DNA of 64,000 nucleotides, taken from the IMG/VR virus record IMGVR_UViG_3300014205_000174; one strand, given 5' to 3'. Positions within the stretch are counted from its first letter, which is position 1; every line of letters starts with the position of its first letter. Shown here piece after piece: positions 1-64,000 of this stretch. This DNA is from a virus. Lineage: Duplodnaviria > Caudoviricetes. The notes beneath the pieces were generated by a model, which was not told where the DNA came from, did not search any database, and saw only the letters and a program-made list of their open reading frames with translations. The translations under genes were made by a program, and so were the position numbers.

Positions 1-339
1 AAGTCAAAGGCTACCGCGAATAAAGCTGCGCATAAACCGACACCAGCCAAAGCGGATATGCCGTCTCTCGAAAAGAGAGTAGGTGCACTGGAGATGCTGC
101 ACGGGATTCCCCCTCGTGGCAATCCCGGAAACGGCCAAGGCCCTATAGCGGGTGCTTTTTCCGTGCCTTTTATCGGCCCTTTACTCATGAGTGATGATTG
201 TGACGAGTGCAAGGAAGCTGCTTATCGTAAGCAAAAGCTGCAACGCAAAGTGGTTATGAATGTCTTTGTGATGGGTATAGGCGTAGGTATGATACTTTCC
301 TCATTTATTATCTCCTCTCTTATGAGGCGGTACGACTAA
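1..339 (+). CDS. hypothetical membrane protein, probably 5'-truncated by the window edge
   Basis: Frame is open from base 1; C-terminal hydrophobic helix (VVMNVFVMGIGVGMILSSFIISSLM) followed by RR. Confidence 0.6.
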   Translation, partial: KSKATANKAAHKPTPAKADMPSLEKRVGALEMLHGIPPRGNPGNGQGPIAGAFSVPFIGPLLMSDDCDECKEAAYRKQKLQRKVVMNVFVMGIGVGMILSSFIISSLMRRYD

Positions 340-344
340 AATAT

Positions 345-3300
345 ATGGGCGTAACAAAGGCCACTAAAAATAAACCGACCAGTAAAAAGCCTTCTGCCGC
401 GAAGGCCGGTGTTGTATTGCCTGTACCGGCAACGCCAGCTCAATTGCGCCGTCGCTGGAATAAAAAAACTAGCCAGGTGGAAAAGCTGGCAAATAATATC
501 CAAAGCCTGCGGTATAATCTCACTACTGATATGAAGAGTGATGACCAGAAGGTGTTTCTGACGGCTCTTTGTGTAAAGTGCATGGAGCTTACTGGTGAGC
601 GTGTCGGCAATGACGAAAGCGCTGCTAATGGGCATAGGGGTATTACTGGATTGCTTAAATCCCAGGTAAAGGTAGAAGGTAATAAGGTTTCATTCCGGTA
701 TACCGGTAAGTCCGGGGTTAACCAGGATAAATCCGTAACGGATGAAAAACTCGCTGATGGCATACGTCGTGCGAAGGAAATATCCAAAGCGAAGTATCTT
801 TTTTGTACAGATGACGGGTTTAAGATAAAGAATGACCGCGTCAACAGGTATCTGGCTGACTTTGAGATTACGGCAAAGGACTTGAGGGGCTTTTCTGCCA
901 ACCGCTGGCTGATACAGAAGTTAGTGGCCAATGATATCGCTGACGAGGAGAAGGACAGAAAAAAAGACTTCAATGCATTTGCAAAGGTTGTTGCTGCGAA
1001 AGTGGGCCACGGTACCGGCATGCTGAAAAACCAATACCTCATACCGGGGTTGGAAAAGGCGTATGTAGAGGAAGGCAAAATAATAGACATCAAGGATATT
1101 GCCGGATATAAAAAAGGTGGTGGCGTTGAAAAGATGGAAAAGGGTGGTGTTGTGGCTAAAAAAGAATCCACTAAAAAACCAAGTCCCAGTGAACCTGCGG
1201 GAAAGACAATAAAATATTCCGAGTTTAAAGAAGATATCCAAACGTTTATATTTCAGTTCCTAGAGGATAGCGGGGCTCCGGATAAGATTCTCGATAACCT
1301 ATACCGCGCAAGGTTTGTGGTTAAGCCGTATCCTATAAAAAATATTTCTCCGGAAGTAAATGAGGCGTCCCTGGATAAAGACCGGGGTGTACAACATGCG
1401 GCAAAGTTCAAAAAAGACAAGTACCAGCCGGTAATATTTTTCAACAACAAACTGATTGATGGCTTCCACAGGGCCTATTCTGAAAAACAAAAGGGTGCAT
1501 CGGTTCTGTATGGTATCGAGCTGTCTGATGTTTTGCATGAAAAGAAGGCGGAGCTGAAGGCCGGCGGCCAGGTATCCAAGCCCGACCCATTTAACGAATG
1601 GTTTGCCGGCAGTAAAGTTGTCGATAGCAAGGGCCAGCCACTTATTGTTTATCATGGCACCGATGCTGAAAATATTACAACATTCAATATTGATTTAGTT
1701 CGCGATAAATTTGGTTTCTGGTTTTCTGACGATAAGGAGTTCTCGGAAATGTTTGGCACTACAGCCATACCGGTATACCTGTGCATTAAAAACCCGCATG
1801 TAATAAGCAAAGAAAAATGGGACGATATCCGACGTGCGCATGCAAAAGATGCAGTGTGGTTTGCATCATGGCGTGACCAGTTAATATCCAAAGGTAAAGA
1901 TGCGCTGATAATTGAAAGCAGCGATACGACCTTTGCTGGCACGAAAATACGTAATCCAGAAATTTATGCGGTATTCCATCCAACGCAAATAAAGCTTGCT
2001 GACGGCTCCAATACCACATTTGACGGCAACAACCCAGACATTCGATTTGAGAAGGGCGGCCATATATATCGCAGTGTTGGCATGGAAGGTTACCTGGTGG
2101 GTAAAAGCAGGTGTCCATATATCGGCAAAGAAAAAGAAATTGATGCTTACGACACGGATATCCGTTGCTTCGTTTCCGAAACCAACGATACCTACCGGTT
2201 TATTTATGTTGTAAACAAAAAGAATGTTTCCGTTCTTCATATTCAAAAGGAAGGTGCTGACTGGGTAATCCGCAATGCATTTACCTTAGAGCATCACCGC
2301 AGACATGGGTATGGCCGGAGTCTTTACCTTGAGGCGCAGAAACATTTGCGCAGAGTTGTATTTTCGTCCAATTTGAGCCAGGAAGGCAAGGCATTTAAAG
2401 AAAATGTTACTCTAGAAATGCATATTGGTAATAATACGGAAATCGGTAGGATTGACGATGAAACAGATACCCAGTTTCAGATAAAAGGAACGTGGTATGC
2501 AAAATGGATAATAAAGCCAGCGGCGGTCGCTGAAGATAATGAAGGTATACTTGTTCCGGATAAGATAAAGCCGACGATGATTATATCTGCATTTTCAAAT
2601 GAGATGGATTGGGATAAGGTAGAGCGGTATGCTGATATTATGAAGGAAAGTGGTATGGAGCATGGTTTCCCTGCTATATCTGGGTATCCTATTATTATTG
2701 ATGAAAACGAAATTGGAGACCAGTTTCTTACCGGTGAGGAAGTGTCTGAACATCATGTTGGTCAGTTAGCGTGGAAGGTAACCAACGGCCATCATCGTTC
2801 TTTGGGGGCCATAAAGGCAGCTCTGCCATGGATTGACGTTGAGCTTGATTATAGTACGGTAACTAACATGGAGCGCCATAAGCGCACAAACGGCAAGTAC
2901 TACGAATCTGGCGGCATTACCGAAGATGATGAACCGAAGTCGACATTAGACCAGCTAAAAGAAGATGTTTCCGCTTGCAGGAACTTTGACATTTTCAGGG
3001 GCAGAATTGCCCTGCGCGAACCAGATGAGGTTAACGAGATAATGACTGTCCTTGGTCTTGAAAAAGCAACTACCAGGGAAATTGGTGATATTAATCTGAA
3101 AAAGCTGAAGGACTTTTATACTCAGGAAAAGCGCATAGTAAATGAGCGTCGTAAGATAAGGGGCAATGAGGCGGCAGCTATCCGCACTGAAAAAAATGTT
3201 GAGAATATCTTTGACCTTGCTAAAATATTAGGTGACGACATGGATAAGGCTGTACTGGATTACGAAGAAAAGAAAGCCGCTATCAAATACCCGGTACAAT

Positions 3301-4814
3301 TAATTACCGTGGAGCCATCTATTTTAGATGTGCTCAATGGCCTTTCGGATAAAGGATGCAGGGCGCTGATAGTTGGTGGCGCTGTCCGTGACGCTATTCT
3401 GGGCATCACCCCGAAAGATATAGACATAGAGGTTTATAACATAACCTACGCAGACCTGAGCGAATACTTATCGCAGTACGGGAGAGTTAACCTTGTTGGT
3501 AAGAACTTTGGGGTTATTAAGTTTAATCCGGCAGCAGGTGGAATGGAATACGACTTCTCCGTTCCAAGAAGGGAAAACAAGATAGGTGTAGGCCACAAAG
3601 AATTTGAAGTGACCTTTGATACCACCATGACCATAAAGGATGCCGCAATGCGCAGGGACTTTACGTTTAACTCCCTTGCGTATGACCCGGTATCCAATAC
3701 GGTGTATGATTACTTTAATGGCCTGATGGATATCCGGCTCAAAGTAATAAGGCACACGTCTGAAAAGTTTACTGAGGACGCGCTGAGAATACTCAGGGCC
3801 ATGCAGTTCCAAGCCAGATTTGATTTCACCATCGCTGAGGATACCAATACCTTAATGCGGGAAATGCTTACTACCTCTGATGAGTTTGCATCCTTGCCAA
3901 AGGAGCGTGTTTTCGAAGAGTGGTACAAGTGGGCCTCAAAGGGCGTCCGCCACGACCTTATATTCTCGTTCATGCGGGATTGCGGCCTTATCGACTGCTA
4001 CCCGGTATTAAAGGCGCTGGCAGAAACGCCGCAGGACGCTGTGTATCACCCGGAGGGGAATGTGGAGGTGCACACTACCTTATGTCTGACTTATATGGAC
4101 TCTATCTTGTCCCGGATGCCGGATATCCCGGCTGACGAGAAAGTAGTGCTGGTAATGTCCACGCTGCTTCATGATGTCGGTAAGCCTGCAACTACAGAGG
4201 AGCAGCTAAAGAATGGCAGAATGACGATTACAAGCAATGGCCATGAGGCATTGGGCGGTAAGATGTGTCATGATTTTTTACCTTCGCTTGGGTTCCATAA
4301 AGATTTGGTAGACCCTATAGCTAATATTGTAGCTAATCATTTGGCTGGCGTGAATATTACCATGATACCGCATGAGAGTGGCAGGGTAAAGGCAGTAAAG
4401 AAGCTAAGTAAGCGATTGTACCCGGCAACTATCCAGCAATTGCTGCATGTGATGGATGCAGACAGTAATGGGCGTGGCTGGGAAGAATACAAAGAACCTA
4501 CCGGTGCAAAGGAGCTGACGACCATAGCCGCAGACATAAACGTGACGGACAGGCCCTATGAATTTATACTTCTGGGGCGTCACCTTATAGAAGCAGGGCT
4601 AAAGCCGTCTCCTGCATTCGGGGAGATTTTACGTAAAGCAAACGAGGCCCAGTTAAACGGCGAATTTAATGATATTACCGGTGGCAGGCAGTGGCTGAAG
4701 GATAATTTGGATAGCTTTGTCAATGGCGGCATTATTAGTGCACCAGTTGATTTGTTTGCCGACTCGCCTGGTGCACCAGTTGTAAATAGTGCAGTGCCGG
4801 ACTTATTTCAATAA
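345..4814 (+). CDS. polyvalent polyprotein: topoisomerase IB catalytic domain + ParB-like + ART-PolyVal ADP-ribosyltransferase + GNAT + ParB-like + class II CCA-adding nucleotidyltransferase with HD domain
   Basis: TopoIB residues RVGN, GKSG, KDLR, GH, QY. ParB-like LIDGFHR and VTNGHHR. ART: SKVVDSKGQPLIVYHGT..GFWFS..PVYLCIKNP..QIK. GNAT: HRRHGYGRSLY. CCA: VGGAVRD..KDIDIEV, RRDFTFN, EDALRILRAMQF. HD: YHPEG..HT..LLHDVGK. Confidence 0.9.
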   Translation: MGVTKATKNKPTSKKPSAAKAGVVLPVPATPAQLRRRWNKKTSQVEKLANNIQSLRYNLTTDMKSDDQKVFLTALCVKCMELTGERVGNDESAANGHRGITGLLKSQVKVEGNKVSFRYTGKSGVNQDKSVTDEKLADGIRRAKEISKAKYLFCTDDGFKIKNDRVNRYLADFEITAKDLRGFSANRWLIQKLVANDIADEEKDRKKDFNAFAKVVAAKVGHGTGMLKNQYLIPGLEKAYVEEGKIIDIKDIAGYKKGGGVEKMEKGGVVAKKESTKKPSPSEPAGKTIKYSEFKEDIQTFIFQFLEDSGAPDKILDNLYRARFVVKPYPIKNISPEVNEASLDKDRGVQHAAKFKKDKYQPVIFFNNKLIDGFHRAYSEKQKGASVLYGIELSDVLHEKKAELKAGGQVSKPDPFNEWFAGSKVVDSKGQPLIVYHGTDAENITTFNIDLVRDKFGFWFSDDKEFSEMFGTTAIPVYLCIKNPHVISKEKWDDIRRAHAKDAVWFASWRDQLISKGKDALIIESSDTTFAGTKIRNPEIYAVFHPTQIKLADGSNTTFDGNNPDIRFEKGGHIYRSVGMEGYLVGKSRCPYIGKEKEIDAYDTDIRCFVSETNDTYRFIYVVNKKNVSVLHIQKEGADWVIRNAFTLEHHRRHGYGRSLYLEAQKHLRRVVFSSNLSQEGKAFKENVTLEMHIGNNTEIGRIDDETDTQFQIKGTWYAKWIIKPAAVAEDNEGILVPDKIKPTMIISAFSNEMDWDKVERYADIMKESGMEHGFPAISGYPIIIDENEIGDQFLTGEEVSEHHVGQLAWKVTNGHHRSLGAIKAALPWIDVELDYSTVTNMERHKRTNGKYYESGGITEDDEPKSTLDQLKEDVSACRNFDIFRGRIALREPDEVNEIMTVLGLEKATTREIGDINLKKLKDFYTQEKRIVNERRKIRGNEAAAIRTEKNVENIFDLAKILGDDMDKAVLDYEEKKAAIKYPVQLITVEPSILDVLNGLSDKGCRALIVGGAVRDAILGITPKDIDIEVYNITYADLSEYLSQYGRVNLVGKNFGVIKFNPAAGGMEYDFSVPRRENKIGVGHKEFEVTFDTTMTIKDAAMRRDFTFNSLAYDPVSNTVYDYFNGLMDIRLKVIRHTSEKFTEDALRILRAMQFQARFDFTIAEDTNTLMREMLTTSDEFASLPKERVFEEWYKWASKGVRHDLIFSFMRDCGLIDCYPVLKALAETPQDAVYHPEGNVEVHTTLCLTYMDSILSRMPDIPADEKVVLVMSTLLHDVGKPATTEEQLKNGRMTITSNGHEALGGKMCHDFLPSLGFHKDLVDPIANIVANHLAGVNITMIPHESGRVKAVKKLSKRLYPATIQQLLHVMDADSNGRGWEEYKEPTGAKELTTIAADINVTDRPYEFILLGRHLIEAGLKPSPAFGEILRKANEAQLNGEFNDITGGRQWLKDNLDSFVNGGIISAPVDLFADSPGAPVVNSAVPDLFQ

Positions 4815-4834
4815 CACACGCTTAATCACACAAT

Positions 4835-7336
4835 ATGTCAGTAAAAACTTTACCAAAACCAAATAGGGGTACTGGGTACCTGGCTGGCAAGCAGAACGGC
4901 AAGACTGTTATACATACAGATGGCGACCTTGGGGGCGTACTCGTTGGTGCGCGGCACAGCGATGGCGGCATACCTGCTGTCAACGAGAGCACCAATAAGC
5001 CGCTGGAGGTGGAAAAGGGTGAGGTGAGCATTACGTCTAAGGCCGTGACCAATACTGAAGTATATAATTTTGATGGGCAAGAAATGACCGCTAAGGAAGT
5101 GCTTTCGAAAATAAATAGTGACGCCGGCGGGGTTAAGTTTAAAAAGGGCGGTACGGTTGAGCGTACCTATAGCCTGAATGGTCAGCAAATGACCGATAAG
5201 CAGATTGAGCAAAAACTGCATGGGAATAAAATTGAAGACAAAAGGGACGGGAATAAAATTTCCTACTCCGGTGGCGAAATTATAATTACCCGACCCGCTG
5301 TTATGTCTAAGGAGACCCATAATTTCTGCGGTAGTCAGCTTACGAACTTTCAAATCCTATCTAAGATTAATGTGGATAGTGGCGGCATAGCCTTTGCGGA
5401 TGACAATGCAGACGTATCAGTAAAGCCTAATGACCTGGAATATGAATTTGGTGGGAAGGTCATGAAGGGATATGAGATAGTTGAGCAATATGCATGCGGA
5501 TGTAAAATGGAAGATGGTGGTGTGGTGAATGATTATCCAACTGTAAAGTTATCAACCATCAAGAAGCTGCAATGGTATGTGCGTCCTGACGGCAAGACAG
5601 AGTTACAGGCGGAAATTAATGGGGAGCATAAAAAAGCCGTATTTGATGATGCCGATAATAAAATAGGCTATTATGGTTTATGTAATACTGCGGACAATGC
5701 ACTTAAGTTACTTGAAAAGTATTTTAAGATAAAAATAAAACGCGATAAGTATCCTGGGTACTTTGATTCTGGTGGTGAAATAGCAGACACCGACTATGAA
5801 ATAATTCCCGCAGAGAATAGCGGGCGTGGCGTGACAGAAAAAGTTCGTATTACTGATGATAAAGGCAGGGTGGCCGAATATTCTATTTTCGGCGGCGATA
5901 TACCTTATGCCATACAGTGTGCGCGGCAATCATTAAAGTGGCAGCAGGAAATTGACGATATAGTTGGCCCTGAAGGGGATTTATCTGAATATGCACAGTC
6001 TATTTATGACAATGCGCTGACCAGGTATAAAAAAGCGGATGATAGAAAGAAAAAGGAACTATTGCGTAAGCTCAGGTTTAATATATCCATGATTAGGCCC
6101 GTTCTTAATTCAGTACAGGCTGGCAGTATTGAAAACATAGAATTTGTCCGCGCCGGTGAAAAATTCCTCAAAGACCACGCCCCTGATTTCATGAGACATG
6201 GTGGTGTCGCAGAAGGCGGCAGGCAGTCAAACTTTGATTTCCTCAGTGAAAAAATATCCTCTGGTGATTTAATCATTGACCGTAATGGCATAGTGAGAAC
6301 ATACGCATGGCATAGCGGTGATGGCAGGCTCGTCGTTGAATCCGATAATATACCAAGCCGCCATGGGCCAGTTACTATGTACAAAATAAAAGTAGACGGT
6401 GTTGAAAAAGAAACTACCGATGATTACGCCATGGCCCTGAATCATACGCGGGAATATTTCTTAAAGCATCAGGCTGGCTCTCACATGGAAGAAGGGGGCG
6501 TTATAGAAAGCCTTACTCCTCAGCAGCAATATGACATAGGGAATTACCTGCCAGTTAGAATAGGAGGCATAAATAATGGGTGTGCCTGGGCTGACGTATT
6601 TAATGACGAGGGCCTGCTATCTTCGGAGCCGAAGTCGCTGGATTACTATTATCAGATTGCCATTAAAATAAAACCCGGAGCGGCATACCTTGAAAGGGAG
6701 GGGTTCTGGGATGATTTCGCAGACCGCATGGAAGAGTTAGGGCGGCCGTTGTCGTATGAGCAAGGCGGTAGGCTCCAGGGTCGGGAAAATTGCACTTACG
6801 AGCAACTGGTTGCAAAATATCCAATGCGTGACGGCTATAGCATCGGCAATCTCCAGCTCGATAATGCTGCAACGGGTAAGACTACACCCTATTGCGTTGT
6901 AAATAAAAAAACCGGTGTATTAAATAAGCATGGGCGTGATGAAATGGAAGTTGTAGCATATTACCAGCAGATAGGGCAAAATACACTGCAACTATGCGAA
7001 AATCCATATGCTGCACGTAGCCAGGAGAAAGCGTTGGATAAGGACGTTATTGAAGATGTGTCCATAGAAATGGCTGATGTTAGTCAGGATAGTATGGAAG
7101 ATAATATAGCAGAATGCATAAAAAACCAGAATGCTCTTTACAAAAAAGTCAAGGCATCGAACTGGGACAGGCTTGCGAAAGCTACTTTTTATAGCATGAA
7201 ACTTACTGAAGCAAAGGCTAATTTCAGTACGTATCAAAATATAGAAGGGGAATTCATGTCGGAACTAATGAATATGTGCGATTGGTTGATGAACAAGTGG
7301 CAGAATGCGCTTGACGAGGTGCGGGTGCAAAAGTAG
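4835..7336 (+). CDS. modular polyprotein of unknown function with GG-delimited modules
   Basis: 833 aa; duplicated N-terminal unit (GE..IT..AV..E..NF.G..T..ILSKIN.D.GG); separators FKKGG, YEFGG, MEDGG, FDSGG, MRHGG, MEEGG, YEQGG. Confidence 0.75.
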   Translation: MSVKTLPKPNRGTGYLAGKQNGKTVIHTDGDLGGVLVGARHSDGGIPAVNESTNKPLEVEKGEVSITSKAVTNTEVYNFDGQEMTAKEVLSKINSDAGGVKFKKGGTVERTYSLNGQQMTDKQIEQKLHGNKIEDKRDGNKISYSGGEIIITRPAVMSKETHNFCGSQLTNFQILSKINVDSGGIAFADDNADVSVKPNDLEYEFGGKVMKGYEIVEQYACGCKMEDGGVVNDYPTVKLSTIKKLQWYVRPDGKTELQAEINGEHKKAVFDDADNKIGYYGLCNTADNALKLLEKYFKIKIKRDKYPGYFDSGGEIADTDYEIIPAENSGRGVTEKVRITDDKGRVAEYSIFGGDIPYAIQCARQSLKWQQEIDDIVGPEGDLSEYAQSIYDNALTRYKKADDRKKKELLRKLRFNISMIRPVLNSVQAGSIENIEFVRAGEKFLKDHAPDFMRHGGVAEGGRQSNFDFLSEKISSGDLIIDRNGIVRTYAWHSGDGRLVVESDNIPSRHGPVTMYKIKVDGVEKETTDDYAMALNHTREYFLKHQAGSHMEEGGVIESLTPQQQYDIGNYLPVRIGGINNGCAWADVFNDEGLLSSEPKSLDYYYQIAIKIKPGAAYLEREGFWDDFADRMEELGRPLSYEQGGRLQGRENCTYEQLVAKYPMRDGYSIGNLQLDNAATGKTTPYCVVNKKTGVLNKHGRDEMEVVAYYQQIGQNTLQLCENPYAARSQEKALDKDVIEDVSIEMADVSQDSMEDNIAECIKNQNALYKKVKASNWDRLAKATFYSMKLTEAKANFSTYQNIEGEFMSELMNMCDWLMNKWQNALDEVRVQK

Positions 7337-7338
7337 GT

Positions 7339-7779
7339 TTATTGTTCACTGCATGGCGGGTGGCCATATCGGGAAAAGTACCGGAGCGGGCGCATCATTT
7401 TGCCCTTAATCCAAAATCCCCAGTTCCGTAATGGTCGGCCAGTGATTAATATTGTCCAGCATCCACCTTTTTCTACATCTACATAATGTTTATGTAGTGC
7501 GGGCCGGTACCGGATACAGCCACGAGTAAGTTGCTCCTTCACAATTACACCGTCTTTTGATTCGGATACATCAGTATAGCTGCCACTTAAAACCAATGTA
7601 ACAAACCACCAGGCATGGTCGTGAAGATACCTTTTATCGTCACTCCTTAAAAAGTGATGTATGCGAATGGAGAAGCCGAATAATATCAGCACCCAGCGGT
7701 AGGCATATGGGCAGGATTTTTCGCCTAACGGCTCATTCCACCTGAGCTGAATGTTTTTTGTTTTCCAGAAAGGTTTCAT
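7339..7779 (-). CDS. cupin-fold protein
   Basis: IHHFLRSDDKRYLHDHAWWFVTLVLSGSY...HKHYV...WTILITG pattern of phage cupin-like proteins. Confidence 0.7.
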   Translation of the reverse strand: MKPFWKTKNIQLRWNEPLGEKSCPYAYRWVLILFGFSIRIHHFLRSDDKRYLHDHAWWFVTLVLSGSYTDVSESKDGVIVKEQLTRGCIRYRPALHKHYVDVEKGGCWTILITGRPLRNWGFWIKGKMMRPLRYFSRYGHPPCSEQ

Positions 7780-8309
7780 CGTTTATATATTCTAAGCATT
7801 GCAGTAGGTACAGTGCGGTCTTTTTCCATAAAGGTATTGTCTGGCAGCATATGGAGGGAGTATTCTTTGTCAGATAACCACTCCCTGAATTTCACCTGGA
7901 TAGGTTCGTTATTTGTCAGCCAATACGGTGATGTGAGCGTCACCAATAATCCTTTCTTCTTCAGGTGGCTGTACATTTTTTCTATATGCAGCACATCGGT
8001 ATTGCCTTTAAAGGGAGGACATGCAATAATTCTGTCGAACTTGATATCTGTTTTGAATTCAAGAAAGTCGGCGTGGTAGATAGTTCTTGATGGGTTGGTC
8101 ATTGCCCCTAAAGAAAGATAGCGACATTTTTCTTTGTTCAATTCCACCATATGATACTGCATGCCGGTGAAAGAATAGCACCTATCTATAGTGTCAATTA
8201 TTTTACCCATGCCTGCTGATGGTTCAAGTAAGGTCATGTTGTCCGACAAGGCAGCCATGTTTATTAAGCCCTTGCAAACGCTATGGGGCGTTTCTCTTAT
8301 TGTGCTCAT
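7776..8309 (-). CDS. SAM-dependent N6-adenine-type methyltransferase-like protein (motif IV is CPPF)
   Basis: LEPSAGMG motif I, VELN, DFL, FDRIIACPPF. Confidence 0.8.
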   Translation of the reverse strand: MSTIRETPHSVCKGLINMAALSDNMTLLEPSAGMGKIIDTIDRCYSFTGMQYHMVELNKEKCRYLSLGAMTNPSRTIYHADFLEFKTDIKFDRIIACPPFKGNTDVLHIEKMYSHLKKKGLLVTLTSPYWLTNNEPIQVKFREWLSDKEYSLHMLPDNTFMEKDRTVPTAMLRIYKR

Positions 8310-8330
8310 TGAATGTAAGATTTGAAATTA

Positions 8331-8374
8331 AAAAGTGGCAATGAAATAGTAAACTAAACTATCACATTGCCACT
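8331..8374 (-). terminator. intrinsic terminator downstream of the tRNA
   Basis: AGTGGCAATG...CATTGCCACT inverted repeat followed by a T run on the - strand. Confidence 0.65.
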
Positions 8375-8384
8375 CACATCATCG

Positions 8385-8546
8385 TCGCGCTTCATGGGCT
8401 CGAACCACGGGCCTCCACCATTGAAACTCAAAAGCTCCGGCATTATTTACACAAAGGCCAGCTTGCAATCCGGCTCCCATGCTTTAGGGCGTTTACTATT
8501 AAGTTTGCGCATCAGGGTGACGCTCTACCAACTGAGCTAAAGCGCG
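8385..8546 (-). tRNA. tRNA with an about 89-nt insertion in the anticodon loop; identity ambiguous (GAT or TCA); CCA not encoded
   Basis: Acceptor CGCGCTT/AAGCGCG+A; D arm GCTC-AGTTGGTA-GAGC; anticodon stem TCACC/GGTGG enclosing 96 nt (8420-8515); T arm CGTGG-TTCGAGC-CCATG. Confidence 0.8.
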
Positions 8547-8583
8547 ATTTATTTAAAGAACTTGTTTGATTTGAATAGTGTAT

Positions 8584-8600
8584 TGCAAAGTGCGTGCCAA
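8584..8600 (-). promoter_or_regulatory. sigma-54-type -24/-12 promoter upstream of the tRNA
   Basis: TTGGCACGCACTTTGCA matches YTGGCACG-N4-TTGCW. Confidence 0.7.
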
Positions 8601-8627
8601 ACTTTCTACCTGTCGCACAAAGGTTTG

Positions 8628-8978
8628 TTAATACCCATCTGCATCGAAAATCGGAAAGAATAATCTATTATCTTCTGTCCAAAAACCCTCAATTACTCTC
8701 TTGTATAAAGTTGTTACTTCAATCTCTTTGGGTGGTGGTATTTTAGCAGATGGATATATTTCCTGAAAATCACACTCCCACATGCAAGCAGCAATGTTTT
8801 TTTTATTGTCAAGTAAATCAACAAATGAATAAGATTGCCAAGAAGCCCTATTTACTCCATTAACTTTCTTAGTTGGTTTGCTATGGAATATGACTATGCA
8901 GTTATAGTGTCCACCATATGACCCTATCCAAACAGGGCGAGAAGAAATCTTCGGTAATTTCAGTTTTACATGATTCAT
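8628..8978 (-). CDS. hypothetical protein
   Basis: 116-aa ORF co-oriented with its neighbours. Confidence 0.55.
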   Translation of the reverse strand: MNHVKLKLPKISSRPVWIGSYGGHYNCIVIFHSKPTKKVNGVNRASWQSYSFVDLLDNKKNIAACMWECDFQEIYPSAKIPPPKEIEVTTLYKRVIEGFWTEDNRLFFPIFDADGY

Positions 8979-9008
8979 TTTACAATAGCTTTAAGTGCGT
9001 CATTAATG

Positions 9009-9323
9009 TTATGCGGCCACCCGCTTGTAGCTAATAGTATAGATGTCATGTATGGGTACGTCGATAAACCCGCCATTGGTTTCCGGGTCTGTATCTTCGT
9101 CATTTATGTTTTCCTGCCGGTGGTGGTCTACGTTGAACTGGTACCCCTCCGCCTGAAATGAATCTTCGCCCAGGTTGTTCATTACACATTGGATAACTCC
9201 ACCGTTGATATCACCATGGCTAAAATGGAAGTAATAAGCATCTCCGTACTTTTCCAGGATACGCTGTATGGTAGCTTGATGTGTTTCTGCTACAGTATCG
9301 GTATTTGATTGTATCGTTGTCAT
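9009..9323 (-). CDS. hypothetical protein (start revised to ATG at 9323)
   Basis: MTTIQSN... lies just downstream of the sigma-54-type promoter; the longer ORF call runs through the promoter and a terminator. Confidence 0.6.
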   Translation of the reverse strand: MTTIQSNTDTVAETHQATIQRILEKYGDAYYFHFSHGDINGGVIQCVMNNLGEDSFQAEGYQFNVDHHRQENINDEDTDPETNGGFIDVPIHDIYTISYKRVAA

Positions 9324-9348
9324 AAAATAAACGTTGATACTTAGGTAA

Positions 9349-9365
9349 TGCAATTGGCGTGCCAA
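9349..9365 (-). promoter_or_regulatory. sigma-54-type -24/-12 promoter
   Basis: TTGGCACGCCAATTGCA. Confidence 0.7.
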
Positions 9366-9691
9366 ACTTTGGCAATCCCGTAATATTATTGCCAAACTTT
9401 TAAAACACAAAAGCCCCCCGGAATCCGTTGGGCTTTTGCTTTGATTTAGAACTTGTACGCTTGCGGCCATTTCCTGCCATTTCCGCCCGAGCTTGTCCAG
9501 TATGCTCGGTTCGTTTCTTGAAAGCTGCGGTATGTGGCCACCTTCCCGTCGCTTTCCTTTTAATCTTTCTCTTAAATCAGTACTACAAAATATAAATCAA
9601 ATATAACAAATTTCATGCCAAAATATATTATTGTTATAATCCGATTTGTCTCGGTTCCACTTTTTTAATAAATTTACAGGAAAGATTCAAA

Positions 9692-10234
9692 ATGACACCA
9701 GATAAAGTAAAGAAAAGAATTTCCCCATACCTTGAAACCATTACAGAAGCATGTATATTTTATCCTTTATTGGATACTAAAGGATATGGCAGCATTCAAT
9801 ATAGGGTGCCAGGGAAGAAAGTGCATTACAGAGCGCATAGGGTCTCTTTTGAATTAGCAAATAACTGCGAATTACTGCAAGCAGATGTAATATTACACTC
9901 CTGCGATAATCCAGCATGCATTAACCCGCGCCATCTTACTAAGGGTACTCACGAAGATAATCAGCGGGATAAGATGGCTAAGGGCAGGCAGGCCAAGGGT
10001 AAAACCAATGGCAGATACGTGCATGGTTATTATTCAAAGTTTGAGCCTGTGGCAAAACCTGTTCCGGATTTTCAGACTTTATGTAACAGAAGTATTTCTC
10101 TTGAAACTGCAAAAGCGATTAAAAGCAGAATTAAAGTCGGCGGCTGCAAGTTAATAGACCTATCTAAGGAGTTCGGCATACCGTACCAAACTATAAAAGA
10201 TATTAGTGCAGGAAGGGCATATAAAAACGTATAG
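9692..10234 (+). CDS. HNH homing endonuclease
   Basis: GYGSI..AHRVSF..LHSCDNPACINPRHL..GTHEDNQRD plus a C-terminal HTH-like segment. Confidence 0.9.
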   Translation: MTPDKVKKRISPYLETITEACIFYPLLDTKGYGSIQYRVPGKKVHYRAHRVSFELANNCELLQADVILHSCDNPACINPRHLTKGTHEDNQRDKMAKGRQAKGKTNGRYVHGYYSKFEPVAKPVPDFQTLCNRSISLETAKAIKSRIKVGGCKLIDLSKEFGIPYQTIKDISAGRAYKNV

Positions 10235-10253
10235 CTGTCCAAAATTTTGATTT

Positions 10254-10277
10254 TTGGCACGAGTTTTGCTATATTTG
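10254..10277 (+). promoter_or_regulatory. overlapping sigma-54-type promoter and Bacteroidota -7 box upstream of tmRNA
   Basis: TTGGCACGAGTTTTGCT (10254-10270) and TATATTTG (10270-10277). Confidence 0.65.
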
Positions 10278-10283
10278 TGTTGC

Positions 10284-10690
10284 ACGTTTGTTGAGGCTTT
10301 TTGAGAATCTGTAAGACCCGAGTTCGACTCTCGGCGACTCCTCAAAATTGCGGTTAGTAATATATGTTGGTGTACAACAATTTATATGAAAGGGTGTATC
10401 CATTATTGCAGCTCCTGGAATTCAAACGGTTGAGCGCGAAAAAAATACACGGCGGCAGCCCGCAATGATATTATTAGTCATGAGTAAGTACATGACTCGC
10501 CACCCTATCAACACGGGGTCGACTGGCTATCGATTGCAGAGGATGGAAAGTGGAGAATGTGTAACATTGAACGGCAACACAATTGCTTTTACTCCGGTTT
10601 ACTCTATGAGAAAAACTGCGTAGTACGAAATTAAGCTCCAGCGAAAACGGGGCCAGAAGGAGCAGGCGTAAGTCTGCTCCTTTGCTTTTG
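10284..10690 (+). ncRNA. ssrA: circularly permuted (two-piece) tmRNA; outer ends approximate
   Basis: Acceptor piece first: TCTGTAA-GAC, T arm CCGAG-TTCGACT-CTCGG, CGACTCC (10335-10341). Coding piece later: GGGGTCG (10515-10521) pairs with it including G3-U70; TTGCAGA pairs with TCTGTAA; tag ORF 10573-10623 GNTIAFTPVYSMRKTA*; terminator hairpin near 10656-10690. Confidence 0.8.
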
Positions 10691-10695
10691 CGAAT

Positions 10696-10712
10696 TTGGC
10701 CCGATATTTGCG
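10696..10712 (+). promoter_or_regulatory. sigma-54-type promoter
   Basis: TTGGCCCGATATTTGCG upstream of the ATG at 10747. Confidence 0.55.
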
Positions 10713-10746
10713 AATAAATAAAATACAAAATACAAATAGCACAATC

Positions 10747-10914
10747 ATGACAGCAGAAGATATATCTACAAGCATTGAATCCATCCTGAACGGCGCTTCC
10801 AAAGAGTTAGGCCCTATGGATTATAAGCGTCTCTTGCGCGACATCCGTTCTGAAATTGATATTAGGATTGATTGTTTGGAATTGGATGAGCAGAATGCCC
10901 AGGCTGAGGGCTAA
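10747..10914 (+). CDS. small hypothetical protein
   Basis: MTAEDIST... with an A-rich leader. Confidence 0.55.
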   Translation: MTAEDISTSIESILNGASKELGPMDYKRLLRDIRSEIDIRIDCLELDEQNAQAEG

Positions 10915-11147
10915 GCGGTCATTTTTATTTCCATCGTAATGGCTAATTTAGCTTTTTGCCTTTCTGTTTTAGGGCTAATTACTTTATTTGGCTGGCAAAA
11001 TATGCACGAACATGGCTTTCCATGAGACCGGAATGCGTGGAGGTTACTGGTATCGGATTCCTTCAGACCATAATTTTTAAGACGCTTTTTGTACTTAAGC
11101 ATCTTCTTTTCATGTCGTAGGGCTTTGTTTGCGTTTTTCATTACCAT
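10911..11147 (-). CDS. small basic protein with a CSCxxC motif
   Basis: Lys/Arg-rich; HGKPCSCIFCQP. Confidence 0.6.
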   Translation of the reverse strand: MVMKNANKALRHEKKMLKYKKRLKNYGLKESDTSNLHAFRSHGKPCSCIFCQPNKVISPKTERQKAKLAITMEIKMTA

Positions 11148-11328
11148 CGTTTTTGATATCCAGCATGATAGATGCCGCTGTTAAAGATACACCAATAGTC
11201 ATGGCTGTATTCCACCTGTATGCATCCGGATTGGTTGCCTGTGATATCGCATAAACAAACGCGCCAAGAGCTATAATGGATAAGCACTGCGACAATTCAC
11301 TTTTTTTACCACCCTCAATCGTGTACAT
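11110..11328 (-). CDS. small two-helix membrane protein
   Basis: Two hydrophobic segments. Confidence 0.45.
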   Translation of the reverse strand: MYTIEGGKKSELSQCLSIIALGAFVYAISQATNPDAYRWNTAMTIGVSLTAASIMLDIKNDGNEKRKQSPTT

Positions 11329-11448
11329 AGTAATCTGGCTGCTTAATAAAGAGAAATATTTGTAAATATATGAAATCTACTTTAAAATAGGTCGGCAATA
11401 GTTTTTTTTATCGAATTAAACAACTATTTTTGTAAATATTTTAATTTT

Positions 11449-11928
11449 ATGCTGTTTACTAATAGCCAGATAATCAAGAGTGGAAAGGATTATATGATAG
11501 GCGCTGCTAATACTAAAAGCGAGGTATCGTATAACAACTATATACTTGCGGTGGAAAATCGCATACTAACGCTTGTGGTGCATTCTGTGAAAGAGAATAT
11601 GTCACATGGCGCTACTAAAGAAAAGGCTATTTCGGACATTGTTACGTTTATTTATTCCAAAATATCCATACGTAATAAAACATACCCTGATACAGAAGAG
11701 GGGATTGTGGATGAAATCATGGAGTCTGAGGAATTTCGGAACTGGAGTTATGATATCTGGTATAAGTTCAAAAATACACATCTGGGCGTAGTTGGTAAGG
11801 ATACGCCAATATCGGCACACGGGAAATTGCATCCCGATATTGATGCCGATACTGTGGAGCTGGTAGAAAAGGAAGATTCATTGCAATTGGTTATTGACGG
11901 GCTTGCAGGATTAAATTTTACTGACTAA
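11449..11928 (+). CDS. hypothetical protein
   Basis: First ORF of the long + strand operon. Confidence 0.65.
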   Translation: MLFTNSQIIKSGKDYMIGAANTKSEVSYNNYILAVENRILTLVVHSVKENMSHGATKEKAISDIVTFIYSKISIRNKTYPDTEEGIVDEIMESEEFRNWSYDIWYKFKNTHLGVVGKDTPISAHGKLHPDIDADTVELVEKEDSLQLVIDGLAGLNFTD

Positions 11929-11943
11929 ATAATTAGTTTTCTC

Positions 11944-14900
11944 ATGGCGGATACAACCCTTAAGGAATTAACGGAGATTGTAGAAAATGATGGTAAAAGA
12001 TTAGAAAAAAATCTTTCCATTGTAAGTGATGTTATTGTAAAGGAGGAGACTATCTATGACGGCACCGATGCCGGAGAAGATGAATTTAAAGTGATACCCA
12101 CGCCGAATTTTAGCGATGCAAAATCTGTAGGTACCGTGCTCCCTATCAACATGGTGAGCGAAACGGTAAATAATCTTTCCCAGTTAGCCAACCAGTTTGA
12201 CCTGGTAGACCATGTAAAGGAAAAACTAAATTACGCAAGCAGGATTGAGGTGATACGTATATTCTCCAGTGAGCAGGTGGACGCCATTGTGTTGGCTATC
12301 CGCCAGTTTGAGAAAGGGAATGCCTTTATCCTTGGTGATTCTGCCGGTATAGGTAAGGGCCGCGTTGTTGCGGGCATGCTTCGTTACGCATACCAGAACA
12401 AGCATATCCCTATATTCGTTACACATAAGCCATTCCTGTTTTCGGATATCTATCGCGACATTAAAAAAATAGGTGGTTTTGGCGCTGAGAAAGCTGGCAA
12501 AATCATTGAGCCGGTACCATTTATTTTAAATTCAGGCAATAAAGAAGAATGCATCATCAAGGACTTTGATGGGCGGATAGTGGCGTCGCCACTAAGTAGC
12601 GGCATGACGCTTAAGGTGTGCGAAAGTCTCGAACTGCCGAAAAAAGGGAACCGTAAGTTTGATTTCTGGTTTAACTGCGTGTTCATGACTTATTCGCAGT
12701 TGTCCAATATTCGCACAGATACAAAGCAGCGTTTCTTAGAAGCAATTATTTCTAATTCGGTAATAACTTTCGATGAAAGCCATAATGCCGCAAGCACAAA
12801 TGCCGCTTCGAAAGTGCTTTTGCGCTCACTCCCATTGATAGAACAGGCAAAGGGCGTATTATTCTCATCGGCCACCTATGCCAAGAACCCGGACGTTTTC
12901 CCGCTGTATGTTGCGCGCACATCACTGCGCTCTGCGGTGCCAGACCTCGCGGTTGTTTCTGATGCCTTGAAGGTTGGCGGGGAGAATGTTTCTGAGTATA
13001 TAGCTAGTGGTCTTGTGAAAGAAGGGCAGATGATACGCCGTGAGCGCAGTTTTGGCGACTGCGAAAAAGTTACTTTATACGTTGATGATGCAAACCAGCG
13101 TCCTTTTTACGATGAGGCCATAAGCTATTTTAAAGAGCTCCGTGACTTTTCGAAAAGCCAGTTTGCGCAGAGCGCTATACGGGCGGCTATTTACAGAAAA
13201 TGCGACAGCATTGACAGGGAGATAGCCGACATGGAAGCATATAGGGCCTGTTTTGGTGGTAGCCAGGAAGAGCGTGACATTGCTCGCAGGAACTTCATTG
13301 GTGAAAATCGCGGCAAATACGTTCTGAAATACACTACAGACTCTATTACCCGGTATAAAATGTTCTTCAAGGAGAATTTATTTTATGCCATTAAGGCGAA
13401 ATTTGCCGCAGATAAAATAATAGAGACGCTGAATAGCCCGGTACAATACACCAATGTGGACGGACGTTCCTATACAGCCCCTAAAAAGCCAATTATTGCC
13501 ATCCGCAATACGAATGAGAGCATATTCAACATGCTTGATTTCGAAGAGGGGTCAACAACCAATAATGACTTTTCGGAGTATCTGCGTGCGATATTCAAAA
13601 AAATATTCGCAGGTGCATTTACGCTCAGAAAGGTTGATAATTACGTATTCGAGTCGAGGCCGGCATTGATTGAGCGCGGCATTGATATTGAGGAGTTGTT
13701 TGAAAAGTACGACTATGAAGTGCAGATGTCCGACTTTTCGGATAATGGCACAAGGGTACAGGCTATTCAAAGTCGCCTGAATGCCTATACGTCGCAGCTC
13801 CCCATGTCGTTTATTGATTACTTTAAGGACAGGATTAATACTGCCGAAAGGTCTTCTGTGTATTTCAATGATGACGGTACCGCTAAATATGGCAACGCCA
13901 GCCCGTATTACCGGTTCAATGAGGCGACGGGCCGCAAGTCGATGCTGAAGCGGGAGGGGGATTCGTTCGTGTATACACGAAATGATAAAATGGCAAGCAC
14001 TACCGATGCCTTCAGGGCCTATAATAACGGCACCACGGACGTGCTCATGATTAATGTGAGCGCATCTACCGGTGGTTCGGCCCAGTCGAGCCCGGATGAG
14101 GGCGCTGACACAAGGCCAAGGGATATGTTTATTGTCCAGTTCGAACTGGATATCAATGTGGAGGTGCAGAAACGCGGTCGTATTAATAGGACGGGGCAAT
14201 TAAATAACCCTACCTACACCTATGTAATCTCCAAAATACCGGTAGAATTAAGGACATACCTGATGTTCCGCAGGAAACTGCGTAAGCTTGACGCCAATAC
14301 CAGCGCTAACCAGTCCGCATCATCCGAACTGTCAGAAATACCTGACGCATATGGTAACCCGATACAGGACTTGTTTAATGTGTATGGGTTTGAGGTGTTC
14401 AAGAATGAATTCATCAATGAGCCTGGGTATGCGGATTATAAAGTAATATTCGACGAACTTATAGGCGAAGGCGCTATTGGTTCAGATAAAGAGGCCGAGG
14501 ATTATATCGCCGAGGAAGTAGAGTTCAATATTGAGACATTCAATAAGTTTATCAGGGAACTGGAGTTATATCCTGCGGACTTCCAGGAAACATTCTTTGA
14601 CGTAATGAATGTAAAGTACATTGATTACGTAGAGAAGCTAAAGCAGACCGGCGACTACCAACTGGAATTAGTAGCAAAAAACTACAAGGCCTCTCCGAAA
14701 CAGCGGGTAGTAATCCGCCTTAACAGCGGCAGCACTATCTTCTCTATGCCTTTATTTCTCGAAGATGATTATACGCTGGAGGATACAAGGGCGTGGACTA
14801 AGGAGCGCGTGGAAACAAAAGTAAATGAGCTCGCCGGCGGAAAGCCATTTATGGAATTCCATACGGAACTGCTAAGGGATTATAATGCGCGTTTCCAGCA

Positions 14901-16611
14901 ATATAAAGCAGATACGATAGCCAATATACGCTCCGGCGCTCCGGTAAGAAGTGAATACGAGTCGCAGATTGAATACGATGAGGCTGTGGTGAAATTAGAC
15001 CGCAGGGTGGCAATGACCATACAAGCCCTTGACACCCAGAAGGCGGACATGCTCAGCATGATGATATACTTCACGCCTAAGCGTAAGGTGAGCTATGGCG
15101 GTAACCTCGGCATGTTTGTGGGGTATAAGATAAAAGAGGGTACCAATAAGTTTAAGTATTCCGCTGGCAGCATACAGTTTATATTCTGCTTCCTGAACAA
15201 GTACCCGGTACTGCACCTTAAACTATCTTCCGACCTGGAAGCGTTGACTGAAATACAAAATCAGTCCAACCAGGTATTTGCTGCGGGGGCTCCGAGAGAA
15301 ACATGGGATGCTATTACAAGGTGGCGTCCGAATCCCGACAAGCGAACTGTACGTCGTTTCCTCAGCGGCAATGTGCTCAGTGCGATTGTAGAGGCCAATA
15401 AAAGAAAGCAGAAAAAAACAATCAAGAATTTTTCTCTTGTACGTTATACAAATATAGACAGTAGCATCTCTACGGCTATAGAGCTCAAGTATACGGTTGA
15501 CCTAAGAGAGTCTGACCGTATACCGGAAAGCGCCACGCCTTTATCTGTGGCCTGTACGAACGAAAAGTTTATCGACTACATAAAATTAATGCCGATAACC
15601 TACGAGAATATGGCGGTTATTCCTGTTTGGGATGAAAATTTACGGGTTGTTCTTGTAAAGAAAATGGAGAACGATACCTCCATGCTGTATATCAATGTTA
15701 TCGGGTACATTTATAAGAATGAGCTGGTGAACTCAGCATCAAAAAATTACAACCCGGTATATGTAGACGCTACCCTTGAACGCACATACGCCAGTCATTT
15801 TGTGGATAGTGAGGGTAAGATAAAGGTAAACTACTTTCCCAAGGGGAAGATGGAGGCAATTGAAGGGCAGGGTCTGCAATGGGTTGAGAATACGGAGGGC
15901 AATAAGGGCGTGTACGTGAAGTCCTATGTTTTTGATTTGGAGAACGAAAGACATCTGGAGCGCCTGAAGAACTTCTTTACGGACGTGTATACCCGACACG
16001 AAATGACCTTTAACTTCCGTTCGAGCATCGACGACTATTATTTCATTGAATTGCAGTCTGATACGTATAATCCTAATGACCAGGGCGCTGTAGCGGAGCG
16101 TTTTGAGGTGGGAGAGTATGAGTATAAATTCAGTAAAATGACTCCGGAAAGTGTTGTCAGGAGTATCCCCGGATTTGTACGCTCGGTGTCAAACGGGTTT
16201 AATGGCGGGGTAATCTTAAATAAACCATTGCCGCCTACTATGCTGCCATCATACAATCTTAAGCCATATGGCTTAACTAATGAAATGATGATTAACATGT
16301 TTTTGTCCGAGCTGAATATTACGGACAAGACAGAGTTCAGGCAGAATCTTAGGGAAATTGCTGGAAGGGGTAATGATTTCGAAACGGGGCAATATGCGGA
16401 AAGGTTTATCCGCACAAAATCGGTACCCATCGTATATTTCTTTGGCGACTTGCGCTCTTCCGATTACGGCAAAATACTAAGTAATTATATCCTTGACCAG
16501 GATTATTCGACATTAGCTTTTGAGTCATCTGAGCAAAGAGGGGAGCTAAAGCCATTAAAAACAGCGCCGACATTTGAAGATGCTGAAAACTTTTTGATAT
16601 ATTTGCTGTAA
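11944..16611 (+). CDS. Strawberry-notch-family SF2 helicase/NTPase
   Basis: FILGDSAGIGKGR, TYSQL, FDESHNA, SSATYA, GQMIRRERSF, QKRGRINRTGQLNNPTY, KLRKLDANTS. Confidence 0.88.
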   Translation: MADTTLKELTEIVENDGKRLEKNLSIVSDVIVKEETIYDGTDAGEDEFKVIPTPNFSDAKSVGTVLPINMVSETVNNLSQLANQFDLVDHVKEKLNYASRIEVIRIFSSEQVDAIVLAIRQFEKGNAFILGDSAGIGKGRVVAGMLRYAYQNKHIPIFVTHKPFLFSDIYRDIKKIGGFGAEKAGKIIEPVPFILNSGNKEECIIKDFDGRIVASPLSSGMTLKVCESLELPKKGNRKFDFWFNCVFMTYSQLSNIRTDTKQRFLEAIISNSVITFDESHNAASTNAASKVLLRSLPLIEQAKGVLFSSATYAKNPDVFPLYVARTSLRSAVPDLAVVSDALKVGGENVSEYIASGLVKEGQMIRRERSFGDCEKVTLYVDDANQRPFYDEAISYFKELRDFSKSQFAQSAIRAAIYRKCDSIDREIADMEAYRACFGGSQEERDIARRNFIGENRGKYVLKYTTDSITRYKMFFKENLFYAIKAKFAADKIIETLNSPVQYTNVDGRSYTAPKKPIIAIRNTNESIFNMLDFEEGSTTNNDFSEYLRAIFKKIFAGAFTLRKVDNYVFESRPALIERGIDIEELFEKYDYEVQMSDFSDNGTRVQAIQSRLNAYTSQLPMSFIDYFKDRINTAERSSVYFNDDGTAKYGNASPYYRFNEATGRKSMLKREGDSFVYTRNDKMASTTDAFRAYNNGTTDVLMINVSASTGGSAQSSPDEGADTRPRDMFIVQFELDINVEVQKRGRINRTGQLNNPTYTYVISKIPVELRTYLMFRRKLRKLDANTSANQSASSELSEIPDAYGNPIQDLFNVYGFEVFKNEFINEPGYADYKVIFDELIGEGAIGSDKEAEDYIAEEVEFNIETFNKFIRELELYPADFQETFFDVMNVKYIDYVEKLKQTGDYQLELVAKNYKASPKQRVVIRLNSGSTIFSMPLFLEDDYTLEDTRAWTKERVETKVNELAGGKPFMEFHTELLRDYNARFQQYKADTIANIRSGAPVRSEYESQIEYDEAVVKLDRRVAMTIQALDTQKADMLSMMIYFTPKRKVSYGGNLGMFVGYKIKEGTNKFKYSAGSIQFIFCFLNKYPVLHLKLSSDLEALTEIQNQSNQVFAAGAPRETWDAITRWRPNPDKRTVRRFLSGNVLSAIVEANKRKQKKTIKNFSLVRYTNIDSSISTAIELKYTVDLRESDRIPESATPLSVACTNEKFIDYIKLMPITYENMAVIPVWDENLRVVLVKKMENDTSMLYINVIGYIYKNELVNSASKNYNPVYVDATLERTYASHFVDSEGKIKVNYFPKGKMEAIEGQGLQWVENTEGNKGVYVKSYVFDLENERHLERLKNFFTDVYTRHEMTFNFRSSIDDYYFIELQSDTYNPNDQGAVAERFEVGEYEYKFSKMTPESVVRSIPGFVRSVSNGFNGGVILNKPLPPTMLPSYNLKPYGLTNEMMINMFLSELNITDKTEFRQNLREIAGRGNDFETGQYAERFIRTKSVPIVYFFGDLRSSDYGKILSNYILDQDYSTLAFESSEQRGELKPLKTAPTFEDAENFLIYLL

Positions 16612-16652
16612 GTAATAATAGTAGTTAAAACTAAGTTTTTTATCACTGTCTT

Positions 16653-17165
16653 ATGGAGAACAGCACGAGATTTCTTATTGGTGTAGTTGGCGTAGGGACG
16701 CTCGGGTTCTTTATACACCCTTGGCTATTTCCCCGTACCGGTACTGCTACAAAGGATACGAAGACTAGGCCGAGCGTAAAAAATCTTGTAAATAACATAA
16801 AGCAGGGCATCGGCCCCGACCAGGCGTACATCGATAGCGTAAAAGCGGAAAAACTTCAAATAAAAAAAGAATCCCAGCCGCCAATTACGAATGCCTACCA
16901 GTGGGACGCGCCTGAGAATGTCAAGGACTTGCCTTATTGGGGAGATGTTGCAAGTAAGGCGCTGGACAAAGAAAAAAAAACAGGTGAATTTTTGGCGTCT
17001 ATTGGAGGGTTTAGCGGTAGTCAATACTATTACCCAAATGCAGAGCGAATACTCATGATAAAATATGCTATCGAAAATGGGCTAATGGACAAACCAACAA
17101 CACCTCCGACAGTGCAATACGCTTCGTTTACCGAAGATGAGCGCAGGTGGCAGGAATTTAGGTAA
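16653..17165 (+). CDS. single-TM protein, paralogue of 50057 and 53532
   Basis: N-terminal TM MENSTRFLIGVVGV; C-terminus YASFTEDERRWQEFR. Confidence 0.7.
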   Translation: MENSTRFLIGVVGVGTLGFFIHPWLFPRTGTATKDTKTRPSVKNLVNNIKQGIGPDQAYIDSVKAEKLQIKKESQPPITNAYQWDAPENVKDLPYWGDVASKALDKEKKTGEFLASIGGFSGSQYYYPNAERILMIKYAIENGLMDKPTTPPTVQYASFTEDERRWQEFR

Positions 17166-17199
17166 TGCAGAACGATAAATAACGTAAAACTTTTTCAAT

Positions 17200-19464
17200 A
17201 TGCCTAACGAAAACGAAATCATACAGCAAGCAATAGACCAGGTAAGACGCGATATTCTTGCGAACAAGGATTTTGTGCGCGGTATACTGAAGGATATTAA
17301 GCTCACAAAAGACAACATTGACCCCAATTTAATCTACGCGCTCATGACACAATTTGCTTCAAATCAGCAGCCAAGAAGGCCGCAATCGAATGCGCCAAAA
17401 GAAATTGCAGACGGCGACAAGGCCGTAGCAAAGCCAATTGCCATTTCCGTGGACAGCCTTGAATCAAAGGTTGTGGCGGACTTGCTGTCCGGTAATAACG
17501 TGTATTTATACGGCAAGGCCGGTAGCGGTAAGGCTCAGCCGTTGTATTCGAAGATAGCCACACCCGATGGCTGGAAGGCCATGGGTGACTTGTCAAAAGG
17601 GGATACTGTTTATTCTTCTGACGGTAAGCCAACTAAGGTGACTGGCGTATTTGACAGGGGCGTGAGGGATATTTATCGCATTACCTTTTCTGATGGGTCG
17701 TATACTGATTGTTGCGACGAGCATTTATGGGCTGTGTATAATTATAATTACATGGCTGGTAAAGAAACAAAGGTGATGGCGCTGAGTGCTTTTAAGGATA
17801 ATATTATTAAGAAGCACGGAGGTGGTAAGTATAGAATACCTATAAGCCAGGCTGTTCAATACAAGGCTAAGAAGCATGTAATACACCCATATGTATTGGG
17901 CGTAATATTGGGTGATGGCGGCATGACAAATGAGAATATTACTATCACCACGCCGGATACTTTTATTGTAAAAAAAGTATCCGCATTACTACCGGATACT
18001 TTGGAGCTGAGGCTGTTTAAGCAAGAAGAAGGCAAGTGCCCAACATACGGTATCCGGCTAAAAGATAAAAAGACTAAAATAAATGTTTATCGGCATGAAT
18101 TAATAAGGCTGGGCCTGATGTATAAGAAGTCAATAGATAAATCAATACCGGCAGAATATCTGTTTGATTCTATTGAAAACAGGCAGCAATTATTACTGGG
18201 TCTTAATGATACGGATGGTTCTGCTAGCGTATCAATGGAGTTTAGCACTTCATCTGAGAAATTATCACAGGATTACGTGGAGCTGATTCAGTCCCTTGGC
18301 GGTACATGCAGGGTGAAATCAAGGATACCGAAATTCAAAAACAGTAAAGGGGAAGTTGCTTATGGCCATGTAAGCTTCCGGCTTTATCCAAAAGTGATGA
18401 ATGAGCTGGAGCTGTTTTCGTTGCCGTCTAAAAAGAGTAAAGTTCCCAAGCGTACAAAGTATTTCCCGTCAAGGGTGATTTATAGTGTTGAATTTATAGG
18501 TAAGCTGCCAGCAAGATGTATATCTGTTGCGAATGAAAGTCATTTATATCTTACCGATAGCTACATCGTAACGCATAATACCTACCTCGCCGAAGCCATA
18601 GCAACAACTATCATGGGCCAGAAGAAGTTCCTGATAAATTGTTCGCAATGGACGTCCCCTGTGCAGCTTATTGGCGGCCAGACCATTAAGGGCTACCAGG
18701 AAGGGGAATTGATTAAGGCGTGGGCTCAGGGTGGGATACTTATACTTGATGAGTTGCCCAAGCTTGACCCGAATACGGCCAGTCTGCTTAATGCTGCACT
18801 GGCAGAGACAGCCGCTCAGCCGAAATACGATGATGCGGGAAATGTAATACCCAGCACTATTCCTTCTATCACCAATGGTCGTGGTGATGTTATTTATAAG
18901 GGACAAGACCAGGCCGACCCGGCATTGAAATTCAGGTTTGGGGTAATTGGTACCGGTAACACGGATATGAAGACCGTGGGTAATAAATACGGCGGTAACC
19001 AAAAGCAGGACTATTCACTTGTGGACAGGTTTGCCGGCTCTTATTACCTGCTTGATTATTCACGTGATACGGAGATGCGCCTCACCTACCCTTATGTGTA
19101 CGGTGTATGTGCTGCCATACGTAAATTCCTTGACGCACGTGATTCCGTGGAAAGCATATCGCTTCGTACCATGCTCAACATGAACAGGACATATGAGCAG
19201 GAGATGCTGTATAAGCTGGAGAACAGCCCGTTTGCCGATGAGATTTTCGACAACAACGGGAATGAAATCCCTCCAAAAACTATTGATAATTCCATCGATA
19301 GCTTTTTGTCTATGCTGGACAAGCAAAAGATGAATGACCTGCTCGACGATACCGACTTTAAGAACGCGCGTAACAGCACGGATAATAATGTCGAGACATT
19401 CATCCGGCACTTTAAAGCCAAGTATCATCTTGACCCGATTACCGGAGAAAGAGTCAAGAAGTAG
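17200..19464 (+). CDS. MoxR/CbbQ-like AAA+ ATPase containing an intein
   Basis: Walker A GKAGSGK|T split by the intein; Walker B ILILDE; GTGNT sensor; LVDRF arginine finger; ISLR. Confidence 0.88.
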   Translation: MPNENEIIQQAIDQVRRDILANKDFVRGILKDIKLTKDNIDPNLIYALMTQFASNQQPRRPQSNAPKEIADGDKAVAKPIAISVDSLESKVVADLLSGNNVYLYGKAGSGKAQPLYSKIATPDGWKAMGDLSKGDTVYSSDGKPTKVTGVFDRGVRDIYRITFSDGSYTDCCDEHLWAVYNYNYMAGKETKVMALSAFKDNIIKKHGGGKYRIPISQAVQYKAKKHVIHPYVLGVILGDGGMTNENITITTPDTFIVKKVSALLPDTLELRLFKQEEGKCPTYGIRLKDKKTKINVYRHELIRLGLMYKKSIDKSIPAEYLFDSIENRQQLLLGLNDTDGSASVSMEFSTSSEKLSQDYVELIQSLGGTCRVKSRIPKFKNSKGEVAYGHVSFRLYPKVMNELELFSLPSKKSKVPKRTKYFPSRVIYSVEFIGKLPARCISVANESHLYLTDSYIVTHNTYLAEAIATTIMGQKKFLINCSQWTSPVQLIGGQTIKGYQEGELIKAWAQGGILILDELPKLDPNTASLLNAALAETAAQPKYDDAGNVIPSTIPSITNGRGDVIYKGQDQADPALKFRFGVIGTGNTDMKTVGNKYGGNQKQDYSLVDRFAGSYYLLDYSRDTEMRLTYPYVYGVCAAIRKFLDARDSVESISLRTMLNMNRTYEQEMLYKLENSPFADEIFDNNGNEIPPKTIDNSIDSFLSMLDKQKMNDLLDDTDFKNARNSTDNNVETFIRHFKAKYHLDPITGERVKK
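17533..18579 (+). mobile_element. class 3 intein (349 aa) with a LAGLIDADG homing endonuclease
   Basis: Starts AQPL, ends VTHN before Thr; W in EHLW, C in RCISV, T in VTHN (WCT triad); LGVILGDGG and LLGLNDTDGS motifs. Confidence 0.88.
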
Positions 19465-19493
19465 TTTCATTACCCATTACTAAACAACGATGA

Positions 19494-20816
19494 ATGGCCG
19501 CAGAATTAATTGGCTTTAGAGATAGTCCAAGGGCATATACGGATTATACAATACAGACCTTTCCTGACTGGCGGGCCTTGGATGCGTTTGCAAAGAAGAT
19601 TGATGCGGTATATCCTGATTCTGTTGCCAAAGAAGCGAATGAGAATTATAAAAAAGCAGTAGATAATTTGCTAATTAATGGCCAGAGCGGCACGAGCCGA
19701 TTAAGTCGCGCGAATTTCGGTCTGTTTGGTAAAGCGCCCAATAGCTTTGATGATGGCATGAAGCGAGACCATTTCGTGTATTACGAGGAGTATAAAAAAA
19801 TAAAAGAAGCGGTAGACAAGAAAATACGCGAAGAATTAGCAAAGTCGTCAGTAGCCGAGGCTATGAAGCCAAGATTGGTTTTTAACGACCGTGAACTGGG
19901 TGAGTTTGTTTATGAGCGTGCGGCAATGTCACTGGTGCCCGAACTGTATTATTACTCTCCGTCTCAAAAAAGAGAGATAAACGCCAACGAGGAAAAGGTA
20001 ATTCCCGTCGGTGACAAATACAAGCTGGAGGCCGACGGCAGCGAGGTGGTTTTTGTATTCAAAGTAGATTTGCCGGACGGTGGGATAGAATACGTGGAAG
20101 CTGATGGCGAAGAAAGTTTGCTGAGAGCCAATAGCCTTGGTATTATTAATGTCTCCAGCAATAATAAAAAAGTGTACCTCTATAAGGAAAAGAAACCAAA
20201 GGTACACAATGCGATAAAAATCATAGTGGGCCTTACGGCAGGAGGATTTACCAACTGGGACAATGATTTTTATACCGGTGTGGCCGCTGGGTGTGCACTT
20301 GAAATTTTAGAGAGCCTTGGTTATACAGTCCATATAGAAGTGGTGCTTGGTGGCGGAAGATGCCAGGGTTGCAGGGTAGGCAGTAGCCCAGGGCTTAATT
20401 TTCCAACTAAGTATGGCCGCAGGTTCTTTTCATTTGCCGCTAAAACATTTGACGACCCGGTAGATATGGATGGCCTACTGTATACTATGTGCGACCCATC
20501 CTTTCACCGGATAAAATTTATACCGTATTTAAACTATTTCTATAGCTTGTACGGGGATGCGATAGACACTGCCGCAAATCCAGCCATGACGTGGCACGGA
20601 ATTGCGCAGGAAGACATGACCAACCCTATAGGTATGTATATCAAGCATCGTGACCATAAGGCCGGTAACGATAACCTGATACACTTTTACATACACCAGG
20701 TAAAAACAGAAGCTGACGTTATTGCTCAGATACTCGACCTTGTGCTGACGGCGGAAAATATTAACATGACAGTACTTAAAAAAGCAGGTTCCCATGAGTT
20801 TGAAGAAGATGAATGA
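19494..20816 (+). CDS. probable vWA-like partner of the MoxR ATPase
   Basis: Directly downstream of MoxR; IKIIVGL..GVAAGCALEILESLGYTVHIEV alpha/beta pattern. Confidence 0.55.
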   Translation: MAAELIGFRDSPRAYTDYTIQTFPDWRALDAFAKKIDAVYPDSVAKEANENYKKAVDNLLINGQSGTSRLSRANFGLFGKAPNSFDDGMKRDHFVYYEEYKKIKEAVDKKIREELAKSSVAEAMKPRLVFNDRELGEFVYERAAMSLVPELYYYSPSQKREINANEEKVIPVGDKYKLEADGSEVVFVFKVDLPDGGIEYVEADGEESLLRANSLGIINVSSNNKKVYLYKEKKPKVHNAIKIIVGLTAGGFTNWDNDFYTGVAAGCALEILESLGYTVHIEVVLGGGRCQGCRVGSSPGLNFPTKYGRRFFSFAAKTFDDPVDMDGLLYTMCDPSFHRIKFIPYLNYFYSLYGDAIDTAANPAMTWHGIAQEDMTNPIGMYIKHRDHKAGNDNLIHFYIHQVKTEADVIAQILDLVLTAENINMTVLKKAGSHEFEEDE

Positions 20817-21123
20817 AATTTTAGACAGCATAGAGCATAAGGCAAATATGTTCAGGCTGCAATCGTCATTATCCTATAAAGGAAATGCCGAGGATATGGT
20901 GCCATACAAAGAAAAGATTGTGACCAATGACAAGTACCCGGATTTTTATTTCCTGGTCACGGAGAATATGATTTTTTCCGGCAGCGGTTCGCTAAAAGAC
21001 AGTTCCTACAATGTGTTGTCCTTTAATAAGGATGGCATATTCATCAGGCAGGAAGATGTTGCAGAACTTGGGAAAGAATTTTTCAGAAGTATGAAAATAT
21101 TGAAGGAACTGGAACAAACATAA
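20794..21123 (+). CDS. hypothetical protein
   Basis: Operon-linked ORF. Confidence 0.6.
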   Translation: MSLKKMNEILDSIEHKANMFRLQSSLSYKGNAEDMVPYKEKIVTNDKYPDFYFLVTENMIFSGSGSLKDSSYNVLSFNKDGIFIRQEDVAELGKEFFRSMKILKELEQT

Positions 21124-21135
21124 CAGAACACAAAC

Positions 21136-23271
21136 ATGCGCATAGCAAAAGATGTTTTACAATCTTACAATCTATTCGACAGCTTGCCGCCGGAATTCAA
21201 GTCCCTGTCCGGTGGTGATTACTTTGTTATGTACTATACTACCAATGAAAAAGAACTTAAGCTTAATGTCTTCGACTATGATGTAGTTAAGCAGGTGAAT
21301 GTTTCATTGTACAGGGGGTTGTCCGCCAAGGAAGATAAGAACAATGTGATATCATTAAACATTGCTTACTTTTCGGGAGATACATACGAGACAAGGGACG
21401 GTATTTTCTTCCTGTTCTTAAGGACATATAATTCCGCCGAATCCGTTGAAGCTTTCTACAGGGATATAATGCAGCAGGATACGGCCAGCGATATAAATAT
21501 TTCCATTAACGCAGTAACGGATATATACTCTCCGGATGACTTCCGTAAGTCACTTTCTTATTTCTCGCCAAACAGGATTCAGTCCATCATGTTCGTATAT
21601 GACATGGTAGCTGACGCCTTTAAGCGCCGGCTGTCTACTGATTTATACGGTGGGATGATAAAGAAGGTGGTGAATCTCATTAAGTACGATGGCGGGGTTC
21701 TAAATGAGTTAGGGGGTGAGCTGAGGTACATGGTAATTGGTGAGCACAGCAGGTTGAATAAAAATCAAGCTGTAAAGCTGAATGCTGCAAAAATCCTGCT
21801 TCGCTCCATGCAGTCCCCGGAGGAAATATATAAGAGTACCGGCTGGTACTTCAGTGATAAAGACGGAAAGTGGAGAACGAATATTTCCGACGATGAGGCT
21901 GCAATATCGGAAATATATCTTTCGGACGTGCAGGGCCGGAAATTATACAGGCCCTCTGCCGGTAATTCAACCAACGAGGATGTTTTATCCCTTGTGGGCA
22001 AACCAGAAAGGATATATGCATACAACTACCAGGGTAAATTGTCGGAAGTATTAAAGCACCCGACGCTGTATGAATATTACCCGCAACTAGCAAACCTGCC
22101 AATACTTTATTTTGTATCAGACGACACTACAAGGGATTTCCCGCAGGAATTCTATTATGCGCCTAACGACCGTGGCGGATACATAGTGATAAACGGTTCG
22201 AACCTGTACGGCCCTATACTATCTACGTTGCTGCATGAGACACAGCATGCGGTGCAGCGCATAGAAGATTTTGCTACAGGTGGTAATGAGTTTGTTGCGC
22301 GGTTTGTAGCTTCTATTGGCGGTAAATCAGTGAGAAAAGTATTCTCATCAGTAAACAGACTGGAAAGATTTTTTAAAGAAAACTTACTTTCTGATAGTAG
22401 TCGCATAGAATTACTAGCCAAACTAAATAAAGAAAGACCAAGAAATGATTCTGCGGCATCGGCATTGAATCAGTTGCTGCCATTAATGCAGGACTTTGAG
22501 ACCTACAGCCTTTCGTACAAGAACATAAACTTTCTTCTGGCGATATACATTGCGGAAAATAAAGATTTCGCCAATAATGGAATAGTGATATACCTGAATA
22601 ATATAATTGGGGATATCATTTTTGACCTGATAGGGAATATTTCGTCCGGGTATAATGAAGCGATGGTAGTAATGACCAAGCTGTCCGGCGATGGGTTTAA
22701 GAAGGATGATATACAAACGATACTATTTGCCAGCTATCAGAACCTGTACGGGGAAATGGAAAGCCGCTCGGTACAGGCGTCGAGGTATGTGACCAGTGAG
22801 TATAAGAATTATTTTTGGCTGACGGAATGGGAGCGCTCTCCTATAAAGCAATTGGTAGTCATTGATGGTATAGAGACTGTTATAGATACCAAGAGCATAA
22901 AGGCCGCAGTAGAAAAGAAGGGCGATGAATACGTAATGCACTTTTCTAAGTCAGCCTCCTGTGTTCCCTTCCTGCATGAATTGGGGCACATGGTTCATGA
23001 CGGCATGATTCAGGCGGGGTTTGGGCCAGATATTGAAAAGTGCTACGAGAATAATTATTCATTTGAAGACATTGGGGAGTATTTCGTTAGTCGCTTCCTT
23101 GGGTACATAGGCAAAAACATTGACGACGATAATATTGCCAATGATATGAAAGTGGATTTCTCCATTGACTCGGAGCCCTGCATGAATGAATTGTTTGATT
23201 CTTTTTTTACGGAGTCTGGTTACGATGAGCGACTGGAGTATTTACAAACGTTGTTAGTTTCTATTATATAA
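21136..23271 (+). CDS. polyvalent protein: LPD23-like domain + zincin metallopeptidase (MPTase), with a second HExxH
   Basis: IYKSTGWY..DGKWRTNISD; LLHETQHAVQRIEDFATGGN; YQNLYGEMESR; FLHELGH. Confidence 0.8.
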   Translation: MRIAKDVLQSYNLFDSLPPEFKSLSGGDYFVMYYTTNEKELKLNVFDYDVVKQVNVSLYRGLSAKEDKNNVISLNIAYFSGDTYETRDGIFFLFLRTYNSAESVEAFYRDIMQQDTASDINISINAVTDIYSPDDFRKSLSYFSPNRIQSIMFVYDMVADAFKRRLSTDLYGGMIKKVVNLIKYDGGVLNELGGELRYMVIGEHSRLNKNQAVKLNAAKILLRSMQSPEEIYKSTGWYFSDKDGKWRTNISDDEAAISEIYLSDVQGRKLYRPSAGNSTNEDVLSLVGKPERIYAYNYQGKLSEVLKHPTLYEYYPQLANLPILYFVSDDTTRDFPQEFYYAPNDRGGYIVINGSNLYGPILSTLLHETQHAVQRIEDFATGGNEFVARFVASIGGKSVRKVFSSVNRLERFFKENLLSDSSRIELLAKLNKERPRNDSAASALNQLLPLMQDFETYSLSYKNINFLLAIYIAENKDFANNGIVIYLNNIIGDIIFDLIGNISSGYNEAMVVMTKLSGDGFKKDDIQTILFASYQNLYGEMESRSVQASRYVTSEYKNYFWLTEWERSPIKQLVVIDGIETVIDTKSIKAAVEKKGDEYVMHFSKSASCVPFLHELGHMVHDGMIQAGFGPDIEKCYENNYSFEDIGEYFVSRFLGYIGKNIDDDNIANDMKVDFSIDSEPCMNELFDSFFTESGYDERLEYLQTLLVSII

Positions 23272-25133
23272 TGGCCAAAAACGCGACATTAAATAAAAAA
23301 AATGCAGACATCTCTGCCAGCATCCAGAATGAACTGGGCCTGGAGGAGTTGCCGGTAATCAGGTTATATCATTCCGGCGATGAGCTTATAGATAATTTAT
23401 ACCTCACCACGGATAATAAGGGCATTGCCGCGTCATCTACAGGCGAAATTCGCGACCCGAATAAGCCGGCCGGCCCAGCGCGTGGCGGAGGTTCCGGTAA
23501 AGGCAAACAAGGGCAAGGGCAGGGCCAAGGTGGACAGCAGGGCGGAGATAGTGAGGGTGAGGGCGATAATGGTGCAGATGAGCCGGATACTGACGGCATT
23601 AAGCTGCCTGGTGAAGGTGAAGGTGGCGAACCTGGAGATGAAGAAGGCGAGGGTGAGGGTAGTTCTGGGGATGACAATGAAAATGACGATAATGCCGGAG
23701 GTGAAGATGATAACGAAAATAATGATGGAGATTCCGGCGATAGCAATAAAATAAAAGTAGGTGATAAGGTAAGAATCAAAAGTACTAACCAGGAAGGTGT
23801 CGTTACTTTCATGAATGAGGACGGAACATTTGTTGTGTCGCCAGTGCCAGAAGTATCAACCCCAACCGCCGCCGCAGGCATGTTGGTTCCAGAAGGGGTA
23901 GAGGTGCTGGGTGATTTCCCGGCAGACGACCTTGAAAAAATCACCCCCGAGTCTAAGGGTGGCGGTAAAGGGAATTCTAAGCCAGGTAATAAGGGTGGTG
24001 GTAAAGGCGAAGGTCAGGGTAAGGGTAAGCCTGGAGCGGGGGAGAAAGGGCAGGGCGGCGAGCAAGGCGAAGGTCAGGGCGAGGGTGAACAAGGCGAACA
24101 GGGTGAATCTGAGGGTGGCCAGCAGGGCCAGTCCGGGCAGGGCCAGGGGCCGCAGCAAAATCAGCCTGTTCTTGACAGGGAAAGTTTAATTGCCCGCATG
24201 AATGAATTGCGCACAATTACCTTTAAGCTTCCTGCATTTGCATATGCGTTTTACGGAGAGCGCATGGACATTACCCGTAATGAAATGTTCAGCACTAAAG
24301 GCCGTTTGGCCCTGTTGCAGCGCTATGCAAAAAGTGTGTTCAGTAAAAAGACGCCATTCACGACTAAGCAGGCTACTGATTATACGCAAATGATAGGGCG
24401 TTATGATAATCTCATCAGTTTCTACAAGGGTAATGCGGTATTTAGGGACGGTAGTTTTTATTACAATACAGAGAGCGCTTCCTTCCAGCAAATGGAGGAA
24501 ATTCTTAGCGATGAACTGGCGGATACCGGCTTGGGTATTGTATTCGACTGGTTAAAGCCCATAGATGAACTGATTATCCGCGATGAGGAGTTCTACCGGT
24601 TTATGTCTTTGACTGCGTTTCTGAAACCAGCTTTATTTGGCAGCGACTTTTTGCAGGAGCACATAGATTACATGTTCCGTTATTTAAAGATAAGGCAGAT
24701 ACCGTTTACTAACGCCCCTTCTATATCTGTAGTGCACGAAGCGCTTACGTATGAGAAGATATATACCATGATTACCGGCGGGTCATTGAATGTGTATACG
24801 TTATTCAGAACACAAGACCGTAATGATTTTGCGTTCCTGGAAATAAAAAATGCGATAGATGCCACAAGTGGGAATGGCGGGACACCGGCACCAGTTACAT
24901 ACAGGAACTTACTGCTTAGTGACCTGAAGAATGATGCTTTTGATGACAGCGGCAGTATAAGGGTGTATTTTGCTACGGAAATAAGACATTTCTATTATTC
25001 CGCCTTGAATTTAAGGGATAATTCCGGTTATAAAGATACCATTATGAAAAATATAGAATTTGTGTTAGATTTGCAAAACAGTAAAATGAAAGTGCCTTTA
25101 TCCGAATTTGCCTTAGAGGTGGCGATTTCGTAG
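23271..25133 (+). CDS. hypothetical protein with G/E/Q low-complexity tracts and a KOW/SH3-like module
   Basis: IKVGDKVRIKSTNQEGVV between acidic and Gly-rich linkers. Confidence 0.7.
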   Translation: MAKNATLNKKNADISASIQNELGLEELPVIRLYHSGDELIDNLYLTTDNKGIAASSTGEIRDPNKPAGPARGGGSGKGKQGQGQGQGGQQGGDSEGEGDNGADEPDTDGIKLPGEGEGGEPGDEEGEGEGSSGDDNENDDNAGGEDDNENNDGDSGDSNKIKVGDKVRIKSTNQEGVVTFMNEDGTFVVSPVPEVSTPTAAAGMLVPEGVEVLGDFPADDLEKITPESKGGGKGNSKPGNKGGGKGEGQGKGKPGAGEKGQGGEQGEGQGEGEQGEQGESEGGQQGQSGQGQGPQQNQPVLDRESLIARMNELRTITFKLPAFAYAFYGERMDITRNEMFSTKGRLALLQRYAKSVFSKKTPFTTKQATDYTQMIGRYDNLISFYKGNAVFRDGSFYYNTESASFQQMEEILSDELADTGLGIVFDWLKPIDELIIRDEEFYRFMSLTAFLKPALFGSDFLQEHIDYMFRYLKIRQIPFTNAPSISVVHEALTYEKIYTMITGGSLNVYTLFRTQDRNDFAFLEIKNAIDATSGNGGTPAPVTYRNLLLSDLKNDAFDDSGSIRVYFATEIRHFYYSALNLRDNSGYKDTIMKNIEFVLDLQNSKMKVPLSEFALEVAIS

Positions 25134-25162
25134 TTTGTTATAAATATAAATTATCAAAAAAC

Positions 25163-25840
25163 ATGGCATATAAATTCTTTACTAAGCGACTTTTGCAGGA
25201 TGGGTCTGTAGACCTTGCTTCCGTATTCCCGGAAAAGCAATTGATAGCCAAGCAACAAAATAATACGGCCTATGGCTTTCCGGAAATAGTAGACTATCTG
25301 CGCCGGGCTACTGAAGAATTTAAATTTTCCGACCAGAAGTACATCGATATGGATAATGCCATACGTGCTATTATGGCGAAGTACTATACAAGCCGCAATG
25401 AGCCAAATCCATTTGAAGATAGTGAGGTGATTGTCGAAGAGGGTGATTTCGAAAGGGGCCGTATACCAAGAACGCCCGCTATTGTCGAAGAGGGGCACAT
25501 AAGGGGTAAAGGGAAAGACAAAATAAAGCCTGGTGCACCAGATAATGTGAAGCAGGAGTTCGTTAATCCGGATGTTTCCGCGCCAGTATCCACCGGTACA
25601 GAAAAAGTGCTCGATGATGTAGTCCCGGATTCAATACCGCAGGTAGCGCCTGTTGACGACGCTATATCTGAACCAGCATTACCTCCTGTTGAGCCTGTTG
25701 CTGCGCCAACGGCCACTACGGAAGAAGAGCCGTCAGCTCAGGAAATATTGGATGCCATTGAAGTGCTGCAATTTCTTGTAGATGATGGTGATGAGAGCGC
25801 AAGAGAAGCGCAGGATGCACTGAAGTTATTGTTACCATAG
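25163..25840 (+). CDS. hypothetical protein
   Basis: 225 aa, Pro/acidic linker. Confidence 0.65.
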   Translation: MAYKFFTKRLLQDGSVDLASVFPEKQLIAKQQNNTAYGFPEIVDYLRRATEEFKFSDQKYIDMDNAIRAIMAKYYTSRNEPNPFEDSEVIVEEGDFERGRIPRTPAIVEEGHIRGKGKDKIKPGAPDNVKQEFVNPDVSAPVSTGTEKVLDDVVPDSIPQVAPVDDAISEPALPPVEPVAAPTATTEEEPSAQEILDAIEVLQFLVDDGDESAREAQDALKLLLP

Positions 25841-25891
25841 TAATCACTGCAATTAACTAACTAACTTTTATCCAATATTAAAATCACACTT

Positions 25892-27919
25892 ATGGATATC
25901 GCAAAAATAAATCAAGACATTGCTACGATAGAAAAAGCGCTAGGCAACCCAGCTCTTAATGAGGCTATGAAAAAAGCCCTTGGCAATAAGCTTGCGGCTT
26001 TGAAATCGCAGATTACCACGGCTGCTGAGGCTTCTGAAAAGAAAGAGGAAGCTGTACAGGATAAATCCGATGATGAGGAAAAAAAGCTGAGAGATGTAAT
26101 AATGAAGATATGGAAGGGCCTGGAAAACAAACAGGTTCCGGAAGCTGCCAAGGGCGCACTTCGTAAGAAACTAAAAGACGCGGAGGCTCGTGTAATTGAA
26201 ATTGAAAAAGAAAAGGAAGCTGCGGCTAAAGCTAAGGAGGACGCGGCCAAAGAAGTAAAAGAGGTAGTTAAAACAGTGGATGCCGCAATAGCTGATGTAA
26301 AAAAGGGTAAAACCGTAAAGAAGGGCTCGATAAAAAAAGCAGGGGAAAAGCTAAAGAAAGTAGCTGCCGGTAAAAAGGAAAGGACGCAAGCTGCTACTAC
26401 GCATGAGAAAAAGTACAAAAAAGAAATCGATGAGCTACTAGCTTTCGTGAAGAATAATCCGAAGCTTAAGGTTGCGTATAAGGGCTATAGCAAAGATAGC
26501 CTGGAGCGTGACGCCAAGCGCCATGCTCTTCCTCCGGGCAAGCGCATATCTGAGTCTGGCAATGTGTACTACGAGCGTCGTAGGAACCGTGTTGACCTGA
26601 CTAAGCGTAAAAGATATCCTTTCTTTGAGGATGGTGGGGAGTTGAAGGAGCATACTGCTACTATTCCAAATAACTATGTATTTGCAACTCCGGAAGAGGT
26701 GTGGGACGGGTGGAATCTGAAACAGCGCAAACACTTCATGGATGACCATAATTTAATCTTCGAGATACAAAAATTAGCAAATAAGTCATTTGCTAAAATA
26801 TCAGCAACGGAATTAGCTGAAGGGGAAGGTTTTGTTGATAAGCTTACAGAGCATATAAAAAGAGGCCAGTACAAATCCGGCGGCAAGCTTAAGCAGGGCA
26901 ACCCGCAGGGTGAGCATTACAGCCAGATGGCGGACAAAAAGAAAGACGCAAAGCCCGTTGGTTGGAGGTTTACCGAAGAGTTTATCAATAGCCGTGCAGG
27001 AAAACGCCTGAATCTTACTTCTTCCAGTAAGCCAACTGATGAGCAGATAGAAAAATACAAGGATAAGGCCTGTGGCGATGGTCGTTGTGTTTACCAGGAA
27101 AAGAGGGCCGACCATAGCGATAAGAATGCGAAGCGTTATTTAGCAGATGGTGGTGTTGTTGGCGACGGGAAATGCACGTACAAAGCATTTTATAAGGGGA
27201 AAGAGATTGATGTAAAAGCAGATACCCAGTACGCTGCTCAGAAAACTGCTGCCACTCACTTTAAGGCTAAAAAAAGTTACGATGTGAATGTTGTAATAAT
27301 GCACGATGGTGATAAAGAGGTGGTGCACTCTACTGCCGGGTTTAAAAAAGGCGGCAAGCTTAAGCAGGGCAACCCCCAGGGCGAGCACTACAGTCAACAG
27401 GCGGACAAAAAGAAAGACGCCAAGCCAGTTGGCTGGAGATTTACCGAAGAGTTTATCAATAGCCGTGCAGGAAAACGCCTGAATCTTACTTCTTCCAGTA
27501 AGCCCACCGAAGAACAGGTAGATAAATACAAGGATAAAGCTTGCGGTGACGGGCGTTGCGTTTACCAGGAAGCAAGAGCTGACCATAGTGACAAAAATGC
27601 GAAGCGTCATTTAGCAGATGGTGGCGATATAGAACATGGTTATAAAAAAGGCGGTAAAATCAAGCAGGGTAGCCCGCAGGGTGAGCATTACACAGAAGGA
27701 GCTGATGCCGTTAAGCATTCAAAGCCTGTGGGCTGGCGCTTTACAAATAAGTTCCTGAAGACACCTGCCGCAAAGCTAAGAAACCTTACTGCCCGCAGTG
27801 CGCCAACGAAGGCGGATATTGCAAAGTACAAGGACAGGACGTTTAAGGATGGGGCGCGTTATCTTTACCAGGAAGCACGTGCCGACCATAGTGACAAACA
27901 AAAGAAGTCTGGGTTATAA
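25892..27919 (+). CDS. Lys-rich coiled-coil polyprotein with three copies of a basic module of about 90 aa
   Basis: K[LI]KQG.PQGEHY..KPVGWRFT..YQE.RADHSDK x3; separators FEDGG, YKSGG, LADGG, FKKGG, LADGG, YKKGG. Confidence 0.8.
   Translation: MDIAKINQDIATIEKALGNPALNEAMKKALGNKLAALKSQITTAAEASEKKEEAVQDKSDDEEKKLRDVIMKIWKGLENKQVPEAAKGALRKKLKDAEARVIEIEKEKEAAAKAKEDAAKEVKEVVKTVDAAIADVKKGKTVKKGSIKKAGEKLKKVAAGKKERTQAATTHEKKYKKEIDELLAFVKNNPKLKVAYKGYSKDSLERDAKRHALPPGKRISESGNVYYERRRNRVDLTKRKRYPFFEDGGELKEHTATIPNNYVFATPEEVWDGWNLKQRKHFMDDHNLIFEIQKLANKSFAKISATELAEGEGFVDKLTEHIKRGQYKSGGKLKQGNPQGEHYSQMADKKKDAKPVGWRFTEEFINSRAGKRLNLTSSSKPTDEQIEKYKDKACGDGRCVYQEKRADHSDKNAKRYLADGGVVGDGKCTYKAFYKGKEIDVKADTQYAAQKTAATHFKAKKSYDVNVVIMHDGDKEVVHSTAGFKKGGKLKQGNPQGEHYSQQADKKKDAKPVGWRFTEEFINSRAGKRLNLTSSSKPTEEQVDKYKDKACGDGRCVYQEARADHSDKNAKRHLADGGDIEHGYKKGGKIKQGSPQGEHYTEGADAVKHSKPVGWRFTNKFLKTPAAKLRNLTARSAPTKADIAKYKDRTFKDGARYLYQEARADHSDKQKKSGL
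26870..27610 (+). repeat. 270-nt intragenic direct repeat (26870-27139 and 27341-27610)
   Basis: Near-identical DNA copies, each starting at a GG motif. Confidence 0.85.
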
Positions 27920-27961
27920 TTGTAGTTTCTGAGTTTAAGAATAAAAACAAACCAAAAAAAT

Positions 27962-28387
27962 ATGAAAAAGATTGAAGCGATTTTCAAAAAATACAGCGCA
28001 AAGCCATCTGACTTATCCGATGGCTTGTTGGCTGAATTTAATGAGCTCCAGGAGGTCATTAAGAAGTACAATAATGCCGTGGATACTTATGAGGCCTCTG
28101 GGGAGAAAGATGCCGATACTGACGATAGCCTTGATGCAATGGAAGATTTGATTGAGGCAAATGAAACCAGTATCGCTGAAAAAATAACCGCAGAGCTGGA
28201 GGCGAAAAAAATCGCAGCAGCAACTCCGGAACCAACCCCAACTCCGGAACCAACCCCAACCCCGGAGCCAGTAGTAACCCCCGAACCGGTTGCCGGCGCA
28301 GAAGAAAGTAAAGATGGGTGGGGATGGTTGATTGCCGGTGCCTTGGGCCTTGTTGGCTTAGGATGGCTGTATAAAAAAAGCAGGTAG
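27962..28387 (+). CDS. acidic helical protein with a PT linker and C-terminal TM anchor
   Basis: TPEPTP repeats (18-nt units from 28221); GWGWLIAGALGLVGLGWLYKK. Confidence 0.75.
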   Translation: MKKIEAIFKKYSAKPSDLSDGLLAEFNELQEVIKKYNNAVDTYEASGEKDADTDDSLDAMEDLIEANETSIAEKITAELEAKKIAAATPEPTPTPEPTPTPEPVVTPEPVAGAEESKDGWGWLIAGALGLVGLGWLYKKSR

Positions 28388-28408
28388 AAATTTTAAATTA
28401 TCTATAAC

Positions 28409-31400
28409 ATGACCACAACTATACGTACATATACCATAGCGGATTATCATAGCAACAACAGCGGACAACATTATGGTTGTTTTGATGTTGAATTGTCGTG
28501 GGATAAGAACGAGAAGTGGTGTGTGCGTGCCGGTGGGGACTTGGATAAGTATGCTCCTCTTTATAAAAATACCCATAATAGGTCTATCAAAGACGCTCTG
28601 GCGATATATAAGCGCCAGGTGGCAAAGGCAAAAAAAGATTCGGGTAAAGAAGGTGAAGAGTGGATGACGTCTCGCTATGATGAGTATGTCGAAGCTGATG
28701 CAAAAGATAATGCATCGTTAGCTGAAGGTGGTCAGGTAGGGCCTGCACCAGAGATGACCGAAGACCAGCGCATAGCATCTATTATTATTCAGCAATTGGG
28801 TGGTCGCAACAGGCTGAATATAATGACAGGTGCATATAATTTCTATGCAGTAAAAAAAGGCGTTGCTTTCAGGATTAAAAACCAGAAGGCCAACTATATA
28901 AAAATAGTATTGGAGCCCACCGACCTATATGCCATTGAGATTGGCCGCATCAGGGGCAATACATACAAGATAGTGTATGAACATAGCGGTATTTACAATG
29001 ACCAGTTAAAAGGCATCATTGAGAAGTATACCGGTATGTACCTTTCTTTGAAGGATGGGGGCAGGATAGATGTAAATGACGATGACCATAATCAGGACTT
29101 GGAGCATTTGAAAAAAGAGGCTATTGCCAATGCAAAAAGGTACGGTCGCAATAAGGCATTTGCATATCTTGTTCTTGTAGAAAAAGAATACGATGGGGTA
29201 AAGCCAACCCGTGTGGATATACAGTTAAAATCCGGGTTTGAATTAATGCCGCAATCTTATCGTGATGCTTTTGATATAATTTACGATACATCGGCTGAAA
29301 ATGAAGAAAAAAAATCGGCACCAGCGGCACCATCTTCGTCAGAATCATTTAAGCCAACGGTTGGCCAGGTATTCCACAGTAATTCAAGTGGCAAGGATTT
29401 TGAAATTACCGACATTGATGAAGATGGCTGGATAACTACTTACCAGGTAGGGAAACCACACCAGATTCAGTACATGGATAAATCAAATACACCATCCTTC
29501 CTTATGTACATGAGAAGGGGCGCGTTTGAGTTGATTAATAAAGATGCAACCCCTATCAGCGACAGTGACTACATTTGCCGCATAGGCAGTGAGATAGTAA
29601 TTAAAAAGTTAGAATACGACAGGAATGTGAAAATGAAGCTTATGCAAATAATTCCTTTGAAAGAGGGGGGCATTGAGGCTGGCATGGGTAAATACACGTA
29701 TAAATTTGTTGGTAGTAAGGACAGGGTGAAATACATTACTGAATCTGCATTGAGAGGGATGATATATGCTAATCAAATTGTTTTTATTAAACAATTAGAA
29801 GATGGCGGCCCTGTTGATATGACGGAGCGGGAGTTCCTTGATAAATATTTTGGGGTTAACGTTTTCCCCAAGGAGATTACCGACATGTTTGAAATTGAAA
29901 ATAAATCCTCATCAAATAAAGATAAAGTAGCAGCGTACATTGATGACCTAAAGCAAAGGGGTTTTACGGTAAAAAAGAAATCGTACAGTGATTTTGTTTC
30001 TATCATGGGCGCAAAAAAGAAGATGGCTGCCGGCGGCCCTGTGTCTTCCATGGACGATGAGATTTTAGATTACATCTTCCGTAATTACCCTGACAAGGAG
30101 TTTAATGACAAGGAATTCATTTCCATGATTCACGCTATATTCTCAACTAAAATAGAGAACAGCACTATTTCTGATAAAGACATTCAGGCTGCAATGAACA
30201 GGTCTCTGGTTAGTAAGGCTAAGCAATATAAAACTGAGTTCGGGAAAACCGTGCTCGGGTTTGAGTCTATTAGCGCCAAGGGCTTTGAACAATACCAAGG
30301 CTGTCCGATTATTTATTTCTCTGAGCTGGTAGATATTTCAGATAGCTTTATGACCTGCTCAGGTATCTTATTTGAAGGCGAAATCGTAAATGGCAGCGAA
30401 TGCTTTGATGATTGGTTTGCAAATGAAGAGGACGCATTAGATGTAGCCTATAAGATGGCCAATGATGTACCGGTGTACGAGGGAGGCAATGAGCCGTATG
30501 CTGATGGCGGAGAATTGGAAAGGAAAGCTGCCGCTGTAAGAAAAGCAGTAGAAATTGCAGGAATTGCTAATAGCAACAATATCCGCGCATCTAATCTGAC
30601 ATTGAAGCAGTATTCAGAAAAAATATTTGATGCGACTAAGATTGCATACCCCGTATCTGACCTTGCGCTTGCTTACGAGGCTATGAAGAGTACTGGCTAT
30701 GCGGACGGCGGCCAGGTAACTGGTGCGGCTAAGGTTTTAGTGCAGGGGTATCCGTATTTCCTTAAAAAAATAGACAGCACGCATCTGTACGTGACCAACA
30801 CGGAAAATGCTCCGGGTATGGCCTCTCATGTTGGCCAGTTCAAAGATGCAAAGGGTGACCAGGCTTTCTACAATGATATCAAGGATTGGCTTCAAGGTAA
30901 AATTGATATAGAGGGCCGGGAGTATGCGGATTTCTATGCTGATGGCGGCCAGGTTGATGGTGCCATTAAGGTTAGTATAGAAGGATATCCCTACTACCTT
31001 AAGAAAATAGACGTTACGCACCTGTTTGTATCTAATAACGAGCGCATGGAAGGCACTTGTTATCATATAGGTCAGTTCAGGACGCAAAATGGTGACCAGA
31101 CTTTCTATAATGATATCAAGGACTGGCTTAAAGGTAAAATCGATATAGCAGGAAGGGTATATGAGAAATTTTATGCTGATGGCGGTGAATTAGAAAGAAA
31201 GGCCGCCGCTATAAAAACTGCAATAGAAATAGCTGAAATTGCCAACAAAAATAATATCCGTGCATCGCACCTTACATTGAAACAGTATTCGGAGAAAATA
31301 TTTGATGCGACTAAGATTGCATACCCCATAGCAGACCTTGCGCTTGCTTATGAGGCTATGAAGAGTACGGGGTATAAGAATGGCGGAGAGCTTCCTGCCG

Positions 31401-34400
31401 GGGAATTTAAGAAAGCAGAAAAGGAGACGTTTGAAATATATGACGAAGAAAGTAAATTCGTAAGGGGCGAGAGTTTTTGGTTCGCATATAAAGAGCTTAA
31501 TGACGGGAAAGATATTCTTTGTGTTAGTTACGGTAAGAATCTACCGGATGATTCACTTCCTCCATATAGCTGTTCGGTTGATATTTGCCCACTACAGAAT
31601 ATCCTTAGTTACCAGAATGACGAAATTAAGACATTAGCTGACGCAGTTCGCCAGTTCTGGATAGAAATGATACCAACCGACAGGTTTACTATTTCTTATT
31701 TTAAAACACTGCAAGAAGCAAAGGAGTTTGCTGAAGACAAGATAAATATTAGCGAGGCGGTGGTATTAAGTAAGGAAGTAAAATGGATGAAGCCCGACAG
31801 CCTCGATTATATACTGTTTATACTCAATAATGGCTGGCTTATCAAAGGGGATTGCCAGGGTGGCGATAGTTTGTTGTTTAAGGTATACGAGCCGACTACC
31901 GGGCTTGACCAGCACGAGTCTGTTTCTGAGTTTATAATAGACGAAAAGAATACAATGATGGGCCTGGTTATCTCAAGAAAGAGTATGACAAGGCTTGAAT
32001 CTATTCCGGAAGCCTATAAGTGCATATACTCTGCTCTTCCTGAATTGAAAGAAGTGGGCAATCAAACGCCATTTGGATTATTTGTTGAGCTGAAAGATAT
32101 GTCGCCAGCTATGTTTGATGAGGCGGTAATTAATCAATACATGCTTGGCACAAAAGAGTCGTTAGACGCGAACTTCTGGTCTGATTTGGCTCATTTGTGG
32201 AAGACTAATAATCTTCGTTTTGAAAATAATAAATGGGTAAATACCGGCTTGTGGAGGACGGGTGCTTTTAAGGAAAGTAACACTAATCCTAAGACCGGTC
32301 ATGAGTTAACCGATGTTGATGTAACTGTGATATGTAGTTTAGCAAATAGCTATAACGTCACAGTGGCTGATATCAAAACAAATAATCCTGATTTCACCAC
32401 CTTTGAAATATATAACCAGAGAGGGAATAATTTCAAGGCGGGCGGGCAGATACCGGGACACTTTGCTTCCGGTAAAAATATGGAGGTGTTTGGGTATCAG
32501 ACGCAAAATTTCGATATCAGCAAGGCGCTTTGTAATCTGTTTACAGATATAATAAACAACAGCTCTCATACTGAGCAGTGGTGTATTAAGCATGCTGCCA
32601 TTGAATTTGATGATGTGCTGAGTATGGAGAAATATGTGGTTCGTACCGGTGAGGCTATACCTGGGGGCTTTAAGGAGGCTACAAAAGCTGCGCTTCTCGG
32701 CTGTAAATTATTACAAAAAGGAGGGTATGATGAAGTAGCTTCCACGACCATCATGTCCGACCATCTGCTTGAAATTGCCCGTCGCCTTCCTAAACAATAC
32801 CGTGACGGTGGGGTGGTAAAACAACATATTCTACAGATAGGCAATGATGCCGTTGCCCTTGATGCCCTGATACATGGCGATAGCCAATTGGAAGACTGGG
32901 TACAGTCAAGGATAGCCCGCGCTGCTACAGATATGGGTGATGTGGTTAACTACCTCAACTATGAGCTTGACGGTGACGGCATCGGTGGTGATGGGAAAGA
33001 ACCACATGTGGTCAAGTATATCGACCTTGATGGCTCCGATGACCAGGAGCCGAAAGAAATTATCGTTGAGGCCGTAACGCCGCATGAGGCAAGGGAGATT
33101 GTGCAGGAAGAGCTTGGCGATGACGGTATTGTTACGGGGGCGGTTCTTATCGATGATGATTACAAGGCCCCGGAAGCCGATATCCCGGCGGTAGCGGTAT
33201 CGGAGCCTGCGCCACAGGAAATGATGGCCCGTGGTGGCCTGATTGAAAAGGAAACCGACTATGCACCGTATGTCATAGCAGAAGGCGTTGCCTTTACGCT
33301 GATGGATAAGCATTTTCCAGAAAGCAGAGACCAGCAGGCTGCGGAGTATGCGGAAGAAATGGCTGATTACCTGTATAAAACGGCCCAGAAGCAGTACAAA
33401 GATTCTAATGCAACGTTAAAGCATAGTATAGGCAAGGGGTCAAACATAGGCCGTGACCGTTTTTACGGTATAATGGAGGGCTGGGGTGAGCTGTATATGC
33501 TCAAGCACCCATTCACTCCCGTTAAGGCATCTGCATCCATGGCCCGTGGCGGAATGATTGAGAAGGAGACCGGATATTTCCCGGACGCATTGGCGTCATT
33601 AGTTGCCGATGAAATTGTTGACGATAAATTCCCGGATAGCGACCCAGGGGATGCGACTGCTTATGCCGATGAAATGGCCGAACATCTTGTGACCACTGCG
33701 GAACTAATGTATAAAAACTCTAATTCTTCATTACGCAAGGCTATAGGTAGCGGTTCTGAAGAAGGCAGGGATAAGTTTGCCGCACTCATGAAGGTGTGGG
33801 CGGAGCTTTGGATGGTTGACCACCCGTTCGAGGAAACGGCGCTGGCGTATGCAAAGGGTGGCGAAGTACGCAATCTTAAGTTTGGCCGCGTGATGCATGA
33901 GTTTAAAGAAGGGAAACTAACTGACCGCTGGGGCAACAAGGTTACTGACCGTGGACAGGCCCTGGCTATTGCATATAGCTCTTCGTCTCCCAAGATGAAA
34001 GATGGCGGTGAAGTTAATGGTTGGGTCAAACAAAAGGAATGGCACGGCAATCCTTCATTAGGGTATGAAAGCTGGAAGAAGAATTTCAAAACGCCAGGCG
34101 GAAGAGCAGTGCCTGTTTATCTGTTTGGCAAAGAGGGTAAAGGCAAGAATACTATAATATATACTCAAGATGAGCAAGGTAAAACAATTCCTAGCGGGAA
34201 TACGTTTGATGCGCCCGACTGGAGTTATTGCGTATCTGCTGGGCCTAATAGCGACTATACTCATTCCGGTGGGTTTTATCCTGAGACGCCTTCATTGCAG
34301 GAGGCTATGGATAAAATAGATGCGCTGGATAAAATAAAAAGGTTAATATACGAAAGCGGCGGCACAATCGAGTTGGTGGAAAACACTTACGCTGACGGCA

Positions 34401-35224
34401 CAAGGTCATACAAGCTTGGTGACAAATACAGCGAAGACTTCGATTATGATGGGCTTATGGCCACTGGTTTATCCGCAGATGCAACATGGAGTATTGAAGA
34501 TTTAAAACTCCTGCAAAATAGTTTTACCGATGTAAATTATCATAAGGAGGCAGCATTGGTTGGTTCGGTTATAAAGGCATTGGGAAGAGGAGGGAAGCCT
34601 GCGGCAAAAGCACATATTAAATATCTTCACGAAAAGCTGATAGATAATATTACTGACGGCGCTGACGACCAATTACAGGATGGTGATGAGGTTTACGAAG
34701 TGTCATTGGAAGCTGTCCCAAATCACGACTTTGGCCCGGAAGCTCACGAGAGTTCTGTGCGTATTGCTAAGCATATGGTACCTGCAAAGAGCATAGATGA
34801 CGCTGTGCGCATAGTTCATGCGTTTTGCGTGGACAATGACCTGGGCGGCGGCAATTTTATCAATGCTAAGCTATATGTTGCTGGTGTTGAAATCGGACAT
34901 ATTTCATACAATGGGCGCGTGTGTGGCCTGAATGGTAAGCCTATGGTTTATGAAAAAGGTGGCGTATTGTCAGTAAGCAGTCTTCGTAGTAAAACAAAGG
35001 AGGAGCTTGCCCAGATGTACCAGGATAAGTTTGGACTTCCGGCTCTTCACCAAGATATAGGGACGCTGATTGCGGCATTGCACTTTGAAAAGCGCATAAA
35101 GAACCTGACTGACGCGGAGCGTGAATTTGCTGCCGATATTGAAGAAAAAATTCAGGATGCGGAGGATGCTATTGTGAAAGAGAATGGCGGGACAGTTGGC
35201 AAAACAGACAGCATCGCTACATAA
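28409..35224 (+). CDS. giant modular polyprotein (2271 aa) with at least 17 GG separators; includes a DUF6496-like module
   Basis: YADGG x4, MARGG x2, LAEGG, LKDGG, MAAGG and others; KFGRVMHEFKEGKL..KVTDRGQALAIAYS. Confidence 0.8.
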   Translation: MTTTIRTYTIADYHSNNSGQHYGCFDVELSWDKNEKWCVRAGGDLDKYAPLYKNTHNRSIKDALAIYKRQVAKAKKDSGKEGEEWMTSRYDEYVEADAKDNASLAEGGQVGPAPEMTEDQRIASIIIQQLGGRNRLNIMTGAYNFYAVKKGVAFRIKNQKANYIKIVLEPTDLYAIEIGRIRGNTYKIVYEHSGIYNDQLKGIIEKYTGMYLSLKDGGRIDVNDDDHNQDLEHLKKEAIANAKRYGRNKAFAYLVLVEKEYDGVKPTRVDIQLKSGFELMPQSYRDAFDIIYDTSAENEEKKSAPAAPSSSESFKPTVGQVFHSNSSGKDFEITDIDEDGWITTYQVGKPHQIQYMDKSNTPSFLMYMRRGAFELINKDATPISDSDYICRIGSEIVIKKLEYDRNVKMKLMQIIPLKEGGIEAGMGKYTYKFVGSKDRVKYITESALRGMIYANQIVFIKQLEDGGPVDMTEREFLDKYFGVNVFPKEITDMFEIENKSSSNKDKVAAYIDDLKQRGFTVKKKSYSDFVSIMGAKKKMAAGGPVSSMDDEILDYIFRNYPDKEFNDKEFISMIHAIFSTKIENSTISDKDIQAAMNRSLVSKAKQYKTEFGKTVLGFESISAKGFEQYQGCPIIYFSELVDISDSFMTCSGILFEGEIVNGSECFDDWFANEEDALDVAYKMANDVPVYEGGNEPYADGGELERKAAAVRKAVEIAGIANSNNIRASNLTLKQYSEKIFDATKIAYPVSDLALAYEAMKSTGYADGGQVTGAAKVLVQGYPYFLKKIDSTHLYVTNTENAPGMASHVGQFKDAKGDQAFYNDIKDWLQGKIDIEGREYADFYADGGQVDGAIKVSIEGYPYYLKKIDVTHLFVSNNERMEGTCYHIGQFRTQNGDQTFYNDIKDWLKGKIDIAGRVYEKFYADGGELERKAAAIKTAIEIAEIANKNNIRASHLTLKQYSEKIFDATKIAYPIADLALAYEAMKSTGYKNGGELPAGEFKKAEKETFEIYDEESKFVRGESFWFAYKELNDGKDILCVSYGKNLPDDSLPPYSCSVDICPLQNILSYQNDEIKTLADAVRQFWIEMIPTDRFTISYFKTLQEAKEFAEDKINISEAVVLSKEVKWMKPDSLDYILFILNNGWLIKGDCQGGDSLLFKVYEPTTGLDQHESVSEFIIDEKNTMMGLVISRKSMTRLESIPEAYKCIYSALPELKEVGNQTPFGLFVELKDMSPAMFDEAVINQYMLGTKESLDANFWSDLAHLWKTNNLRFENNKWVNTGLWRTGAFKESNTNPKTGHELTDVDVTVICSLANSYNVTVADIKTNNPDFTTFEIYNQRGNNFKAGGQIPGHFASGKNMEVFGYQTQNFDISKALCNLFTDIINNSSHTEQWCIKHAAIEFDDVLSMEKYVVRTGEAIPGGFKEATKAALLGCKLLQKGGYDEVASTTIMSDHLLEIARRLPKQYRDGGVVKQHILQIGNDAVALDALIHGDSQLEDWVQSRIARAATDMGDVVNYLNYELDGDGIGGDGKEPHVVKYIDLDGSDDQEPKEIIVEAVTPHEAREIVQEELGDDGIVTGAVLIDDDYKAPEADIPAVAVSEPAPQEMMARGGLIEKETDYAPYVIAEGVAFTLMDKHFPESRDQQAAEYAEEMADYLYKTAQKQYKDSNATLKHSIGKGSNIGRDRFYGIMEGWGELYMLKHPFTPVKASASMARGGMIEKETGYFPDALASLVADEIVDDKFPDSDPGDATAYADEMAEHLVTTAELMYKNSNSSLRKAIGSGSEEGRDKFAALMKVWAELWMVDHPFEETALAYAKGGEVRNLKFGRVMHEFKEGKLTDRWGNKVTDRGQALAIAYSSSSPKMKDGGEVNGWVKQKEWHGNPSLGYESWKKNFKTPGGRAVPVYLFGKEGKGKNTIIYTQDEQGKTIPSGNTFDAPDWSYCVSAGPNSDYTHSGGFYPETPSLQEAMDKIDALDKIKRLIYESGGTIELVENTYADGTRSYKLGDKYSEDFDYDGLMATGLSADATWSIEDLKLLQNSFTDVNYHKEAALVGSVIKALGRGGKPAAKAHIKYLHEKLIDNITDGADDQLQDGDEVYEVSLEAVPNHDFGPEAHESSVRIAKHMVPAKSIDDAVRIVHAFCVDNDLGGGNFINAKLYVAGVEIGHISYNGRVCGLNGKPMVYEKGGVLSVSSLRSKTKEELAQMYQDKFGLPALHQDIGTLIAALHFEKRIKNLTDAEREFAADIEEKIQDAEDAIVKENGGTVGKTDSIAT
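30497..31372 (+). repeat. A-B-B-A module duplication (201, 237, 237, 201 nt)
   Basis: Each unit starts at YADGG (30497, 30698, 30935, 31172); the last ends before YKNGG at 31373. Confidence 0.85.
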
Positions 35225-35294
35225 AACCTAACTAAATGTATTTATCTTTACTCAAACAATTGTATTTTTAATTCAAATAGATAAGATTCACAGA

Positions 35295-36635
35295 ATGCCA
35301 CTTTATAAGTCCAGAAAAATACGATTAGAGCCGAACAACAAGCAGCTTACGCTACTCCGTAAGCATGCAGGTTGTGCGCGGTATGCGTATAACTGGGCCA
35401 TTGCAATAAGCGAGCGGATATACGAAGAATATAAAATAACCATCACAGCCATAGACCTAAACAAAATGTTTGTGAAGATGGAGAAGTCGCAGCATAACTG
35501 GCTGTATGAAGTCAGCAAGTGCGCTACACAGCAGGCCATACGCAACTACGAGACAGCGAGAAAGAACTTCCACAGGATACAGAAAGACAGTGGGTACACT
35601 AAGAAGCGTCTGCTAAATAAACGCTCCGAAGACGGAAAGAAAGTATACATCCTTGAGGGTCTGCCGCAGAAAAAGAAAAAAAACAAGAGCCGCGATAGTT
35701 TTTACCTTGAGAATGATGGCGTAAAACCAATACAAACAAAAAAGGGGTATATTAAACTGCCAAAGATAGGTTGGGTGAGAACGTCCGAGGATATTTCACC
35801 GGAAGTGTCATTCCTTAGCTGCACCATAAGTAGGCGTGCTGATGACTGGTACGTAAGCTACAAGTACGAGTTTGAGCCTACGGAGCACAGAAACATAAGA
35901 ACTGTTGGCGTAGACCTTGGCATAAAGACACTAGCTACACTGAGCACCGGTATAACCTTTGATACCCCCAAAAGGTACAAAGAGCTTAATCGCAGACTGC
36001 GCCGCGAGCAGAAAAGCCTGTCTCGTAAGTATGAATCTTGGAAGCTGCACAAAAACGACCAGCGTCCACAGAGCCAAAATTACAAGAAGCAAAAAACCAA
36101 AATAGCAAAGTTGCATAAACGCATTGTAGACCATCGCTTAGATGGCCTGCATAAGCTCACTACCCACCTCACCAAAAACCACAGTGAGATAGTTATTGAG
36201 GATTTGAATATAAAGGGCATGTTGAGCAACCACAATCTGGCCAGAAGTATTGCCAATGGGAGTTTCCGTGAGCTGCGCCGCCAGTTGAAATACAAAGGCG
36301 ACTGGTATGGCTGTAGAATTACCGTAGCTAACAGGTTCTTCCCGAGCAGTAAGATGTGCAGTGTCTGCGAAGCAATCAACAAGACCCTTAAGTTAAAAGA
36401 CCGGGAGTGGGACTGCGAGGGTTGCGGCACCCATCACGACCGTGATAATAATGCATGCCAGACACTGGAGCAGTACCCAACTATGCATGCATATAAATAT
36501 TTGCCGGTTAGCCAAACCGGATATGCGGAGAGTTCCACCGTGAAAGCCTGTGGAGCCGGGAGTTCTGCGAGAGTTTCGCATAGCCTGGCTATTAGTACGA
36601 AGCAGGAAGTAAACACTAAAAACCCGCGTGAGTAG
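35295..36635 (+). CDS. tnpB: TnpB RNA-guided nuclease (IS607/IS605-type), no TnpA
   Basis: N-terminal RLEPNNKQ..HAGCARYAYN; RuvC GVDLGIK, IVIEDL, DRDNNA; Zn finger CSVC/CEGC. Confidence 0.92.
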   Translation: MPLYKSRKIRLEPNNKQLTLLRKHAGCARYAYNWAIAISERIYEEYKITITAIDLNKMFVKMEKSQHNWLYEVSKCATQQAIRNYETARKNFHRIQKDSGYTKKRLLNKRSEDGKKVYILEGLPQKKKKNKSRDSFYLENDGVKPIQTKKGYIKLPKIGWVRTSEDISPEVSFLSCTISRRADDWYVSYKYEFEPTEHRNIRTVGVDLGIKTLATLSTGITFDTPKRYKELNRRLRREQKSLSRKYESWKLHKNDQRPQSQNYKKQKTKIAKLHKRIVDHRLDGLHKLTTHLTKNHSEIVIEDLNIKGMLSNHNLARSIANGSFRELRRQLKYKGDWYGCRITVANRFFPSSKMCSVCEAINKTLKLKDREWDCEGCGTHHDRDNNACQTLEQYPTMHAYKYLPVSQTGYAESSTVKACGAGSSARVSHSLAISTKQEVNTKNPRE

Positions 36636-36657
36636 GTTTAGGTAAGTTTTACAGAAC

Positions 36658-36797
36658 GGCAAGAAAGCAATACTTGTTGCTTCAGGCTTATTGTTCGGGG
36701 CCATAGGCCTTGTGCTATTACTGATGTGGAGCGTGAATTAGCGGAGCATGTTGAAGGTGAGATTCAGAAATCTGAAGATGCGTGTATAGGCAGTTGA
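36658..36797 (+). pseudogene. two diverged gene fragments at the TnpB guide position
   Basis: 36658-36720 matches 36886-36948 (20/21 aa, 48/63 nt); 36720-36782 matches 35108-35170 (12/21 aa). Confidence 0.85.
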
Positions 36798-36834
36798 TAA
36801 AAAATATTAGTTACGCAAAACTGAAAAATAATTT

Positions 36835-37023
36835 ATGCAACCAGAACTAATCGAAAAGATAAAAGACATAGACCTTAGTAAGGTAGGCAAAAAAGCAATA
36901 CTTGTCGTTTCTGGGCTGCTCTTTGGCGCGATAGGCCTTGTGCTGCTGAATAAATTCGTAGAGGATAACTTTGATTTCCGAGTGGACAGAATTTCCAACA
37001 AGCCACCAAACGATAAGAAATAA
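36835..37023 (+). CDS. small single-TM protein
   Basis: KKAILVVSGLLFGAIGLVLLNK. Confidence 0.7.
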   Translation: MQPELIEKIKDIDLSKVGKKAILVVSGLLFGAIGLVLLNKFVEDNFDFRVDRISNKPPNDKK

Positions 37024-37065
37024 AACTTAGTTTTTAATTTTATAAACAAACCAAAAACAAACCAC

Positions 37066-37686
37066 ATGTACAAGTACGAACTAAAATTACAAGAAGTGGG
37101 CATGCAGGTTACAGACCTTAGTAAGGGCATGCAGGATAAGATAAAGAAATTCCTTAAGGGGGTTGCCGCCGCTGATAAGATGAGGGAAAGGCTGAAAGGA
37201 AATATTACCCAGGCGACCAGGGAAAGTATTGAAGCGGAGTTGGCTGATATGGACATTGATGCTGGCGATATGAAGCTGGTAAAGGGCATTGAAGACGGTA
37301 TAAAAAATAAAGACAAGTACGATGCCCTTGCTGCTAATTTGCAGAAGAAAAGGCTAGAGAAAGGGATGTCTGGCTCAAAGCCGCCGGCAGCGACACCAAT
37401 ACCTATTCCGCCAGCAACAAATCCAGCACCACAACCAATACCTATTCCGCCAGCAACGAGTCCAGCACCACAACCAACGCCAGCCTCGGTTGCTCCGGCT
37501 CCCGTTGCTCAAGTACCAACCACGCCACCCGCCTCAACTCCTTCTCCTGCTCCGGCAGATAAAGGCAAGGAAGAAGAGGTAGCTAAAGATGGGAGTAGTA
37601 ATGTCAGTGGCTGGGCCTTTGCAGGAATAGTGGTATTGTCGCTACTTGGGCTTGGGGCCTGGGCAAAAAAAACGGGCAGGATATAG
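37066..37686 (+). CDS. helical protein with a Pro-rich linker and C-terminal TM anchor
   Basis: 39-nt tandem duplication at 37395-37472; GWAFAGIVVLSLLGLGAWAKK. Confidence 0.75.
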   Translation: MYKYELKLQEVGMQVTDLSKGMQDKIKKFLKGVAAADKMRERLKGNITQATRESIEAELADMDIDAGDMKLVKGIEDGIKNKDKYDALAANLQKKRLEKGMSGSKPPAATPIPIPPATNPAPQPIPIPPATSPAPQPTPASVAPAPVAQVPTTPPASTPSPAPADKGKEEEVAKDGSSNVSGWAFAGIVVLSLLGLGAWAKKTGRI

Positions 37687-37723
37687 GGCATTGTATTTTT
37701 TAAATCGTAAATTTGATTAAGCA

Positions 37724-37936
37724 ATGAGTTACTTGAAGTATAAAAAAGAAAAGCAGCAGAAAGAGAGTAAAAAACTCGCTACCGTCGGGTTTGTAGTAGG
37801 AGCTGCCTTGGCGCTCGATGATAGCGACAGTAATTACGAAGATGTTGTAGCTGGCGGTGTGGTCGGGGTTTTGGTAGTGGGACTATTCGAATACTTATTC
37901 CCGAAAGCAAGCAGTAAAATTGCGCAAATGATATAA
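37724..37936 (+). CDS. small membrane protein
   Basis: Two Gly-rich hydrophobic segments. Confidence 0.6.
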   Translation: MSYLKYKKEKQQKESKKLATVGFVVGAALALDDSDSNYEDVVAGGVVGVLVVGLFEYLFPKASSKIAQMI

Positions 37937-37938
37937 AC

Positions 37939-38526
37939 ATGGCTAGTAAATACACAGAATCTCTGATAAGAACGTTTGTAAACCAGTACGGTGTGTCTAT
38001 AGCAAGGGCTATAGCACAGACCAACTTGTTTTTTCCTGCGGTTGTAGCCCAACTATCTGTGGAAAGCGCAAATGGTACATCTGGTCTCTCTGTGCGTGCA
38101 AATAATTTCGGTGGGATTAAGGGCAACCAGGATAATGGTATACTTATGGATACCACTGAGACGGATAAGCATATTGCGTCAAGGGCCTATTTTAGGAAAT
38201 ATGCAAACTTCGATGAGTTTATAGACCATTACGTGAGTATTCTGCGAACACCAAGGTATATAAATGGGGGAGTATTTGAAGCCACTTCCCCTGAAGACCA
38301 GATTAAGGCTATGGTTAAAGCTGGATACTCTACCATGACCCCGAACGCATATTTAAAGCAAGGAGTAAAAGACAGAATAGATGCAACCAGGGATATATAT
38401 AAAATCGGAAAAATAGGCAACATATCATCCGCCTATGCTGCTCTAGGGTTCGCCCCGCAACAGGAGGCAAATCCCGGAGCTGCCGCAGTGCCGAACTTTT
38501 TGTGGGATAATATTTTGCGTTTGTAA
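37939..38526 (+). CDS. GH73 glucosaminidase / FlgJ-like peptidoglycan hydrolase
   Basis: AQLSVESANG..NNFGGIKG..FRKYAN..PRY..AGYST. Confidence 0.85.
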   Translation: MASKYTESLIRTFVNQYGVSIARAIAQTNLFFPAVVAQLSVESANGTSGLSVRANNFGGIKGNQDNGILMDTTETDKHIASRAYFRKYANFDEFIDHYVSILRTPRYINGGVFEATSPEDQIKAMVKAGYSTMTPNAYLKQGVKDRIDATRDIYKIGKIGNISSAYAALGFAPQQEANPGAAAVPNFLWDNILRL

Positions 38527-38538
38527 AACTATCATCAA

Positions 38539-38715
38539 ATGAGCGACAACAGAACGAGGAATTTGCATATATTGTTATTTTGTGTAACTTTGGCTGGTGT
38601 AGGCACTGGTATTTACACTATTTATGAGTACCAGCGCGTTAAGAAAATAAATGAAACAGTGGTTACATTGCAGGATGCGGAGCAAATCATCAGGATGAAC
38701 GCTGCTGCAAATTAA
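38539..38715 (+). CDS. small single-TM protein (58 aa, not in the ORF track)
   Basis: MSDNRTRNLHILLFCVTLAGVGTGIYTIY... Confidence 0.6.
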   Translation: MSDNRTRNLHILLFCVTLAGVGTGIYTIYEYQRVKKINETVVTLQDAEQIIRMNAAAN

Positions 38716-38760
38716 GTTTACGACATTACAAAGCTTTATTCATTTTTAATTTCATAAACC

Positions 38761-39495
38761 ATGCAGACCCGGATAATCATAAATAATATAGAAAAAAATT
38801 TCCAGGATAATTTCAGGCCCAGGGTTCTTCGTGGGCGGAAAGACGCTTTTGTAAATTCGGGAGGCGGCCTTGAGGGCGCGCCTACTGGCGGTATGATTGG
38901 TACCGGAGGCCCAACCCCGCCAGCGCCGAAGCCAAAGTACGATAAGTACGCAGCAAGGGTAATACCAAAACCCGGAATCGAAAGCCTTCCGCCTGTAATA
39001 AATGCTACGCCAACAACTGTTTTACCACCACCACCACCTACGCCACCACCAGTAGTGCATCCTGCTGCCGGTACGATACTGGAGACTTATTGTGCCGGTA
39101 CGAATAGAATGCGTGCATATGCGGATGGTCGTGGCGGAGCAACTACATCTGTATTGGAGACAAACAGCACTAGTTGCGGGTATACTCCTGCGCCACCACC
39201 ACCGCCGGATACAACGACAACTACTACAGTTGTAACCCAGCCTGCGCCTATACCGGATTACGGCAGTAGTGGGCCAGTTAGCGGTGGAAGTATAGGTGGT
39301 GGAGGCGGTGGCGGAAGTGAAGCGCCAATGTCTCCGGGTGGCGGTGCCGGTATGGGCATGCCGGAACCAGAGGCCCCTGTATTGCCGGAAAGCATTCTGA
39401 AAAAAGAAGTAATCAACTGGCCGTTAATTATAGGTGTAGTTGGTTGTTTTGGTGGAGTGTATTGGTACTTAGGCAGGAAGCAGGCAGCAGCGTAG
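38761..39495 (+). CDS. Pro-rich protein with a C-terminal TM and a small Cys-pair module
   Basis: FVNSGG motif; GTILETYC..YADGRGG..ETNSTSCGY; paralogue of 39520. Confidence 0.75.
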   Translation: MQTRIIINNIEKNFQDNFRPRVLRGRKDAFVNSGGGLEGAPTGGMIGTGGPTPPAPKPKYDKYAARVIPKPGIESLPPVINATPTTVLPPPPPTPPPVVHPAAGTILETYCAGTNRMRAYADGRGGATTSVLETNSTSCGYTPAPPPPPDTTTTTTVVTQPAPIPDYGSSGPVSGGSIGGGGGGGSEAPMSPGGGAGMGMPEPEAPVLPESILKKEVINWPLIIGVVGCFGGVYWYLGRKQAAA

Positions 39496-39519
39496 TCACC
39501 AGCAAAATCAGAAACCGAA

Positions 39520-39999
39520 ATGCGAAAAATCATAAATGACATAGACGCTAAATTTAGCAATGCCAATGGAGGTAGTGCTAAGGTGTTATACAATGGAGGT
39601 GGTGCTCAGACATTAGCTCCATTGGAGCCGTCATTTATCGGGATAGGAAATGTTACGCCATCCCAAAGACCGAAGTATGATAAGTATGCACCAAGGGATG
39701 TTGGCAATCCCAATTCAATCGAGTCTGTAGTTCCGGGTATGGGTGGCCCTCCGCCTCCGTCAGATAATCCGGTAGACAATGACATCGATACTGGCGACAA
39801 TACTGGCGACAACTATCCTGGCGGCAATAACAACCAGGGAGACCCGGAATACAACAACAACGACGTTATAACAAATAAGGATGTTAGTTCTTCGGTAGAA
39901 GAAAGCAAGGATAATAAGTCTCTGTTCATTTTTGCAGGGGTTGGCGTAGTTGGTTTATTGGCCGGCATATATTTTTACTTAAAAGGCAAAGAACAATGA
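39520..39999 (+). CDS. C-terminal TM protein
   Basis: FSNANG motif; PKYDKYA shared with 38761. Confidence 0.75.
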   Translation: MRKIINDIDAKFSNANGGSAKVLYNGGGAQTLAPLEPSFIGIGNVTPSQRPKYDKYAPRDVGNPNSIESVVPGMGGPPPPSDNPVDNDIDTGDNTGDNYPGGNNNQGDPEYNNNDVITNKDVSSSVEESKDNKSLFIFAGVGVVGLLAGIYFYLKGKEQ

Positions 40000-40469
40000 A
40001 TGAACAACAAAAGAAATTAGCGGGACAAATTCTTCTTGGGCTTACTGTAGTTGGCGGTATATACCTTTTATATCGCAACAACAGGAAGAATAAGGCAGCC
40101 GTCAGCAATACGGTTATGGATATGCCTCAGCCGCCTGTGATGCCGGTTGTGAATCCAATTAGCCAGGTAGAGAACACTACGCCTATAGATAACTTTGACG
40201 TGGTGAAAGATGTGGTGCCGCCAGTGCCAGATATCCCTATAGTGCCAGTTAATACTGTGGTGCCGCCAGTCACTACACCGGTTAAGCGCGAAGATGTGTT
40301 AATCGGTAATCTCATGAAGGCAATAAATATTCTACCAGGTGGTACTAATCTTGATAAAGCAAAAAGATTCCTTGACGCAAACGGCGTAGACATAAGTACG
40401 CTGGCGGATTCAACCGACCAGGGTATTGTTAATTTTGCAGTAGCTAATGGGTGGAACCCAGCGGCATAA
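39996..40469 (+). CDS. N-terminal TM protein
   Basis: TM followed by a basic cluster and a Pro/Val linker. Confidence 0.7.
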   Translation: MNEQQKKLAGQILLGLTVVGGIYLLYRNNRKNKAAVSNTVMDMPQPPVMPVVNPISQVENTTPIDNFDVVKDVVPPVPDIPIVPVNTVVPPVTTPVKREDVLIGNLMKAINILPGGTNLDKAKRFLDANGVDISTLADSTDQGIVNFAVANGWNPAA

Positions 40470-40480
40470 ATACAGGAACA

Positions 40481-40861
40481 ATGGATAACATACAACTAGG
40501 AAATAATCCGGCTCCAGCGTTGGAAATGCCAAGTCCGGCATTAAGCGCGCCTATGGCCCCACCCGCACCAACCCCAACACCAGCTCCGGTATTGGCCCCA
40601 ACTCCGCCAATGCCTATGCAGTCGCCTGCTATGGGAATTGGGGGTAGTGGGAAGTTTGATTGGCTGCGCGATATCAACTGGATGGAAACAATCATTTGCG
40701 GCTTAGCAGTTGGTGCGCTTAGCTATGTTATTGCCTACTACCGGTTTAAGCTGAAAGAGGATAAGCTCATTGGTGCAGATACACAGCGCCAGTTGGATAA
40801 TCTTGGGTTGAGGCTAGGAAAGACCGAGTCCTCTTTGATACAGGCCGGCATTGCTGTTTAA
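40481..40861 (+). CDS. Pro-rich single-TM protein
   Basis: Likely start at ATG 40481; central TM. Confidence 0.65.
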   Translation: MDNIQLGNNPAPALEMPSPALSAPMAPPAPTPTPAPVLAPTPPMPMQSPAMGIGGSGKFDWLRDINWMETIICGLAVGALSYVIAYYRFKLKEDKLIGADTQRQLDNLGLRLGKTESSLIQAGIAV

Positions 40862-40890
40862 ATCATTAATCACACATAGTTTATAAAAGA

Positions 40891-40917
40891 CGAAAGCCCC
40901 CAAATTGGGGGCTTTCG
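40891..40917. terminator. intrinsic terminator hairpin
   Basis: CGAAAGCCCCCAA-A-TTGGGGGCTTTCG perfect inverted repeat. Confidence 0.75.
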
Positions 40918-41071
40918 CTTACGTGGCAATAGTAAAGAAAAAAACAAACCGAAGTAAAGATAATCAAAATAATTTATTTTTAAAATCAAGGCATTGCGTT
41001 TTTATTTTTCATATTCCTTTATTATCTTTGAAAATCTTTCCAAGTTAGTTTCAAAGCAAACCAATTTAATT

Positions 41072-41515
41072 GTGGCAAATAGGCAACGCACTGACACACA
41101 TAAGCTATTGCATGAGGTTACGCGAACGGTCGAGGAGATAGGAGCAAAGGAGACTTGTGATATACTCATTGAGGCAAGAGCAAAGAATAAGGCCATTGAT
41201 TTTATGGACTTTGTTATTAAGGTGGTCTGTGAAAAATACAATGTTTCTCCCGACGATGTGATTAAAAGTCATAGTGCAGAAAACAAACGGGTTTCTGCAC
41301 TGCGCTTTATTTGTTTTTATTGCTATAATCACGGCATTAAGGGATTGAAAATTAACCAGGAAGAAATTGGTAGTAAACTGAATCGGCGTCAACCACTGAT
41401 TAATAGGTATTCTCAGGAAATGAAGGCGAAAAGGCTGGAGAAGAATACGCAACTGCAAAAGTATTTTACATACTTCGATGTTCAGATAAAGTCATACGGT
41501 AAGAAAACTAAATAA
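41072..41515 (+). CDS. DnaA C-terminal-like HTH DNA-binding protein
   Basis: VIKVVCEKYNVSPDDV..RVSALRFICFY..QEEIGSKLNR; GTG start downstream of a TATCTTTG box (41023-41030). Confidence 0.6.
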   Translation: MANRQRTDTHKLLHEVTRTVEEIGAKETCDILIEARAKNKAIDFMDFVIKVVCEKYNVSPDDVIKSHSAENKRVSALRFICFYCYNHGIKGLKINQEEIGSKLNRRQPLINRYSQEMKAKRLEKNTQLQKYFTYFDVQIKSYGKKTK

Positions 41516-41546
41516 TTAAATCGTTTTATTTAAAATCACACACATC

Positions 41547-42662
41547 ATGCGTAGAGCAAGAAACAACCAGGACGAATTTGAGAATGAAATAACAGAAGGT
41601 GGAGAAAGTAGCTCACAGGTTATAAATGCGGAATCTGTTGAGATAAAGGACGAAAAGAAAAGCGAGTCCATTGCACAAGAGCCATCTAATCCTTACATGA
41701 CTGGTGTGCTCGATGAAAAGACGTATACGCAGGGCGCTCCCATAGACCCTAATTTGGCAAATATGCCGATAGAGGAGCCTGTGTTTATTCCACCCCCTCC
41801 GCCTCCACCGGTATCGGAGCCGGCAGGGCCACCCCCTCCGCCAGTTAACCCGGCACTTAAAGACCTGAATCCCAAGGATAAAAATGTTGCTGCAAAAAGA
41901 GCCGCTGAAATGGCTTTGCAGATGTATGAATACATTCATGAGCTCGGCAATAAGGCGATAACTATCCCCGAGAGCAAATTAAATAAACTTCAGAAGCAGG
42001 CGCTGATAGATTTGGAGACGCCTATGATGTTTAATGGTCAGCAAATAACTATGAAGCAATTCATAGAAGTTTTCAACCAGCAGGCCGAAGGTACGTTTAA
42101 GGTAAGCCAGAAGTTCAAGGATGAAGTGATGCCGCTTCTTATTGAGATATTTGAGAAGAAGGGTATTGGCATGACTACTGAGCAGCAGTTAATGTTCCTT
42201 GTTGGTAAAGACATTGCTGGCAAACTTTCCCTTGCATGGGTTGCTATTCAGCAGCGTAAGGAGATGATTGAAGTAATGAAGGAGCAGACGGAAGCATTCA
42301 AGGCTCAGGCGGAACAGTATAAAGCATGGATGCATGCTCAGCAATCTACCCCGCCGCCACCACCGCCACCACCACCTGCGGCGGAGCAGCCAGTCCCAGT
42401 TCCACCACCACCGCCACCACCTACTCCTAATTTCCCTGGTTCTTACCAGGATTCACAACCTGTTGTTCATTTTAATCAGGACGATGTAATGCTCCCTGAC
42501 CCTGAAGAGCATCGTGGAGTGCCTGGGGAGTTGAATGCACAAGGGTTTGTTGAGAATATGATTAATCCCGGTAAGGCTAAAAGGAATACGGTTAAGCTGC
42601 CGGATAACTCAACTGTGCTAACTGGAAAATCAAGAGGTAAAAATAAATTAAAAGTAAAATAA
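41547..42662 (+). CDS. Pro-rich protein directly upstream of the packaging ATPase
   Basis: 371 aa, poly-Pro tracts flanking a helical core. Confidence 0.75.
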   Translation: MRRARNNQDEFENEITEGGESSSQVINAESVEIKDEKKSESIAQEPSNPYMTGVLDEKTYTQGAPIDPNLANMPIEEPVFIPPPPPPPVSEPAGPPPPPVNPALKDLNPKDKNVAAKRAAEMALQMYEYIHELGNKAITIPESKLNKLQKQALIDLETPMMFNGQQITMKQFIEVFNQQAEGTFKVSQKFKDEVMPLLIEIFEKKGIGMTTEQQLMFLVGKDIAGKLSLAWVAIQQRKEMIEVMKEQTEAFKAQAEQYKAWMHAQQSTPPPPPPPPPAAEQPVPVPPPPPPPTPNFPGSYQDSQPVVHFNQDDVMLPDPEEHRGVPGELNAQGFVENMINPGKAKRNTVKLPDNSTVLTGKSRGKNKLKVK

Positions 42663-42664
42663 TC

Positions 42665-43552
42665 ATGCCTGGTACAAGGGATTGTTTAGTTACGTTAGTG
42701 GTTGGTAAAAAAAAGGTAGGTAAAACACACACTACAATTCAGATGCTTGATGATATCGTCCGTGGCGATATTGCCAATGGCATTAAGCCAAGGAAGGCGC
42801 TGATATTTGATGTGAACAATGAGTTTTCCGACTTTAAGTTTAAGGGCCAGCAGCGAGCTATAAAAGCGTTGTACATAAGGGATATCGCAAGGTTTAGCTC
42901 CAGCAATATTATCGAGATAAGGCGAATACGGCCCTACTTTGACGATGGAAGCCGCATGTCTACTGAGGATATGTCGAAGGTGCTGGCCATCATTATGGAT
43001 AATTACCGGCGCGGGGTGCTACTCGTAGAGGATATAAATAAATATGTTACCGACTCAATCAATGGAGATTTGATAGGCAACCTCGCCACTGCTCGACATA
43101 TAGGATTAGATGTTATATGCCACTATCAGCAGATTTCTCGTGCCGGAAATCCTAAATTATTCGGTAACGCTAACTTTATTCGTTTTCATAAAACCAATGA
43201 TACGGTAGCGCGTCATGAACTGAAGTTCCAGGAGAAGACGGAGCTGTTGCAGTTGGCCGAGAATATAGTTAACTACTACTATAACGTCAAGGGGTATGAG
43301 GAAGACGAAAAGTATAAGTACTTCTTTCTTTGGGTTGATGTAGATGAATCTAAAATAAAGGCTGGCAATTTCAAAATAACGGACGAGGATATTGAGCGTA
43401 GCATTAATGAATATGTATCAGGCAATACCACCAGGCTATTAAAGCCACTCATGCAGCGTCTGGATTTAACAACAAACAAGAAAGTGTTTGCTTCAGAGTC
43501 AGAAGGTATCCGGTATATTATTAAGCAACTCAAGAGAACATACTTTGAATAA
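42665..43552 (+). CDS. A32/P9-like genome-packaging ATPase (FtsK-HerA superfamily)
   Basis: Walker A GKKKVGKT near the N-terminus; Walker B VLLVED; ARHIGLDVICHYQ signature; 295 aa. Confidence 0.8.
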   Translation: MPGTRDCLVTLVVGKKKVGKTHTTIQMLDDIVRGDIANGIKPRKALIFDVNNEFSDFKFKGQQRAIKALYIRDIARFSSSNIIEIRRIRPYFDDGSRMSTEDMSKVLAIIMDNYRRGVLLVEDINKYVTDSINGDLIGNLATARHIGLDVICHYQQISRAGNPKLFGNANFIRFHKTNDTVARHELKFQEKTELLQLAENIVNYYYNVKGYEEDEKYKYFFLWVDVDESKIKAGNFKITDEDIERSINEYVSGNTTRLLKPLMQRLDLTTNKKVFASESEGIRYIIKQLKRTYFE

Positions 43553-43571
43553 TAGTAAGCACTAAGAAACC

Positions 43572-43763
43572 ATGCAAAAAATACTCTCCGACTCTACGCT
43601 GAAAAGATACATCCGCGAAGACAGCAAACTTTCCGACCTACAAAAGACCGCACTCCAGCGCCATAACCACGAAGCACCCGAGTCGTTCGATGCTTGGTTC
43701 TACAATATTCTGGATGACGATGAGCGCGAGGACGTTCGCGAGTTCTTGAATATCAAACACTAA
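43572..43763 (+). CDS. small hypothetical protein
   Basis: 63-aa ORF after the ATPase. Confidence 0.55.
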   Translation: MQKILSDSTLKRYIREDSKLSDLQKTALQRHNHEAPESFDAWFYNILDDDEREDVREFLNIKH

Positions 43764-43847
43764 AAAAGTATTCAAATAATTTTGTTATTCTGGAAACTAT
43801 ATTTACATTTATGCTTTATATATTTTTCAACTAAAATTTTAATTACA

Positions 43848-44039
43848 ATGCAAGAGGGCACAGTTAAGTTTTTTAATGACTCCAAAGGATTTGGATTCAT
43901 TACGCCATCCACAGGTGGCAAAGATATTTTCGTTCATGTATCCGGCACAAAGGATGAAATCCGGGAGAACGACAGGGTATCCTACGAAGTAGAAAATGGT
44001 AAGAAGGGCTTAAATGCCATAAACGTAAGAGTAATCTAG
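43848..44039 (+). CDS. cspA: cold-shock protein
   Basis: MQEGTVKFFNDSKGFGFIT..DIFVHVSG (RNP1/RNP2); ATG at 43848. Confidence 0.95.
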   Translation: MQEGTVKFFNDSKGFGFITPSTGGKDIFVHVSGTKDEIRENDRVSYEVENGKKGLNAINVRVI

Positions 44040-44063
44040 CGCACACACACCACTTTCATTCAG

Positions 44064-44093
44064 AAAAAACCACGCCACCAGCGTGGTTTTTTT
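44064..44093 (+). terminator. intrinsic terminator after csp
   Basis: AAAAAACCACGC-CACCA-GCGTGGTTTTTT. Confidence 0.8.
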
Positions 44094-44409
44094 ATTTTTA
44101 AATATTCCCACAATCTTCATGTCGCTGAAATCCGCTCTACAAGCCACACACAGGCTATTCCACTTTGATAATTATTGTTAATAAAAGGTAAGTGTATTTA
44201 TAAAAAAAGTACAATATTGATAGTATTTCAATAACAGCAAATTACGTAAAAATTAGATTTGTTTACTATTGTTTGTAGATTTGTTTTCCGAAAGGCTATT
44301 TGCATAGCTGATTAAACAAAAAGCATACCAGTACTAATATTCGCTATTTGTATAGCAAAACAATAAATCATTTTTAACTCATTAATCAAACAACTTAAAA
44401 CTAACTTTT

Positions 44410-44538
44410 ATGATGGAGCAAGTTAAGAAACACCTCGGTTTAGGCATTACAGTTGTTGTTGCGGTATTGGTAACAACTAATCTGATTCAGCCAATGATTA
44501 ACAAAGCGAAAATAAGTTCTCCTTCAGTTTCCCAGTAA
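44410..44538 (+). CDS. 42-aa single-TM protein preceding the capsid candidate (not in the ORF track)
   Basis: MMEQVKKHLGLGITVVVAVLVTTNLIQPMINK. Confidence 0.6.
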   Translation: MMEQVKKHLGLGITVVVAVLVTTNLIQPMINKAKISSPSVSQ

Positions 44539-44606
44539 TTCTGGTCTGATGAGTTCAAGGCATTATTAATTGAAATCATTTTGTTTAACTCAAAAAAAAT
44601 CATAAA

Positions 44607-45353
44607 ATGAACAACCGTATTCAAAAGTATTTAAGCCGTAGCCACCGCGAGGCTAATGAAACATATAGCAACTTCGGTGGCGCACAGGGCTTTCAAAGTT
44701 TTGCCGGTGGCCAGGAGCGTTATTTTAACGCTGACGGCGCTGGCGCGGTAATGGCGGATGCGAGCGAATCGCAGCCATATATCCTGCAAATATCAAACTC
44801 TGCGGCTTCTGCTGTATCGAGCTTTGACGTTCTGGGTGCGAGCACCTATTTGCAGAATGTGAGCAACGGTACCTGGTCTTCTGGCAGCCTTACTGTGAGT
44901 GGCGTAACTATCAGTTCGCTGATAACCAACGTAACTTACCAGGACTTCCTGTCACAGTCAAACATCAACCCATTCACCATCGGCCTTACTTACGTACAGG
45001 CAGTTGTGAATAACGCGCAGCCATTCCAGCCGTACACGATAAACACCAAGGACTCAAACGGTAACCAGGCGTTACGTACCATCTCTCCTTTCCTTGACCC
45101 TTACCAGTTCCAGGCAGGTGTGAGCGTGAACAAAACTCCTTACCGCATCGACGGCCTGACAAAGATTACCTTTGCGGCTGTTCTGCCTTCTGCTGTGTTC
45201 TATCTGTTCTTATTCCCTGCTGCAAACGTAAACCCTGCAAGGGCGCTGGGCGACGGCAGCCAGGTTCGCGGCTACGGAAACCCGGATGTAATCCGCAGCA
45301 ACGTTGCCGTAATCAACGGCGGTGGTGCAGTTGCGAAACGCATCGGCGGATAA
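44607..45353 (+). CDS. candidate major capsid protein (beta-rich, possibly single jelly-roll)
   Basis: Strong AAC/TTC/TAC/ATC codon bias; own AT-rich leader and terminator; about 170-aa beta-strand-like core; close to the packaging ATPase. Confidence 0.55.
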   Translation: MNNRIQKYLSRSHREANETYSNFGGAQGFQSFAGGQERYFNADGAGAVMADASESQPYILQISNSAASAVSSFDVLGASTYLQNVSNGTWSSGSLTVSGVTISSLITNVTYQDFLSQSNINPFTIGLTYVQAVVNNAQPFQPYTINTKDSNGNQALRTISPFLDPYQFQAGVSVNKTPYRIDGLTKITFAAVLPSAVFYLFLFPAANVNPARALGDGSQVRGYGNPDVIRSNVAVINGGGAVAKRIGG

Positions 45354-45373
45354 GCAAAATATATTTACCTTTT

Positions 45374-45421
45374 AAAACGGGTGAGGATGGAAGACACATT
45401 CCACCTTCACCCGTTTCTTTT
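45374..45421 (+). terminator. intrinsic terminator after the capsid candidate
   Basis: AAACGGGTGAGG..TGGAA/TTCCA..CCTTCACCCGTTT followed by a T-rich run. Confidence 0.75.
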
Positions 45422-45438
45422 GTATTTAAACTTATTTT

Positions 45439-45807
45439 ATGAATACTACACAATATATAGCTAATACAGCATCTGATGCGGCTGTTGATGTGCTGGGTAA
45501 ATATGGTTTGCAGCCGACCGATAATTCGGAGACATCAATTTCCCGCGCTCTGGATATTATGATAGCAGAAAACGGGGAGCCTGCGCTGAAAGATATGCTG
45601 AATATCCATCCTGATAAGGACGATATTCTTCATTATTTTCAGGCGACAGCCCAGCCACCCGCTATGCAAGGGAATAATAATCACAACGATTACCTCCGTG
45701 ATTCCCGCAATAGCGGGATGAACAATATGTTTGAGGGGGTTTCCAATAAGACAGTGGTGGTAGTTGGTGCAATCCTGATGGCTGCGCTTATTTTACGTAA
45801 TAATTAA
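45439..45807 (+). CDS. C-terminal TM protein
   Basis: IHPDKD motif; C-terminal hydrophobic helix. Confidence 0.7.
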   Translation: MNTTQYIANTASDAAVDVLGKYGLQPTDNSETSISRALDIMIAENGEPALKDMLNIHPDKDDILHYFQATAQPPAMQGNNNHNDYLRDSRNSGMNNMFEGVSNKTVVVVGAILMAALILRNN

Positions 45808-45814
45808 TACTCCT

Positions 45815-46519
45815 ATGGGGCACGAAATGAACGACACAGGGTATAGCGGGTTTGCAGATGCAAGCCAGGACGCGCTGGGTAACTACGGCAGGGATATGAT
45901 ATATTATTCCGTGGTTAACAGGCCCGCTGACGTCGTGACGATATTAAACAGTAACGGAGTTGTGGTGCAAAAGAATGTAGATACTAAAAAACTACACTTC
46001 ATTGCATTAAAGTCAATGACCGAAAGCACAAACATAAAGAATGAGATGGCGGATTTGCTGTATCACGTAGCGACAGGCAATAAGGGGCCGTTTTCGGCAA
46101 CAAAACGAAAGAGCCAGTCACCACGCTACCATGCCACCACGGTCATTAGCACCACTACGACCCGGCATCGTGCAAGTAATTCCTTTGACGGCATTTCCAG
46201 TGATTTGGACTGCGGGGTAAAAGGAGATGCGCCATACAGCTCATTTGCTGACGGGACTACCGACAGCACCAAGGAGGCCGACACGCTTACGTTTAAGGAC
46301 TTATTGGGCAAGAGTTTAGACCTTGCCATCGTGTATATGGCTACACAGGGGAATAAGGGGGTAAGCAAGGAGGTGAATAATGCTGAAGCTGTAGCGAAAG
46401 CAAAAGCTGCCGCCGAGGAAAAGTCAAGACAGCAAAGAAGAAGCTTCCAGATATTTGCCGGGGTACTGATACTTGGCGCATTAGGCTTCGCGGCCTATAA
46501 GTACAGTCAGAAGAAGTAA
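45815..46519 (+). CDS. C-terminal TM protein
   Basis: YSGFAD and YSSFADG motifs; TM followed by KK. Confidence 0.7.
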   Translation: MGHEMNDTGYSGFADASQDALGNYGRDMIYYSVVNRPADVVTILNSNGVVVQKNVDTKKLHFIALKSMTESTNIKNEMADLLYHVATGNKGPFSATKRKSQSPRYHATTVISTTTTRHRASNSFDGISSDLDCGVKGDAPYSSFADGTTDSTKEADTLTFKDLLGKSLDLAIVYMATQGNKGVSKEVNNAEAVAKAKAAAEEKSRQQRRSFQIFAGVLILGALGFAAYKYSQKK

Positions 46520-46566
46520 AAAAAAACTAAGTTTTTTCATCCATTTTATCACATAAAAATTATTGT

Positions 46567-46740
46567 ATGAGTAAAAATCAAAAGTACTTGTTAATCGGGG
46601 TTGCAATAGTCGGCGTGGTTTTGTATTTGAACCACAGCAAAAAAGAAAAAGCAACTGCCGGTGCTGCGCCAGCGCCACCAGATGCAGCCACGACAAATTT
46701 TGCCGGTAATGAGCGAATGTTCTCAAGAATTATTGCATAA
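46567..46740 (+). CDS. 57-aa single-TM protein (not in the ORF track)
   Basis: MSKNQKYLLIGVAIVGVVLYL...TNFAGNERMFSRIIA. Confidence 0.7.
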   Translation: MSKNQKYLLIGVAIVGVVLYLNHSKKEKATAGAAPAPPDAATTNFAGNERMFSRIIA

Positions 46741-46970
46741 TGGCGGAAAATAAGGCACAATCCATAATGGATAAGGTAAAGGCGCTTCAAAACGCTGACC
46801 AAGACCAGCTCCTCCTTGAAAAAAGTAGAGGGACGATTACCTCTACTCTTATAGGCGCAGGAGCTGGCCTGGTCATCGCCTACAACCGTAAATGGAGCAT
46901 GATAATGGGCGCTATAGTTGGGGCCACAATAGCCGGACTTGTAAGTAATATTATTATCAATAAAAAGTAA
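46740..46970 (+). CDS. glycine-zipper membrane protein
   Basis: GAGAGL / GAIVGATIAG. Confidence 0.65.
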   Translation: MAENKAQSIMDKVKALQNADQDQLLLEKSRGTITSTLIGAGAGLVIAYNRKWSMIMGAIVGATIAGLVSNIIINKK

Positions 46971-46974
46971 TTTT

Positions 46975-47205
46975 ATGCAGGAGCAGGATATCGCCAAAGA
47001 CAATGCTGACTTGAAAGACGAAATTGCTCGTCTTCATAAGCCATCAATGTCTAATGGTCTGGCTGCAATAGGTAGCGGGATAGGGCTTATTTACGGCATC
47101 GCCAACCAGAAACGCTGGTGGTTTGTTATACTGCTTATGGTGGCCGGAGGTGGTATTGGCCGTGGGGCTGGTTACGTTATTGAAAGTAACAAAAAGTGTA
47201 AGTAA
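46975..47205 (+). CDS. glycine-zipper membrane protein
   Basis: GSGIGLIYG / GGGIGRGAG. Confidence 0.65.
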   Translation: MQEQDIAKDNADLKDEIARLHKPSMSNGLAAIGSGIGLIYGIANQKRWWFVILLMVAGGGIGRGAGYVIESNKKCK

Positions 47206-47232
47206 TATTATAAATAACAGCTTCATAAAATA

Positions 47233-47271
47233 GTATAGTTTGTATTATTAACGTATAGTTTGTATATTTAA
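47233..47271 (+). repeat. 19-bp direct repeat immediately upstream of the TnpB-like gene
   Basis: GTATAGTTTGTATATTTAA at 47233-47251 and 47253-47271. Confidence 0.85.
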
Positions 47272-47280
47272 GAAGCAATT

Positions 47281-48894
47281 ATGACGACCATCTTATTAAA
47301 AATAAGCAACAGCAAGGACGTAGGCCGGAGCATACTGGATATGCAGCGGAACTACTCCGGCATGTTCCGGCATATGTACAGACATGCGGAGTTGCTTAAA
47401 GATAAGGGGTTTGAGATGGAGTGCCGCAATCGTTTTGGCCTGGATAGCTGGATGTACCGGAGCTGCCTGGTAGACGTCCTTACCAAGCTGCAACAGATAA
47501 AGACCATCAACAAAAATAAGTCAGACCTGCTGGAATCGCTTGAGCAGGAATTAACCGAACTTAATGCGGCTACAGAAAAAGGCATAAAGTACCGCCGTCA
47601 CAAGTTCAGCGTTATGCGCAAGATTGCACACCTGCGGCAATCAATAGACCGGGAAGTTACCTTTGGCGGACGCCAGACACTGCGTAAGATATCTTATCTG
47701 CACAATACAACCACGCGCACAAGGAAAGAAAAAGATAAAAAGCAGCGGGACATAACCGCGTGGACTGAAAAGTATCATCAAACCAGATTGCAGCCTATAA
47801 CTATTATTGGCGAGGCCCCACAGCGCTCAAACCGAAAGTTTGACTTCGATTTCACGAACAAGCGCGTAATATACAAGCCATGCATGGGCATAAAGATACC
47901 GGTACTCTTCTACTGCTCGCAGGGCCAGTCCAGGCAACTGGAGCAACTTCAGGGCCTTATTGGCAATCTGGCAATAACCGTTCAACTTGCCGGCGATAAG
48001 CTTTACATCGTCTATGACGAAGAGAGTGTCGCGGGCTACGCCTTCAATGATAATGCCTGCTCCCGAGAAATGAGGCTGATACCAAAAGGAAGCGATAAGC
48101 AGGTGTTCAGGGACTGTAAGAAGAAGTGGCACAAAGAGCGCGAGGAGCGCATGTTATCGGGCAAGAAAGAGAGCAGGGTCATATCCTTTGACCTGAATCC
48201 GGAATATATAGGCGTGGCGGTACTGGAAAAGATAAGCGGCACCAACTACCGCATCCTCCATAAGATAGTATATAACCTTACCGGCCTAAATACCCGCATG
48301 GGGCTATCATCATCAAACCCTACGCAGGTCTACCAGAATAACAGGCGCGACCATGAGATTAAGGAAATATGGAAACAGATATTCAACATTGCCAAACACT
48401 ATAATGTAAGCGGCTGTGCATATGAAGACCTTGAATTTAAGAGCAAAGGCGTGAATGACGCCCCGAAGCAGGCCAATAGGAAAACAAAGAATATCTGGCA
48501 CAGGGAGCTTACATTAAAACTGATTACTAAACACTGCTCTGTACTGGGCATAAAAAAGATTGCGGTGAACGCATGTTACACTACGTTCATCGGTAATATC
48601 AAGCATCCTTACTTCGACCCATTAAATGCCGCTATAGAAACCGGCAGGCGGGGAATGATGCAATTTGAAGGTGGATTCTACCCATCGTTGGAGAGAACAG
48701 ACCTTGACACCATGTCCCGTTTGTTCGGGTTGGATGTTCAGGGTAAAACTATTTCTACGTGGTTGGATGCACACAAAGCTTTCAAAACTGCGCAATTGAG
48801 ATACCGCAGGGACTTGCAGCAATGTAAGTTCGAAGAAACAAATCTGTTAACTCATAAAAATCCAGTCAAACAACTGAATTTTTATACAAACTAA
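47281..48894 (+). CDS. divergent TnpB/Cas12f-like RuvC nuclease without a Zn finger
   Basis: ISFDLNPEYIG (RuvC-I), AYEDLEF (II), VNACYTTFIG, DPLNAAIETGRRG (III). Confidence 0.75.
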   Translation: MTTILLKISNSKDVGRSILDMQRNYSGMFRHMYRHAELLKDKGFEMECRNRFGLDSWMYRSCLVDVLTKLQQIKTINKNKSDLLESLEQELTELNAATEKGIKYRRHKFSVMRKIAHLRQSIDREVTFGGRQTLRKISYLHNTTTRTRKEKDKKQRDITAWTEKYHQTRLQPITIIGEAPQRSNRKFDFDFTNKRVIYKPCMGIKIPVLFYCSQGQSRQLEQLQGLIGNLAITVQLAGDKLYIVYDEESVAGYAFNDNACSREMRLIPKGSDKQVFRDCKKKWHKEREERMLSGKKESRVISFDLNPEYIGVAVLEKISGTNYRILHKIVYNLTGLNTRMGLSSSNPTQVYQNNRRDHEIKEIWKQIFNIAKHYNVSGCAYEDLEFKSKGVNDAPKQANRKTKNIWHRELTLKLITKHCSVLGIKKIAVNACYTTFIGNIKHPYFDPLNAAIETGRRGMMQFEGGFYPSLERTDLDTMSRLFGLDVQGKTISTWLDAHKAFKTAQLRYRRDLQQCKFEETNLLTHKNPVKQLNFYTN

Positions 48895-49009
48895 TACATT
48901 TGGTTTATCTTAGTAATACAAGAAACGAAAAACATTTTTTAGTTGTGCTGGGGTTTGCTGTATTGGTGGCTATTTCGGCAATTACTTTTTTTGTACAAAA
49001 TGCGGCGTA

Positions 49010-49216
49010 ATGGAAAATACCGAAGTGAAAGCGAAAGACAGAACTATTAATTACGGTGAAATGTTCGCCGGTGTTGCTGTGCTGTGCGGTATTTTTTACG
49101 GCATGAAAAGGAAGAAAGATTTCATAGGGACTGGTGTATACGCAATAGCGTTTGGAATTGCCGGTGGTTTTATCGGTAACGCCATAAATAAATATCAAAC
49201 ATTAAATAGCAATTAA
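49010..49216 (+). CDS. small two-helix membrane protein
   Basis: Two Gly-rich hydrophobic segments. Confidence 0.65.
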   Translation: MENTEVKAKDRTINYGEMFAGVAVLCGIFYGMKRKKDFIGTGVYAIAFGIAGGFIGNAINKYQTLNSN

Positions 49217-49228
49217 AAAATATCCTGT

Positions 49229-50029
49229 ATGTATAGAGCGATTAATAACCTGGATAATTTTGGCCGTGTTCTTACGGGAGCGGAAAATTTCTTTAACCAG
49301 GACGGGCAGGGTGATGGCGGCCTTAGTCTCGATGGCCTGGATTGCATGGCTCTGTCTCAATTGCATGAACAGGCGCGAAACAGCTATGACGCAGCCATGG
49401 CTCATGCTGCGGCTAACCCTGATATTCAGTATATTATGGCTCCGGGGACTGCCGAAAAAGCCACCATGAATACTATTATGAGCAAGATGGTGAATATGGG
49501 GTGCCAGATAAATGTTCAAAATAAACCAAGCATAGTCTCTATGCCGCCAGTTTACGCTACTTCCGGCCCTGATGTAATGCCGGAAAGCACGACTACAGGC
49601 CAGACACTTCCGACTGGAGCTGGAGCGCCGGGTTCAACCGGTAATAATGCGCCATGTGGTTGTGGTTGCAAGGATTGCGGCGGCAAGACAAATGAAATAT
49701 TAAACGACGTTGGTAGCGCCGGTAAAGGGCTGGGCAATGCGGTATTCAATACGGGTAAAGATGTCATGGATGCTATCTCCGGTATTTTGCGTGATATAGG
49801 CCAGGCTGTAGGTATTATAGGGCCGGATAAGACAGCGGCAAAGATGCCCGCGCAGTCCGTTAATTATGCTAATGCTTCTGGTAATGGAGGTGCATCAAGA
49901 GGCGGGAGCGCTATGCGCACTGTTGGGGGTGATTCCCAGGTGTCGACAGATGCAAGGGCTGCGTCCATAAGAAACAATCATCACGTTGGTTACCACAATG
50001 GAGACCGTGGGACTATGGGTATCAGGTAA
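49229..50029 (+). CDS. hypothetical virion-region protein
   Basis: FFNQDG and YANASG motifs; CGCGCKDC. Confidence 0.7.
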   Translation: MYRAINNLDNFGRVLTGAENFFNQDGQGDGGLSLDGLDCMALSQLHEQARNSYDAAMAHAAANPDIQYIMAPGTAEKATMNTIMSKMVNMGCQINVQNKPSIVSMPPVYATSGPDVMPESTTTGQTLPTGAGAPGSTGNNAPCGCGCKDCGGKTNEILNDVGSAGKGLGNAVFNTGKDVMDAISGILRDIGQAVGIIGPDKTAAKMPAQSVNYANASGNGGASRGGSAMRTVGGDSQVSTDARAASIRNNHHVGYHNGDRGTMGIR

Positions 50030-50056
50030 TTTAATTGCGTGGAATAAAAATCGACT

Positions 50057-50599
50057 ATGGAGAATAAAAATTTGATAATTTTTGGTTTACTGGCTGTAAG
50101 CGGCATTTCATTCTATTTATATAAGAAGGAAGCTGACAAGGTGGCTGTACCTAAAAGTTCTTCAAATAAAAAGGCGGTTTTAGAGAATAAAGTACTCACT
50201 CAAAAAGTGAATTATGTATCAAATACAGATTCTGCGCCATTGAACGCCGAAGCGGCCCTGTCAGTCGATGGGCTCCAAAGAGTACCCAACCCTAGTAAAT
50301 ATATATTTCTTAAAGACGTTAGTGTTGAAGGTCAATATTGTGATTTTAAAATTGATGAAATAACAAGAGAAGGCGCTAGTGTATGTACGAAAGGTATAAA
50401 ATCTTACAAAAAAGGAGATTCTATATTAGGTCACTTTTCAGAGTCAACAACCGGCGCATTAATGCCACCAACTATCTCCTGGATAGAAGATGATAGGAGG
50501 GCATATGCGATTGTCGGAGATGACGCCAAGGCTATGGCAGACGCAGCAGGAAGTACATCATTTTCGGGTAACGAACAATATTGGCAGGCATTCAGATAA
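50057..50599 (+). CDS. single-TM protein, paralogue of 53532
   Basis: KYIF.KD..YKKG.SI.G.F; ends FSGNEQYWQAFR. Confidence 0.75.
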   Translation: MENKNLIIFGLLAVSGISFYLYKKEADKVAVPKSSSNKKAVLENKVLTQKVNYVSNTDSAPLNAEAALSVDGLQRVPNPSKYIFLKDVSVEGQYCDFKIDEITREGASVCTKGIKSYKKGDSILGHFSESTTGALMPPTISWIEDDRRAYAIVGDDAKAMADAAGSTSFSGNEQYWQAFR

Positions 50600-50627
50600 A
50601 AATTATTATTTTTAAACGCACACAACT

Positions 50628-50831
50628 ATGGAAAATAGTCAAAAAAATTTACTGATATTTGGTGGTATAGCGCTACTGGTTTGGTGCGGATACCGGACAA
50701 CAAGTAAATTACCGCTGCTCCCTATGAAGCCAGCTCCGGAAGAATCAGGGGCCGCTACTGGTAGTAGTAGCTTTACTGGTTATGCCGAGATGAACGGCGA
50801 TAATTCAATGCCTACTATAGTCAGTATGTAA
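50628..50831 (+). CDS. small single-TM protein
   Basis: MENSQKNLLIFGG; SSFTG motif. Confidence 0.65.
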   Translation: MENSQKNLLIFGGIALLVWCGYRTTSKLPLLPMKPAPEESGAATGSSSFTGYAEMNGDNSMPTIVSM

Positions 50832-50872
50832 GGGTGAGCGATAATATTTATTATCTTAAATTAACGCAAAGT

Positions 50873-51142
50873 ATGAAAAACGTTTTTAAAATTGGAATAG
50901 GACTAGTTGCGACCGCTGCCGTCTATTATGGCTTGAAAGAGTATTATGTTGACAAGCTAGCGAAACTGTATGCTGCTAACGGGCCGATATCCGATGGGTC
51001 GAGGATGATTACCAGAGAAGAGCAGATAAAATCTGAGAAAAAAGGACTTAGAAAGTATAATTTATTCAAACTTATCAAAGATGTCCCATCGGCTAAAAGT
51101 TTTGCTGAAGCAGAGCTGAATAGAGGAGACGCTATAAGTTAA
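50873..51142 (+). CDS. single-TM protein, paralogue of 54132
   Basis: KEYY..K.A..EQI...KK.LRK; ATG at 50873. Confidence 0.65.
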   Translation: MKNVFKIGIGLVATAAVYYGLKEYYVDKLAKLYAANGPISDGSRMITREEQIKSEKKGLRKYNLFKLIKDVPSAKSFAEAELNRGDAIS

Positions 51143-51172
51143 TTGTAGCGCAGTAACCATAAAACATAACCA

Positions 51173-51478
51173 ATGAATACTGTAAAATCAAGAAATCAAC
51201 TATACCGGGAAAGCGGCAGTTTGCTGCCATTTAAGGCGTGGCTACAGCAGCACATGAATAACGTGGTGCATCAGGCGCTGGTAGAATCTGAGTACCTGAA
51301 CTATGACGGACAGGCTGCCTCGGATAGTTTGGCAACCGAACCTAACCTGCCATTCAAGCCGGTACTTGAAAAGACTTCTATTCTCGGGATACCGAAGAAT
51401 TATCTTTATGCTGGTCTTATGGGCCTGGTACTTTATTCTGCTTACAAACTAAGCGAAAGCACGCTTTTCAATAAATAA
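51173..51478 (+). CDS. C-terminal TM protein
   Basis: NQLYRESG..FKAW; YLNYDG motif. Confidence 0.7.
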   Translation: MNTVKSRNQLYRESGSLLPFKAWLQQHMNNVVHQALVESEYLNYDGQAASDSLATEPNLPFKPVLEKTSILGIPKNYLYAGLMGLVLYSAYKLSESTLFNK

Positions 51479-51486
51479 ACATCCAA

Positions 51487-51831
51487 ATGGAAATAAGCAC
51501 AGAAGGTAAATACGGATTTTTCGCCACTCTTATTGGGATTGGATGGATATCTTATGTGATTTATAATAACCATAAGAACAGCAAGGACATAGCTGCTATC
51601 AAAAGCCGCCAGGATAAGCTGGATGCCAATATCTCAATGACTAATAAGAGTCAGTCACAGCCTATTGGTATGTCTTTCTCTGGCTTTGCCGGGCAGCCGG
51701 ATAGTATGAAGTCCTATGGGCCGGCAGAAGGGTCTATTCAGGATTTCGACACCCGTCAACCAATTACTTATCCAAAGCTGGTTGTGAAGAAAGTTTTTGG
51801 CCGGGATGTTATTGAAACAATGTGCGGGTAA
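51487..51831 (+). CDS. N-terminal TM protein
   Basis: FSGFAG motif. Confidence 0.7.
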   Translation: MEISTEGKYGFFATLIGIGWISYVIYNNHKNSKDIAAIKSRQDKLDANISMTNKSQSQPIGMSFSGFAGQPDSMKSYGPAEGSIQDFDTRQPITYPKLVVKKVFGRDVIETMCG

Positions 51832-51852
51832 TAACTAAAAGCAGATAGAATA

Positions 51853-52650
51853 ATGATATACACTATACCTACAAGATTCGAAGAATTTACACTGGCCGTC
51901 AAGGTGGCTACCGCGTCGCCGCAGGTAATTCGGATAATTTTGAAAGATGTAGACCTCCCAAACACTGAATTTACAAACAGGTATAAGACGGTGAACGGCG
52001 AATTTACCTTCTTTATCCGCGTTCCGGTGTCAGGCAGAGAGGCGAAGCTGATTATTTATAATGAAGACATAGGCAATATTCCGAGTGCAAGCGATAGGAC
52101 ATTCCAGGTGCTGAATATAGAAAAACAGCCACTGGAAAAGAGGCTGGATATGATTGACTTCAGCATTAATCCGCTGCTTAAATCGTTCGTTAAATTCGCG
52201 ACGAGGTTTTGTTATAATGCCGGGGCGTTAAGGCCTGATAATTATACATCCGCTGACCGGCGCTTTATTATTCAGTACCTGCCCACAATTATCAATGAAC
52301 GTGGGCAAGTAGTGAATACATCGGCTCGAATCAGCAAGCAGACCGGTATAATACAGGTTTCGCAGGATAAGTTCATTCCCATGACGTTCCCTATGCGCAT
52401 GGCTATTTTGTTTCATGAGTTTTCGCATTTTTATCTAAATGACGAAATCAATGACGAGGTAGAAGCCGATATCAATGCGCTGATTATTTATCTTGGCCTT
52501 GGATATCCGCGAATAGAAGCCCATGACGCATGGTTAGTGGCATTTATGGGAGCGCCCACAGAGGAGAATGAACATAGGTATAAGATACTGAAGGAGTTTA
52601 TTGAAGACTTTGATAATACAAAAACATTAATTAATATTCCGTACCCATGA
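51853..52650 (+). CDS. zincin-like metallopeptidase
   Basis: ILFHEFSHFY...EVEAD (HExxH plus downstream E). Confidence 0.75.
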   Translation: MIYTIPTRFEEFTLAVKVATASPQVIRIILKDVDLPNTEFTNRYKTVNGEFTFFIRVPVSGREAKLIIYNEDIGNIPSASDRTFQVLNIEKQPLEKRLDMIDFSINPLLKSFVKFATRFCYNAGALRPDNYTSADRRFIIQYLPTIINERGQVVNTSARISKQTGIIQVSQDKFIPMTFPMRMAILFHEFSHFYLNDEINDEVEADINALIIYLGLGYPRIEAHDAWLVAFMGAPTEENEHRYKILKEFIEDFDNTKTLINIPYP

Positions 52651-52943
52651 TGAGCGAAAACAAGAAGACTTTGATATTTGTGGCCATATTTGCCGCATTA
52701 ATTACAGGTGCGTACTTTGTATCGAAGAAATTGTCAGAAAAAAAGAAAGACGATAATATCGGCAAGGAGGCAAAGGTGCTTTTTATTTTAAAAAATAGCG
52801 GCGGCTCCGGGGATGTGAATTTTTTGATTACGCTTCATGACGATTATATAGACGCATGGTATGATGCAGTAAAAAACAAGGCCGCTTATTTTAATTCCGG
52901 CGGCGGGAAGTTTGATGCGGTTACGGGGAAGGCAAGGGCATAA
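52647..52943 (+). CDS. N-terminal TM protein
   Basis: TM followed by a Lys cluster. Confidence 0.7.
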   Translation: MMSENKKTLIFVAIFAALITGAYFVSKKLSEKKKDDNIGKEAKVLFILKNSGGSGDVNFLITLHDDYIDAWYDAVKNKAAYFNSGGGKFDAVTGKARA

Positions 52944-53004
52944 CGCATAATATTCTTTTTGTGACGAAATATTTTAGTGCAATTACAGGTAAACATGTTT
53001 AATT

Positions 53005-53523
53005 ATGAGTGACGGTAATGTAATGAGGATTTATGATGGACTGCCTTCTTACGGCAGGGCTCTTGTTATTGTCGGTGGCTTAGGCGTTATCGCCTGGACT
53101 GGGTTTATGGTGTATAATGGGATAGACAGACGAATAAAAAACAAGAAGGCCACTGAAAAAGCGAACGAAACCTTAAGGGCAACAGGCGGCGCTCTTGCGG
53201 ACTTATCGGCAAAGGGCGTTCATCCATCATTTTCTGATGCGCAGTATAAAGTATGGGCAGACCAGCTTGAGGCTTGTTTTCAGGGATGGGGTACATGCTA
53301 TGTTTATAAAGATGTTTTTGAATCATTAAAAAATGATGCGGATGTTGTTCGGCTGATACAGGCATACGGTGTAAGGACTATCAGCTCTGGCAAGTGGAAC
53401 CCGACCCCAGATTATGTAGGTGGTCTATCAGGTATATTAACCGAGGAACTAAATTCGCTGGAAGTAATAGGTCTTATGAATCGAATGGAGGAAAGGGGTA
53501 TCAAGTTTAAAATATTAGGATAA
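53005..53523 (+). CDS. TM protein with an annexin-repeat-like segment
   Basis: ADQLEACFQGWGT..DVFESLKNDAD..LIQAYG. Confidence 0.6.
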   Translation: MSDGNVMRIYDGLPSYGRALVIVGGLGVIAWTGFMVYNGIDRRIKNKKATEKANETLRATGGALADLSAKGVHPSFSDAQYKVWADQLEACFQGWGTCYVYKDVFESLKNDADVVRLIQAYGVRTISSGKWNPTPDYVGGLSGILTEELNSLEVIGLMNRMEERGIKFKILG

Positions 53524-53531
53524 TATTTATT

Positions 53532-54113
53532 ATGGAGAACAGCACAAAAATATTGCTTGGTGTAGGCGCAGGTGCAGGTATAGCACTTGTGTTGCTATAC
53601 AATAAATATGGCCGGACTAGCTCAGGGAATAGTAAAACTAAATCTGGCTCAATTTCGGCAGGTGCAGGCGTAGCGACGGTGGTAAAGGGACAAATAATGG
53701 GTGTATCGAGTAATGGTATGAGGGATAATAACGTTCCATTACCAAATTGTCAAAAATACATTTTTCATAAAGACATGACTATAGGTGCCGATGGCCCTTT
53801 GCATATGCCTTGTTCGTTATCGGAAGGTCAGAAATACCCTAAGTGCGAGACTCCGACTAAAACTTACAAAAAAGGAGAAAGTATTTGCGGTGTGTTTCGC
53901 CAAGGGTCAGACCCAGGGTCAAGAGCCGGCGGCGGAACTGGGCCGCAACCTGGTGCTGCTTCAGAATCACCAAATCTTAGGTGGGTAGATGGAGGCGCGC
54001 AATACTCTGTGATTGGACAAGATGCCGTCGATATGCACAAATTTAGTACTGATACAACTCACATGTATGCAGGTTTTGCAGGTAATGAACGTAGGTGGCA
54101 GAATTTCAGATAA
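53532..54113 (+). CDS. single-TM protein, paralogue of 50057 and 16653
   Basis: Ends YAGFAGNERRWQNFR. Confidence 0.75.
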   Translation: MENSTKILLGVGAGAGIALVLLYNKYGRTSSGNSKTKSGSISAGAGVATVVKGQIMGVSSNGMRDNNVPLPNCQKYIFHKDMTIGADGPLHMPCSLSEGQKYPKCETPTKTYKKGESICGVFRQGSDPGSRAGGGTGPQPGAASESPNLRWVDGGAQYSVIGQDAVDMHKFSTDTTHMYAGFAGNERRWQNFR

Positions 54114-54131
54114 CGCTTAAAAACTTAAAGC

Positions 54132-54395
54132 ATGAAAAAAAGTATAGTAGTAGCGCTTGGCGCAGCAGTGGTCGTGGCTGTTGGATATTATGCAGGTAAG
54201 GAGTATTATATTAGTAAGATAGCCGAAAAGTGGAATGAAATTCCTGTAACAAATGGGTTAACTAACGTAACCGCAATTGACACGGAGCAGATACAGAGAG
54301 ATAAAAAAAAGCTTAGAAAACAGCCTCTTTGGGGATTAATGAAAGAATGGAAGTTAGCGCAGTCTATGCCAACAGCGGTCGGTGCGTATGATTAA
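54132..54395 (+). CDS. single-TM protein, paralogue of 50873
   Basis: KEYYISKIAE..EQIQRDKKKLRK. Confidence 0.7.
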   Translation: MKKSIVVALGAAVVVAVGYYAGKEYYISKIAEKWNEIPVTNGLTNVTAIDTEQIQRDKKKLRKQPLWGLMKEWKLAQSMPTAVGAYD

Positions 54396-54431
54396 TTTAT
54401 TTTGAATTATCAGTTTTAAATTTCAGGCATA

Positions 54432-54698
54432 ATGAACATGAATATATTTAAGAGCATAAATAAAAAACACATCTTGTATGCGTCGGTAATAACGGGAGTT
54501 ATTGTTGCCGGGTTGGTGTACCGTAGCTGGAAGAAAAAAAACACATCAACACCAGCCGTTGCTCAAAAACAAAATGATGTTGGTTATATTCTTGCTTACC
54601 AGTATGCTGTAGATAAACAAAATGGCGACTTAAAGAAGTTCGGGCGGTCGGATATTAATCTGGCAAATCCGGACACGTGGCCATCATTGGTTAGTTAG
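54432..54698 (+). CDS. N-terminal TM protein
   Basis: TM followed by WKKK. Confidence 0.65.
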   Translation: MNMNIFKSINKKHILYASVITGVIVAGLVYRSWKKKNTSTPAVAQKQNDVGYILAYQYAVDKQNGDLKKFGRSDINLANPDTWPSLVS

Positions 54699-54724
54699 TT
54701 AATTAGTATTAAAAATATTTTATA

Positions 54725-55234
54725 ATGGTGAAACCAATAAATCTTCGTCCGGATGAACAGGGGTATAGCAATATGAACGGCATAGAGCGCGTCGCTAATA
54801 ATGTTATAGATACGCTACGCGCTCCATTTGTTGCGAAGAAAAATAAAAAGTCGAAGCCTGAAGCGGACTCTGGAGAGTCTGTTTCTACCGGAGATTCTAT
54901 GGCGACTAAAAAGATTACACCAGTTATTGCTCCGACTACAGTAACGGAGCCGGAGGATAGTTGGCCGGAGGGGTGGTCATTGCCTGTATATCCGTATAAG
55001 GACGAAGAAGTTATTGCTCCGTCACCGAATAAAATGAATGAAGTTGACAGAGTGAGCACGATGATTTTTGGTAAGCCGGCGAATGAAGTCGGAGATTATT
55101 ATACTTCAAATATTTCCGGTAAGGGGAGTGGAAAAAAACCAAATAATGCATGGATTGGCTGGGTTATATTGGCGGTGGTTGTTGGGGCGGGAGGATTTTA
55201 TGCTTACAAAAAGTTTCATAAAAAAGACGCGTAA
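54725..55234 (+). CDS. C-terminal TM protein
   Basis: YSNMNG motif; TM followed by KK. Confidence 0.7.
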   Translation: MVKPINLRPDEQGYSNMNGIERVANNVIDTLRAPFVAKKNKKSKPEADSGESVSTGDSMATKKITPVIAPTTVTEPEDSWPEGWSLPVYPYKDEEVIAPSPNKMNEVDRVSTMIFGKPANEVGDYYTSNISGKGSGKKPNNAWIGWVILAVVVGAGGFYAYKKFHKKDA

Positions 55235-55608
55235 TGATTAAAAAAGAAATTTTCGGAGCGGGTATGACAACCCCATTTTTAAATGCATCTGGCGATAGTA
55301 CCAATGGATTTAGAATGGACTTGTATCCATTAGGCACTGAGCCGCCATATACTAATCCGTATCTACCACCACTACCTACTGAAGGGACTGCGGTAGATGC
55401 TGATAAACAACATAATGAAGCGGCTGACGTGCACATTGCAATTCAGGACTTTCTTCTCGGTAAGCCAGATGTTGATATGGATGCGCCGAGGTCAAAAAAT
55501 AAAAATAGCAGTACTCCAAATAAAAAACCTAATAATACGCCGTATATTGTAGCGGGTGTGGCGGTAGTCGTGATAATTATTGGAATTGTTGTTATTGTAA
55601 AAAAATAA
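55234..55608 (+). CDS. C-terminal TM protein
   Basis: FLNASG motif. Confidence 0.7.
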   Translation: MIKKEIFGAGMTTPFLNASGDSTNGFRMDLYPLGTEPPYTNPYLPPLPTEGTAVDADKQHNEAADVHIAIQDFLLGKPDVDMDAPRSKNKNSSTPNKKPNNTPYIVAGVAVVVIIIGIVVIVKK

Positions 55609-55611
55609 ATA

Positions 55612-55959
55612 ATGCCAGATTTTTTAAACCAGGATGGTACATCGTTTAATTGGGGGGCAATTGGCGGCGGCTTAAATGCCCTTGGCGGCGTTGCCGGACA
55701 ATACTTTTCGGCACAAGCTAATGCGGATGCAATGAAAGCTATTGAGGGTGGTAGAAATGCAGCATCGAAAGAAATAGCAGAAATAAATGCACAGGCGGCA
55801 ATTGAAATTGCAAGAAATCAAACTAATGCTGCTCTTGCGGCGGCAAGAGCTCAATCGGGGTCTGGGGCAGGAATGGGAATAAGCGGTACGACTTTAATAA
55901 TAGGCGGTGTAGTAGCACTAATAGCCACAATCGCTATTACTGTAGCTTTAATGAGATAA
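55612..55959 (+). CDS. Ala/Gly-rich C-terminal TM protein, paralogue of 62366
   Basis: FLNQDG motif. Confidence 0.7.
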   Translation: MPDFLNQDGTSFNWGAIGGGLNALGGVAGQYFSAQANADAMKAIEGGRNAASKEIAEINAQAAIEIARNQTNAALAAARAQSGSGAGMGISGTTLIIGGVVALIATIAITVALMR

Positions 55960-55968
55960 ATTTAACAG

Positions 55969-56730
55969 ATGAAAAAATCAATCATTTCCGATTTAGACGC
56001 ATTAAATATAACAGGGGCTAAAGATAGCCAATGGTTATATTCTCCTGGCAAAAAGGGAGTAAGGAGTGATATTGACTTTTTGAATGCAGATGGTGATGGT
56101 ACTTTCCGTTTTGATATGTACCCGAATCAGGAATCAGTAAAGGTTCACCCATTAGACATGACGCCAGGAGGCGAAGGTACTTTTCGCTTCGATTACGATA
56201 GCACCCCGGAACTTTATGACCAACATCGCGATACTGGTGGCTTTAATTTAATGGACTGGGGTAGCGAATTATTGCGTGGGAGTGACAGTAATAGCACGTC
56301 AGGTGGCGGTGGTGATTTTAATTTAATGGACTGGAGTAGCAGTTTGCTTAAGCCAGATAGTCAGCCAGGCGGATGGACTAAGCCGCCAAATGAGACAATA
56401 AATAAATTAGAGCCAGCGCCTTTAGAGAAGATGAATACCACGCCCAAGGCGCAGGGTAAAGTAGCTACATTACCTAAAACATGGATAACTGACCTGTTTA
56501 AATCAGTTGGCAATGCTGCCAGTCAGGCACTTTCGGCGGCGGCAAAAAATAGTGGTCAGTCTGCTCAAAAGCAAACACCGCAGAAGCAACAGCAAACTGC
56601 TGGTACCGCCGGTGCATCTGCGGGTGAAGCAACAAAGCCAAATACGTCGCTTATAATAGCGGTTGTGATTGGATTAGGTGTAGTAACTACCGTTGGAGTT
56701 GTGTTGTTTACTGGTTCAAAAAAGAAATAG
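55969..56730 (+). CDS. C-terminal TM protein with internal repeats
   Basis: FLNADG; GTFRFD x2; FNLMDW x2. Confidence 0.75.
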   Translation: MKKSIISDLDALNITGAKDSQWLYSPGKKGVRSDIDFLNADGDGTFRFDMYPNQESVKVHPLDMTPGGEGTFRFDYDSTPELYDQHRDTGGFNLMDWGSELLRGSDSNSTSGGGGDFNLMDWSSSLLKPDSQPGGWTKPPNETINKLEPAPLEKMNTTPKAQGKVATLPKTWITDLFKSVGNAASQALSAAAKNSGQSAQKQTPQKQQQTAGTAGASAGEATKPNTSLIIAVVIGLGVVTTVGVVLFTGSKKK

Positions 56731-56779
56731 TGAGTAACGTCATAGACGCGTAAAAAAACATTAATTTAGCTAAGCAAAA

Positions 56780-58069
56780 ATGTTAAAATCGTTCAAATAC
56801 AGGTTAGATTTAAATGAGGAACAGAAAACGTTCTTCAATAAATCATTTGGCTGCGCAAGGGTGGTGTACAACCGCTGTCTTGACCGCCGAAAGGAACTGT
56901 ATGCGGACAACAAACAGACAATAAGCGCCTACGATTTAATTAATGAAATTACGTTACTAAAAAATACAGAAACGTATTATTGGCTTTCGGAAGTTGTTGC
57001 TCAAACACTACAGTGCGCTGTAATGAATCTCGACACCGCCTATAAGCAATTCTTTAATGGTGGTTTTGGTTTTCCAAAATACAAAAGTAAGTATGCTCGT
57101 CAGAGTTGCCAGTTCCCACAAAATGTAAGAATTAATTTTGATAACAACAAGGTGTGGTTCCCGAAACTCGGCTGGACACGAACACATATCAGCCGCCAGT
57201 TTACCGGCAAGATAAAAACCACTACCGTCAGTAAAAATGCTTCCGGCTATTACTACGTGAGTATCCTTGTTGACAATTCAAAGCCATTACCCGAGAAATC
57301 ACCGGTAGCGGCAGATACGGCCATAGGTATAGATGTAGGTGTGAAAACCCTTGCTACCTTCAGCGATGGCACAAAGATGGAGAATCCCAAGTACTACGCC
57401 AAGTCGCAACAGAGACTGGCAATATTGCAAGAACGTTTAAGCCGTAAGGATAAGAACCGGTATCCAACGTCAACAACGGACAAAAGCAGTAAACGGAGAG
57501 TGAAAGCTAAAAAAGCGGTTGCGAAACAGCACCAAAAAATCGTAAATCAGCGAACCGACTACTTACATAAACAGTCCACGAGAATAATCCGTGAGAACCA
57601 AACGATTATAATCGAGGACTTGAATATAGCTGGCATGACCAGCAGGGTGAAAACAAAGAAGCAGGACGAGAATGGCGCGTATCTACCAAACGGCCAGGCT
57701 GCGAAGTCCGGACTGAACAAAGCAATACTTGACGTAGGTATAGGTCAGTTCTTTGACATGCTGGAATACAAAGCAGAATGGTACGGTAGGAACTTAATCC
57801 GTATCGGACGCTTTGAGCCCAGTAGCAAGACCTGCTCAAACTGCGGTTACGTCAATCAAGCCCTTACACTTAAAGGCAGAGAGTGGATGTGCCCTGTGTG
57901 TGGAGTAAACCACGACCGGGACATAAACGCTGCTGTCAACGTTAAGGACATGGGGCTAAAACAATACTACTCAGAAATGAGAAAGGAATTTAAATTAAAG
58001 ACAGGGGAGGGCATCCCCAGTGTGGACAGTTCGGCTATAGATGTAAAATCTGGGGCCAAAGCTGTCTAG
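56780..58069 (+). CDS. tnpB: TnpB RNA-guided nuclease (IS200/IS605 family), no TnpA
   Basis: FKYRL..FGCARVVYN; GIDVGVK, IIIEDL, DRDINAA; CSNC/CPVC. Confidence 0.93.
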   Translation: MLKSFKYRLDLNEEQKTFFNKSFGCARVVYNRCLDRRKELYADNKQTISAYDLINEITLLKNTETYYWLSEVVAQTLQCAVMNLDTAYKQFFNGGFGFPKYKSKYARQSCQFPQNVRINFDNNKVWFPKLGWTRTHISRQFTGKIKTTTVSKNASGYYYVSILVDNSKPLPEKSPVAADTAIGIDVGVKTLATFSDGTKMENPKYYAKSQQRLAILQERLSRKDKNRYPTSTTDKSSKRRVKAKKAVAKQHQKIVNQRTDYLHKQSTRIIRENQTIIIEDLNIAGMTSRVKTKKQDENGAYLPNGQAAKSGLNKAILDVGIGQFFDMLEYKAEWYGRNLIRIGRFEPSSKTCSNCGYVNQALTLKGREWMCPVCGVNHDRDINAAVNVKDMGLKQYYSEMRKEFKLKTGEGIPSVDSSAIDVKSGAKAV

Positions 58070-58142
58070 TCAGAAACAAGCGTAGGCAACTACCTTAAAG
58101 TATGACATGCCACGGCTCTGATGCGTCGCAGGCGGTATAAGA

Positions 58143-58202
58143 CTTGGCTTAGGAATACTTACTACCGTTGGTGTTGTTTTGTTTACCCGTAAAAAGAAAT
58201 AA
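58143..58202 (+). pseudogene. diverged duplicate of the 3' end of gene 55969-56730 at the TnpB guide position
   Basis: LGLGILTTVGVVLFTRKKK* versus IGLGVVTTVGVVLFTGSKKK* (56668-56730). Confidence 0.85.
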
Positions 58203-58207
58203 TTGCG

Positions 58208-58453
58208 ATGTCTCTATTGCCTAAAAACTGGTTCAATGATTTAGTGAAATCCGTTAGCGATTCGGCCTCAAAGGCAATTGAAAAAGCCGCAAACGGAAAT
58301 GAAAATCCTGAGAAGGAAGAAAAAGAAGAAACAAAAGTAGTTGTGGTAGAGAAGGAAGTAATATCAACTCCAGTAATTATTTGTACATTAGTTGGCGTTG
58401 CAATAATTGCAGGCGTAGTAGTTCACTTATTCAAGAACAAAAAAAATAATTAA
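58208..58453 (+). CDS. C-terminal TM protein
   Basis: LPKNWFNDLVKSV resembles LPKTWITDLFKSV of 55969. Confidence 0.7.
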   Translation: MSLLPKNWFNDLVKSVSDSASKAIEKAANGNENPEKEEKEETKVVVVEKEVISTPVIICTLVGVAIIAGVVVHLFKNKKNN

Positions 58454-58454
58454 A

Positions 58455-59279
58455 ATGGAGACATCAACCAAAGTAATAATAGGGTCTGTAGTTTTCCTTT
58501 CTTTAGCCGGCGTGGCGTACTTCGCGTTTGGAAGAAAGAAAAACCAGTCTTCGGATGGTACAATCTATCCGGAGCCCGGCGGCACAGGTGGCTTTAATCA
58601 GCCGCCTGGAAAAACTACACCTATTGCCGACCCGACCACGGACGCTCCTTATGTGAACACTAAGGCCAGCCCCCAAAACCAGGCTGTTATCGTAGTGAAT
58701 AAAAATGCACCGGTAGCATACGTTGATTTCGGTAATATTATGTCGGCAAATGCGCAGCAGGTAGTAGAAGAAAAACCACCTAAAAAGGAAGTCGGAATCC
58801 CTTTTGAGCAACGTAGTTTTGATTGGGCCGACAAGAATGATTTTCCGGCGGCCACATTGATGTTAATTGACGGCATTACAAGTAAGCTGTCTTGGCAGAA
58901 GACATTTATGAATGATTACGAATATAAGGTGAAGAATGAAAAAGACAAGTATATGGGTGGCTTGTTCTACAAGGTACTAGACAGGATGTTTGATGAAGGG
59001 TGGAAGCATCGCACCTGTAGCAGAAGTAGGAATGCGGGAGATTTTTTAAATAGAACAAGTACGCAAATAAAAGCAATACTAAATTTACCAGAGTCGGATA
59101 TCCCAACAAGAAATCTTGTCTGCGGGCAGCCTACCATAGATTTCTTACAGGCATATGCGAACTGTAAGGATTGGGAGGCCATTGATACTGCTAACAGAGA
59201 CCCGTATGCCCCACAACATGCGGTATCGTTGGCAATGCGGTTTGTAGCGCAATACAAAAGAATGATGGGGTTTAGTTAG
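58455..59279 (+). CDS. N-terminal TM protein
   Basis: METSTKVIIG..FGRKK. Confidence 0.7.
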   Translation: METSTKVIIGSVVFLSLAGVAYFAFGRKKNQSSDGTIYPEPGGTGGFNQPPGKTTPIADPTTDAPYVNTKASPQNQAVIVVNKNAPVAYVDFGNIMSANAQQVVEEKPPKKEVGIPFEQRSFDWADKNDFPAATLMLIDGITSKLSWQKTFMNDYEYKVKNEKDKYMGGLFYKVLDRMFDEGWKHRTCSRSRNAGDFLNRTSTQIKAILNLPESDIPTRNLVCGQPTIDFLQAYANCKDWEAIDTANRDPYAPQHAVSLAMRFVAQYKRMMGFS

Positions 59280-59338
59280 TACTGTATTGCATTTTAAAAA
59301 CTGTAAAATACTTTTTATATATTTAAATAAACATCGCA

Positions 59339-59632
59339 ATGGAAAAAAGAACGAAAATCATAATCGGAGTTGTTAGTACGCTATTGGTATCAATAGTTGT
59401 GTACGCTATTGTCAAAGCGCAATCTGGCTCAGGCGCAGTGACGTCATCCGTACCGGAATTTGATGCGGATACGCAAATAGACACAGGTGCGATAGACACT
59501 AGCACGATAGTGAATACCAATGCGCCTATACAGAAGATAAACCCGTATGCACCTACGCCAGCGTCCGAGAACCCACCACCAATACCTGGAGGTATAGGGT
59601 ACTATAAAAATAAGCCACGCATGGGAGCATAA
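59339..59632 (+). CDS. N-terminal TM protein
   Basis: MEKRTKIIIGVV. Confidence 0.65.
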   Translation: MEKRTKIIIGVVSTLLVSIVVYAIVKAQSGSGAVTSSVPEFDADTQIDTGAIDTSTIVNTNAPIQKINPYAPTPASENPPPIPGGIGYYKNKPRMGA

Positions 59633-59645
59633 AACATACTTCAAC

Positions 59646-60287
59646 ATGAGCAAACATATAATAGGAGATAGTGACGTAGCTAATAGGGCAATCATTGGCG
59701 GTGCCGATGACCAGTGGGCTAATAGCTTTGGTGATGTTCTGCTCAATGTACTGAGCGGCGGCGTTACCGGGGCTATAACGGTTCATAATAATGGTGGAGA
59801 TGCCGACAGTGTGATGCGGCATGTTCTTACCGGAGGCATGTCATTTACGGCAGATGAAACCGGTATAAGTAAAGGGTTCAAAACTAAAACACAAAGAGAA
59901 TCGGATGCGTGGAATCAAAAAAACCCATACACGCTTTTCCCTCTTCCAGCTAACCCTACATGCCGGAACATGACCGACTTAAAAAACAGGCTCATTTTAG
60001 AACAGGCTTCAGCGCAATATACGTATACCGGGAAAATTATAAAGTATATACAGGAGATAGATAAAGCGCTATCTGATAACAATTGCAAAAAAGCACTTGA
60101 GGATGAGACTGCGGCCAACCAGCAGAATCGTTTATTAAGTGCTGCACAAGCGGCGCTGGGTGTAAACACCAAGTCGTCCGCCTCATCTGGTTCCGGGATG
60201 GGGTTGTCGCCGCTGTCTATTGCATTAATAGTGGGTGGCGTTATGATGACCGCAGTCCTGATAGTTGCATTAAAGCCTGCGAGCTAA
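59646..60287 (+). CDS. C-terminal TM protein
   Basis: Ser/Gly linker followed by a TM. Confidence 0.7.
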   Translation: MSKHIIGDSDVANRAIIGGADDQWANSFGDVLLNVLSGGVTGAITVHNNGGDADSVMRHVLTGGMSFTADETGISKGFKTKTQRESDAWNQKNPYTLFPLPANPTCRNMTDLKNRLILEQASAQYTYTGKIIKYIQEIDKALSDNNCKKALEDETAANQQNRLLSAAQAALGVNTKSSASSGSGMGLSPLSIALIVGGVMMTAVLIVALKPAS

Positions 60288-60323
60288 AACAATATTTATT
60301 TCATTTTTAAAATAATAAGCAAA

Positions 60324-60719
60324 ATGGATGCAAAAAGAATCGGAGTATCGGCAGTAGGTGGTGTGGTAGGATATTGGGCCGGAGGTAGAATTGCTAAAAT
60401 GATGCCGGGAAATAAATACGGCAAGTATTTTGGGCCGGTATTAGGTGTGGCCGCCACGGTAGTTTTATACAATGCTTACGGTGAGGGTATAAAGATTCAG
60501 GCCGGTAATGGTTTCAGCAATGCATCTGGAACTAATCGTGCGCAATATTCGCAACGAGACAGTAATGGTAACGTTGTCATGGCAGCGGCTCCCGGTAAAG
60601 CTGCATTAACCAGTGCTGCGGTTAATAAAACACGGCGGCAACCAGCAAACCCTGGACTCTCTTTTAAAGAGCGCTACGATAAATTCATGAAACAATATTT
60701 TGGCATCGGCAGAGCATAA
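60324..60719 (+). CDS. glycine-zipper membrane protein, paralogue of 60754
   Basis: FSNASG motif. Confidence 0.7.
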   Translation: MDAKRIGVSAVGGVVGYWAGGRIAKMMPGNKYGKYFGPVLGVAATVVLYNAYGEGIKIQAGNGFSNASGTNRAQYSQRDSNGNVVMAAAPGKAALTSAAVNKTRRQPANPGLSFKERYDKFMKQYFGIGRA

Positions 60720-60753
60720 TATACCAATATCAAAAATCCTTAAACAATAGCAG

Positions 60754-61134
60754 ATGGACGGTAAAAAAATAGGTGCGACAATAGTAGGCGGGGTGATAGG
60801 CTCGGTGGTCGGATTCGGCATCGCCAGTTTACTTGCAGACAATAAATATGCTAAATTAATGGGGCCTGCATTCGGGCTTACTGTGGCATTGGCTGTTTAT
60901 ACAAGGTACAAGCCAAGTGTAGCTGGTAGCGACACTGATGCTGGATATAGCAATGCTATAGGTAAAGGAGGATGGGCGACAGGCGGCAGTTATCTTCCAT
61001 CGTTCCCTGCCAGCTCCAGCGGCTCTTCTGCTAAAACAGAGCGCAAGAAATTATGGCCAAAGTACAGCAAGGTGCAAAAATCAGATAGTAAGGAGCGCAA
61101 GGATATAAGCCTGGATACTAGAATATTATATTAA
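60754..61134 (+). CDS. glycine-zipper membrane protein, paralogue of 60324
   Basis: YSNAIG motif. Confidence 0.7.
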   Translation: MDGKKIGATIVGGVIGSVVGFGIASLLADNKYAKLMGPAFGLTVALAVYTRYKPSVAGSDTDAGYSNAIGKGGWATGGSYLPSFPASSSGSSAKTERKKLWPKYSKVQKSDSKERKDISLDTRILY

Positions 61135-61140
61135 AATTAT

Positions 61141-61148
61141 TACCTTTG
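61141..61148 (+). promoter_or_regulatory. Bacteroidota-type -7 promoter box
   Basis: TACCTTTG (TAnnTTTG) 16 nt upstream of the ATG at 61165. Confidence 0.55.
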
Positions 61149-61164
61149 TCGGAAACAAACCGGC

Positions 61165-61602
61165 ATGACAAAGACAATAATTACCGACGAGGAGAGAATA
61201 AAATCAATTATAAGGGAGACATTCGAGGGGGACGTAAACCAAAGACAATATTTTATCTGGAAAACCCACGAAGACTCTATAAAAGATACGTTCGAGAAAA
61301 ATAAAGAAGCGCGTGATTTGTATAGCTCTCATTTTTATGAGTTGACAGCGGAAGATGGCAGATTACTTGGTTTTATAAACATCATCCCATCGCTTAATAT
61401 GCTGTTCAGCTTTGGGCTAAAGCAGGAGGAGCGTACAGAAGAGAATAAGCGTTATTTTATACAGGCTATAGAAGAGGCAATACCAAATGGAGACATAGCT
61501 TGTAGTCTTTATAGTAAAAATACAAGGGGCATACGGTTCCTGGAGAACAATGGGTTTAGCAGGCAGGAGAATACAATAACTTTAGTTAAAAAACGAGAAT
61601 AG
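61165..61602 (+). CDS. GNAT-family acetyltransferase-like protein
   Basis: LLGFINI..SLYSKNTRGIRFLENNGF. Confidence 0.7.
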   Translation: MTKTIITDEERIKSIIRETFEGDVNQRQYFIWKTHEDSIKDTFEKNKEARDLYSSHFYELTAEDGRLLGFINIIPSLNMLFSFGLKQEERTEENKRYFIQAIEEAIPNGDIACSLYSKNTRGIRFLENNGFSRQENTITLVKKRE

Positions 61603-61604
61603 AA

Positions 61605-61970
61605 ATGGCTGTATTGTTAATAGTTGGTGTTGTTGGTGCTGTTGTTGGTCTTACCGGTACCGCAGTTGGTGCCGGGCAGAAGAGTAAGGCCATGAAGCTG
61701 AGCAAGCAAATGGCTATAACGCAGAACCAGCAGAATGCATTACTAAGTGACAGGCAGAACAATACGCAGATAGAAATAGGTATTAACCATGACGTAGGTT
61801 CTGTCATTAGCTCTGTGATTAAAACAAGGCTTGATAACGAGGCGACCATAACGGCAGCGGCCCGGGCCGCAACAATGAGCAAGCAGGGAGACCTGCTTAT
61901 TATGGTTGGCGCTGGAATCACAGTACTCTCTTTGGCGGTTTTGGTTTTCAGGCGAAAAAAGCAAACATAA
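61605..61970 (+). CDS. membrane protein
   Basis: N- and C-terminal hydrophobic helices, RRKK tail. Confidence 0.7.
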   Translation: MAVLLIVGVVGAVVGLTGTAVGAGQKSKAMKLSKQMAITQNQQNALLSDRQNNTQIEIGINHDVGSVISSVIKTRLDNEATITAAARAATMSKQGDLLIMVGAGITVLSLAVLVFRRKKQT

Positions 61971-61999
61971 TTTATTCTTAAGCGCATAAAACACATATT

Positions 62000-62359
62000 A
62001 TGAACAGAGAGATATCGTACCAAAACTGGAATAACTCAAACACGGCATTTGTCAATGCTTCCGGTGATGATGAAAAGACCGGTGCCGGCCAATTTATCAG
62101 CGGACTAGGAAACTGGTTCGGGGATAACTCGGATAATATTTTCAAGCTGGCCGAAACCAAGATTAAGGCAGATACGCAAAAGGCCATAGCCAATGGCAGT
62201 AACATCGATACTACCGGCAATGTAGGTAATGTCGGTGCGTCAACATATGTGCCGGAGCCACCCAGCAACACTGGGTTTTATATTATGGCTACTGTTGGTG
62301 TCCTGGTTGTTGTCGGCGGCATTACTTATTTTGCAATGAAGAAAAAAACCGGGGCGTAA
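62000..62359 (+). CDS. C-terminal TM protein
   Basis: FVNASG motif; TM followed by KKK. Confidence 0.7.
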   Translation: MNREISYQNWNNSNTAFVNASGDDEKTGAGQFISGLGNWFGDNSDNIFKLAETKIKADTQKAIANGSNIDTTGNVGNVGASTYVPEPPSNTGFYIMATVGVLVVVGGITYFAMKKKTGA

Positions 62360-62365
62360 TAAAAC

Positions 62366-62746
62366 ATGGACTATCTCAATGACGTAGGCACCCAACCAAG
62401 TTTCTGGTCATCCAATGGTTCATGGATATCCCAGGGGGTTTCTGCTGTCGGAGGTATAGCGGCAGGTTATCTTTCAGCAAAAGAGCAGGCCAAAACCAAC
62501 AGAGACATAGCGTCAATGGATGTGCGGGGTAAGACCGAGGTGGCTAAATCGCAACTTGACGCGGAGCGGTATATACAGGAGCACCATGATTTGACGGCCA
62601 TAGAGATTGAAAAGATAAGGGCTATGGCCGCGATAAACGCTCCGCAAGCGCCAGCTAAAAGCAACGTAGTGATGATTGGTATTTTTGGTTTTTTAATAGT
62701 AGCAACGGTGGGTATTTTTTATATTGGAAGTATGCAACCTAAATAA
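62366..62746 (+). CDS. C-terminal TM protein, paralogue of 55612
   Basis: YLNDVG; GGIAAGYLSA. Confidence 0.7.
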   Translation: MDYLNDVGTQPSFWSSNGSWISQGVSAVGGIAAGYLSAKEQAKTNRDIASMDVRGKTEVAKSQLDAERYIQEHHDLTAIEIEKIRAMAAINAPQAPAKSNVVMIGIFGFLIVATVGIFYIGSMQPK

Positions 62747-62771
62747 TAATTTTCTCACTTAAATCGCAGTC

Positions 62772-62936
62772 ATGAAAAAGAATAAAATACTTTTTATTTC
62801 ATCGTTTATTTTGGTGTTGTTTTTTATTGCAGACCTGATATATCCCAGTAAAGCAAACAAATCGAATATCAACACCAATACCGACATGAATACGCAGGAA
62901 TACACAAGGCCAATTCAGTCAATAACAAGCAGATAA
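62772..62936 (+). CDS. 54-aa single-TM protein (not in the ORF track)
   Basis: MKKNKILFISSFILVLFFIADLIYP. Confidence 0.5.
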   Translation: MKKNKILFISSFILVLFFIADLIYPSKANKSNINTNTDMNTQEYTRPIQSITSR

Positions 62937-62960
62937 GGTTCATGGTTTAAACCAAGTAAA

Positions 62961-63443
62961 TTGAAAAGAGTTTTTATTTTATTATTGCTTGCAGGGGCCA
63001 TTGGTGGCGGGTTATGGTATTATAAAAGGGAGACCGACCTGTTGAAGAAATTCAAGGTAGACATTGCAGGGTATAAGGTGACGGATTATACCATTGCCAA
63101 CATGAACCTGGTAGTTACGTTTATGATTACATCCTACAATTCCATAGAGGGAGAGATTACGGGGTCTAATCTGGATATCTATATAAATGGTAGTTATGTA
63201 GGCAATGCATTTAATAATGAATCGCAGATAATACCAGCTCACGGATATAATTACGTGAACGTAAATCTAAAGTTGAATAATGCGCAGTTGGTGCAGAGTG
63301 CATTGAATATAATTGCCGCAGATAAAAACAAGGCAATCAGTATCCGCACTGTAGGTACTGTAAAAGTGAAGACCGGATTTATTGCAATGAATATTCCTGT
63401 TGACGACACGCAGACCACATCGTTAACAAAATTGTTGAAATAG
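62961..63443 (+). CDS. LEA_2/WHy-like beta-sandwich membrane protein
   Basis: N-terminal TM; LDIYINGSYVG..QIIPAHG..V.L. Confidence 0.65.
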   Translation: MKRVFILLLLAGAIGGGLWYYKRETDLLKKFKVDIAGYKVTDYTIANMNLVVTFMITSYNSIEGEITGSNLDIYINGSYVGNAFNNESQIIPAHGYNYVNVNLKLNNAQLVQSALNIIAADKNKAISIRTVGTVKVKTGFIAMNIPVDDTQTTSLTKLLK

Positions 63444-63493
63444 TTTTGAGAATAGACATTAAATTATTAAATTTACCAAACACACATACTTAA

Positions 63494-63805
63494 ATGTTCG
63501 GAGGTAATTACGGTTTCTTTGGAGGGGGTGTTGGTGGGTCGTCGGCTGCTATCGTAGATATACAGCAGTATACGGTTAGCCAGTCGGTGGGTGTCCCGCA
63601 GCCGGGAGCGACCAGCTTTACTTTTCCTACTGGCCTGGTGGGGACGAACGTGACTGTTTTTGTGAATGGATATGGGTACCTTGTACCGACTGTTCAGTTC
63701 TCATATACTACAAGCGCAAGTGGCGTAACAGGGATAACATTACTCACCGGATTGCAATTTCAGGAGGGGGAATTTTGGACATTTACTGGATTTGTGGAGC
63801 CGTAG
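63494..63805 (+). CDS. beta-rich hypothetical protein, possibly structural
   Basis: Gly-rich N-terminus; VTVFVNG. Confidence 0.65.
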   Translation: MFGGNYGFFGGGVGGSSAAIVDIQQYTVSQSVGVPQPGATSFTFPTGLVGTNVTVFVNGYGYLVPTVQFSYTTSASGVTGITLLTGLQFQEGEFWTFTGFVEP

Positions 63806-63823
63806 TTTTTTAAAAGTTATTTT

Positions 63824-64000
63824 ATGAAGAGACTTTTTTTAATTTGTTTATTATTTTTGAGTATTAAGGCGTTAGGCCAGGCTCAGCCGTATTATACGAT
63901 ATACAACTATGGCAATGCATTTCAGCGATTAGCGGCATATACGTCGTTACTGATGCCATTGCGGGATACTACGCTACTTACGGACAGTACCAGGGCTGGC
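63824..64000 (+). CDS. signal-peptide protein, 3'-truncated by the window edge
   Basis: MKRLFLICLLFLSIKALG|Q: signal peptide with Gln at +1. Confidence 0.6.
   Translation, partial: MKRLFLICLLFLSIKALGQAQPYYTIYNYGNAFQRLAAYTSLLMPLRDTTLLTDSTRAG

What the first reader, a model, noticed from the sequence alone, without database searches (positions are those of the whole stretch)
56668..58202. Second TnpB flanked by alternative versions of the same gene end
Seen: gene 55969 ends IGLGVVTTVGVVLFTGSKKK* before tnpB, and an orphan LGLGILTTVGVVLFTRKKK* follows the presumed omega RNA region. The resident copy is preceded by GTGAT, similar to the TTGAT TAM of ISDra2. Inference: the element sits inside the gene but supplies a recoded replacement 3' end, so the host gene stays intact and immune and the old end becomes the guide. 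The same pattern at two different TnpBs with no transposase suggests a general RNA-guided homing strategy.
Basis: partly seen in the sequence, partly recalled or inferred. Interest (0 to 1): 0.8.

Follow-up and report, generated by a model that had tools for sequence, protein, structure and literature searches.

The report
Phage TnpB element beside duplicated gene end
A transposase-less RNA-guided nuclease element in a large uncultured phage sits just behind a membrane-protein gene and is followed by a leftover, differently spelled copy of that gene's last 20 codons; the repeat is real and the same layout recurs at related elements in other phages, but here the leftover copy is not the nuclease's guide.

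Summary
56669-56730, the true 3' end of gene 55969-56730, and 58144-58202, an orphan, are 75% identical. They keep the same frame and the same stop position and differ mostly by synonymous changes.

Comparison with the closest TnpB relatives places the element's ends at about 56733 and 58111. The resident copy therefore lies outside the element, which starts 2 nt after the stop codon. GTGAT is not next to the left end. The guide is 58112-58132, not the orphan, which begins 31 nt further on behind an abrupt junction. That 21-mer matches nothing in the window. It has one exact hit, in an unrelated tailed-phage contig, and this is a lead only.

The general architecture is real. Two other phage loci, L042 and L005, show a complete gene, then the TnpB element, then an old 3' part that starts exactly at the right end. 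For L042, an element-free relative (L114) carries a single gene copy.

My best reading is that unequal recombination or template switching at the element's right end between diverged phages leaves a displaced old gene end and re-programs the guide. This resembles the fungal mitochondrial cassettes that pair an endonuclease with a replacement C-terminus. No empty allele was found for this locus.

The parts
55969..56730 (+). Host gene: a 253-aa protein with internal short repeats and a C-terminal membrane anchor. It is intact.
   Evidence: ORF list. No Pfam family. No homolog other than itself among 5.8 billion proteins.
56669..56730 (+). Resident copy (U): the functional last 20 codons plus the stop codon (56728-56730).
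56733..56779 (+). Left end of the insertion sequence. The family's left-end motif, with a GTCATA core at 56739-56744, is followed by an inner part that has decayed relative to relatives.
   Evidence: The motif is shared with L102, L002a, L002b and L005. Those relatives have 17-24 bp terminal inverted repeats, while the window's repeat is degenerate.
56780..58069 (+). tnpB, 429 aa, ISDra2-like. The RuvC Asp/Glu/Asp residues and the four zinc-ribbon cysteines are conserved.
   Evidence: Pfam PF12323, PF01385 and PF07282. Invariant columns D185, E279, D381, C352, C355, C371 and C374 in 20 homologs. ISDra2 TnpB structures 8bf8, 8ex9 and 8h1j at E 7.5e-63.
57997..58111 (+). Omega-RNA scaffold. It overlaps the 3' end of tnpB and ends at the right end of the element (58111).
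   Evidence: Conserved with L001, L102, L002a/b and L005. The consensus fold has 21 pairs, 11 of them with compensatory changes. Right-end positions are listed.
58112..58132 (+). Predicted guide: the 21 nt directly after the right end.
   Evidence: The pairs L001/L102 and L002a/L002b are near-identical up to the equivalent point and unrelated beyond it. The window holds no other copy with up to 3 mismatches. One exact hit in viral contigs, L112 2229-2249. No hit in metagenome contigs.
58133..58143 (+). Rest of the 31-32 nt filler between the right end and the orphan copy.
   Evidence: No significant similarity to the region upstream of U (p 0.38) or to anything else in the window.
58144..58202 (+). 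Orphan copy (D): 19 codons plus a stop codon (58200-58202). There is no start codon in frame, and an in-frame stop lies at 58119-58121.
58208..58453 (+). Next gene, 81 aa. It is itself a paralog of the C-terminal third of the host gene.
   Evidence: tblastx of 56461-56553 against 58208-58300: 45% over 31 aa, E 6e-7.

Best explanation
A 1.38-kb, TnpB-only, ISDra2-like insertion sequence (about 56733-58111) lies 2 nt past the stop codon of a phage membrane-anchor gene. It has an apparently intact nuclease and a conserved omega-RNA scaffold.

The 60-nt orphan behind it is the displaced 3' end of a second, long-diverged version of the same gene, most likely the allele of another phage lineage. I infer that the duplication arose at the element's right end by unequal (illegitimate) recombination or replication template switching between co-infecting diverged genomes. 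Only products that duplicate essential sequence, rather than delete it, survive. The result is a complete gene, then the element, then the old 3' part.

The omega-RNA guide is simply whatever DNA abuts the right end, so each such event re-programs TnpB. In L042 and L005 the old part abuts the right end directly and so is the guide, while the resident copy is mismatched and therefore immune. In this window a 31-nt filler was captured between the right end and the old end, as a 59-nt filler was at the other TnpB. The present guide, 58112-58132, therefore points at something other than the gene.

Shown: the repeat, the element's ends, the guide position, the recurrence, and one empty allele for L042. 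Inferred: the recombination mechanism, cleavage activity, the TAM, and any homing.
For: - Element ends and guide position. L001 and L102 are about 97% identical through the scaffold and unrelated immediately after the right end. L002a and L002b behave the same way. The left-end motif starts at 56733.
- Abrupt junction. The U/D alignment stops at 56669/58144. The 31 nt to its left show no significant similarity to the colinear gene region (p 0.38).
- The copies diverged as coding DNA. pS/pN is 0.46/0.12 here. dS/dN is 2.1/0.25 in L042, 1.4/0.42 in L005 and 0.93/0.35 at the other window TnpB.
- Recurrence. In a flank-repeat screen of 91 loci the outliers are L042 (score 205), this locus (62) and the other window TnpB (39). 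tblastx adds L005 at E 8e-6.
- L042. The full gene plus 48 nt of trailer, then the element, then a copy starting at an internal Met codon immediately after the inferred scaffold end (less sharply defined than in the TnpB-2 family).
- Element-free allele. L114 has one gene copy followed directly by the next gene. It is 80% identical to the upstream copy and 77% to the downstream copy, and its flanks are 85-88% identical. The first 20 nt after the right end in L042 match L114 at 17/20 but the phage's own upstream copy at 12/20.
- L005, which belongs to the same TnpB family. The upstream gene's stop codon overlaps the first base of the left end, and the old part starts right after the right end.
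- The nuclease looks intact, and the scaffold shows covariation.
Against: - No relative of the host gene or its neighbours, and no empty allele, was found for this locus, so the origin of either copy is untested.
- L018 shows that a flank repeat can also come from pre-existing tandem paralogs with the element inserted into one of them. That route is not excluded here, because the neighbouring genes are paralogs.
- The template-switch mechanism is inferred from the final structures only.
- The TAM is unknown. Left flanks in the family are AT-rich but share no clear motif.
- The window's left end is partly decayed, so the element may be a fixed relic whose guide has no current role.
- Only 4 of about 97 loci examined show the layout.
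Confidence: 0.55

Rival explanations
1. The mobile unit is the replacement 3' end plus TnpB. It sits inside the gene. The orphan old end is the guide, GTGAT is the TAM, and the recoded resident end gives immunity.
For: The repeat and its coding-like divergence are real. L042 and L005 do have the old part at the guide position, with a mismatched resident copy.
Against: The guide position is 58112-58132, and the orphan starts 32 nt after the right end. The resident copy and GTGAT lie outside the left end, which begins at 56733. Similarity ends abruptly at 58144, and there is an in-frame stop at 58119-58121.
Confidence: 0.08
2. A remnant of a tandem paralog. A second, closely related gene once followed the host gene. 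The element inserted in the spacer in the canonical way, and a later deletion removed all but the last 60 nt of that paralog. The guide would then be ordinary flanking DNA.
For: L018 shows this type, with tnpB inside the second of two tandem methyltransferase genes. The next gene, 58208, is a paralog of the host gene's C-terminal third. The region is a run of small anchor-protein genes. The filler contains an ATG 9 nt after the right end.
Against: No 5' remnant of such a paralog lies to the left of the element, unlike in L018. In L042 the element-free relative has a single gene copy. In L005 and L042 the old part starts exactly at the right end.
Confidence: 0.22
3. A re-targeted weapon. The 21-nt guide was captured from, and is aimed at, a gene of an unrelated co-occurring tailed phage similar to L112. 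TnpB-2 would then act in competition between phages, as virus-borne CRISPR mini-arrays do.
For: There is one exact match, to 58112-58132, inside a 140-aa ORF next to capsid genes in L112, and it starts exactly at the first base after the right end. The much larger metagenome collection gave no hit, so the word is rare. The ATG inside the right end is in the frame in which L112 reads the match.
Against: This is a single hit. By my rough estimate, 0.02-0.2 chance hits are expected in a collection of that size. The 5 nt upstream of the L112 site are not AT-rich, unlike the left flanks of the family. There is no other similarity between L112 and the window. The host and habitat of L112 are unknown.
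Confidence: 0.12
4. A metagenome assembly chimera that joins two strains' versions of the gene end around the element.
For: The copies look like alleles.
Against: A second, independent assembly (a Logan contig of 32.5 kb) is identical over 55600-58900, with flat depth of 34 and no alternative contigs, joints or variants.
Confidence: 0.03

Closest known systems
ISDra2-type IS200/IS605 TnpB with right-end omega-RNA (OMEGA systems; PMC8612924, PMC10097598, review PMC13565253)
   Same: The TnpB domains and catalytic residues match. The scaffold overlaps the 3' end of the gene. The guide is the flanking DNA directly after the right end. The left flank is AT-rich. The nearest solved structures are ISDra2 TnpB.
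   Different: There is no TnpA. Relatives carry 17-24 bp terminal inverted repeats, which is not typical of the family. The element sits in a phage and is flanked by two diverged copies of a gene end, whereas canonical insertion makes no duplication.
Fungal mitochondrial mobile endonuclease ORFs that carry a foreign C-terminus (Allomyces macrogynus atp6; Glomus atp6, atp9, cox2, nad3; PMC3630166)
   Same: The host gene is completed by an inserted, diverged C-terminal copy. The endonuclease gene follows, and the native C-terminus is left downstream as an unexpressed duplicate. The copies differ mainly at synonymous sites, at 64-81% nt identity there and 75% here.
   Different: The nuclease there is a protein-only LAGLIDADG or GIY-YIG enzyme whose specificity is fixed. 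Here it is RNA-guided, so the displaced segment itself can become the guide, as in L042 and L005. In this window the guide is not the displaced end. The native copy has not been shown to be closer to empty alleles.
Intronless homing and marker exclusion by free-standing homing endonucleases of T-even phages, and nuclease genes at recombination boundaries (review PMC13565253)
   Same: A nuclease gene sits between phage genes. Self and non-self would be told apart by sequence differences in a nearby gene, and flanking DNA of the donor would be co-converted.
   Different: No partial gene duplication is part of that model. Cleavage of a rival allele has not been shown here.
IStrons (group I intron fused to an IS200/IS605 or IS607 element with TnpB; PMC10690162)
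   Same: They are another way for a TnpB element to sit in a gene without destroying it.
   Different: IStrons restore the gene by RNA splicing. Here the gene is restored at the DNA level by a second copy of the displaced part. No intron family was found (Rfam).

Membership tests
IS200/IS605-type TnpB-omegaRNA element | TnpB with HTH, RuvC (OrfB_IS605) and zinc-ribbon TNB domains and an intact Asp/Glu/Asp triad | tested here: met
   Pfam E 2e-23, 2.5e-23 and 6.5e-17. Invariant D185, E279, D381 and four Cys. ISDra2 TnpB at E 7.5e-63.
IS200/IS605-type TnpB-omegaRNA element | A structured omega-RNA scaffold overlapping the tnpB 3' end and ending at the right end, with the guide taken from the adjacent flank | tested here: met
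   Conserved block with 11 of 21 pairs covarying. Relatives diverge exactly after the right end. No Rfam family matched.
IS200/IS605-type TnpB-omegaRNA element | Y1 HUH transposase TnpA in the element | tested here: not met
   The 1.38-kb element holds only tnpB. It is a TnpB-only form.
IS200/IS605-type TnpB-omegaRNA element | Subterminal hairpins rather than terminal inverted repeats; insertion 3' of a defined TAM without duplication | tested here: inconclusive
   Relatives have inverted repeats of 17-24 bp. Left flanks are AT-rich without a shared motif. The flanks here carry a diverged duplication.
IS607-type TnpB element | Ends in GG, G-rich TAM (AGGAG or GAGGG), no inverted repeats (PMC13565253) | tested here: not met
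   The right end finishes in GCC, the left flanks are AT-rich, and inverted repeats are present in relatives.
Endonuclease plus replacement C-terminus cassette (fungal mitochondrial type) | Inserted functional C-terminal copy, then the nuclease gene, then the native C-terminal copy left downstream | tested here: met
   The same order is seen in L042 and L005.
Endonuclease plus replacement C-terminus cassette (fungal mitochondrial type) | The native copy is closer than the inserted copy to the allele of element-free relatives | not testable with these tools
   No relative of this gene was found. In L042 the result is inconclusive: 80% for the upstream copy against 77% for the downstream copy relative to L114.
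Endonuclease plus replacement C-terminus cassette (fungal mitochondrial type) | The nuclease targets the element-free allele at the junction while the resident copy is immune | tested here: not met
   For this locus the guide (58112-58132) is unrelated to either copy. The sequence relation is met in L042 (17/20 to L114 against 12/20 to its own copy) and in L005. Cleavage itself was not tested.

The most novel reading that the evidence does not exclude
Phage-borne TnpB elements form composite, RNA-guided homing cassettes. These consist of a replacement gene segment plus the element, and the displaced original segment, or any DNA captured at the right end, becomes the guide. A single recombination event would then restore the host gene, make the carrier immune and re-aim the nuclease at rival alleles. 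In this window the new aim may be an unrelated competitor phage. Repeated rounds would also shed 3' gene fragments that can become new small genes, such as the paralogous anchor-protein genes around this locus.
Probability: 0.25. Interest if true: 0.8.

Novelty: new variant of a known kind. Interest (0 to 1): 0.6.

Why it matters
TnpB is thought to persist by cutting the empty site its own transposon left behind. How transposase-less copies in phages persist, and how their guides change, is an open question.

A recurrent layout in which a TnpB element is bracketed by a complete gene and the displaced old part of that gene was seen in several phage loci, with an element-free allele found for one of them. 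This suggests that recombination at the right end can repair the host gene and re-program the guide in the same event. It would be an RNA-guided counterpart of the endonuclease-plus-replacement-C-terminus cassettes of fungal mitochondria. It also gives concrete, testable donor and recipient pairs, for example L042 against L114.

For this particular locus the result is more modest. The duplication is a real recombination scar, but the element is not aimed at it.

Tried and rejected
Searches for relatives or an empty allele of this locus all came back empty:
- GenBank phages, blastn on 54700-60300: no match.
- Viral contigs, searched with the host protein and with the 274-aa neighbour: none.
- The 5.8-billion-protein search with both proteins: only self.
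- A U/D-spanning DNA pattern in viral and metagenome contigs: 0 hits.
- A degenerate pattern for the anchor peptide in viral contigs: 0 hits.
- No whole genome is held for this window.

Sequencing runs:
- Only one run holds the region, and it is probably the source of this DNA.
- It is kept as contigs and showed no joints or variants.
- No RNA holder is listed.

Pattern scans with the scaffold anchor:
- In viral contigs and in genome contigs they gave only chance hits with no TnpB context.

Other negative results:
- The guide 20-mer had 0 hits in metagenome contigs.
- Extending the U/D homology leftwards into 58113-58143 was rejected. The score was 7 against a null mean of 6.3 (p 0.38), and the best matches elsewhere in the window were no better than chance.
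- Rfam and tRNA scans of the window found nothing.
- The third RuvC-like ORF (47281-48894) has no flank repeat.
- L116, L117 and L118 have no flank repeat.
- The L007 flank match is AT-rich and was treated as trivial.
- A search for relatives of the L042 gene in viral contigs returned only L042 itself.
- No paper describing TnpB elements with replacement gene segments was found in three literature searches. That does not prove none exists.
Full report
CONTEXT. The window is part of a 211-kb uncultured phage contig. The length comes from the protein-cluster records, and earlier notes on the same genome describe it as a large, possibly tailless Bacteroidota virus. The region around the finding is a run of co-oriented small genes, many of which encode proteins with a hydrophobic anchor.

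THE OBSERVATION.
- Gene 55969-56730 encodes a 253-aa protein that ends in a membrane anchor and a Lys-rich tail.
- TnpB is 56780-58069 and carries the three TnpB Pfam domains.
- Behind it, 58144-58202 repeats the last 20 codons of the gene. Identity is 75% without gaps, and the gapped alignment has a single one-codon indel and ends at the stop codon in both copies.
- The orphan lies 5 nt before the next gene, which is the spacing typical of this region.
- I aligned left flanks against right flanks for 91 TnpB loci. Mismatched pairs gave a mean score of 21.8 (sd 3.5) and a maximum of 45 in 1500 trials, whereas this locus scores 62.
- Substitutions between the copies are mostly synonymous or conservative (pS 0.46, pN 0.12).
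- An independent assembly of the only run that holds the DNA is identical across the region and shows no alternative paths.

That includes the statement that the other TnpB in the window (35295-36635) has a similar copy of its upstream gene's 3' region behind it.

WHERE THE ELEMENT BEGINS AND ENDS. TnpB-2 has thousands of homologs. The closest are in phage-like contigs: L001 and L102 (about 65% protein identity), L002 (two copies) and L005.
- Right end. L001 and L102 are about 97% identical through the last 110 nt of the scaffold and become unrelated immediately after a shared terminal block. The two L002 copies behave in the same way. In the window that point is 58111.
- Scaffold. The block before the right end folds into a conserved structure. 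Eleven of its 21 predicted pairs show compensatory changes, as expected of an omega-RNA scaffold.
- Left end. L102, L002a, L002b and L005 share a terminal motif that is the inverse complement of the right end, giving terminal inverted repeats of 17-24 bp. The window has the outer part of this motif from 56733, with the conserved GTCATA core at 56739-56744. Its inner part has decayed.

The element is therefore about 56733-58111. It starts 2 nt after the host gene's stop codon. The nuclease looks intact: the RuvC triad and the four zinc-ribbon cysteines fall in invariant columns, and the nearest solved structures are ISDra2 TnpB.

- The resident copy lies outside the element, and no relative carries anything like it.
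- GTGAT is 64 nt upstream of the left end and is not in TAM position.
- The guide-coding DNA is the 20-21 nt after 58111, that is 58112-58132.
- The orphan copy begins at 58144. To the left of that point, similarity to the gene drops from 75% to background (5 of 21 by eye; local alignment no better than shuffles, p 0.38). There is also an in-frame stop at 58119-58121.

The 31 nt between the right end and the orphan are thus a filler of separate origin, and the orphan is not the guide. The filler has no other copy in the window.

The 20-mer after the right end has one exact match in viral contigs. It lies inside a 140-aa ORF next to the capsid genes of an unrelated tailed-phage contig (L112). 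The match is 21 nt long and starts at the first base after the right end. The much larger metagenome collection gave no hit. By my rough estimate a single hit of this kind has a chance expectation of a few hundredths to a few tenths, and the 5' flank in L112 is not AT-rich like the family's left flanks. I record it as a lead, not a finding.

THE LAYOUT RECURS ELSEWHERE. The flank screen picked out L042 with a score of 205.
- Structure of L042. A 225-aa gene plus 48 nt of trailer is followed by tnpB. After tnpB comes a 153-aa ORF that is a 73-75% identical copy of the last two thirds of the same gene plus the same trailer. The next gene follows.
- Element-free relative. A search of protein representatives found a 221-aa relative on contig L114, where the gene is single-copy and directly followed by the next gene, with no TnpB.
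- Segment identities. L114 aligns with the whole upstream copy at 80%. From an internal Met codon onward it aligns with the downstream copy at 77%. The gene's 5' part and the next gene are 85-88% identical.
- Guide relation. The downstream copy starts immediately after the inferred scaffold end (less sharply defined than in the TnpB-2 family). Its first 20 nt match L114 at 17/20 but the phage's own upstream copy at only 12/20.

A protein-level screen added L005, which belongs to TnpB-2's own family. There the stop codon of a 74-aa gene overlaps the first base of the left end. The DNA directly after the right end is a diverged copy of codons 22-74 of that gene, in frame with an ATG inside the right end.

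In all four cases the copies differ mainly at synonymous sites. They therefore diverged as coding sequence, as alleles of different lineages would. They did not diverge as a decaying in-place duplicate.

One further outlier, L018, is of a different kind. There tnpB sits inside the second of two tandem methyltransferase genes. Three more family loci show nothing.

MECHANISM. The complete-gene, element, old-3'-part order is the order described for fungal mitochondrial mobile endonuclease ORFs that bring a foreign C-terminus and leave the native one downstream (PMC3630166).

In two family members the left end abuts the natural stop codon of the complete copy. The right junction is either flush (L042, L005) or carries a short filler (31 nt here, 59 nt at the other TnpB in the window). 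For these reasons I favour an origin by unequal recombination or replication template switching at the right end between co-infecting diverged genomes. Selection would then keep only the products that duplicate essential sequence rather than delete it. Whatever lands next to the right end becomes the guide. This step is inference. Cleavage, the TAM and homing were not tested.

For this locus the main rival is a remnant of a tandem paralog, as in L018. I cannot exclude it, because the neighbouring gene 58208-58453 is itself a paralog of the host gene's C-terminal third.

WHAT COULD NOT BE DONE. No relative of the host gene or its neighbours, and hence no empty allele of this locus, exists in any collection I could search. 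No RNA data are available.

VERDICT.
A displaced old gene end and a recurrent architecture are real. However, the element does not contain the resident copy, GTGAT is not its TAM, and the orphan is not its guide.
- The class of structure, an RNA-guided nuclease element paired with a replacement gene segment in phages, appears to be a new variant of a known kind and deserves a systematic census and a bench test.

Noticed in passing
window 56461-56553 vs 58208-58300: The next gene (58208-58453, 81 aa) is a paralog of the C-terminal third of the host gene: 45% over 31 aa, E 6e-7, plus a similar anchor. This raises the possibility that earlier rounds of 3'-part displacement seeded the small anchor-protein genes here.
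   Followed up: partly
window 35108-35169 vs 36720-36781; 36658-36716 vs 36886-36944: The other TnpB (35295-36635) has a 73% copy of the upstream gene's 3' region behind it. Between the nuclease gene and that copy lies a 59-nt piece that is 80% identical to an internal part of the next gene. This is the same order as here: right end, filler, old end.
   Followed up: partly
L002 465-487/1718-1740 and 3028-3051/4294-4317; L005 3726-3742/4994-5010: ISDra2-like TnpB-only elements in phage contigs have 17-24 bp terminal inverted repeats, and the changes in the two ends are matched between family members. This is unusual for IS200/IS605, which is described as lacking such repeats.
   Followed up: partly
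L005 5006-5143; L002 4306-4320; window 58101-58140: An ATG inside the conserved right end is in frame with the downstream coding sequence in L005 (the old gene part) and in L002b (the next gene's start). In the window it is in the frame in which L112 reads the 21-nt match. The right end may supply a start codon for displaced downstream parts.
   Followed up: no
L112 2229-2249 (minus strand), ORF 1981-2403: There is an exact 21-nt match to the predicted guide 58112-58132 inside a 140-aa ORF beside the capsid genes of an unrelated 15-kb tailed-phage contig. The two sequences share nothing else.
   Followed up: partly
L018 1667-2955 and 4405-4464: tnpB is inserted into the second of two tandem DNA cytosine methyltransferase genes. 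Forty-three N-terminal codons are left on one side and about the last 20 codons on the other.
   Followed up: partly
L002 531-1727 and 3110-4303: One phage contig carries two related TnpB elements 1.4 kb apart. Their terminal blocks are identical but their guides are unrelated.
   Followed up: no
window 56087-56193 and 56235-56340: The host gene contains two pairs of internal direct repeats, 76% and 90% identical, that code for repeated short peptide motifs.
   Followed up: no
window 47281-48894: The 537-aa RuvC-like ORF noted by others has no Pfam match and no direct repeat between its flanks.
   Followed up: partly
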